Assembly (NCBI GenBank): GCA_937139435.1
Contig: CAKZPX010000194.1
Coordinates: 1-24,152 of the forward strand
DNA length: 24,152 bases
Reading direction: 5' to 3'
From: an uncultured bacterium
Lineage (GTDB): Bacteria > Hydrothermota > Tepidihabitantia > Tepidihabitantales > Tepidihabitantaceae
Part shown: positions 1 to 24,152 of the stretch, in pieces
Layout: each line of letters starts with the position of its first letter
How positions within the stretch are numbered: position 1 is the stretch's first letter
Position numbers and translations under genes: made by a program
The notes under the pieces: generated by a model
Databases searched by the model: none
The model's input: only the letters and a program-made list of their open reading frames with translations
What the model was told of the DNA's origin: nothing

Positions 1-859
1 CGGGCTCTACCTTTTTTAAATAGGTGACGGCGGCAAGACGGGCAAGCCTTCGCACCCGGGCAATGTAATTCTGTCGTTCCGAGACGCTGATCGCTCCCCG
101 CGCCTCCAGCACATTAAAAAAATGGGAACATTTAATTACACAGTCATACCCTGGATAAACCAGCCCGAGTTTTAACAAACGCTGCGCCTCAGATTCAAAT
201 CGGTCAAAGAGCAACCGGTGCAGTTCCACATCCGCCTCTTCAAAGTTAAACCGGGAGAACTCCTCCTCATTCTGTCGGTACACATCACCCCAGGTAAGAT
301 GCTCATTCCAGTGCACCGCAAATATGGAATCAACATTCTGAATAAACATCGCAATTCGCTCCAGCCCGTAGGTCAACTCCACCGGAATTACCTTTAAGTC
401 CACCGAACCACACTGCTGGAAATAGGTAAACTGGGTAATCTCAATTCCGTTCAACTCCACCTGCCAGCCCAGACCCCAGGCGCCCAGTGTCGGCGACTCC
501 CAGTCATCCTCGGTAAACCGGATGTCATTCTTCTTCAAATCAATCCCGAGCGCCTCCAGACTTCTTAAATACCGGTCCTGGACATCTGCGGGCGCCGGTT
601 TCAGAATCACCTGCAGTTGCCAGAACTGCTGCACCCGTAAAGGATTCTGGGCATATCTACCATCCCGCGGTCTCTTTGACGGTTCACAGTACACCACACT
701 CCAGGGCTTTCGGTCCAGAACCCGCAGAAAGGTTGCCGGGTTGAAGGTGCCGGCACCAACTTCAGAGTTGTAAGGCGATAGTATCGCACACCCCTGTTGT
801 GCCCAGTATTCCTGCAACCGCAGAATTATCTCCTGAAAGGTGAGTGCTTGACCGGACAT
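1..859 (-). CDS. glyQ: Glycine--tRNA ligase alpha subunit (3' end runs off the window)
   Basis: Not in the ORF track because the stop lies outside the window. Manual translation from ATG 859: [24 protein letters not shown]...[14 protein letters not shown]...RPRDGRY...[15 protein letters not shown]...[10 protein letters not shown]...[11 protein letters not shown], open to position 2 (about 286 codons). Confidence 0.97.
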
Positions 860-863
860 ATTA

Positions 864-1409
864 TTAAAGCCCTAACTGCCCGGCGATACACTGCATCGCC
901 TTAAGACAAATAGCCAAGAACTCCTCCAGCGAGAGCCCTAGTTCCGAACAGCGCTGAATCTGTTCTCGATTGGCACCGGCGGCAAAGCGCCGATCTTTGA
1001 ACCGGCGGAGAATAAAATCGGTATCAACATTGACAAGTTTCTTTGTCGGATGCATCAGTGCTGCCGCCACAATCAAACCGGTTACCGGGTCGGTAGCGAC
1101 AATCGCCTTATCCAGGAGCGACTCTGCCGGCACATTACCGCTATGCGCCTTAACCGCCTGAATTACCTCTGGATCAACATTATGGTTGCTCAACGTCTGG
1201 GCAGCAATCAGCGCATGGCTTGTCGGGTCATCCTTGGTAAACTCGTAATCAAGGTCATGAACCAGACCGGCCAGCCCCCACTTCTCTTCATCCTGATTTA
1301 ATCGCCGGGCCAGGGCGCGCAGACACGCCTCGGTCGCCAGCATATGCTTGAGCAGATTCTGATTTTTCACCGAACTGTTTACCAGTTGCCATGCGCTCTC
1401 GCGATCCAA
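864..1409 (-). CDS. HDIG/HD-domain metal-dependent phosphohydrolase, substrate unknown
   Basis: KHM...LVHDLDY...AH...TD metal-ligand pattern; TTG start with AGGAGG at 1415-1420. Confidence 0.85.
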
Positions 1410-1429
1410 ACGATCCTCCTTTTTTGTTT

Positions 1430-1457
1430 ATTATATTTTCTACCTGTTAGCTGTCAA
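1430..1457 (-). promoter_or_regulatory. Sigma70 promoter for HD-glyQ
   Basis: TTGACA-N16-TATAAT on the minus strand, just upstream of the SD and TTG start. Confidence 0.85.
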
Positions 1458-1600
1458 TGACACCTTCTTATTATAACGGGATATTATTAAAGACTTGCGA
1501 CTTTTTCGCCAGCGGAGCAGATATGCTAACTTTCAGCAAGGGCGCAATGAACGACCTGATAGCGACCTCCCGACCGCCTGCGCCCCGGCTGCGATTCTCC

Positions 1601-1628
1601 TTGACTACCAGCCCCGGAGGGCTATAAT
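1601..1628 (+). promoter_or_regulatory. Sigma70 promoter for dtxR-feoA-feoB-M23
   Basis: TTGACT (1601-1606)-N16-TATAAT (1623-1628). Confidence 0.8.
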
Positions 1629-1661
1629 TAGTCGGACTTAACAATGTTAGCCATACTTAAC
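1627..1661. promoter_or_regulatory. Two tandem DtxR/MntR-type operator boxes
   Basis: ATTAGTCGGACTTAAC (1627-1642) and GTTAGCCATACTTAAC (1646-1661): TTAG-N6-TTAA near-palindromes at 19-bp period, resembling the TTAG-N6-CTAA core of MntR/DtxR boxes, overlapping the -10 and start site. Confidence 0.65.
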
Positions 1662-2057
1662 TCTAATCGTCGTATCCGCAACGATCTCGGCGAGAGCGGT
1701 GAAGACTATCTGGAGGCGATTCTCGTCCTTACCAACCGTGGTCGTCCGGTGCGGGTAAAGGACATCGCCCATCTCCTGAATGTCAGCCGCCCCTCGGTGG
1801 TCAGCGCCCTGGGTCTTCTTCAGAGTAAGGGGTTTATCCACCACGAGCATTATGGAGATGTTCAACTCACTGCCCCGGGACGGGCTTATGCCCAGATGAT
1901 TTATCAGCGTCATCTCCTCCTCAAACACTTCCTGCAGCAAATACTTGGGGTCAACGAAAGGGTGGCGGCAAGAGATGCCTGCCGGCTGGAGCACGCCCTT
2001 TCTCCAGAAACCGCCCGGCGTTTAACCGGCTTTATCCGTCGATTAGGGGTAAAATGA
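1644..2057 (+). CDS. DtxR/MntR-family metal-dependent repressor (two-domain, no C-terminal SH3-like domain)
   Basis: EDYLEAI, wHTH VKDIAHLLNVSRPSV, RH, DACRLEH metal-site motifs; 1644 is the only in-frame start before EDYL. Confidence 0.93.
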   Translation: MLAILNSNRRIRNDLGESGEDYLEAILVLTNRGRPVRVKDIAHLLNVSRPSVVSALGLLQSKGFIHHEHYGDVQLTAPGRAYAQMIYQRHLLLKHFLQQILGVNERVAARDACRLEHALSPETARRLTGFIRRLGVK

Positions 2058-2527
2058 AGCGACTCAGTGAACTGGATATCGGTGAATGGGGTATCGTCCG
2101 CTCTGTAACCGGAAAAGCGACGCTCCGCCGGCGCCTGGCCACAATGGGTTTTATTCCGGGGGTTGCGGTTGCGGTAAAACATTGCGCCCCGATGGGCGAC
2201 CCCCGTGCCTATGAACTGCTGGGCTATTGCCTTTCCCTGCGTCAGGAAGAGGCAGACCTGATTGAAGTAGAACCATTGCCGGTTTACCCCTTAAGCACGG
2301 CGCCACCCGGAAAGGTTAAAGTTGTAGGGATTGAAGGTGCTCGGGGTGTCAGAGCCAAACTTGCCCAGTTGGGTATCACCGAAAACACCTCCCTGGTGAA
2401 TCGCGCCACCCCGGCTGGACCGGTCATAATTGAACTGTCCGGCAAAGAACTCCAGCTGGGACGGGGTGTAGCAAAAAAGGTAAAGGTGACGGTAATTCCA
2501 GAAGAAAATGGAAAAGCGACCGATTAA
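2054..2527 (+). CDS. feoA: Ferrous iron transport protein A, two FeoA domains in tandem
   Basis: LSEL..GE..V...[12 protein letters not shown]...APMGDP, then PLS..PPG...RAKLAQLGI...GPVII...LGRGVAKKV; ATGA overlap with the repressor gene. Confidence 0.9.
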
Positions 2528-4505
2528 AATCGCCATCGCCGGCAATCCCAATTCCGGCAAAAGCACCATCTTCAACGCCCTCACCGGTGGCAATGTCAGC
2601 GTCGGTAACTGGCCTGGTGTTACGGTGGAAAAATGCGAAGGGTGTTCAGTATACCAGGGACATAGAGTCACCGTTGTTGATCTGCCCGGAACCTATACCC
2701 TTGATGCCTGGACACTGGATGAGCGCATCGCCCGTAATTTCATCGTGGAGGAAAAACCTGATGCGGTAGTTGCGGTTGTTGATGCCGCCAATCTGGAACG
2801 GAATCTGTATCTGGTCATTCAGCTTCTGGAAATGGGCGCAAAGGTAATCATCGCATTGAACATGATTGACATCGCCCGTTCCCGGGGCATTGAAATTGAT
2901 ACCGACCGTCTGGCTAATGCTCTCGGAGTAAAAGTTGTGCCAACCGTTGCTGCCCGGGGCGAAGGGATTGATGAACTGCGCCAAGTAATTCACGACATCG
3001 GTCGCACACCAATTACCCCGCGCCCGCTCCAGATCGCCTACGGTGAGGAGATTGAACAGGCAATAACCCGCATCAGCACTCTCCTTACTGCTAAGGTCGC
3101 GGAGACGGAAAAGCGGTGGTGGGCATTGAAACTACTGGAAGGTGATACCGGCGGAGATAACTTTACCGAAGCAGAGGCGCTTGCCCGAACCATTCGTGCC
3201 GAACTGGAACAACGGCACAAACATGACGCCCAGAGTGCAATAGTAGAACGGCGCTACGGATTCATCCGGGGTGTCATCCGGGAATGCGTCCGCACCCGTC
3301 CGGGCATCAGCCGTGCCCTGCTTATTTCCGAAGCCATTGATGGCGTGGTTCTCAACCGCTGGCTCGGCATCCCGATATTTTTCGGACTGATAGCATTGAC
3401 TTTTTACCTCGTCTTTGTTCTGGGAACACCGCTTTCAGAACTTATTGGCAAACTGTTTGCCCTGATCGGACAGTTAGTTTCCCTAACACTGTCAGCGGTT
3501 GCAGCCCCGGAATGGATAACATCACTTATCACCGACGGATTAATTGAAGGCATTGGAACGGTGCTAAAGTTCCTCCCCAATATAACCATCCTTTATCTGG
3601 TGATCAGTCTGATGGAAGACTCTGGCTATATGGCGCGGGCAGCATTTGTTATGGACCGGTTTATGCATCTCCTTGGTTTACACGGCAAGTCTTTCATACC
3701 GATGATAATGGGGTTGGGCTGCAATGTCCCGGCAATCCTTGCCACCCGGACGCTTGAGACCCGCAAGGACCGGATTCTAACCATCCTTGTTAACCCATTT
3801 ATGTCCTGTTCCGCACGCCTGCCCATTTACATCCTTTTCACCAGCGCATTCTTTACCCGAGGTAGATTTGTCGTCCTGCTCTCTCTTTACCTGCTCGGCA
3901 TCATCCTTGCGGTAATAAGCGCCCGCATCTTGCGCTGGGTCTTTTTCCGGAGTGAAGAAGCACCGCTAATTATGGAACTACCACCCTATCACGCACCAGC
4001 CCTCCGTACCGTCCTTCGCCCCACCTGGTTCCGCACCTGGCTATTCATCCGGCGTGCCGGCACAGTTATCGCTCCGGCGGTGGTAATAATCTGGATACTG
4101 GCGCGCCTGCCCTGGGGTGTCGCCTACGCCTCGGCGGAAAGCCTCCTGGGTAAAATTGGTGGTCTTTTTGCCCCGTTACTGAAACCAGCCGGATTTGGTT
4201 ACTGGTGGGCAGCGGTAGCGCTTATTGCCGGAGTGGTTGCCAAAGAGGTTGTGGTCGGAACGATAGCAACAGTCCACAGCACAGAATCGGGCAGGCTCAC
4301 CGAGATTATCCAGTCCTATTTTACACCTCTCTCCGCCTACGCCTTCCTGGTAATGTCTTCCCTGTATTTGCCCTGCGTTGCCACCTTTGCCGCTATCCGC
4401 CGCGAACTGGGCTGGCGCTGGGCGTTTTTTACCGCCGGCTGGACATTACTCCTGGGCTGGCTTATCGCCACTGGAATATATCAGATTGGGAGGTTAATAC
4501 TATGA
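2508..4505 (+). CDS. feoB: Ferrous iron transport protein B
   Basis: G1 GNPNSGKS, G2 [11 protein letters not shown]3 DLPG, G4 NMID; membrane part with [39 protein letters not shown]. Confidence 0.97.
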
Positions 4506-5821
4506 ATCAACCATCCGATTTCCCGCCACCGACAGAGACACCAGAAAAAGAGAAGGGGAAAAAATATCTACTGTTCGCTCCGCTCATCGTTCTCACAATC
4601 ATTCTCCTGCTTCTCCCGTTGTTTTTAATTATCAGCCGACGCAAAGAGCCGGTCTATCGCTGTGGTCCACAACTTCCGTGCGCCGACTCAATCTACGCCA
4701 CCGGTGATCTCCTCAACAAAGGCGAGGTCCTCGCCAGACTCCTGTCCCGCTACTGCATTCCCCAGGAAAAGATTAATACCATCTACAGCGCCCTGGCTGC
4801 GATAAAATTCCCGTTCAATCGGATGGCGCCCGGTGATTCGGTTTCACTTTATTATCAGGGGTTGAACCTGCATGGTATTGACTATCACTCAAACCTCATC
4901 ACCACCTATGAGGTCCGGTTTGACTCTCTGGGTGCCGCGCTCGCCCGCAAGATAGACAAACCAGTAGACACCGTGTCCTGCGCCATTGTGGGGACAATTG
5001 AAAACTCGCTCTGGCACTCACTGCTCAAAATGGGTGGCACTCCGGGGCTGGTGGTAGAATTTGCTGAGATCCTTCGTTACGATATCGACTTCTTTACCGA
5101 GTGCCACAATGGCGATACATTTGAAATCCTAGTTGATAAACTTCTCGTAGACGGCAAAACCTATGGCTATGGGAGAGTGTATGCGGTTCATTACCGGAGC
5201 AAAACCGAGAATGTCTATGGCTTCTATTTCAAAGACCCTACCGGTAAATGGGATTACTATAATGAGAAGGGACAGTCGTTAAGAAAGTCCATCCTCCGTT
5301 CGCCACTGTCTTATGCCAAAATATCATCACGGTTCGGGATGCGCCGCCACCCCATCTTCCGCATTGTCCGACCTCATCATGGTGTTGACTATGTCGCACC
5401 CCGGGGCACACCGGTAAGCGCCATCGCTGATGGCGTGGTCACTATGGCGCGCTGGCATGGCGGCTACGGCAAGATGGTGGAGATAAAACATGCTGGCGGA
5501 ATGACCTCACGCTACGGACATCTCTCAGGATACGGACCCGGAATAAAGGTGGGCAGACTCGTCCGGCAGGGTGCCACGGTTGGCTATGTCGGTGCCACCG
5601 GTCTGGCTACCGGTCCCCATCTCCATTTTGAAATCCGCCAGCAGGGTAAACCGGTAGATCCATTAAAGATTATACCGCCCCGCGCCGAACCGGTTGCCCA
5701 GAAATATATGCCGCTATTTCAGGAGACGAAAAACTCCTATCTCGCTCTCATCAAGTCTTTAACAGCACCGCCGAAAACAGACACAATCGCCTCTCACCAG
5801 CCCGCACCTACCTCAAAATAA
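4502..5821 (+). CDS. M23-family Zn peptidoglycan endopeptidase (MepM/Csd3-like) with N-terminal membrane anchor
   Basis: Start moved to ATG 4502 (ATGA overlap with feoB stop); hydrophobic anchor [16 protein letters not shown]; HHGVDY and TGPHLHFE motifs. Confidence 0.92.
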
Positions 5822-7938
5822 ATTTCCCTTCCTGGTAAAGGATAGTACTTAATCTCCTGGTATTGCCGGTCAAATAGATTCTTAATGCCCAATATTACTC
5901 TCGGCTGCCATCTCCTTATATTCCAGAAAAGGCGCAGTGGTGCGCAATCAACCTCTACATCCAGCAGCGCATAACCGGGCAGGGTGTCGGAGTTGTCACT
6001 ATTGGTAAACCGCGGTGATACCGCCCTTAACCCCAGTGTTAACCGGGCAATGTTTAAACCCCGGTGTTCAAAGTTTAAACCTGTGCCAATCCTGGTGGTC
6101 AATCTGGGACGATAGGGCAAATCCCGTTCCGAGGGACGGGCCGCACCGGTGTCATTACCGACCGACCGGCACACCTGATATGTGGCGCCGGCATTCAGGT
6201 CCAGAAACCGAAACCGTCCCCGTCCTTCCAGTTCCACACCGGTAATCGTTGCCCGGGCAACATTTACCGGCTGCCAGAAAAACTCTCTAACCTCCTGCCA
6301 TTGAATAAGATTACTCAGCTGGGAACGATACCCACCCAGGCGCACAAACATATCTTCGCCCATATTCAGGGCGACACCACCATCAAAACCGGTTGCCCAT
6401 TCTGGTTCCAGTCTCGGGTTCCCACCGCTCCACCCCGTCTGGGGCCACCACAGCTCATTAAATGTCGGTGCCCGAAAGGAACGGTTGGCACCAAGGTAAA
6501 AACTGATTAAGGAAACCGGGTTAAACACCAGGGTAAATTTGGGACTGAATGCGCCATAGGTGGATGTAATGTCAACCGAATCCGGACCCAAACCGGTATT
6601 GCGCAAAAGGTCATAGCGCAGACCGGCATTTACCGTCCAGCCCCGTCCCTTAAAACTGACCTCCAGAAAGGGGGCATTGCTCCAGCGTCCCGGACCGCCC
6701 ACAGAACTGCTTTTTGCCTCTTCCAGATACGACTCCAATCCGAGATTGGTGCTGAACCAGTCGGCTAACACCAGTAACTGGTTGGCGCTGAAACTGGTCT
6801 GATAAATCTGATGGGTATCATCTTCCGGAAAAAATTCATTCGGGTTGCGGTAGTTCTCCCAGTAGCGCTGATGCCCGAACCGGGCACTCAAATGGGCTTG
6901 GTCGCTCTCCTGCCAGTCGTAACCGATGATTGTTAAAAATCGTTCATCCTTTAAGCGGGCGCTATCACTCAGAAATGTAATCGGTCCTGGTGAACCCCGC
7001 TCCGCCACTGTGAAACCACCGGAAAAAGAGAGATAATGCCTACCCCCCGAACCCAGCCCGCTCCCTATCTTACCGAGGATGTTGCCCCTTTTGATATCCG
7101 CATTCACCCTGATGCGCAGTGAGTCCAGAGTGTCCTGATAGGTAAACCGGTTATCCGCACTCAGAATGCTGCCAGCAAAAAGAAAGTCCACCACACCACC
7201 GAACATCGCACCGGCATTAAGATAGCGCCGGGCACCAGAACCGACCCCGACCGCAACGTTGAAACTAGTGGACTCCGGTGTTGGGGTGATAATATTTATC
7301 ACACCACCAATCGGATTGGCACCATAGAGCGCCGACGCACCGCCGCGCAACACCTCGATCTGCCGGACAAACGCCGGGGTCAACAGGGTCATATCCGCCT
7401 GATTGTTCAGGCTGGAATTGAGCCGGATACCATCAAACAGCACCAGGGTCTGTTCAACCGTTGCCCCGCGCAGGGACACAGTAGTAAGGTTACCGTAATT
7501 GCGCAACTGCACACCGGGCAGGGTGGCGAGGAACCCGCCCGCATCAACATGCCCCCGGCTGCCAAAACCATCTTTTTCTATCAGACTAACCGGTTGTGCT
7601 GCCCCTGGTCGCCTTACCAGTCTGGTGGCGGTACTGGTGACACCGGCAACTGGAATCGCCCGGGGCATAATCAATAAAGTCAACCTTTCCCGCGTCGATA
7701 CATTCGTCCAGGTTCTTGTTTCATAACCGATCCGCCGTGTAACAATCGTCACCTCTTCGGGCAGGGATAGCGCCGCAATCTCCGGCACCTTACCGAGCGA
7801 ATCGGTAAACACCGTCATTCCGACCGGCAGGATTTCCACCTCTACCAAGGCAACCGGCTCGTGACTGATCGCATCTAATACTTTTACCTGAAACGCCCCG
7901 CTCAGGGGCAGGATTAGTATGAGTGAGAACAGGTTCAT
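5794..7938 (-). CDS. btuB: TonB-dependent receptor, probable cobalamin transporter (BtuB-like), with N-terminal carboxypeptidase-regulatory-like domain
   Basis: Signal peptide; plug motifs SLRG...TLVLFDG and IEVLRGGASALYGANPIGGVINIIT; LEPE, NLFD..Y, PGR barrel motifs; terminal Trp; cobalamin riboswitch directly upstream. Confidence 0.85.
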   Translation of the reverse strand: MNLFSLILILPLSGAFQVKVLDAISHEPVALVEVEILPVGMTVFTDSLGKVPEIAALSLPEEVTIVTRRIGYETRTWTNVSTRERLTLLIMPRAIPVAGVTSTATRLVRRPGAAQPVSLIEKDGFGSRGHVDAGGFLATLPGVQLRNYGNLTTVSLRGATVEQTLVLFDGIRLNSSLNNQADMTLLTPAFVRQIEVLRGGASALYGANPIGGVINIITPTPESTSFNVAVGVGSGARRYLNAGAMFGGVVDFLFAGSILSADNRFTYQDTLDSLRIRVNADIKRGNILGKIGSGLGSGGRHYLSFSGGFTVAERGSPGPITFLSDSARLKDERFLTIIGYDWQESDQAHLSARFGHQRYWENYRNPNEFFPEDDTHQIYQTSFSANQLLVLADWFSTNLGLESYLEEAKSSSVGGPGRWSNAPFLEVSFKGRGWTVNAGLRYDLLRNTGLGPDSVDITSTYGAFSPKFTLVFNPVSLISFYLGANRSFRAPTFNELWWPQTGWSGGNPRLEPEWATGFDGGVALNMGEDMFVRLGGYRSQLSNLIQWQEVREFFWQPVNVARATITGVELEGRGRFRFLDLNAGATYQVCRSVGNDTGAARPSERDLPYRPRLTTRIGTGLNFEHRGLNIARLTLGLRAVSPRFTNSDNSDTLPGYALLDVEVDCAPLRLFWNIRRWQPRVILGIKNLFDRQYQEIKYYPLPGREIYFEVGAGW

Positions 7939-7946
7939 TACGGCTC

Positions 7947-8185
7947 TCCTTTCTGCGCAAGGATTTTACCGACCCAGGACAGCGACCAGGTCTCCTGGCT
8001 TACGGCACCACCCATCGCCTTCCCGCCCTTTAATCGGGCAGTGGCACTGATGGGCACAAAAGCCGCTCACAGTGGGCGAGACCGCCGCCGATTCTCACGG
8101 CGTTCCCTGTGCCCGGTCTCCGGATAATTCTCAAATTACCCGGAACCGGACAACCGGCTTGCTTTCTACCGGTCTGCCGCTGTCC
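7947..8185 (-). promoter_or_regulatory. Cobalamin riboswitch (class with P8-P12 extension) with translational expression platform
   Basis: Minus strand: P1 GGACAGCGGC/GTCGCTGTCC; AGGGAA-CGCCG-TGAGAAT-CGGCG (P4); CGGT-CTCGCCC-ACTG (P5); GCCACTG...GGGAAGGC; B12 box AAGCCAGGAGACCTG; P13 TCCTT-GCGCAGA-AAGGA covering the SD. Confidence 0.95.
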
Positions 8186-8202
8186 ACTCCATATTTTTCT
8201 TT

Positions 8203-8231
8203 AAAATACTACGATTACACCAGAATGTCAA
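8203..8231 (-). promoter_or_regulatory. Sigma70 promoter for riboswitch-btuB
   Basis: TTGACA-N17-TATTTT, predicted start about 10 nt before P1. Confidence 0.6.
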
Positions 8232-8335
8232 GCAGAATCTTTTTTGCGCCCCAGAACAGCAAAACCGAAACACCCGTTCCATTAGCAGCAATACCAGTTG
8301 CCAGCAAGAGAATAAGCCTGACCCGCAGTAGGTGG

Positions 8336-8363
8336 TTGACTTGTTACGCCGTTCTTTTAATAT
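8336..8363 (+). promoter_or_regulatory. Sigma70 promoter for rimI
   Basis: TTGACT-N16-TAATAT; lies downstream of the ORF-track GTG at 8332, arguing for a later start. Confidence 0.6.
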
Positions 8364-8388
8364 CACATTAATCAAAAACGAAACAGAA

Positions 8389-8847
8389 ATGCGGGAACCG
8401 GCAAAGAGAAAAGGTGTCCTCATCCGGGCGATGACCGAAGCTGACCTTGACCGGGTGATGGCAATTGAAAACCGCACCTTTCCCAATCCCTGGCGGCGTT
8501 CCTTTTTCGCCTCTGATATCTACCGCCCGGACGCACTATGTATTGTTGCCGAAGACCAGACCGGCGTTATCGGCTATCTTGTCGCCTGGGGAAGAGAAGA
8601 GGTACACATTGCCAACATTGCGGTGGCACCGGAGGCCCGGCGCCAGGGTGTCGGCACAAAACTGATGGAGGCGGCAATAGAGTTTACCCGACACCAGCAG
8701 GCAGAAAACATCTACCTTGAGGTGCGGATAACCAATACCGGTGCCCAGAAGTTCTACCGGCGCTTTAACTTTGTTCCCACCTATATTCGCCGTGGCTACT
8801 ACGAAAACGGCGAGGACGCGTTAGTGATGGAGAGGGAACTGGACTGA
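8389..8847 (+). CDS. rimI: RimI-like GNAT N-acetyltransferase
   Basis: IENRTFPNPW, HIANIAVAPEARRQGVG, YLEVRITN..AQKFY, RRGYY.NGEDALVM; start uncertain (8389 or 8431). Confidence 0.88.
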   Translation: MREPAKRKGVLIRAMTEADLDRVMAIENRTFPNPWRRSFFASDIYRPDALCIVAEDQTGVIGYLVAWGREEVHIANIAVAPEARRQGVGTKLMEAAIEFTRHQQAENIYLEVRITNTGAQKFYRRFNFVPTYIRRGYYENGEDALVMERELD

Positions 8848-8857
8848 GAAGCCGCTC

Positions 8858-9376
8858 CTACTGATACCGGTCAAAACAAACAATCTCACTCAAGGACTTG
8901 CGCGGTCTGGGCGTGGTCTCCTGGGACGGATAACCAACCGGTGTCAGCGCCACCGGCTTCACCCCTTCGGGAATCCCCAGCACCCGGCGCACATCCTCCT
9001 CCTTAAACGCACCAATCCAGCAGGTGCCCAGCCCCTCGGCGGCTGCGGCCAGAATAATATGTTCCAGGGCAATGGTCACATCAACCTCAGCGGCTGACCA
9101 GTAACCACCCATCCCCTTCCATGCCTGGTCAAGCAGAGCACAGCCGCAGATAATCACCGGTGCCTGGGCAATGAACGCCTGGTTCCGGCACGCCGGCACC
9201 AGTTCCTCTTTGACCTTTTCGTCACGGATAACAATAAACTTCCAGGGCTGGTAATTCTTTGCCGATGGTGCCAGTCTGCCTGCCTCCAGAATCCGGTTCA
9301 GCACCTCTTCTGGAACCGGGTCCGGTCGGTATGCCCGGACACTTACCCGGCGTCGCACCGCTTCATAAAACTCCAT
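8858..9376 (-). CDS. Nitroreductase-family flavoprotein
   Basis: RRVSVRAY, APSAKNYQPW, LGTCWIG, VGYP motifs; AGGGGG SD. Confidence 0.92.
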   Translation of the reverse strand: MEFYEAVRRRVSVRAYRPDPVPEEVLNRILEAGRLAPSAKNYQPWKFIVIRDEKVKEELVPACRNQAFIAQAPVIICGCALLDQAWKGMGGYWSAAEVDVTIALEHIILAAAAEGLGTCWIGAFKEEDVRRVLGIPEGVKPVALTPVGYPSQETTPRPRKSLSEIVCFDRYQ

Positions 9377-9396
9377 AACACCCCCTGAGCTACAAA

Positions 9397-9470
9397 AGCG
9401 CCCGACGCGATTCGAACGCGTGGCCTGCAGATCCGGAGTCTGCCGCTCTATCCATCTGAGCTACGGGCGC
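9397..9470 (-). tRNA. tRNA-Arg(CCG), CCA not encoded
   Basis: GCGCCCG TA GCTC AGATGGATA GAGC G GCAGA CTCCGGA TCTGC AGGCC ACGCG TTCGAAT CGCGT CGGGCGC T: complete cloverleaf, anticodon CCG, A after the D-loop GG (Arg identity element). Confidence 0.97.
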
Positions 9471-9479
9471 AACAAACAT

Positions 9480-9508
9480 AATTTAACTTAACTTAAAAAT
9501 AAAGTCAA
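9480..9508 (-). promoter_or_regulatory. Sigma70 promoter for tRNA-Arg
   Basis: TTGACT-N17-TAAATT ending 9 nt before the tRNA 5' end. Confidence 0.7.
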
Positions 9509-9582
9509 CACCACGCTCCCCGCACAATCAAAAATCAACCCTTGCTGAAAACCAGCTCTACCCCTGCCGTTAACCCCCTCTC

Positions 9583-9611
9583 TTGCCTCAACCGCACAAT
9601 CGTGTTAAGAT
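9583..9611 (+). promoter_or_regulatory. Sigma70 promoter for the DUF554 gene
   Basis: TTGCCT-N17-TAAGAT with extended -10 TG at 9603-9604. Confidence 0.6.
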
Positions 9612-9617
9612 TAACCG

Positions 9618-10298
9618 GTGCTCGGGACAATTGTCAACACTATCACCGTCCTCACTGGCAGTCTGCTCGGACTATTTCTCCACTCCCGTCTGCCCGAACG
9701 GCTCACCCGCACCGCCTTCAGCGCCATCGGCATATTCACCATCTTTATCGGCATCAACATGGCACTAAAAACCAGCCACATCCTGATTCTTGTCTTCTCC
9801 ATCCTGCCCGGTGCGATTATCGGGGAACTTCTGCAAATTGAAGACCGGCTCAATCAGTTCACCGAGCGTCTGCAATCCCGGCTGCGCATCAAAGGCGGCA
9901 CCTTCACCGAAGGGTTAATCACCGCATTCCTGCTCTTCTGTATGGGTTCAATGACCATCCTCGGTGCAATTGAAGAAGGCACCGGCAACACCCCCAACCT
10001 CTACTTCACCAAGGCGCTCCTTGACGGCTTTGCTGCCATCGCCCTTGCCGCCGGTCTGGGCAGCGGTGTCCTCTTCTCTGCCCTACCCCTCTTTCTCTAT
10101 CAGGCAACGCTCACCCTGCTCGCCCGCCTGCTCAACACCATTCTCCTCCCCGGTATTGTCGACGAAATCACCGCTGTTGGTGGGCTTATCCTTATCGGTC
10201 TCGGTATCAATATCCTCCAGCTCAAAAAACTGAAAATCCTCAACCTCCTGCCCGGCCTCCTCATCGCTCTGATTCTCGGTCTCATATTCGTCCGTTAA
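9618..10298 (+). CDS. DUF554-family multi-pass membrane protein
   Basis: MLGTIVN..., LFCMGSMTILGAIEEG, KALLDG, GGLILIGLGINIL; GTG start. Confidence 0.88.
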   Translation: MLGTIVNTITVLTGSLLGLFLHSRLPERLTRTAFSAIGIFTIFIGINMALKTSHILILVFSILPGAIIGELLQIEDRLNQFTERLQSRLRIKGGTFTEGLITAFLLFCMGSMTILGAIEEGTGNTPNLYFTKALLDGFAAIALAAGLGSGVLFSALPLFLYQATLTLLARLLNTILLPGIVDEITAVGGLILIGLGINILQLKKLKILNLLPGLLIALILGLIFVR

Positions 10299-10476
10299 AA
10301 CACCCCCGCTATCCCGGGAATAATCCCCCCACCTACCCATTTTAAAAATACCCATTGCGCAAAAGAAATCATAACACCTTATCAAACGGAATGTTATCCT
10401 ATCATCCTGCAAGAAAATCGCTCCCCGGTGGTTAATTTTATCATAGTCCTGGCTCTAACTTTATATAAACGGCAAT

Positions 10477-10505
10477 TTGACCGCCAGGCTTTTTTCTGAT
10501 ATAAT
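10477..10505 (+). promoter_or_regulatory. Sigma70 promoter for the Zn-ribbon protein-lspA-iscS-archease operon
   Basis: TTGACC-N17-TATAAT with extended -10 TG; AGGAGG at 10511-10516. Confidence 0.85.
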
Positions 10506-10520
10506 GAAAAAGGAGGCTAA

Positions 10521-11474
10521 ATGATTAATGACCCGAAACTACTTAACCTTTTAGAGCAGGTTGTTGAGGGTAAACTTCCGGGATTTGAGCCGGTATTTGC
10601 CCCCCGGGCCGATGGCTGGGTCAGTTATCCGGCGGTGGAAGAGTTCCTCGGTGTTGACACCGCCTATGCCTGCCGCCTGTTAGAGGACCTGGTGCATCTT
10701 GGTTATCTCAGCCGAAACTTCTTCGCCCGAATGCTGTTCTGTCCGGTGTGCAACTCTCATAACCTCGCCTGGACAATTGTCTGTCCGAAATGTAATTCAC
10801 CCAATATCCAGCGCACCCGTTTCCTTCGCCACCGCCTCTGTAACTGGAGCGCACCGGAAAAGGATTTTCTGCACAGCAGCGGCACCCGCCTCTGTCCCAA
10901 GTGCCGGAGCGAACTCCTGCTGCTAGGTAATGACTACGACGACATTGGTTATCGCTACCTCTGCCTTGACTGTCGTGAGGTTACCAGGGCGCCGGTTGAA
11001 TTCTGGCGCTGTCCGGTCTGTAACCGACTCTATGACAGGTATGCGGTGCGGGAGGTGATGCTTTACAAATATGTCCTTGAGCCTTCCCAGGTGCCGAAAC
11101 TGCGTCTGGAAAAGATCCCCCGGGCAAAGGTGCGGGAAATTCTCCAGCGCGAGGGCTACGCTGTCCAAGAGTCAACCCGCATCATCGGCAAATCGGGTGC
11201 CGAACACACCGTTGATATGCTGGCAACAAAGATGCAGGGACCATTAGAGCACCGGGTGCTGGTGAGTTTCGCCTGTGGCAACCCGCTGGTTGATGCGGAA
11301 GAGATCATCAAACTCTACGCCCGAGCCTATGATGTTGGTGTCCAGGACGTTATTCTGATCGCCACCCCGGGGTTAACCGCGGATGCCGATGAAATCGCCC
11401 AGCACTACCGCATCCGGGTCTATAATGCCGATGCCGTGGACCGGCTGACCCTTGCTGTTGAACCCAGGTTTTAA
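10521..11474 (+). CDS. TackOD1-like multi-Zn-ribbon protein with C-terminal restriction-endonuclease-like (Mrr-type) fold
   Basis: Five CxxC plus one HxxC (CPVC, CPKC, HRLC, CPKC, CLDC, CPVC); C-terminal GKSGAEHTVD...EIIKLYA...ILIATPGLT..A.EIA..Y.I. ORF is certain, domain names are by recall. Confidence 0.7.
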   Translation: MINDPKLLNLLEQVVEGKLPGFEPVFAPRADGWVSYPAVEEFLGVDTAYACRLLEDLVHLGYLSRNFFARMLFCPVCNSHNLAWTIVCPKCNSPNIQRTRFLRHRLCNWSAPEKDFLHSSGTRLCPKCRSELLLLGNDYDDIGYRYLCLDCREVTRAPVEFWRCPVCNRLYDRYAVREVMLYKYVLEPSQVPKLRLEKIPRAKVREILQREGYAVQESTRIIGKSGAEHTVDMLATKMQGPLEHRVLVSFACGNPLVDAEEIIKLYARAYDVGVQDVILIATPGLTADADEIAQHYRIRVYNADAVDRLTLAVEPRF

Positions 11475-12028
11475 TGTCTTCAACCCTGCGCCGTTCATTT
11501 GTCTGGACCGCCATCACCGCACTTTTCCTTGACCAGTTAACCAAAATCCTTGTTTACGGCATCACCGGTGGTTTAGAAGGGGGCGCACCCATTCCGTTAA
11601 TTGGCAATCTGCTGAAAATCTCCTACACCACCAACCCGCGCGGTGTCTTTGGTGTCCCGTTTGGTCCCAGGTTTATGCACTTTCTCCTACCCGGACTCGG
11701 TGCCATCCTTGTCCTCTTTTTCGGTTTGCGGACAAAAAGTAACTGGCTTGGCTCCGCCTACGGGCTGATTCTGGGCGGTGCCCTGGGTAATCTTACTGAT
11801 CGGGTTCGGCTCGGTTATGTAATAGACTTTATTGACTTTGAACTCCGTTCCATTCGCTTTCGCTGGTTTACCTTTAATCTGGCGGATGCCTTTATCGTGG
11901 TAGGCGTAATTATGATATTAATCCACGAAATTATCGCCGGGGTAAAAAACCGGCAGCGCAAACTTAAGGAGGTAGCCCAAAATGAAGCGACAGGTTTATC
12001 TGGACAACAACTCAACCACCCCGATTGA
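11474..12028 (+). CDS. lspA: Lipoprotein signal peptidase II
   Basis: LDQLTK, NPRGVFG, GGALGNLTDR, VIDFID, FNLAD; TAATG coupling to the upstream gene. Confidence 0.95.
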   Translation: MSSTLRRSFVWTAITALFLDQLTKILVYGITGGLEGGAPIPLIGNLLKISYTTNPRGVFGVPFGPRFMHFLLPGLGAILVLFFGLRTKSNWLGSAYGLILGGALGNLTDRVRLGYVIDFIDFELRSIRFRWFTFNLADAFIVVGVIMILIHEIIAGVKNRQRKLKEVAQNEATGLSGQQLNHPD

Positions 12029-13154
12029 CCCCCGGGTTCGCGAAGCGATTGAACCCTATCTCACCACCGTTTTTGGCAACCCGTCCAACATTCATTGTTT
12101 TGGTCGGGACGCGGCAGAAGGGATTGCCCAGGCAAGAGAACAGGTTGCGGAACTTATTGGTGCCAAACCCGAGGAGATATTTTTCACCAGCGGTGGCACC
12201 GAGGCAAACAACTGGGCGGTGAAGGGTGTGGCGATCGCCCTGATGCTGGAAAAGGGCAAGCAGATCATCACCACCCCGATTGAACACGCCTCGGTCCTCG
12301 CCAGCGCCCAGTATCTGGAGAGAAACGGCTGGCAGGTAACATATCTACCGGTTGACAGTTACGGGCTGGTTGACCCGGAGGATGTGCGCCGGGCGCTCAC
12401 AAAAGAAACCGCCCTGGTGAGCGTAATGATGGCCAACAACGAGATTGGCACCGTTGAACCGATCAAAGAGATCGCCAGCATCTGCCGTGCTGCCGGTGCC
12501 TACTGCCATACCGATGCGGTGTGTGCGGTGGGCAAGATGAAGGTGGATGTGGCGGAACTGGGTGTTGACCTGTTAACATTTTCCGGACACAAAATCCATG
12601 CGCCCAAGGGTGTGGGGGTACTCTATGTCCGGCAGGGCATCAGTATCCATCCCCTGATTCATGGCGGACATCATGAAAAGGGGATGCGCGCCGGCACAGA
12701 AAACATCATCGGAATTGTTGGCATGGGCAAGGCGTGTGCTATCTTAAAGGACGAATGGCCCGAGCATGCCCGGCGGATGCTTGCCCTGCGCCAGCGTCTG
12801 GAACAGGGTATCCTCTCCCGAATCCCGGACGTCCGGCTCAACGGTCACCCGGAAAAACGTCTGCCCAACACCTGCCACTTTGGTATCGCCTACGTTGAGG
12901 GCGAAGCGCTCCTGATGAACCTCGACCTGGAAGGGATAGCGGTTGCCTCGGGTTCTGCCTGCTCCTCGGGCGAACCAGAACCATCACCCACGGTCAAGGC
13001 GATCAACCTGCCACCGATTATGCGTAATTCGGTGGTTCGTTTCTCGGTCGGTGTGGACAATACCGAAGAGGAGATTGACTACACGATTGATGTCCTGGAG
13101 CGGGTGGTCCGGCGCCTGCGGGAGATATCGCCATTAAAACCATCTCCTGCTTAA
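11982..13154 (+). CDS. iscS: Cysteine desulfurase, group I (IscS/NifS-like)
   Basis: YLDNNSTT, FTSGGTEANN, MMANNEIG, SGHKIHAPKG (PLP Lys), SGSACSS (catalytic Cys); AAGGAGG SD inside lspA. Confidence 0.93.
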   Translation: MKRQVYLDNNSTTPIDPRVREAIEPYLTTVFGNPSNIHCFGRDAAEGIAQAREQVAELIGAKPEEIFFTSGGTEANNWAVKGVAIALMLEKGKQIITTPIEHASVLASAQYLERNGWQVTYLPVDSYGLVDPEDVRRALTKETALVSVMMANNEIGTVEPIKEIASICRAAGAYCHTDAVCAVGKMKVDVAELGVDLLTFSGHKIHAPKGVGVLYVRQGISIHPLIHGGHHEKGMRAGTENIIGIVGMGKACAILKDEWPEHARRMLALRQRLEQGILSRIPDVRLNGHPEKRLPNTCHFGIAYVEGEALLMNLDLEGIAVASGSACSSGEPEPSPTVKAINLPPIMRNSVVRFSVGVDNTEEEIDYTIDVLERVVRRLREISPLKPSPA

Positions 13155-13184
13155 ACCCGCAACCCTGACCGTTGCTCGGGAAAA

Positions 13185-13634
13185 ATGGCAGCCGAGTTTG
13201 TCCCCTATCGGCTCCTGGAACACACCGCTGACCTGAAGGTTGAGATTTACGGTCGCACCCTACCCGAACTGTTCGCCAACGCCGCCCTGATGCTTTTTGA
13301 CACCATGCTCTATCTGGACCGGGTCCAGCCCGGACTGGAACAGGAAATAGAAATCAAATCTCAGGACCTGGAAGAACTGTTCCTGGACTGGCTCCGAGAG
13401 CTCCTCTACCGTTTCTCCACCCGGGGCTTTGTTACCACCCGGACCGAAATCATCAACCTTGACCCGACCGGCGCACAATTAAGGGCAAAGGTCATTGGCG
13501 CTGACTATGACCTGAAAAGGCACGGTTTAAAAATAGAAATCAAAACCCCCACCTATCACCAGTTTCGTTTAGAAAAAACCACCATTGCCGACCGCACACC
13601 CGGATTTAAGGCAACGGTGGTATTTGATGTCTGA
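13185..13634 (+). CDS. Archease
   Basis: LEHTADL, F.NAA..LF, LFLDWL.ELLY, EIKTPTYH, C-terminal FDV. Confidence 0.93.
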   Translation: MAAEFVPYRLLEHTADLKVEIYGRTLPELFANAALMLFDTMLYLDRVQPGLEQEIEIKSQDLEELFLDWLRELLYRFSTRGFVTTRTEIINLDPTGAQLRAKVIGADYDLKRHGLKIEIKTPTYHQFRLEKTTIADRTPGFKATVVFDV

Positions 13635-13642
13635 GCCGAAGG

Positions 13643-16600
13643 TTAAGAAAACAAGGCGGTAAGCTCCCGGAAGATATTTTCTCCGGCAAAGCCTTTTATA
13701 TCAATGGCACCGGAACGACAGTTGGCAGCACAGGCGCCACACCCCTTACAGAGCGCCGGATTGACCACCGCCGCATACCGGCCCTGACGCTCATCAACCA
13801 GTTTCACCTCAATCGCCCGGTAGGCACAGAGATTCTCACACATATGACAGGCAGAACAGCGCTGGGGATTGACCACCGCCTGATAGGGCTCAGCCGCAAC
13901 AAAATCCCGGGATAGGACCGTTACTGCCCGGGCCGAAGCCGCCTGCGCCGAAGCGATTGTCTCATCAATAAATTTAGGATAATGGCACAGACCGGCAAAG
14001 AATACACCATCCGTGGCAAAGTCAACCGGACGCAGTTTCGCATGCGCCTCCAGAAAGAAGCCATCCTGGTGCAATGGCACCTTGAGCATCTTCCCCAGTT
14101 CTCCCGCACCCTCCTGGGCAACAACCCCAGCAGAAAGCACAACCAGCTCCGGCGTCAGTTTTATTGTCGTTTCCAGAACCGGCTCAAAAAATTCTACCTG
14201 CAACCGGTCTCCGGCAAAACTGACCATCGGCTCCTGCTCCGGCGTGTAACGGATAAAAATAACCCCCTTTTCCCTTGCCCGGCGATAGAAATCCTCTTTG
14301 AAACCGTAGGTGCGGATGTCACGATAAAGGATATAAACATCCATCTCCGGATTGATCTCTTTCAGCGCCAAGGCGTTTTTGATCGCCTCAACACAGCAGA
14401 TGCGGGAGCAGTAGGGACGAGCCTCATTTCTGGAACCGGCACACTGAATCATCACCACCGACCTGACCTGACGCAGGCGCTCCGGGGTGCGGGCGATTAT
14501 TTCCTCTAACTCCTTCTGGGTCCTGACCTGCTCTGATTTGCCGTAAAAAAACTCCTCGGGCTGGCGGTAGCGGGCACCGATTGCGAGGATTACCACGCCA
14601 TGCTTTATCCGCTCATTATTACTTAATGTCGTCTCATAAGAGCCAACAAACCCATCAATCTGACGCACGGTTGTGCCGGTAAATACCTTAATCCGCTGAT
14701 GCTCCATCACCCGGCGCACCATCTCTTCCAGTCGCTGCTGGATGTCATCACCCTCTATTGTCCGGTACAGTGTTCGGGCAACCCCGCCCAGTTCCGCTTC
14801 CTTTTCCACCAGGTACACATCAAACCCGGCATCTGCTAACGCCAGCGCTGATGCCATTCCGGCAATACCACCACCAATCACCAGCCCGGCCTTTGTTACC
14901 GGAAGCCGCACCGACACCAGTGGCTCCTGCCGTCGCACCCGGGCAACCGCCATCCGCACCAGTTCCTTTGCCTTTTCCGTTGCCCGGTCGGGATCGTCAT
15001 GCACCCAGGAACACTGGTCACGGATGTTGGTCATGGCAAAAAGATGGGGGTTAAGCCCTGCCTCGGCAACCGTTGCCTGGAAAAGCGGTTCATGGGTGCG
15101 GGGAGAACAGGAGGCAACAACCACCCGGTTGAGCCGGTATTCCTTTATCCGATTCTTTATCTTCTCCAGACTGTCTGCCGAACAGGAATAAAGGTTTTCC
15201 TCTGCAAAAACAACACCGGGCAGTGTCCGGGCTAACTCAACAACCTCGGGCACCCGGACAATACCGCCGATATTAATCCCGCAATGGCAGACAAACACCC
15301 CGATCCGGGGTGCGGTGAAAACCATCGGTGCCACCTCGGTCTGCACATCCGCTATCTTCACCGCATCATAATTCAAGGCACCGGGTAACGCCTTAACCGC
15401 AGCGGCTGATGCCTGAACCACTGTCTCCGGAATGTCCTTTGGTCCCTGCCCGCTGCCGGCAAGGAAAATCCCGTTGCGTCCGGCGCGCACCGGCTCCCAC
15501 AGGTCCGCCTCCGGATAGGAAAATGAGTTGAGCGGTAACCCCAGCCGACGGTTCAAAATCAAAACCTGCTCCGGCGGCACAAAACCGCAGGAAAGAACCA
15601 CCATATGAAACCGCTCCGAGCGCTGTCCCTGTTCCGTGGCATAGCGCAAAAACAGGTCCCGGGTCTCCGGGTCTTCGCGCACCTCTGCCACCCGGGCGTG
15701 CACAAACCTAACACCGTACTGACGTTCGGCCCGTTCAATATAACGGTCAAAGTCCTTACCAAACGCCCGCATGTCCATATAGAAAACTGCGGGCTCAATC
15801 TGCCGGCTGTGTTCTTTCGCAATTACCGCCTCCTTTGTCGCATACATACAGCAGACCGAGGAACAGTATTCCCGACCGATAGACCTATCCCGGGACCCAT
15901 AACATTGAATCCAGGCAATCTTCTTCGGCTCTTTTTTATCACTCGGACGCTGGATATGCCCGCCAAAAGGGCCAGAGGCGGACATAATCCGCTCAAACTC
16001 CAGACTGGTTACCACATTGGGGTAGCGACCGTAACCGTATTCCGGACGCACCGCACCGGACACAACCTCACTACCCGGGGCAATGATAATTGAAGAAACA
16101 GAAAGAGTGATTTCCTCGTCCTTTTCCTCGTAATTAATTGCGCCCGCCTTACAAACCCGGGCACAATTGCCACAGCGGTCCCGGGTAAATTTCAAACAGT
16201 TTGCCCGGTCAATTGCTGGCGCATTGGGCACCGCCTGGGCATAAAGCCGGTATATCGCCCGACGCTGGGAAAATCCGCCCTCAAACTCGTTGGGCAGACG
16301 GACCGGACACTTTTCCAGACAGTCACCACAACCGGTGCATCTGGTCAGGTCAACGGAACGGGCATAACGCTTGAGCTGAACAGTAAAGGCGCCCGGTTCC
16401 CCGGTTACAGACTGCACCTCGGTAATGGTCAAAAGCCGGATGTTCGGATGACGGGCACAGGTAACCAGTTTCGGACTGAGGATGCACATTGAGCAGTCGT
16501 TAGTCGGAAAGGTTTTGTCCAGACGCGCCATATACCCGCCAATTGCTGGCGACCGGTCAACTAAATACACCTGGCACCCGCTATCTGCGAGGTCCAGCGC

Positions 16601-16657
16601 CGCTTGGACACCACCAATCCCGCCGCCAACAACTAAAACCGCCTGCCGATCCTCCAT
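13643..16657 (-). CDS. hdrA: HdrA-family FAD/Fe-S protein with two FAD modules (about 1004 aa)
   Basis: Start moved to ATG 16657 (GAGGGAG SD). GGGIGG...LDKTFPTNDCSMC, inserted ferredoxin, LEFER, CSSVCCMYATK; IGVFVCHCG domain; second GGGIAG and CSRICCVEAIK; C-terminal 2x[4Fe-4S]. Confidence 0.93.
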   Translation of the reverse strand: MEDRQAVLVVGGGIGGVQAALDLADSGCQVYLVDRSPAIGGYMARLDKTFPTNDCSMCILSPKLVTCARHPNIRLLTITEVQSVTGEPGAFTVQLKRYARSVDLTRCTGCGDCLEKCPVRLPNEFEGGFSQRRAIYRLYAQAVPNAPAIDRANCLKFTRDRCGNCARVCKAGAINYEEKDEEITLSVSSIIIAPGSEVVSGAVRPEYGYGRYPNVVTSLEFERIMSASGPFGGHIQRPSDKKEPKKIAWIQCYGSRDRSIGREYCSSVCCMYATKEAVIAKEHSRQIEPAVFYMDMRAFGKDFDRYIERAERQYGVRFVHARVAEVREDPETRDLFLRYATEQGQRSERFHMVVLSCGFVPPEQVLILNRRLGLPLNSFSYPEADLWEPVRAGRNGIFLAGSGQGPKDIPETVVQASAAAVKALPGALNYDAVKIADVQTEVAPMVFTAPRIGVFVCHCGINIGGIVRVPEVVELARTLPGVVFAEENLYSCSADSLEKIKNRIKEYRLNRVVVASCSPRTHEPLFQATVAEAGLNPHLFAMTNIRDQCSWVHDDPDRATEKAKELVRMAVARVRRQEPLVSVRLPVTKAGLVIGGGIAGMASALALADAGFDVYLVEKEAELGGVARTLYRTIEGDDIQQRLEEMVRRVMEHQRIKVFTGTTVRQIDGFVGSYETTLSNNERIKHGVVILAIGARYRQPEEFFYGKSEQVRTQKELEEIIARTPERLRQVRSVVMIQCAGSRNEARPYCSRICCVEAIKNALALKEINPEMDVYILYRDIRTYGFKEDFYRRAREKGVIFIRYTPEQEPMVSFAGDRLQVEFFEPVLETTIKLTPELVVLSAGVVAQEGAGELGKMLKVPLHQDGFFLEAHAKLRPVDFATDGVFFAGLCHYPKFIDETIASAQAASARAVTVLSRDFVAAEPYQAVVNPQRCSACHMCENLCAYRAIEVKLVDERQGRYAAVVNPALCKGCGACAANCRSGAIDIKGFAGENIFRELTALFS
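14999..15028. repeat. 30-bp exact repeat shared by the two large HdrA paralogues, copy 1
   Basis: ATGCACCCAGGAACACTGGTCACGGATGTT, identical at 20357-20386; encodes NIRDQCSWVH. Confidence 0.9.
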
Positions 16658-16659
16658 AA

Positions 16660-17331
16660 CTACTCCCTCTTTTCCAGCATCTGTAATGATTCCGGATAGG
16701 AATACCCGTCCGCTATCGCCAGTTCCCTGATTACCTGCATAATCCGGCTGATGCTTACACCCTGAGGACACCGGCTATCACACCGGAAGTGAATGGCACA
16801 GATATCCTTAAACTCATCGGCAAACGCCTCCGCCTTTAACCCCAGGTTGACCTTGCGGATAAACTTGCGCGGGTCTTTAGCCGGATCAAGCAGCGCCTCC
16901 GGACAGACCGCAGTGCAGGAACCACAGATAAAACAGGCGGACAGACCGGGCACCGCCTCCAGCACCTGGCGGCGAAATTCCCGGTCAATCTTCTTTACCT
17001 CCTCAACCGCAGCCTTTTCCTGCTCTCTGATCTTCACCACCGCATTACACACCTCACCGATGTTCACCCCCTGGGGACAGCGGTTAAGACAGGTGGAATG
17101 ATAGGAACAGAGCCAGACAAACTCCGACTTATAAACCTCCTCTTTCATCCCCAGTATCGCCATCCTGATCAACCGCCGGGGATTGTACTTCTCTTCCAGC
17201 CGGCGCACCGGACAGGAAGCGGTACATCCACCACAGGCAAAGCAGTTCATAAAGGTGTTATCACCAAAACGGGCGGCAATCCGTTCCTTGAACTCGGTGT
17301 CCAGCTGATGCAAAATAATTTCTTCTGCCAT
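16660..17331 (-). CDS. Tandem HdrC-like iron-sulfur protein (two repeats, about 223 aa)
   Basis: Start moved to ATG 17331 (GAGGG SD). Each repeat has CxxCxxCxxxCP, a PRxxIR motif, then CxxHxxCxxxCPQGV. Confidence 0.85.
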   Translation of the reverse strand: MAEEIILHQLDTEFKERIAARFGDNTFMNCFACGGCTASCPVRRLEEKYNPRRLIRMAILGMKEEVYKSEFVWLCSYHSTCLNRCPQGVNIGEVCNAVVKIREQEKAAVEEVKKIDREFRRQVLEAVPGLSACFICGSCTAVCPEALLDPAKDPRKFIRKVNLGLKAEAFADEFKDICAIHFRCDSRCPQGVSISRIMQVIRELAIADGYSYPESLQMLEKRE

Positions 17332-17335
17332 TGTC

Positions 17336-18496
17336 TTATCCCTCACCAATCGTAGTGAACTCATCCTCCCGGAAGGTGGTCAGGGGCAAAGGTTCTTCAA
17401 GCGCGCGCCCGGAAAGGTAGCCAAATGCGTTCTGGGCGTTGCGTGATACCTTTTTAAACAGGACGCTTAATCCGATACTTACCGGACAGGAGTCTTCGCA
17501 AATTCCGCACTGAACACAGGAGGTCATCATGTGGTTCATCCGGGTAATGTGGAAAAGCAGGGTACCAGATGGCATCCGCACCATGCCTTTACTCCGGGAG
17601 AACCGGACAAACTCATCCTGGTTCCGGTTGAGGGCATCAGATTCAAAGAAACATTCCCGACAGTAACATACCGGACACACCTTCATACAGTTGTGACAGT
17701 TAAGGCAGTCCGCAAAATATCGGACAACATTCTCCGCGCCCAGCAACCGCTCATCCAGTTCCCTGATTTGTGTCCGGATCGCCTCCTCCCGTGCCCGGCG
17801 CAGTTTGTTAATAAACTCCACCCGCGCTGCCGGTTCATCCTGCCGTGGCTCTAATGGAACAGGAAAGGTCGGGGCAAGGAGCACGGCACCCTTTTCACCG
17901 GCGGTGATGACCAGGAGTTCCTCATCCGGATTCATACCAAGGAATCCAAACATAATGTCAAATACAAGTGGCGCGGGAAATTCACAGAGCTGGCAGGCAT
18001 GACGCAGACGGCTGTCACTGGTATAGGCATCCTGGTTTCTAATAAAGTTGTTATTAAAATCAGAAGCGCCTTCAGCGATCTGGAGGAACTGCGCGGTTTT
18101 GTAGGTTCCAGGACAGTCAATACCAACCAAAACTATCCCATCAAGTGACACCTGTTGCAGTTTAACCAGTTCCACTACCGCCCTTAATTCACAGGGACGC
18201 AGCAGAACGCCAATCTTTGATTTCGCACCCGGGTCCGGAGCAATTTCCGCGATGATTCCTGCTCCATTTATCCCCATAGCGGGCAAAAGCGGTGCGGTCG
18301 CCATTATCTTTTCTGGCGCCGATACAAGCGAGCGGGTTACCGCACCGGTCTTTGATATTGCCGGGACTAAAATGGCATCCAGTTTTTTCTCTTCCAGCCA
18401 GTGGGCAAAAACCTTTTTGAGCGTTGCCTCGGGATCGCTCCCCGGCACCGCCAATTCATAGATTGTCCTGGAACCTGTCTTTACTGTACCATCCAC
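17336..18496 (-). CDS. FdhB/FrhB-family (FlxC-like) iron-sulfur protein, about 386 aa
   Basis: Start moved to GTG 18496 (GGAGG SD, 1 nt after mvhD stop). LRPCELRA, GIDC, RHACQLC, CLNCHNCMKVCPVCYCREC, CVQCGICEDSCP. Confidence 0.8.
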   Translation of the reverse strand: MDGTVKTGSRTIYELAVPGSDPEATLKKVFAHWLEEKKLDAILVPAISKTGAVTRSLVSAPEKIMATAPLLPAMGINGAGIIAEIAPDPGAKSKIGVLLRPCELRAVVELVKLQQVSLDGIVLVGIDCPGTYKTAQFLQIAEGASDFNNNFIRNQDAYTSDSRLRHACQLCEFPAPLVFDIMFGFLGMNPDEELLVITAGEKGAVLLAPTFPVPLEPRQDEPAARVEFINKLRRAREEAIRTQIRELDERLLGAENVVRYFADCLNCHNCMKVCPVCYCRECFFESDALNRNQDEFVRFSRSKGMVRMPSGTLLFHITRMNHMMTSCVQCGICEDSCPVSIGLSVLFKKVSRNAQNAFGYLSGRALEEPLPLTTFREDEFTTIGEG

Positions 18497-18497
18497 G

Positions 18498-18917
18498 CTA
18501 CACCTCCCAGAGGGTCTTGAACGGGCTCGGCCCTTTTTGCCGGAGTTTCTCGGTGAATTCGGTAACGGTGTCCGCAAACCTCTTGCCCTCGGCTGCTGAT
18601 ATCCAGCGCAAAAGCACCCGGTCAGTATCCAGCCCCAGTGACTCCATGATTGAGTTAAATAACACCATCCGCCGCCGGGTCTTGTAATTGCCGGAAACAT
18701 AATGGCAGTCACCAGGATGACAGCCACCAATGAACACCCCATCCGCTCCCTCCAAAAGCGCCCGGAGAATATAAACCGAATCCACCGCGCCGGAGCACAT
18801 CACCCGGATCGGACGCATATTGGGCGGATACTGCAGCCGGGAGGTTCCAGCAAGGTCAGCACCGGCATATGTACACCAGTTACACAGAAAGCCAATAATC
18901 TTCGGTTCATAAGCCAT
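18498..18917 (-). CDS. mvhD: MvhD/FlxD-type [2Fe-2S] subunit
   Basis: FLCNWCTYAGADLAG, RVMCSG, GCHPGDCHY, WISAAEG; ATG 18917 with AAGGAG SD. Confidence 0.96.
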   Translation of the reverse strand: MAYEPKIIGFLCNWCTYAGADLAGTSRLQYPPNMRPIRVMCSGAVDSVYILRALLEGADGVFIGGCHPGDCHYVSGNYKTRRRMVLFNSIMESLGLDTDRVLLRWISAAEGKRFADTVTEFTEKLRQKGPSPFKTLWEV

Positions 18918-18970
18918 AGCCGTGTCTCCTTTCAAAAAGGACGCCGATAATTTTTATAACTGTTCATCAA

Positions 18971-21900
18971 TTATAACCCTTCTTCAATCATCGTCAGCAA
19001 CTGCCGGGACTCAAAACCCTGAAGTTCAATGGCGCTGGACGGACAGGCAACCGCACAGGCACCGCACCCCTGACAGAGTACCGCCGTAACCTCGCTTTTG
19101 CCGGTCGCCGGATTAATCCGCGCCGCCTCGTACTGACAGATGCGCTCACACACACCACAGCCCGCACACCAGCGGGTATTAACCTTCGCCACCACCGCCT
19201 GGGTAGTAATCTGATTCTGGCTGATAATCTGCGTTGCCCGGGCAGAAGCTGCCAGTGCCTGGGCAATTGTCTCACTGACGAAGCGGGGGCTGTGACACAT
19301 CCCGGCCATAAATATCCCCGCAGTGTTGAAGTCAACCGGACGGAGTTTGGCATGCGCCTCCAGGAAGAAGCCGTCCTCGTTTAACGGCACCTTTAACAGT
19401 TTTGCCAGTTCCTCGTTGCCCGCATCCGGAACAACGCCAGTGGAAAGCACCAGAAGGTCAGGAACCACCACCACCGGTCGTCCGAGTACCGTGTCGTAAG
19501 CCCGGACATAAACCCGGTCGTCTGTCCGCTCCAACCGCAACTGGATTTTTTCATCATCGGGGTCAAAACGGATAAACATCACCCCTGCCTGTCGCGCCTT
19601 TTGATACAACCCCTCCCGGAACCCGTAGGTGCGGATGTCACGGTAGAAGATATAAACCTGACGCCTGGGATTTTCCATTTTTAGCCGGAGGGCATTTTTT
19701 ATCGCCTCGGTGCAACACACCCTTGAACAGTAAGGATGCTCAGCATTGCGTGAACCAACACACTGAATCATCGCTACGGTCTTGATATCCTGAAGGTTTT
19801 CTGGATGCCGTGCCAGTTCCTCTTCCAGTTCGGTCTGGGTTTTAACCATCGGGTCAACACCGTAAAAGAATTCCCTGGGCTCATACGCCTTTGCACCCAC
19901 CGCCACAACAAAGACGCCATGCTGTAATGACATTTCCTCCCCGTTATTAGCAAACCTGAGCGTGGTAGTATAGTTGCCAAGATAGCCGGACACGGCGGTA
20001 ATTCGGGCATTGGTATAAACCTTGATTAACGGCTCCGCCCGTACATCCCGCTCCAGACGGGCAAGTAATTCCGCACCAGAACGCTCCAGCACCGACCCAT
20101 CAAAGTAATCAACAACACTCTGAATCCGCCGGAGATAACCACCAAGTTCCTGTTCCCTCTCAATTAAAAATACCTCAAACCCCTGTCGGGCAATTGCCAG
20201 AGCCGAAGTCATTCCGGCAACACCACCACCGATAACCAGCGCCTTCTGTGTCACTGGCTGAAGAGATGTGGTGAGTGGTTTCAGGCGTCGGGCATTCGCC
20301 ACCGCCATTCGCACCAGTTCCTTCGCCTTTTCCGTTCCCTTTTCCGGCTCCTGCATATGCACCCAGGAACACTGGTCACGGATGTTCGCCATCGTGAACA
20401 GATGCGGGTTAAGTCCGGCTGCGGCAACCGTCTCCTGGAAAAGTGGCTCGTGGGTGCGGGGTGTGCAGGAGGCAACCACAACCCGGTTGAGTCGATACTC
20501 TTCAATAATCCGGCGCATCTTCTCCTGTGTATCCTGGGAACAGGTAAACAGATTCTCTTCCGCATACACAACATCAGGCAGGGTGCGAGCATATTCAACA
20601 ATCTCCGGCACGCTGAGGATTCCACCGATATTAATCCCGCAGTTACAGATAAATACACCGATGCGTGGCGGTTCGCCGGTCACATCCCGCTCCGGTGGCA
20701 GGGTTCTCCTGGTAACCAGCGTCCCCCGTGCCGGGGCAAGAAGCGTCGCTACGCCGGCGGCACAGGCGGTCGCCTCAGTCACAGTTTCCGGAATGTCCTT
20801 GGGTTCGGTAAGCACTCCACAGGCATAAATACCGGGTCGGGTCGTGGCAACCGGATAATCCGGATCAGTAAGGATAAACCCCAGAGAGTCGGTCTTAACC
20901 CCGAGCTGCTGGAGGAGTTCGGTAGTCTTCCTATCCGGCACCAGGGCGCTGGACAAAACAACAAGGTTGTAGGTCTCATCGTGCAGCGTGCCATCCTCAT
21001 CCTCGTAGGTCAGGAGCAGGTCGCCATTCTCCTGAGGCGTGACACGTGATATTCGGGAGCGCCGGTAGACCACGCCATACTCTTTGTGTGCCCGCTCGTA
21101 GTAACCCTCAAAACCCTTTCCAAAACAGCGCATGTCAATATAGTAGATATGGCAGTCAAGATCGCCACCGCAATGCTCTTTGGCGATCACCGCCTCCTTT
21201 GTTGCGAACATGCAGCAAACCGATGAGCAGTAATAGCGATCCTTGTTCCGGGAACCAACACACTGCACCCAGGCGATTTTCCTCGGTTGTGTTCTATCAC
21301 CGGGACGCAGGACATGACCCTGGTATGGTCCGGTTGCCGAGAGGATGCGCTCAAATTCTAAACTGGTAATTATATTCGGCTGCCTTCCATAAAGGTAATC
21401 CCACTCGCCCCTGGGTTTGTATTCAATAAAACCACCCGCTAAAACCACACCGCCAACTTTGATTTCAATCTCCTCCGGCTTATCGGTGTGCTCAATCGCC
21501 CCGGCTTCACAGGCAGCAACACACTGGAGACACTCGGAGCAAACCCCGCAGTCCAGACAGCGCTGGGCTTCCCTAACCGCCTGCTCTTCATCGTAGCCCA
21601 AACTTATCTCCGCCCACGCCGCATCACCAGTTGTTACCGCGCGCTCCCGCTTCGGCTCCGGTTCCCGGGGTCGCTGGATAATATCGCCCCGCCGCTGAGC
21701 GGCAGAGTCCTCCAGTTTCGCCGGTTCTGGTTTCTGTTCCGGACGCCCGGCACTTAAATCCGCACCGGAAAGGAAGCGGTCAATAGAAATTGCCGCCTCA
21801 TGACCGTGAGCCACCGCCTCAATTACCGATGCCGGTCCGGAAACCGCATCACCGCCAGCAAAGACACCAGTGAGTCCATTCACCTCTAATGTTACCGGGT

Positions 21901-23551
21901 CAACTTTAAAAGTTCCACCCGGTCCCCGCTCAATGCCATCAAACCCTTCACCAGCAACCTGCTGTCCGATGGCAAGAATAACGACATCAGCCGGTAACTG
22001 AGTTTTACATTCTGGATTAAACTGCGGGTTAAACCGTCCCTCCGCATCAAACACCTGGTAACACTCAATTAATTCTAAACCGGTTACCCGACCGTTATCG
22101 CCAACAATTTCTTTTGGACCGCGGGAGTTAACAATCTGAATACCATCGGCAAGCGCCTCTTCAATCTCCCATTCATGTGCCGGCATCTCATCCCGTTTCT
22201 CCAGACAGACCATTGTCACCTCACGGGCGCCCAACCGACGGGCACACATTGCGCAGTCCACCGCCACATTACCACCACCAATCACCACCACCCGCCGGGC
22301 ATTCTGCACCAGGGGCAAAGCGATCTCGGACACGCCCTCTCCCGCACCATTCTCCAGCGACTCATTAACCGACCGCAAAAACTCAATCCCGTGTAATACG
22401 CCCTTCAACTCCATCCCCGGGATGTTAATGGTTCTACTCCGATGCGCACCGACAGCCAGAAATACCGCATTAAACCCCTGTTCAAAAAGCCCTTTCAGCT
22501 CCGCAGTGGTATTTATTCGCACACCGGTCTTTAACTCTATCCCGGTGCTCAACAACGCGCTTATTTCCCGGTTCAAAACCGCTCTGGGCAACCGGTAGGC
22601 AGGAATCCCCCAGCGCATCATCCCCCCAGGTTTGTTACTCGCCTCCAGCACAGTAACCTGATACCCTTTCAACCGCAAGTCCAGGGCACAGGTTAACCCT
22701 GCTGGTCCAGCACCCACCACCGCCACCCGTTCCTTTCTCTCCTGTGCCGGTGTTGACCATCCTATCTCTCCACCCTCTCGCTCTATCCAGTCATCAAGAA
22801 ACCGCTTCAATGTCCTGATCGCCACCGGCTGGTCTACCTCCTGCCGGTTACATTTCTCCTCACAGGGGTGATGACACACCCTGCCACACACACCGACAAA
22901 CGGCAACCTTTCCTGCACCAGTTTATAGGCATCCTTAAACTTGCCCTGTCGGATCAGCGCCACATAACCCTGGGCATTTACACCTGCGGGGCAGGCGAGC
23001 CGACACTGTGCCCGCTTCCCGCTCTTATCAATCGCCACCGCATTAGGAATTGCCTGCGGATAAAGTTTATAAACCGCATTACGGGTTGATATCCCCTGAT
23101 TATAACTGTCCGGTACAACCACCGGGCAATTCTTCACACACTCCATACATCCGGTGCATTTATCCAGCAGCACATAACGCGGCTTCTGAAGAATCCGGAC
23201 AGAAAAATTCCCGGGTTCACCTTTCAACTCCAGCAACTCAGCATTGGTAATCAACTGAATGTTGGGATGCCTTCCCGCAGTAACCAGCTTGGGCGCCAGG
23301 ATGCACATTGAACAATCGTTCGTCGGAAATGTTTTGTCCAGCATCGCCATCGTCCCGCCAATCGCTGGCGAACGGTCAAGGAGAAATACCTTAAAACCGC
23401 TCTCAGCCAGTTCCAGGGCGCTCTGAATCCCGGCAATACCAGCACCAACCACCAGCACCGCACCGGTCACCGTGGCACCGGCAGCGGGTCGGGCATTGTT
23501 TCCAGAACCCGCAGTAGTGTGTTCGGTGCTATTTACCGCTTGCTCCTGCAC
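18971..23551 (-). CDS. hdrL: HdrL-type protein: double-FAD HdrA with an inserted GltD-like NAD(P)H oxidoreductase module (1526 aa)
   Basis: Colinear with 13643-16657 plus an insert with CRLACP...CGRVCHHPCEEKC, GAGPAGL, GGGNVAVDCA, FAGGD..SGP; GTG start, AGGAG SD overlapping the upstream stop. Confidence 0.88.
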   Translation of the reverse strand: MQEQAVNSTEHTTAGSGNNARPAAGATVTGAVLVVGAGIAGIQSALELAESGFKVFLLDRSPAIGGTMAMLDKTFPTNDCSMCILAPKLVTAGRHPNIQLITNAELLELKGEPGNFSVRILQKPRYVLLDKCTGCMECVKNCPVVVPDSYNQGISTRNAVYKLYPQAIPNAVAIDKSGKRAQCRLACPAGVNAQGYVALIRQGKFKDAYKLVQERLPFVGVCGRVCHHPCEEKCNRQEVDQPVAIRTLKRFLDDWIEREGGEIGWSTPAQERKERVAVVGAGPAGLTCALDLRLKGYQVTVLEASNKPGGMMRWGIPAYRLPRAVLNREISALLSTGIELKTGVRINTTAELKGLFEQGFNAVFLAVGAHRSRTINIPGMELKGVLHGIEFLRSVNESLENGAGEGVSEIALPLVQNARRVVVIGGGNVAVDCAMCARRLGAREVTMVCLEKRDEMPAHEWEIEEALADGIQIVNSRGPKEIVGDNGRVTGLELIECYQVFDAEGRFNPQFNPECKTQLPADVVILAIGQQVAGEGFDGIERGPGGTFKVDPVTLEVNGLTGVFAGGDAVSGPASVIEAVAHGHEAAISIDRFLSGADLSAGRPEQKPEPAKLEDSAAQRRGDIIQRPREPEPKRERAVTTGDAAWAEISLGYDEEQAVREAQRCLDCGVCSECLQCVAACEAGAIEHTDKPEEIEIKVGGVVLAGGFIEYKPRGEWDYLYGRQPNIITSLEFERILSATGPYQGHVLRPGDRTQPRKIAWVQCVGSRNKDRYYCSSVCCMFATKEAVIAKEHCGGDLDCHIYYIDMRCFGKGFEGYYERAHKEYGVVYRRSRISRVTPQENGDLLLTYEDEDGTLHDETYNLVVLSSALVPDRKTTELLQQLGVKTDSLGFILTDPDYPVATTRPGIYACGVLTEPKDIPETVTEATACAAGVATLLAPARGTLVTRRTLPPERDVTGEPPRIGVFICNCGINIGGILSVPEIVEYARTLPDVVYAEENLFTCSQDTQEKMRRIIEEYRLNRVVVASCTPRTHEPLFQETVAAAGLNPHLFTMANIRDQCSWVHMQEPEKGTEKAKELVRMAVANARRLKPLTTSLQPVTQKALVIGGGVAGMTSALAIARQGFEVFLIEREQELGGYLRRIQSVVDYFDGSVLERSGAELLARLERDVRAEPLIKVYTNARITAVSGYLGNYTTTLRFANNGEEMSLQHGVFVVAVGAKAYEPREFFYGVDPMVKTQTELEEELARHPENLQDIKTVAMIQCVGSRNAEHPYCSRVCCTEAIKNALRLKMENPRRQVYIFYRDIRTYGFREGLYQKARQAGVMFIRFDPDDEKIQLRLERTDDRVYVRAYDTVLGRPVVVVPDLLVLSTGVVPDAGNEELAKLLKVPLNEDGFFLEAHAKLRPVDFNTAGIFMAGMCHSPRFVSETIAQALAASARATQIISQNQITTQAVVAKVNTRWCAGCGVCERICQYEAARINPATGKSEVTAVLCQGCGACAVACPSSAIELQGFESRQLLTMIEEGL
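20357..20386. repeat. 30-bp exact repeat shared by the two large HdrA paralogues, copy 2
   Basis: Identical to 14999-15028. Confidence 0.9.
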
Positions 23552-23563
23552 TGTTACACTCCT

Positions 23564-24152
23564 TTAAGTATCTATCATCTTCAAAAGCGCCTCTTTTGTC
23601 CAATTCTTAACCGTTATCGCTCCGGAAGGACACGCTGCCGAACAGGCACCGCACCCCTCACAGAGCGCACTCTGCACCACCGCCTTACCCAGAACCGGGT
23701 CAACCTTCACCGCCTGATAGGCACAACTCCGCTCGCAGTTACCACAGGCGACGCAAACCTCCTCGTCAACCTGGGCAATCACCGGCTCGTGGAAAAGTTC
23801 GCTTACAGAAAACATCCCCAGAACCTTTGCCCCGGCGGCTGATGCCTGGGCAACCGTCTCCGGAATGTCTTTCGGTCCCTGCCCGGCACCGGCAAGGAAA
23901 AACCCGGCGGTCAGTGTCTCCACCGGTCGCAACTTCGGATGTGCCTCGGTTAAAAACCCGAAACTATCAACCGGTATTTTCAGCCGCCGGGCTAAACTTA
24001 CCCCGTCCGGACTCGGTACTATCGCTCCTGCTAGAACCACCATATCCGTTTCAATCTCCACCTTCTTCCCCGCCAGGGTATCACTCGCCCATACCACCAC
24101 CTTGTCACCGCGCCGGAAGATTTTTGAAACCTTTCCTCGCAGATAGGTTACC
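23564..24152 (-). CDS. hdrA: HdrA-family protein, C-terminal part (5' end outside the window)
   Basis: Frame is open to the window edge (VTYLRGKVSKIFRRGDKVVVW...); EAHPKLRPVET, GAGQGPKDIPETVAQAS, C-terminal 2x[4Fe-4S]. Confidence 0.92.
   Translation of the reverse strand, partial: VTYLRGKVSKIFRRGDKVVVWASDTLAGKKVEIETDMVVLAGAIVPSPDGVSLARRLKIPVDSFGFLTEAHPKLRPVETLTAGFFLAGAGQGPKDIPETVAQASAAGAKVLGMFSVSELFHEPVIAQVDEEVCVACGNCERSCAYQAVKVDPVLGKAVVQSALCEGCGACSAACPSGAITVKNWTKEALLKMIDT

Follow-up and report, generated by a model that had tools for sequence, protein, structure and literature searches.

The six genes analysed here probably (we would put it at about 60%) make up the 3' two-thirds of a single 12-gene WOR-3 operon encoding a soluble flavin and iron-sulfur system of the Hdr type. 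The window, that is, the whole 24,152-nucleotide stretch of DNA studied, is an entire contig (C194) whose end cuts hdrA. The six ORFs all lie on the minus strand, have strong family matches in profile searches, and follow the order hdrA (partial), hdrL, mvhD, fdhB', hdrC2 and hdrAA. Their spacing agrees with the 1-53 bp given in the preliminary description, being 12 nt between hdrA and hdrL, 35 or 53 nt between hdrL and mvhD depending on the mvhD start chosen, and 1, 4 and 2 nt at the mvhD-fdhB', fdhB'-hdrC2 and hdrC2-hdrAA junctions, respectively. The features are:

23564..24151, minus strand: hdrA C-terminus, the last 195 codons of a canonical 645-aa HdrA
18971..23551, minus strand: hdrL, 1526 aa; HdrA models, E 1e-286
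21557..23020, minus strand: GltD/NfnB-like insert of HdrL, about residues 178-665; Pfam Fer4_20 and Pyr_redox_2
18498..18935, minus strand: mvhD, [2Fe-2S] adaptor; Pfam FlpD 1.3e-53, VhuD model 5e-40
17336..18496, minus strand: fdhB' (protein X), FrhB/FdhB family; GTG start 1 nt past the mvhD stop
16660..17331, minus strand: hdrC2, tandem HdrC-like; HdrC model TIGR03290, 9e-36, in two stretches
13643..16657, minus strand: hdrAA, fused double HdrA; HdrA models 4.5e-287

The 5' part of the predicted operon is found on two other contigs of the same MAG. Contig C311 carries flxD, flxC and the 5' part of flxB, and contig C352 carries the end of flxB, flxA, hdrC, hdrB and HdrA residues 3-445; these flx and hdr genes show 66-85% identity to their counterparts in the same-genus genome G003. 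In same-genus genomes all 12 genes occur in a single array (flxD-flxC-flxB-flxA-hdrC-hdrB-hdrA-hdrL-mvhD-fdhB'-hdrC2-hdrAA), and Pfam matches in G003 comprise NAD_binding_1 with DHODB_Fe-S_bind, Fer4_22, Fer4, FlpD, Fer4_17, two CCG domains and HdrA. The apparent absence of hdrB arises because the window stops at the contig end, with hdrB and hdrC lying beyond it on C352. The preliminary description had reported no HdrB, hydrogenase, FdhA or membrane subunit, which is true of the visible part of the cluster, where no hydrogenase, FdhA or membrane segment was found, but does not extend to hdrB and hdrC. A TGGACA-N18-TATAAT motif lies directly upstream of flxD and is kept in both the window's own genome and G003. 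Neither the own contig nor three relatives showed a match to a Rex-type operator (TTGTGA..TCACAA) 5' of flxD. A promoter and terminator scan of 13100-24152 returned counts equal to those of shuffled sequence; one promoter-like site (10/12) is located at 18997-18970, just 5' of mvhD. A search of public sequencing runs for window positions 16000-20000 listed none.

Three different HdrA-type proteins are encoded and the proteins are soluble, both in line with the earlier description. The partial hdrA covers the end of the FAD domain and the C-terminal 2x[4Fe-4S] ferredoxin domain, is 79% identical to same-genus HdrA residues 451-644, and matches NCBIfam HdrA models at profile positions 444-648. 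HdrL is a fused double HdrA in which a GltD/NfnB-type module sits inside the inserted ferredoxin domain; a TrxR-like module 1 with this inserted ferredoxin is followed by an N-terminal-type domain, a TrxR-like module 2 and a C-terminal ferredoxin. Module 1 has the Cys pair C80/C83 and a CC..K motif at 779, and module 2 has CC..K at 1279 without a Cys pair. HdrAA, likely 1004 aa counted from the ATG at 16657, is the insert-free paralogue of HdrL, sharing 50% identity with residues 674-1519 of HdrL and 56% with its residues 31-190, and has an apparently BamE-like architecture with key residues C55/C58, K275 and K760. The window genes hold five HdrA-type GxGxxG modules plus sites for a GltD FAD and for NAD(P)H, in line with the earlier count of at least five HdrA FAD modules plus a GltD-type FAD. 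The Glu/Lys pair had been described as kept in all four complete modules. CCxxxxK is indeed present in 4/4, but LEFER, like the xDCxxC pair, is confined to module 1 in both HdrL and HdrAA, the second modules reading ELEE.

In the HdrL insert, a Fer4_20 2x[4Fe-4S] domain is combined with sites for FAD (GAGPAG) and NAD(P)H (GGGNVA). PRK12771 matches HdrL residues 178-700 (E 5e-158), GltD/NfnB models cover about the same residues (178-700), and PDB matches include 9bov_A, 9n5u_A (NfnA), 8oh5_C and NfnB (4ylf_B/5jca_L). Among solved structures its best relatives are GltD-type modules that bind NAD(P)H, those of NfnA (NfnABC), StnA and NfnB. Entry of NAD(P)H through HdrL, as first proposed for NAD(H), is plausible.

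MvhD, which likely starts at the ATG at 18917, is short and has Cys in place of Sec. FdhB' is an iron-sulfur protein that possibly also carries a flavin. Its family profile matches FdhB chains 9t1s_M (5e-51), 8rvu_E and 7bkb_E along the full length, and its AF2 model (pLDDT 83) has 7bkb_E and 8rvu_E as top fold matches; it is a distant paralogue of FlxC (25% identity). Neither FdhA nor ElpA is encoded between mvhD and fdhB' or next to them. HdrC2 consists of two repeats, each with CxxCxxCxxxCP and CxxHxxCxxxCP, lacks CCG domains and a membrane part, and both of its His residues are invariant among 33 homologues down to 43% identity. A complex prediction of MvhD and FdhB' with HdrC2 as the partner scored 0.00, a value that bears neither way on binding.

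The five genes from hdrL to hdrAA are strongly conserved as a unit. HdrL was found in 24/24 genomes and the full-length tandem HdrC in 34/36 genomes of the same WOR-3 family, the latter being found in no other WOR-3 genome among 250 sampled. The block hdrL-mvhD-fdhB'-hdrC2-hdrAA is kept in all examined WOR-3 loci of one family and, with an hdrL or hdrL-like gene, in 5/5 contexts from outside WOR-3; it is never split in WOR-3 loci that span it whole or in these five contexts. In a Latescibacterota locus the same block has an HdrC-like gene with one repeat only, and flxDCBA lies 3' of it. After hdrAA, the non-WOR-3 contexts carry mvhD-mvhG-mvhA (2/5) or mvhD and a second FdhB-like gene (1/5), the remaining two contigs ending too early. 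The flx genes stand apart from the core in several WOR-3 genera (L029, L033, L073), and in sister genera are placed after hdrAA or non-adjacent to it, so that Flx may be a dispensable component. The gene contexts suggest that the donor arm is swappable, the Flx of this genus being replaced in other lineages by Mvh hydrogenase or by a second FdhB-like gene. Exchange of the arm, with NAD(P)H serving one lineage and H2 another, suggests a core for redox balancing that is of general use to uncultured anaerobes (WOR-3, Latescibacterota, Aerophobetes and Thermoplasmatota).

Each part of the array has a counterpart in known systems, and the earlier proposal of a new complex is not supported in that form: upstream, C311 and C352 complete a Flx-Hdr set as in Desulfovibrio vulgaris, and an HdrABC/HdrL set has also been reported. 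All seven gene types of the D. vulgaris FlxABCD-HdrABC (Hdr-Flox) system, as presented in PMC5861303 after Ramos et al. 2015, lie directly upstream on C311 and C352 and in same-genus genomes, with FlxA NfnA/PyrK-like, FlxB and FlxC iron-sulfur proteins, FlxD MvhD-like and HdrB bearing two CCG domains. Here the order is flxDCBA-hdrCBA, followed by five genes with four extra HdrA modules. HdrABC/HdrL sets are known from Syntrophobacter fumaroxidans (Sfum_0819-0824; PMC5947623) and Desulfobacterium autotrophicum (locus VIII; PMC2702500), and in sulfate reducers they have been seen by proteomics but never purified (PMC5947623, PMC2702500). Their features are present here, namely hdrCBA immediately upstream of a large HdrL (HdrA plus a glutamate-synthase-like, GltD, NAD(P)H domain), then mvhD and an adjacent gene for an FdhB-like iron-sulfur protein, all soluble and without a catalytic hydrogenase or Fdh subunit. 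The array differs from them in adding the tandem His-bearing HdrC-like protein, the second fused HdrA and flxDCBA, in lacking selenocysteine, and in its host, which as far as searched has no DsrC and is no sulfate reducer. Reading upstream, the check first proposed, recovered flxDCBA-hdrCB and the rest of hdrA and so counts in part against a new complex; the tandem HdrC and second fused HdrA go beyond the known sets.

The fused HdrA proteins invite comparison with BamE of the BamDEF(GHI) part of the class II benzoyl-CoA reductase of Geobacter metallireducens, a fused HdrA dimer in which TrxR domain 1 holds the bifurcating FAD (Lys280, Cys59-Cys62) and domain 2 a non-bifurcating FAD (bioRxiv 10.64898/2026.04.10.717634). 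Compared through the preprint's description, C55/C58 and K275 of HdrAA fall near these residues, whereas its second module has K760 where BamE is described as having Gln768. An MvhD-type adaptor connecting the donor module is shared with Bam, but BamB/BamC (tungsten AOR subunits), BamD (fused HdrBC) and the NuoEFG-like BamGHI are absent from the 12 genes, HdrB and HdrC are separate, and MvhD is short with Cys, not Sec. In ANME archaea HdrA3/4 are fused, HdrA9-11 have an NfnB insert, as known for ANME-1 HdrA, and some Hdr clusters have FdhB without FdhA (PMC9012536). The complementary N-terminal domain and Cys197 pattern of the ANME fused HdrA, and the roughly 500-aa NfnB-like insertion in the inserted ferredoxin domain, are shared (PMC9012536), although the halves are reversed here (Cys-pair half first, N-domain half second) and the host is bacterial. 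Compared with MvhADG-HdrABC, mvhA and mvhG are not in the array of this genus, although two other lineages have them 3' of hdrAA. Of the 360 positions of the qmoC model, HdrC2 covers only 2-108, and whereas QmoC (of QmoABC) joins an HdrC-like N-terminus to a membrane cytochrome b domain, HdrC2 has no hydrophobic segment outside the cluster motifs. Fused HdrA also occurs in Moorella. The FdhB'-MvhD pair has its counterpart in the ElpABC-HdrABC and FdhAB-MvhD-HdrABC of methanogens (PDB 8rvu, 7bkb, 9t1s), where an FdhB-fold protein and MvhD make up the arm that feeds HdrA; ElpBC has been proven to serve HdrA in this way with no active FdhA (PMC12350162). Here the array has no ElpA or FdhA gene, and the arm lies beside HdrL rather than canonical HdrA.

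Each component has been described before, but the block hdrL-mvhD-fdhB'-hdrC2-hdrAA seems undescribed. The block with tandem HdrC is absent from the text of the ANME paper (PMC9012536), fusions and GltD inserts go unmentioned in a preprint on HdrA evolution (10.1101/2024.09.26.615249), and mvhADG-hdrABC is the sole Hdr set mentioned in the WOR-3 genomics paper. Beyond known systems there remains the conserved association of these parts with a tandem HdrC-like protein and with another fused HdrA, in a compact, strongly conserved natural combination of three HdrA types. HdrL itself has been a genomic orphan since 2009. To our knowledge, Hdr-type bifurcation has been measured biochemically only in methanogen Hdr complexes, Moorella MetFV-Hdr and now Bam; if the present modules form one particle, the lack of selenocysteine would make it tractable for heterologous expression.

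Based on sequence comparisons, the system likely links NAD(P)H to flavin-based bifurcation or confurcation, with ferredoxin on one side and an acceptor at HdrB on the other, and its net role in an anaerobe is most likely to balance NAD(P)H and ferredoxin in either direction. NAD(P)H would enter at two places, at FlxA, passing to FlxB, FlxC and FlxD, and at the NfnB-like insert of HdrL. The candidate bifurcating flavins are those of canonical HdrA and of the first modules of HdrL and HdrAA, since all three retain the Cys pair and the Lys characteristic of BamE's bifurcating FAD; the second FAD of each fused HdrA, like that of BamE, may have a purely structural role. Low-potential electrons would leave through the ferredoxin domains to ferredoxin and high-potential electrons through HdrC and HdrB to an acceptor, with MvhD and FlxD as putative adaptors and FdhB' and the tandem HdrC as putative wires between modules.

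The genes could instead specify two or three independent enzymes under common regulation, namely a Desulfovibrio-like FlxABCD-HdrABC, an NAD(P)H:ferredoxin module of HdrL, MvhD and FdhB', and a module of HdrC2 and HdrAA. This is unlikely but deserves serious consideration, as Flx-Hdr and HdrABC/HdrL form separate clusters in other organisms (PMC5947623), the position of flx is variable, and the promoter-like site precedes mvhD; such sites are, however, no more numerous than in shuffled sequence. Gaps of just 1-4 nt from mvhD to hdrAA and 12 nt from hdrA to hdrL, the unsplit five-gene block, and an HdrC2 without its own HdrB, which therefore requires a partner as electron recipient, all argue against it. 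Were the modules separate enzymes, the array would merely vary the familiar theme of Flx-Hdr and HdrABC/HdrL clusters.

A bolder version of the 12-gene operon reading, which we regard as rather doubtful, joins HdrABC, HdrL and HdrAA in one soluble supercomplex with HdrA-type bifurcation sites in series. The high-potential exit of HdrAA would lead through the HdrB-less tandem HdrC and FdhB'/MvhD to HdrL, and the NfnB-like module would lie on the low-potential branch of HdrL. Bam offers a precedent for two bifurcation modules per complex (bioRxiv 10.64898/2026.04.10.717634), and the proposed particle would resemble its coupled modules in principle, without a substrate-converting subunit. Such a machine would bifurcate in several stages and could exchange its donor arm (Flx, Mvh or NuoEF-like), and it would be the second case, after Bam, of coupled bifurcation modules.

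A role in sulfur metabolism, with a disulfide or persulfide bound to DsrC, TusA, DsrE or a lipoate-binding protein being reduced or oxidised by HdrB as in Flx-Hdr/sHdr proposals, appears very improbable. DsrC has been proposed as the target of the Flx-Hdr and HdrABC/HdrL of sulfate reducers (PMC5947623), but the DsrC family has no match in the own genome (90% complete) or five relatives (96-98% complete), which speaks against it as the HdrB substrate there, and no sulfur-carrier gene was found in or beside the array at any WOR-3 locus examined.

Least probable of all is a system driven by formate, H2 or F420H2, in which FdhB' would serve as the dock for a distant FdhA or hydrogenase or, like ElpB, oxidise F420H2. 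A full-length FdhB/ElpB homologue does adjoin MvhD, and mvhDGA follows the same core in other lineages, but neither mvhA nor mvhG flanks the array in this genus. The search for an FdhA partner elsewhere found none in the own genome, which has no molybdopterin-enzyme match, or in relatives, where the sole match is weak (542 aa), is possibly a NuoG-like subunit, although this is a guess, and is encoded beside the single NiFe hydrogenase. This NiFe hydrogenase, the only one in the genus, is encoded away from the array. F420 is unlikely as the FdhB' donor because the F420 synthesis gene product CofH has no match above the cut-off in the five genomes searched, albeit with a weak CofE-like match.

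As to the acceptor at HdrB, ETF may be considered by analogy with BamD, as a lead only. ETF genes are present in the own genome at a distance from the array, and in one contig from outside WOR-3 an ETF gene immediately precedes hdrC.

The source metagenome-assembled genome (MAG; 1.69 Mb in 361 contigs, about 90% complete) carries six closely packed ORFs on the minus strand at 13643-24152 of a contig that the window covers in full. Strong Pfam/NCBIfam matches, the shared strand and the tight packing bear out the Hdr cluster of the preliminary description, and the gene set is as follows.

Genes of the Hdr cluster at 13643-24152
hdrA, minus strand, canonical hdrA, last 195 codons only
hdrL, minus strand, double HdrA with a GltD/NfnB insert, 1526 aa (HdrA models, E 1e-286)
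mvhD, minus strand, FlpD match (E 1e-53)
fdhB', minus strand, FdhB-like protein, 386 aa
hdrC2, 16660-17331, minus strand, tandem HdrC-like gene, 223 aa
hdrAA, minus strand, fused double hdrA, 1004 aa from an ATG 2 nt past the preceding stop (HdrA models, E 1e-286)

The intergenic gaps along the array are 12, 35-53, 1, 4 and 2 nt. In-frame stops are absent, so the six proteins use Cys, not Sec, and a crude hydropathy scan of these proteins returned no membrane helices, Rossmann motifs being the sole signals. Close relatives of HdrL (61-70% identity) are labelled as candidate division WOR-3. A sigma-70-like site (10/12; CTGACG-16-TATAAT) at 18970-18997 on the minus strand, overlapping the hdrL end before mvhD, could be an internal promoter; such sites occur at chance level in the region.

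The preliminary description had proposed a three-HdrA soluble cluster without HdrB as a candidate new electron-bifurcating complex. Reading upstream changes this interpretation, as flxDCBA, hdrC, hdrB and the rest of hdrA were found in the source genome and in the same-genus genome G003. In G003, hdrL is preceded by an mvhD-like flxD, the Fe-S genes flxC and flxB, a PyrK/NfnA-like flxA, hdrC, an hdrB with two CCG domains and an hdrA of 645 aa. The gene order in a second genome of the genus, G001, is the same to the limit of its contig. In the source genome, contig C311 has flxD and flxC and breaks off within flxB, and contig C352 carries the flxB end, flxA, hdrC, hdrB and HdrA residues 3-445, where it stops; the C311 and C352 ends overlap by 8 nt. 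The HdrA part in the window aligns to residues 451-644, leaving a gap in hdrA of about five codons (about 15 nt). Directly upstream of flxD, the source genome (C311, about 6470-6500) and G003 (locus L026, 8700-8745) share TGGACA-N18-TATAAT followed by TTTGACTTCA, a likely promoter of the array. From the contigs of the source genome, the same-genus arrays and this shared motif, we conclude that the missing HdrB was an assembly artefact and that the unit is a 12-gene array.

Pairwise comparison divides HdrAA into a first module, a TrxR-like FAD domain with an inserted 2x[4Fe-4S] ferredoxin and no N-terminal domain, an HdrA N-terminal-type domain between the modules (residues 451-580), and a second FAD module without the inserted ferredoxin, followed by a C-terminal ferredoxin domain. 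HdrL has the same layout (50% identity over 858 residues, 56% over the first 167) with a GltD/NfnB-like module within the inserted ferredoxin; GltD/NfnB models match its residues 178-700 at up to 5e-158. The relatives of this insert with solved structures are NAD(P)H-binding modules of the GltD type, those in NfnA (NfnABC), StnA and NfnB, and there was no multi-HdrA protein among the PDB entries searched. After the NAD(P)H-site strand of the insert, HdrL reads VCLEKRDEMPA (residues about 440-455; 22100-22150), at a position where NADPH-specific GltD/NfnB proteins usually have YRR, and the acidic residue might signify a preference for NADH.

Canonical HdrA and each of the four modules of HdrL and HdrAA carry the CCxxxxK motif, as first described for the Lys half of a Glu/Lys pair. 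The Glu half does not extend so far: LEFER, like the xDCxxC pair, is confined to module 1 of each fused protein, and the second modules have ELEE. This distribution agrees with the complementary pattern of Cys197 and N-terminal domain in fused HdrA proteins from Moorella and ANME archaea (PMC9012536), and also with BamE, which cryo-EM work describes as a fused HdrA dimer. In BamE, bifurcation takes place at the first FAD (Lys280, Cys59-Cys62) and not at the second (Gln768) (bioRxiv 10.64898/2026.04.10.717634). Compared with this published description, C55/C58 and K275 of HdrAA differ little in position from the BamE residues, whereas K760 stands in place of the Gln of the second module.

The label fdhB-like proved correct, as a profile built from FdhB' and 36 homologues gives full-length matches to the FdhB chains 9t1s_M (5e-51), 8rvu_E and 7bkb_E, and the top fold matches of its AF2 model (pLDDT 83) are 7bkb_E and 8rvu_E, then FrhB. 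The 8rvu entry is Elp-Hdr, in which ElpB (an FdhB homologue) and ElpC (an MvhD homologue) pass F420H2 electrons to HdrA without a working FdhA (PMC12350162). With 25% identity, FdhB' and FlxC are also distant paralogues.

The tandem HdrC consists of two repeats, each with CxxCxxCxxxCP and, as its second motif, CxxHxxCxxxCP instead of the all-Cys form. Neither His varies across 33 homologues with identities as low as 43%, archaeal ones included, and the motif could bind a His-ligated [4Fe-4S] cluster or a [3Fe-4S] cluster. The protein lacks a CCG domain and has no HdrB to itself, and its gene lies between those for FdhB' and HdrAA; its best reading is therefore a wire, which may join HdrAA to the FdhB'/MvhD/HdrL unit. 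Full-length tandem HdrC is present in 34 of the 36 genomes of the source family and was not found in any other WOR-3 genome of the 250 sampled, where HdrC is single-repeat only.

HdrL (E = 0) and the adjoining double HdrA occur in essentially all family genomes (matches in 24/24, partial in two incomplete ones). The order hdrC-hdrB-hdrA-hdrL-mvhD-fdhB'-hdrC2-hdrAA is constant in all WOR-3 loci examined, and the placement of flxDCBA varies: these genes lie upstream in the genus of the source genome, L032 and L034 have them directly 3' of hdrAA, L028 has them in divergent orientation, and in L029, L033 and L073 they do not adjoin the core. A Latescibacterota MAG shares this core order, with flxDCBA past hdrAA and a single-repeat HdrC-like gene. 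Beyond WOR-3, the block hdrL(-like)-mvhD-fdhB'-hdrC2-hdrAA is kept in all five contexts of tandem-HdrC homologues. It is followed by mvhD-mvhG-mvhA-hycI in a metagenome contig and a Thermoplasmatota MAG, and by mvhD and a second FdhB-like gene in an Aerophobetes MAG; two shorter contigs carry the block up to their ends. In the Thermoplasmatota locus (L112, 2414-8444), the hdrL position is filled by NuoE-like and NuoF-like genes and a 1078-aa Fer2-HdrA fusion, which resemble BamGHI, with mvhD-fdhB'-hdrC2-hdrAA-mvhDGA next. Simpler sets are found in Planctomycetota and Myxococcota (hdrC-hdrB-hdrL-mvhD), Bacillota (hdrAA-flxDCBA) and Actinomycetota (hdrC-hdrB-hdrAA-flxD-flxC). That other lineages have Mvh instead of Flx after hdrAA indicates an exchangeable donor arm from which HdrAA takes its electrons.

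The defining subunits of the Bam, Fdh-Hdr and Mvh-Hdr complexes were sought and not found, which rules out the array as any of these. All its building blocks have been described previously. HdrL is known with its mvhD partner (PMC2702500), and an HdrABC/HdrL set that includes an FdhB-like protein has been seen in the proteome of S. fumaroxidans (PMC5947623). Also described are FlxABCD-HdrABC (Ramos et al. 2015, as cited in PMC5861303), HdrA fusions and the insertion of NfnB (PMC9012536), BamE and Elp-Hdr. In the literature searched we found neither a conserved block of five genes that combines a tandem, His-bearing HdrC with a second fused HdrA nor such a block joined to hdrCBA and flx; one WOR-3 genomics paper names mvhADG-hdrABC only.

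We consider the array to be, with a probability of about 0.6, a soluble Hdr-type electron-bifurcating or confurcating system. NAD(P)H would have two entry points, FlxA and the NfnB-like insert of HdrL, and the system would use two MvhD-type adaptors and up to three flavins that bear the hallmarks of bifurcating FAD. The low-potential exits would be ferredoxin domains, and the high-potential exit HdrC with HdrB. DsrC, as an acceptor for HdrB, was not found in the source genome or five relatives, FdhA was not found in the genome searches, and CofH (F420 synthesis) was likewise not found in five genomes. The single NiFe hydrogenase of the genus sits away from the array, and ETF genes are present in the genome, unlinked to it. 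The system would be of greater interest if its three HdrA types form one serially coupled particle.

In a non-WOR-3 metagenome contig encoding the tandem-HdrC homologue P0117, an ETF alpha gene lies directly 5' of hdrC-hdrB-hdrA-hdrL, which is of interest because the HdrBC-like BamD reduces ETF in the Bam complex. The source genome has a second Hdr-type cluster (C271, 1500-5840) that comprises a 622-aa GltD-like protein, a 547-aa ORF containing two CCG domains and a further hdrA, of which the contig end leaves only the start. A third hdrA, paired with mvhD, lies on C168. In the window, two genes at 11982-13634 converge on the hdrAA end. The 149-aa product was first called archease-like, and the 390-aa product, from its translated ORF, is a putative NifS/IscS-type cysteine desulfurase; a 389-aa ORF in G001 agrees with the latter in size and position.

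What the first reader, a model, noticed from the sequence alone, without database searches (positions are those of the whole stretch)
16660..17331. Duplicated HdrC-like protein with the same Cys-to-His change in both repeats
Seen: CFACGGCTASCP...CSYHSTCLNRCP and CFICGSCTAVCP...CAIHFRCDSRCP; His codons differ (CAT 17098-17100, CAC 16789-16791) and the repeats are otherwise diverged, so His appears selected. Known: HdrC has two all-Cys [4Fe-4S]; loss of this Cys gives [3Fe-4S] in SdhB/FrdB, and His-ligated [4Fe-4S] occurs at electron entry or exit points of hydrogenases. Inference: a four-cluster wire with two higher-potential clusters, possibly defining the high-potential branch in place of HdrBC.
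Basis: partly seen in the sequence, partly recalled or inferred. Interest (0 to 1): 0.75.

Follow-up and report, generated by a model that had tools for sequence, protein, structure and literature searches.

The report
Tandem HdrC-like protein with conserved histidines
This is a real, strongly conserved iron-sulfur "wire" protein made of two HdrC-like halves, each with one cluster-binding cysteine replaced by histidine; the same motif gives high-potential three-iron clusters in known ferredoxins, and here it sits in a conserved eight-gene heterodisulfide-reductase operon that does include normal HdrB and HdrC.

Summary
Window 16663-17331 (-) encodes a 223-aa tandem HdrC-like protein. In each half the second motif reads CxxHxxCxxxCP, and the His aligns with the second Cys of solved HdrC.

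The His is under strong selection:
- 115 of 115 full-length homologues and 73 of 73 complete species-level loci from several phyla keep both His.
- The His codons vary synonymously.
- All His-bearing domains form one clade, so there was one Cys-to-His change before the duplication, not two parallel changes.

The reading "in place of HdrBC" does not hold. The contig break hides hdrC-hdrB-hdrA, which lie on the adjoining contig of the same genome. HdrB is upstream in 31 of 33 loci with enough flank.

The protein belongs to a conserved operon: hdrC-hdrB-hdrA-hdrL-mvhD-fdhB-like-hdrC2(His)-type II hdrA.

The exact motif CxxHxxC(x)nCP is already characterised in mycobacterial and Rhodopseudomonas ferredoxins. 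There it binds a [3Fe-4S] cluster with a non-ligating His and unusually positive potential. I therefore favour one [4Fe-4S] plus one [3Fe-4S] per half. A His-ligated [4Fe-4S] is the main rival.

This scan noted the same feature on at least four other genomes. I rate it a new variant of a known kind, of moderate interest.

The parts
16663..17331 (-). CDS of the tandem HdrC-like protein HdrC2(His), 223 aa (stop at 16660-16662)
   Evidence: Pfam Fer4_8 and Fer4_17 and NCBIfam TIGR03290, each in two stretches. AF2 model pLDDT 90.4, pTM 0.85. Only HdrC chains match in the PDB.
17008..17331 (-). HdrC-like half 1 (residues 1-108)
   Evidence: Aligns to HdrC residues 13-114 of solved chains. Self-alignment of the two halves gives 37% identity.
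16663..17007 (-). HdrC-like half 2 (residues 109-223)
   Evidence: Residues 117-205 align to 7bkb_C residues 27-115. Second stretch of TIGR03290 and NF041779.
17209..17244 (-). Motif 1 of half 1, CFACGGCTASCP (C30-P41), all-Cys
   Evidence: C30, C33, C36, C40 and P41 are invariant.
17074..17109 (-). Motif 2 of half 1, CSYHSTCLNRCP (C75-P86); His78 codon CAT at 17098-17100
   Evidence: C75, H78, C81, C85, P86 and Q87 are invariant.
16900..16935 (-). Motif 1 of half 2, CFICGSCTAVCP (C133-P144), all-Cys
16765..16800 (-). Motif 2 of half 2, CAIHFRCDSRCP (C178-P189); His181 codon CAC at 16789-16791
   Evidence: C178, H181, C184, C188, P189 and Q190 are invariant.
13646..16657 (-). Type II (double thioredoxin-reductase-domain) HdrA, 1004 aa; starts 2 nt after the HdrC2(His) stop
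   Evidence: Pfam. Three stretches match solved HdrA, E 3.6e-202. It follows HdrC2(His) in 57 of 62 loci.
17339..18496 (-). FdhB/ElpB-like flavo-iron-sulfur protein, 386 aa from GTG 18496; ends 4 nt before HdrC2(His)
   Evidence: Start placed by comparison with L007. Matches solved FdhB/ElpB chains 9t1s_M (4e-30), 8rvu_E and 7bkb_E. Lies directly upstream in 67 of 68 loci.
18501..18917 (-). MvhD ([2Fe-2S] adaptor), 139 aa
   Evidence: PF02662 FlpD, E 1.3e-53. Start at ATG 18917. Present upstream in 64 of 66 loci.
18974..23551 (-). [quoted passage not shown]
   Evidence: Fer4_20 and Pyr_redox_2 at residues 179-583 inside HdrA domains. Naming follows PMC2702500 and PMC12054007.
23567..24152 (-). 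C-terminal 194 aa of type I HdrA, cut by the contig end
   Evidence: Maps to residues 467-660 of the L007 HdrA at 91% identity. The N-terminal 447 aa lie on contig C352 after hdrC and hdrB.

Best explanation
HdrC2(His) is a soluble electron-transfer subunit built from two HdrC/SdhB-type dicluster ferredoxin domains, with four cluster sites in all.

In each domain the first site is a normal four-Cys [4Fe-4S]. The second site keeps three Cys (C75, C81 and C40 in half 1; C178, C184 and C143 in half 2) and has an invariant His where the fourth Cys would be.

[quoted passage not shown] In that case the imidazole sits at the vacant corner, is not an iron ligand, and makes the potential much more positive than that of an all-Cys cluster.

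The protein is a fixed component of a conserved operon: hdrC-hdrB-hdrA(I)-hdrL-mvhD-fdhB-like-hdrC2(His)-hdrA(II). It works alongside a normal HdrBC, not instead of it.

I infer that it docks on the type II HdrA encoded directly after it, at the position HdrC occupies on HdrA. It would carry that flavin's higher-potential electron through the four sites toward the FdhB-like flavoprotein and MvhD, so linking HdrA modules inside one supercomplex.

Shown: the motifs, the homology, the invariance, the single origin and the synteny. Inferred: the cluster type, the potentials, the docking partner and the direction of electron flow.
For: Position and conservation of the His:
- It sits at the ligand position of solved HdrC.
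- It is invariant in 115/115 proteins and 73/73 complete loci, with synonymous codon turnover.
- The His clade is monophyletic with support 0.976. Phe71/Phe174 co-vary with it: 100% in the clade against 13% in all-Cys relatives.

Fold:
- The compact two-domain model is confident (pLDDT 90.4, pTM 0.85).
- It matches only HdrC chains in the PDB.

Precedent for the motif:
- M. marinum Fdx1, Fdx5, Fdx8 and Fdx10, M. tuberculosis Fdx/FdxE and the R. palustris HaA2 ferredoxin carry CxxHxxC(x)nCP.
- Those examined were isolated as [3Fe-4S], whether purified aerobically or anaerobically.
- Measured potentials are -31 mV (Mtb Fdx) and +230 mV (Fdx5) (PMC6237146).
- Crystal structures show the His not ligated to the cluster (PMC9868604).

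Synteny:
- FdhB-like directly upstream in 67/68 loci.
- MvhD upstream in 64/66.
- Type II HdrA downstream in 57/62.
- HdrB upstream in 31/33.

Hints on the partner:
- FdhB-like genes occur without HdrC2(His) as second copies in about ten loci.
- By the paper's description, the S. fumaroxidans HdrABC/HdrL cluster has an FdhB-like protein but names no tandem HdrC or second HdrA (PMC5947623).
- Together these point to type II HdrA as the specific partner.

Each half covers only HdrC residues about 13-115, so the roughly 70-residue C-terminal part of HdrC has no counterpart.
Against: - No spectroscopy or structure exists for any member, so the cluster type rests on analogy alone.
- The precedent proteins are small single-cluster ferredoxins from aerobes. 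They showed no detectable sequence similarity to this protein in the PDB search.
- In those ferredoxin families the position also tolerates Asn, Tyr, Ser, Thr and Phe. Here the His never varies across several phyla and both halves, which would fit a direct chemical role such as iron ligation.
- The docking partner is inferred only from gene order and co-occurrence.
- The one complex prediction tried (FdhB-like with HdrC2) gave no answer.
- In two Clostridia MAG loci the downstream gene is HdrL rather than type II HdrA.
Confidence: 0.55

Rival explanations
1. The His is a true iron ligand. Each half then carries two [4Fe-4S] clusters, one of them with 3 Cys + 1 His ligation, as in the distal cluster of [NiFe]-hydrogenases and cluster N5 of complex I. 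This would give a pH-dependent, somewhat raised potential and mark entry or exit points of the wire.
For: - The His sits exactly at a ligand position.
- It is absolutely invariant in both halves over several phyla. In [3Fe-4S] ferredoxin families the same position varies among His, Asn, Tyr, Ser, Thr and Phe (PMC6237146).
- The hosts are strict anaerobes, in which a labile fourth iron would survive.
- His-ligated [4Fe-4S] clusters are established in hydrogenases (general knowledge; also stated in PMC6237146).
Against: - Every characterised protein with this exact motif was isolated as [3Fe-4S], also under anaerobic purification.
- Crystal structures show the imidazole turned away from the cluster or hydrogen-bonded elsewhere.
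- Known His-ligated [4Fe-4S] sites use other spacings (HxxxCxxC..., HxxC...), not CxxHxxC. This point is from recall.
Confidence: 0.3
2. HdrC2(His) is the partner of the FdhB-like flavoprotein and takes the place that FdhA or ElpA holds in Fdh-Hdr and Elp-Hdr complexes. On this reading it is not an HdrC-equivalent of type II HdrA. It would extend the FdhB iron-sulfur chain toward a soluble acceptor or donor.
For: - The FdhB-like gene is directly upstream in 67 of 68 loci, here with a 4-nt gap.
- The protein is a clear FdhB/ElpB homologue.
- In solved Elp-Hdr, ElpB pairs with a truncated, iron-sulfur-only ElpA (PMC12350162).
Against: - FdhB-like genes occur without HdrC2(His) in second mvhD-fdhB-like pairs within the same loci.
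- By the paper's text the same holds for the S. fumaroxidans cluster.
- HdrC2(His) is unrelated to FdhA or ElpA.
- The complex prediction gave no answer, which counts neither way.
Confidence: 0.25
3. The three-Cys + His sites are not plain relays. They would be reactive or sensing sites, for example a cluster with an open iron corner that binds a thiol or persulfide substrate, or that gates electron flow by protonation of the His.
For: - The His is invariant, and Phe71/174 and Gln87/190 are conserved next to the site.
- The nearest all-Cys relatives include HdrC-like domains fused to a response regulator and to a histidine kinase (P0126, P0127), so the domain type is used for sensing elsewhere.
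Against: - There is no extra pocket-forming domain; each half is a minimal ferredoxin core.
- The operon already encodes a catalytic HdrB.
- No precedent is known for catalysis at this position of an HdrC/SdhB-type domain.
Confidence: 0.07

Closest known systems
HdrC of methanogen HdrABC (solved: 5ODC, 7BKB, 8RVU/8RVV chain C)
   Same: The dicluster ferredoxin core is homologous (E 1e-16; Foldseek prob 1.0). It has the CxxCxxCxxxCP first motif and the same spacing to the second motif, and it occurs in an hdr operon.
   Different: - The second motif has His for the second Cys.
- The unit is duplicated in tandem.
- Each half lacks the roughly 70-residue C-terminal part of HdrC.
- The flanking genes are fdhB-like and type II hdrA, not hdrB.
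- The TIGR03290 score of 123 is below the 160 cutoff.
- A genuine all-Cys HdrC is encoded separately in the same operon.
CxxHxxC(x)nCP [3Fe-4S] ferredoxins (M. tuberculosis Fdx Rv0763c and FdxE Rv1786, M. marinum Fdx1/5/8/10, R. palustris HaA2 ferredoxin 4ID8)
   Same: The motif is identical: His at the second-Cys position followed by C...CP. These proteins have a characterised [3Fe-4S] cluster, a non-ligating His and unusually positive potentials.
   Different: They are single-cluster proteins of 60-70 aa that serve P450s in aerobes. They showed no detectable sequence similarity to this protein in the PDB search at E 0.01. This is a functional analogy, not family membership.
C-terminal domain of SdhB/FrdB (succinate dehydrogenase / fumarate reductase iron-sulfur subunit)
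   Same: The domain type is the same (PRK05950 E 2e-10, TIGR00384). In SdhB the second motif lacks the same Cys and binds the [3Fe-4S] centre (established knowledge).
   Different: SdhB carries a hydrophobic residue there, not His. It also has an N-terminal [2Fe-2S] domain and a membrane anchor partner. Scores here are far below the family cutoffs.
HdrABC/HdrL clusters of sulfate reducers and syntrophs (Desulfobacterium autotrophicum HdrL loci; Syntrophobacter fumaroxidans Sfum_0819-0824)
   Same: Both have hdrABC, hdrL with an NAD(P)H module, mvhD and an FdhB-like iron-sulfur protein in one cluster. The S. fumaroxidans proteins were detected by proteomics.
   Different: The published descriptions name neither a tandem HdrC-like protein nor a type II HdrA. 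Those two genes are the additions in the operon described here.
All-Cys tandem HdrC-like proteins (about 300 aa, uncharacterised; e.g. P0125, P0139, P0177, P0202)
   Same: Two HdrC/QmoC-type domains in one chain.
   Different: All four motifs are all-Cys, the proteins are longer, and they fall outside the His clade in the domain tree.

Membership tests
HdrC (TIGR03290 CoB--CoM heterodisulfide reductase subunit C) | Whole-protein score above the curated cutoff (160 bits) | tested here: not met
   123.3 bits, split over two stretches.
HdrC (TIGR03290 CoB--CoM heterodisulfide reductase subunit C) | Two all-Cys CxxCxxCxxxCP motifs binding two [4Fe-4S] clusters | tested here: not met
   The second motif of each half is CxxHxxCxxxCP.
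HdrC (TIGR03290 CoB--CoM heterodisulfide reductase subunit C) | Encoded next to, and partnered with, HdrB (CCG domains) | tested here: not met
   Its neighbours are the FdhB-like gene and type II hdrA. HdrB lies five genes upstream, beside its own all-Cys HdrC.
HdrC (TIGR03290 CoB--CoM heterodisulfide reductase subunit C) | C-terminal extension beyond the ferredoxin core (about residues 115-184 of solved HdrC) | tested here: not met
   The halves align only to HdrC residues about 13-115. That this extension contacts HdrB is recalled, not tested.
Pfam Fer4_8 / Fer4_17 (HdrC/SdhB-type 4Fe-4S dicluster domain) | Score above the gathering threshold, with helical spacing between the two motifs | tested here: met
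   Fer4_8 scores 56.6 bits (cutoff 27) and Fer4_17 56.2 bits (cutoff 22.2), each in both halves.
CxxHxxC(x)nCP [3Fe-4S] ferredoxins | Motif with His at the second-Cys position followed by C...CP | tested here: met
   Motif definition from PMC6237146.
CxxHxxC(x)nCP [3Fe-4S] ferredoxins | Sequence homology to the single-cluster ferredoxin family | tested here: not met
   No such chain appears among PDB sequence hits at E 0.01 or among the Foldseek hits.
CxxHxxC(x)nCP [3Fe-4S] ferredoxins | Cluster is [3Fe-4S] with a non-ligating His | not testable with these tools
   Needs EPR or Moessbauer spectroscopy, or a structure.
SdhB/FrdB iron-sulfur subunit | Score above the family cutoff and an N-terminal [2Fe-2S] domain | tested here: not met
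   PRK05950 scores 40 bits against a cutoff of 228. Only the C-terminal dicluster part aligns.

The most novel reading that the evidence does not exclude
The two three-Cys + His clusters form the high-potential exit of the type II HdrA flavin. HdrC2(His) would then hard-wire that exit, via the FdhB-like flavin and MvhD, to the bifurcating flavin of a second HdrA-type protein (HdrL or type I HdrA). The eight-gene complex would run two flavin-based bifurcations in series between NAD(P)H, ferredoxin and a disulfide, with the His-tuned clusters setting the potential step between the stages.
Probability: 0.2. Interest if true: 0.75.

Novelty: new variant of a known kind. Interest (0 to 1): 0.45.

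Why it matters
Flavin-based electron bifurcation depends on how the potentials of the iron-sulfur relays next to the flavin are set. This family offers a natural, strictly conserved ligand swap in the HdrC-type relay, present twice in one small soluble protein. The normal all-Cys HdrC is encoded in the same operon as a built-in comparison.

The family is widespread in uncultured anaerobes (WOR-3, Thermoplasmatota, Aerophobetes, Sumerlaeota and others) and belongs to a large Hdr operon with three kinds of HdrA that nobody has purified. The 223-aa protein is easy to express. It could show whether the HdrC fold can hold [3Fe-4S] or His-ligated clusters and what that does to the potential.

For annotation, these genes should not be called heterodisulfide reductase subunit C.

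Tried and rejected
- Complex prediction of the FdhB-like protein with HdrC2(His): verdict "no answer", score 0.00. It is not evidence either way.
- A natural FdhB-like::HdrC2 fusion seemed possible in G175, where a 630-aa open frame was reported. ORF inspection showed the FdhB-like gene in another frame, ending just before the HdrC2 start, so there is no fusion.
- P0152 (454 aa; one His-type domain followed by unrelated sequence) looks like a chimeric or frameshifted call and was not used.
- Foldseek against the PDB returned only HdrC chains at modest TM-scores. No closer fold and no His-bearing homologue appeared.
- No coordinates of the AF2 model are available. I could not measure the His geometry or the cluster-to-cluster order of the four sites.
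- Literature searches for "HdrC-like", for HdrC with histidine, and for WOR-3 with heterodisulfide reductase found no description of this variant.
- I looked for F420 biosynthesis to guess the substrate of the FdhB-like protein. cofH was not found in the 90%-complete MAG, and there was only a weak F420_ligase hit, so this is inconclusive.
- I rejected the idea of two convergent Cys-to-His changes: the His domains are monophyletic.
- I rejected the idea that the operon lacks HdrB: that impression is an artefact of the contig end.

Full report
**What is in the sequence**

The finding's coordinates hold one minus-strand gene. Its ATG is at 17331 and its stop at 16660-16662, giving 223 aa. The start lies 4 nt after the stop of the upstream gene and is preceded by GGTGAGGGA. 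The next gene starts 2 nt after its stop.

His78 is CAT at 17098-17100 and His181 is CAC at 16789-16791.

Pfam places two Fer4_8/Fer4_17 dicluster domains. NCBIfam gives two stretches of HdrC (TIGR03290, 123 bits, below the 160 cutoff) and two of the HdrC-like head of QmoC. It also gives weak hits to GlpC, GlcF and the C-terminal domain of SdhB. The halves are 37% identical.

Against solved structures the only relatives are HdrC chains. In those alignments the His pairs with the second Cys of HdrC's second motif, CSYHSTCLNRCP against CTTCYSCQERCP. Each half aligns only to HdrC residues about 13-115, so the C-terminal third of HdrC has no counterpart.

An AlphaFold2 model built on 63 homologues is confident and compact (pLDDT 90.4, pTM 0.85). 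In the PDB it matches only HdrC.

**Is the histidine selected?**

The evidence says yes.
- All 115 full-length homologues in the 90%-clustered protein collection (44-80% identity) have the signature C-H-C-H. The other five are truncated.
- In a 63-sequence alignment H78 and H181 are invariant, as are all 14 Cys and the four Pro of the CP pairs.
- A scan of one genome per species returned 78 loci from WOR-3, Thermoplasmatota, Aerophobetes, Sumerlaeota/BRC1, Clostridia and Fibrobacterota MAGs, among others. All 73 complete genes have both His. Four further genes are cut or split. One locus (L090) is an ordinary all-Cys HdrC and not a member.
- The His codons vary synonymously: CAT/CAC 44/29 at the first site and 47/26 at the second. 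Cys to His needs two base changes.

Among the best 150 cluster representatives of a 1.8-billion-protein library, 97 are single all-Cys HdrC-like proteins and 38 are all-Cys tandems. Only seven carry His, and all seven belong to this family.

In a domain tree, all 47 His-bearing domains sampled form one clade with no Cys domain inside it (support 0.976), and the first and second halves are interleaved within it. So there was one Cys-to-His change, then the duplication, then strict retention in both copies. "The same change in both repeats" is inheritance, not convergence.

Phe71/Phe174 is a second clade-specific invariant: 100% in the clade against 13% in all-Cys relatives.

**Genomic context**

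The window is a whole contig (C194) of a 1.69-Mb, 90%-complete MAG, and the operon runs off its end.

Contig C352 of the same genome carries four genes in a row. They are a PyrK/NfnA-like gene, an all-Cys hdrC (140 aa; CYQCGCCTSGCP ... CASCLVCGTRCP), hdrB (289 aa, two CCG domains) and the first 447 aa of an hdrA.

That fragment and the 194-aa HdrA tail at the window's end map to residues 1-447 and 467-660 of the HdrA of an 80%-identical relative. The two contigs therefore abut, with about 19 codons missing.

The full operon is hdrC-hdrB-hdrA(type I)-hdrL(type III, GltD insert)-mvhD-fdhB-like-hdrC2(His)-hdrA(type II). Long contigs of relatives show the same order.

Counts over the 78 loci, using only those with enough flank:

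| Neighbour | Position | Loci |
|---|---|---|
| FdhB-like | directly upstream | 67 of 68 |
| MvhD | before the FdhB-like gene | 64 of 66 |
| Type II HdrA | directly downstream | 57 of 62 |
| HdrB | within 10 kb upstream | 31 of 33 |

Within the phylum, the tandem protein was found in 18 of 19 sampled genomes of the window's family. It was found in none of the 16 sampled genomes from the other families of its order. Its presence in several distant phyla points to transfer of the module.

The reading "high-potential branch in place of HdrBC" therefore fails for the system as a whole. HdrBC is there, and HdrC2(His) is an addition.

**What the neighbours are**

- The upstream protein is a clear homologue of FdhB/ElpB of solved Fdh-Hdr and Elp-Hdr complexes (E 4e-30 to 2e-20). 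In those complexes the FAD of FdhB/ElpB feeds a chain of [4Fe-4S] clusters that reaches the bifurcating FAD of HdrA via MvhD/ElpC (PMC12350162).
- The downstream protein is a fused double HdrA. This type II architecture is described in methane-metabolising archaea (PMC12054007). BamE of class II benzoyl-CoA reductase has the same architecture. There one thioredoxin-reductase domain bifurcates and passes its high-potential electron through a nearby [4Fe-4S] to an HdrBC-like subunit (bioRxiv 10.64898/2026.04.10.717634).
- HdrL was named in Desulfobacterium autotrophicum (PMC2702500). An HdrABC/HdrL cluster with MvhD and an FdhB-like protein is abundant in Syntrophobacter fumaroxidans grown with sulfate (PMC5947623). 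That published description includes neither a tandem HdrC nor a second HdrA.
- FdhB-like genes also occur without HdrC2(His), as second mvhD-fdhB-like pairs in about ten of the 78 loci.

These co-occurrence patterns make type II HdrA the more likely specific partner of HdrC2(His). This is inference. The one complex prediction I ran gave no answer.

**How it most likely works**

In the ferredoxin-type dicluster fold, the first three Cys of one motif plus the CP-Cys of the other bind each cluster (established knowledge). The His site is therefore the cluster held by C75, C81 and C40, and in the second half by C178, C184 and C143. It is the same site that is a [3Fe-4S] centre in SdhB/FrdB.

- Ferredoxins with exactly CxxHxxC(x)nCP are characterised: M. 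marinum Fdx1, Fdx5, Fdx8 and Fdx10, M. tuberculosis Rv0763c and Rv1786, and R. palustris HaA2 (4ID8).
- All those examined contain [3Fe-4S], whether purified aerobically or anaerobically.
- Their potentials are unusually positive: -31 mV for the M. tuberculosis protein and +230 mV for Fdx5 (PMC6237146).
- Crystal structures show the His not bound to the cluster (PMC9868604).

On that basis I favour one [4Fe-4S] plus one high-potential [3Fe-4S] per half, about 0.5-0.55. A His-ligated [4Fe-4S] comes next at about 0.3. The absolute invariance of the His speaks for the rival, because in the ferredoxin families Asn, Tyr, Ser, Thr or Phe can stand at this position.

Either way the site should be more positive than an all-Cys cluster. 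This suits a position on the exergonic branch leaving a bifurcating flavin. The tools here cannot decide between the two.

**Comparison with what is known, and novelty**

The protein works like HdrC but fails the membership tests. It scores below the cutoff, its second motif is not all-Cys, it has no C-terminal extension, and it has no HdrB neighbour. It should be annotated as HdrC-like.

The tandem layout is not unique, since all-Cys tandems exist. The motif chemistry has precedents. New here is their combination in the HdrC fold, its strict conservation, and its fixed place in a widespread, unpurified eight-gene Hdr operon.

I found no paper describing it. This scan had already flagged the same feature on at least four other genomes, and a follow-up confirmed the eight-gene operon on another WOR-3 genome.

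Verdict: a real feature and a new variant of a known kind. Interest is moderate (0.45), because a small, expressible protein would give a clean test of ligand tuning in an electron-bifurcating system.

Noticed in passing
L004 (own genome contig C352) 3-650 +, before hdrC at 647-1069: A PyrK/NfnA-like gene (NAD_binding_1 + DHODB_Fe-S_bind in relatives L007/L008) sits directly before hdrC-hdrB-hdrA. Together with the GltD/NfnB-like insert of HdrL it could form an Nfn-like NAD(P)H module. It is absent at this position in L009/L010.
   Followed up: partly
window 23564-24152 and L004 1932-3272: The type I hdrA gene is split by an assembly break between contigs C352 and C194, with about 19 codons missing. 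Any note on this window that says 'no HdrB' reflects the contig end.
   Followed up: yes
L019, L022, L024, L029, L037, L042, L044, L049, L052, L054 (downstream of type II hdrA): About ten related loci carry a second mvhD-fdhB-like pair after type II hdrA, without a second tandem HdrC. A Thermoplasmatota locus instead has mvhD-mvhG-mvhA-hycI there and ETF genes upstream.
   Followed up: partly
P0126 (445 aa) and P0127 (650 aa), nearest all-Cys relatives of the His clade: An HdrC-like dicluster domain is fused to a response-regulator receiver plus a GcvH-like domain (P0126) and to a PAS histidine kinase (P0127). This suggests the domain is used as a redox sensor in two-component systems.
   Followed up: no
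own genome G000 (whole MAG): The F420 FO-synthase subunit cofH (TIGR03551) was not found in the 90%-complete MAG, and only a weak F420_ligase-like hit lies on C139. The FdhB-like flavoprotein may therefore not use F420 here.
   Followed up: partly
L045 and L046 (Clostridia MAG contigs): In these two loci the gene after HdrC2(His) is an HdrL-type protein rather than type II HdrA. This is a variant operon layout.
   Followed up: no
window 17336-18742 (-): The mechanical ORF of 468 aa overlaps mvhD. Comparison with relatives puts the true start of the FdhB-like gene at GTG 18496 (386 aa). Likewise type II hdrA starts at ATG 16657, not at GTG 16771.
   Followed up: yes
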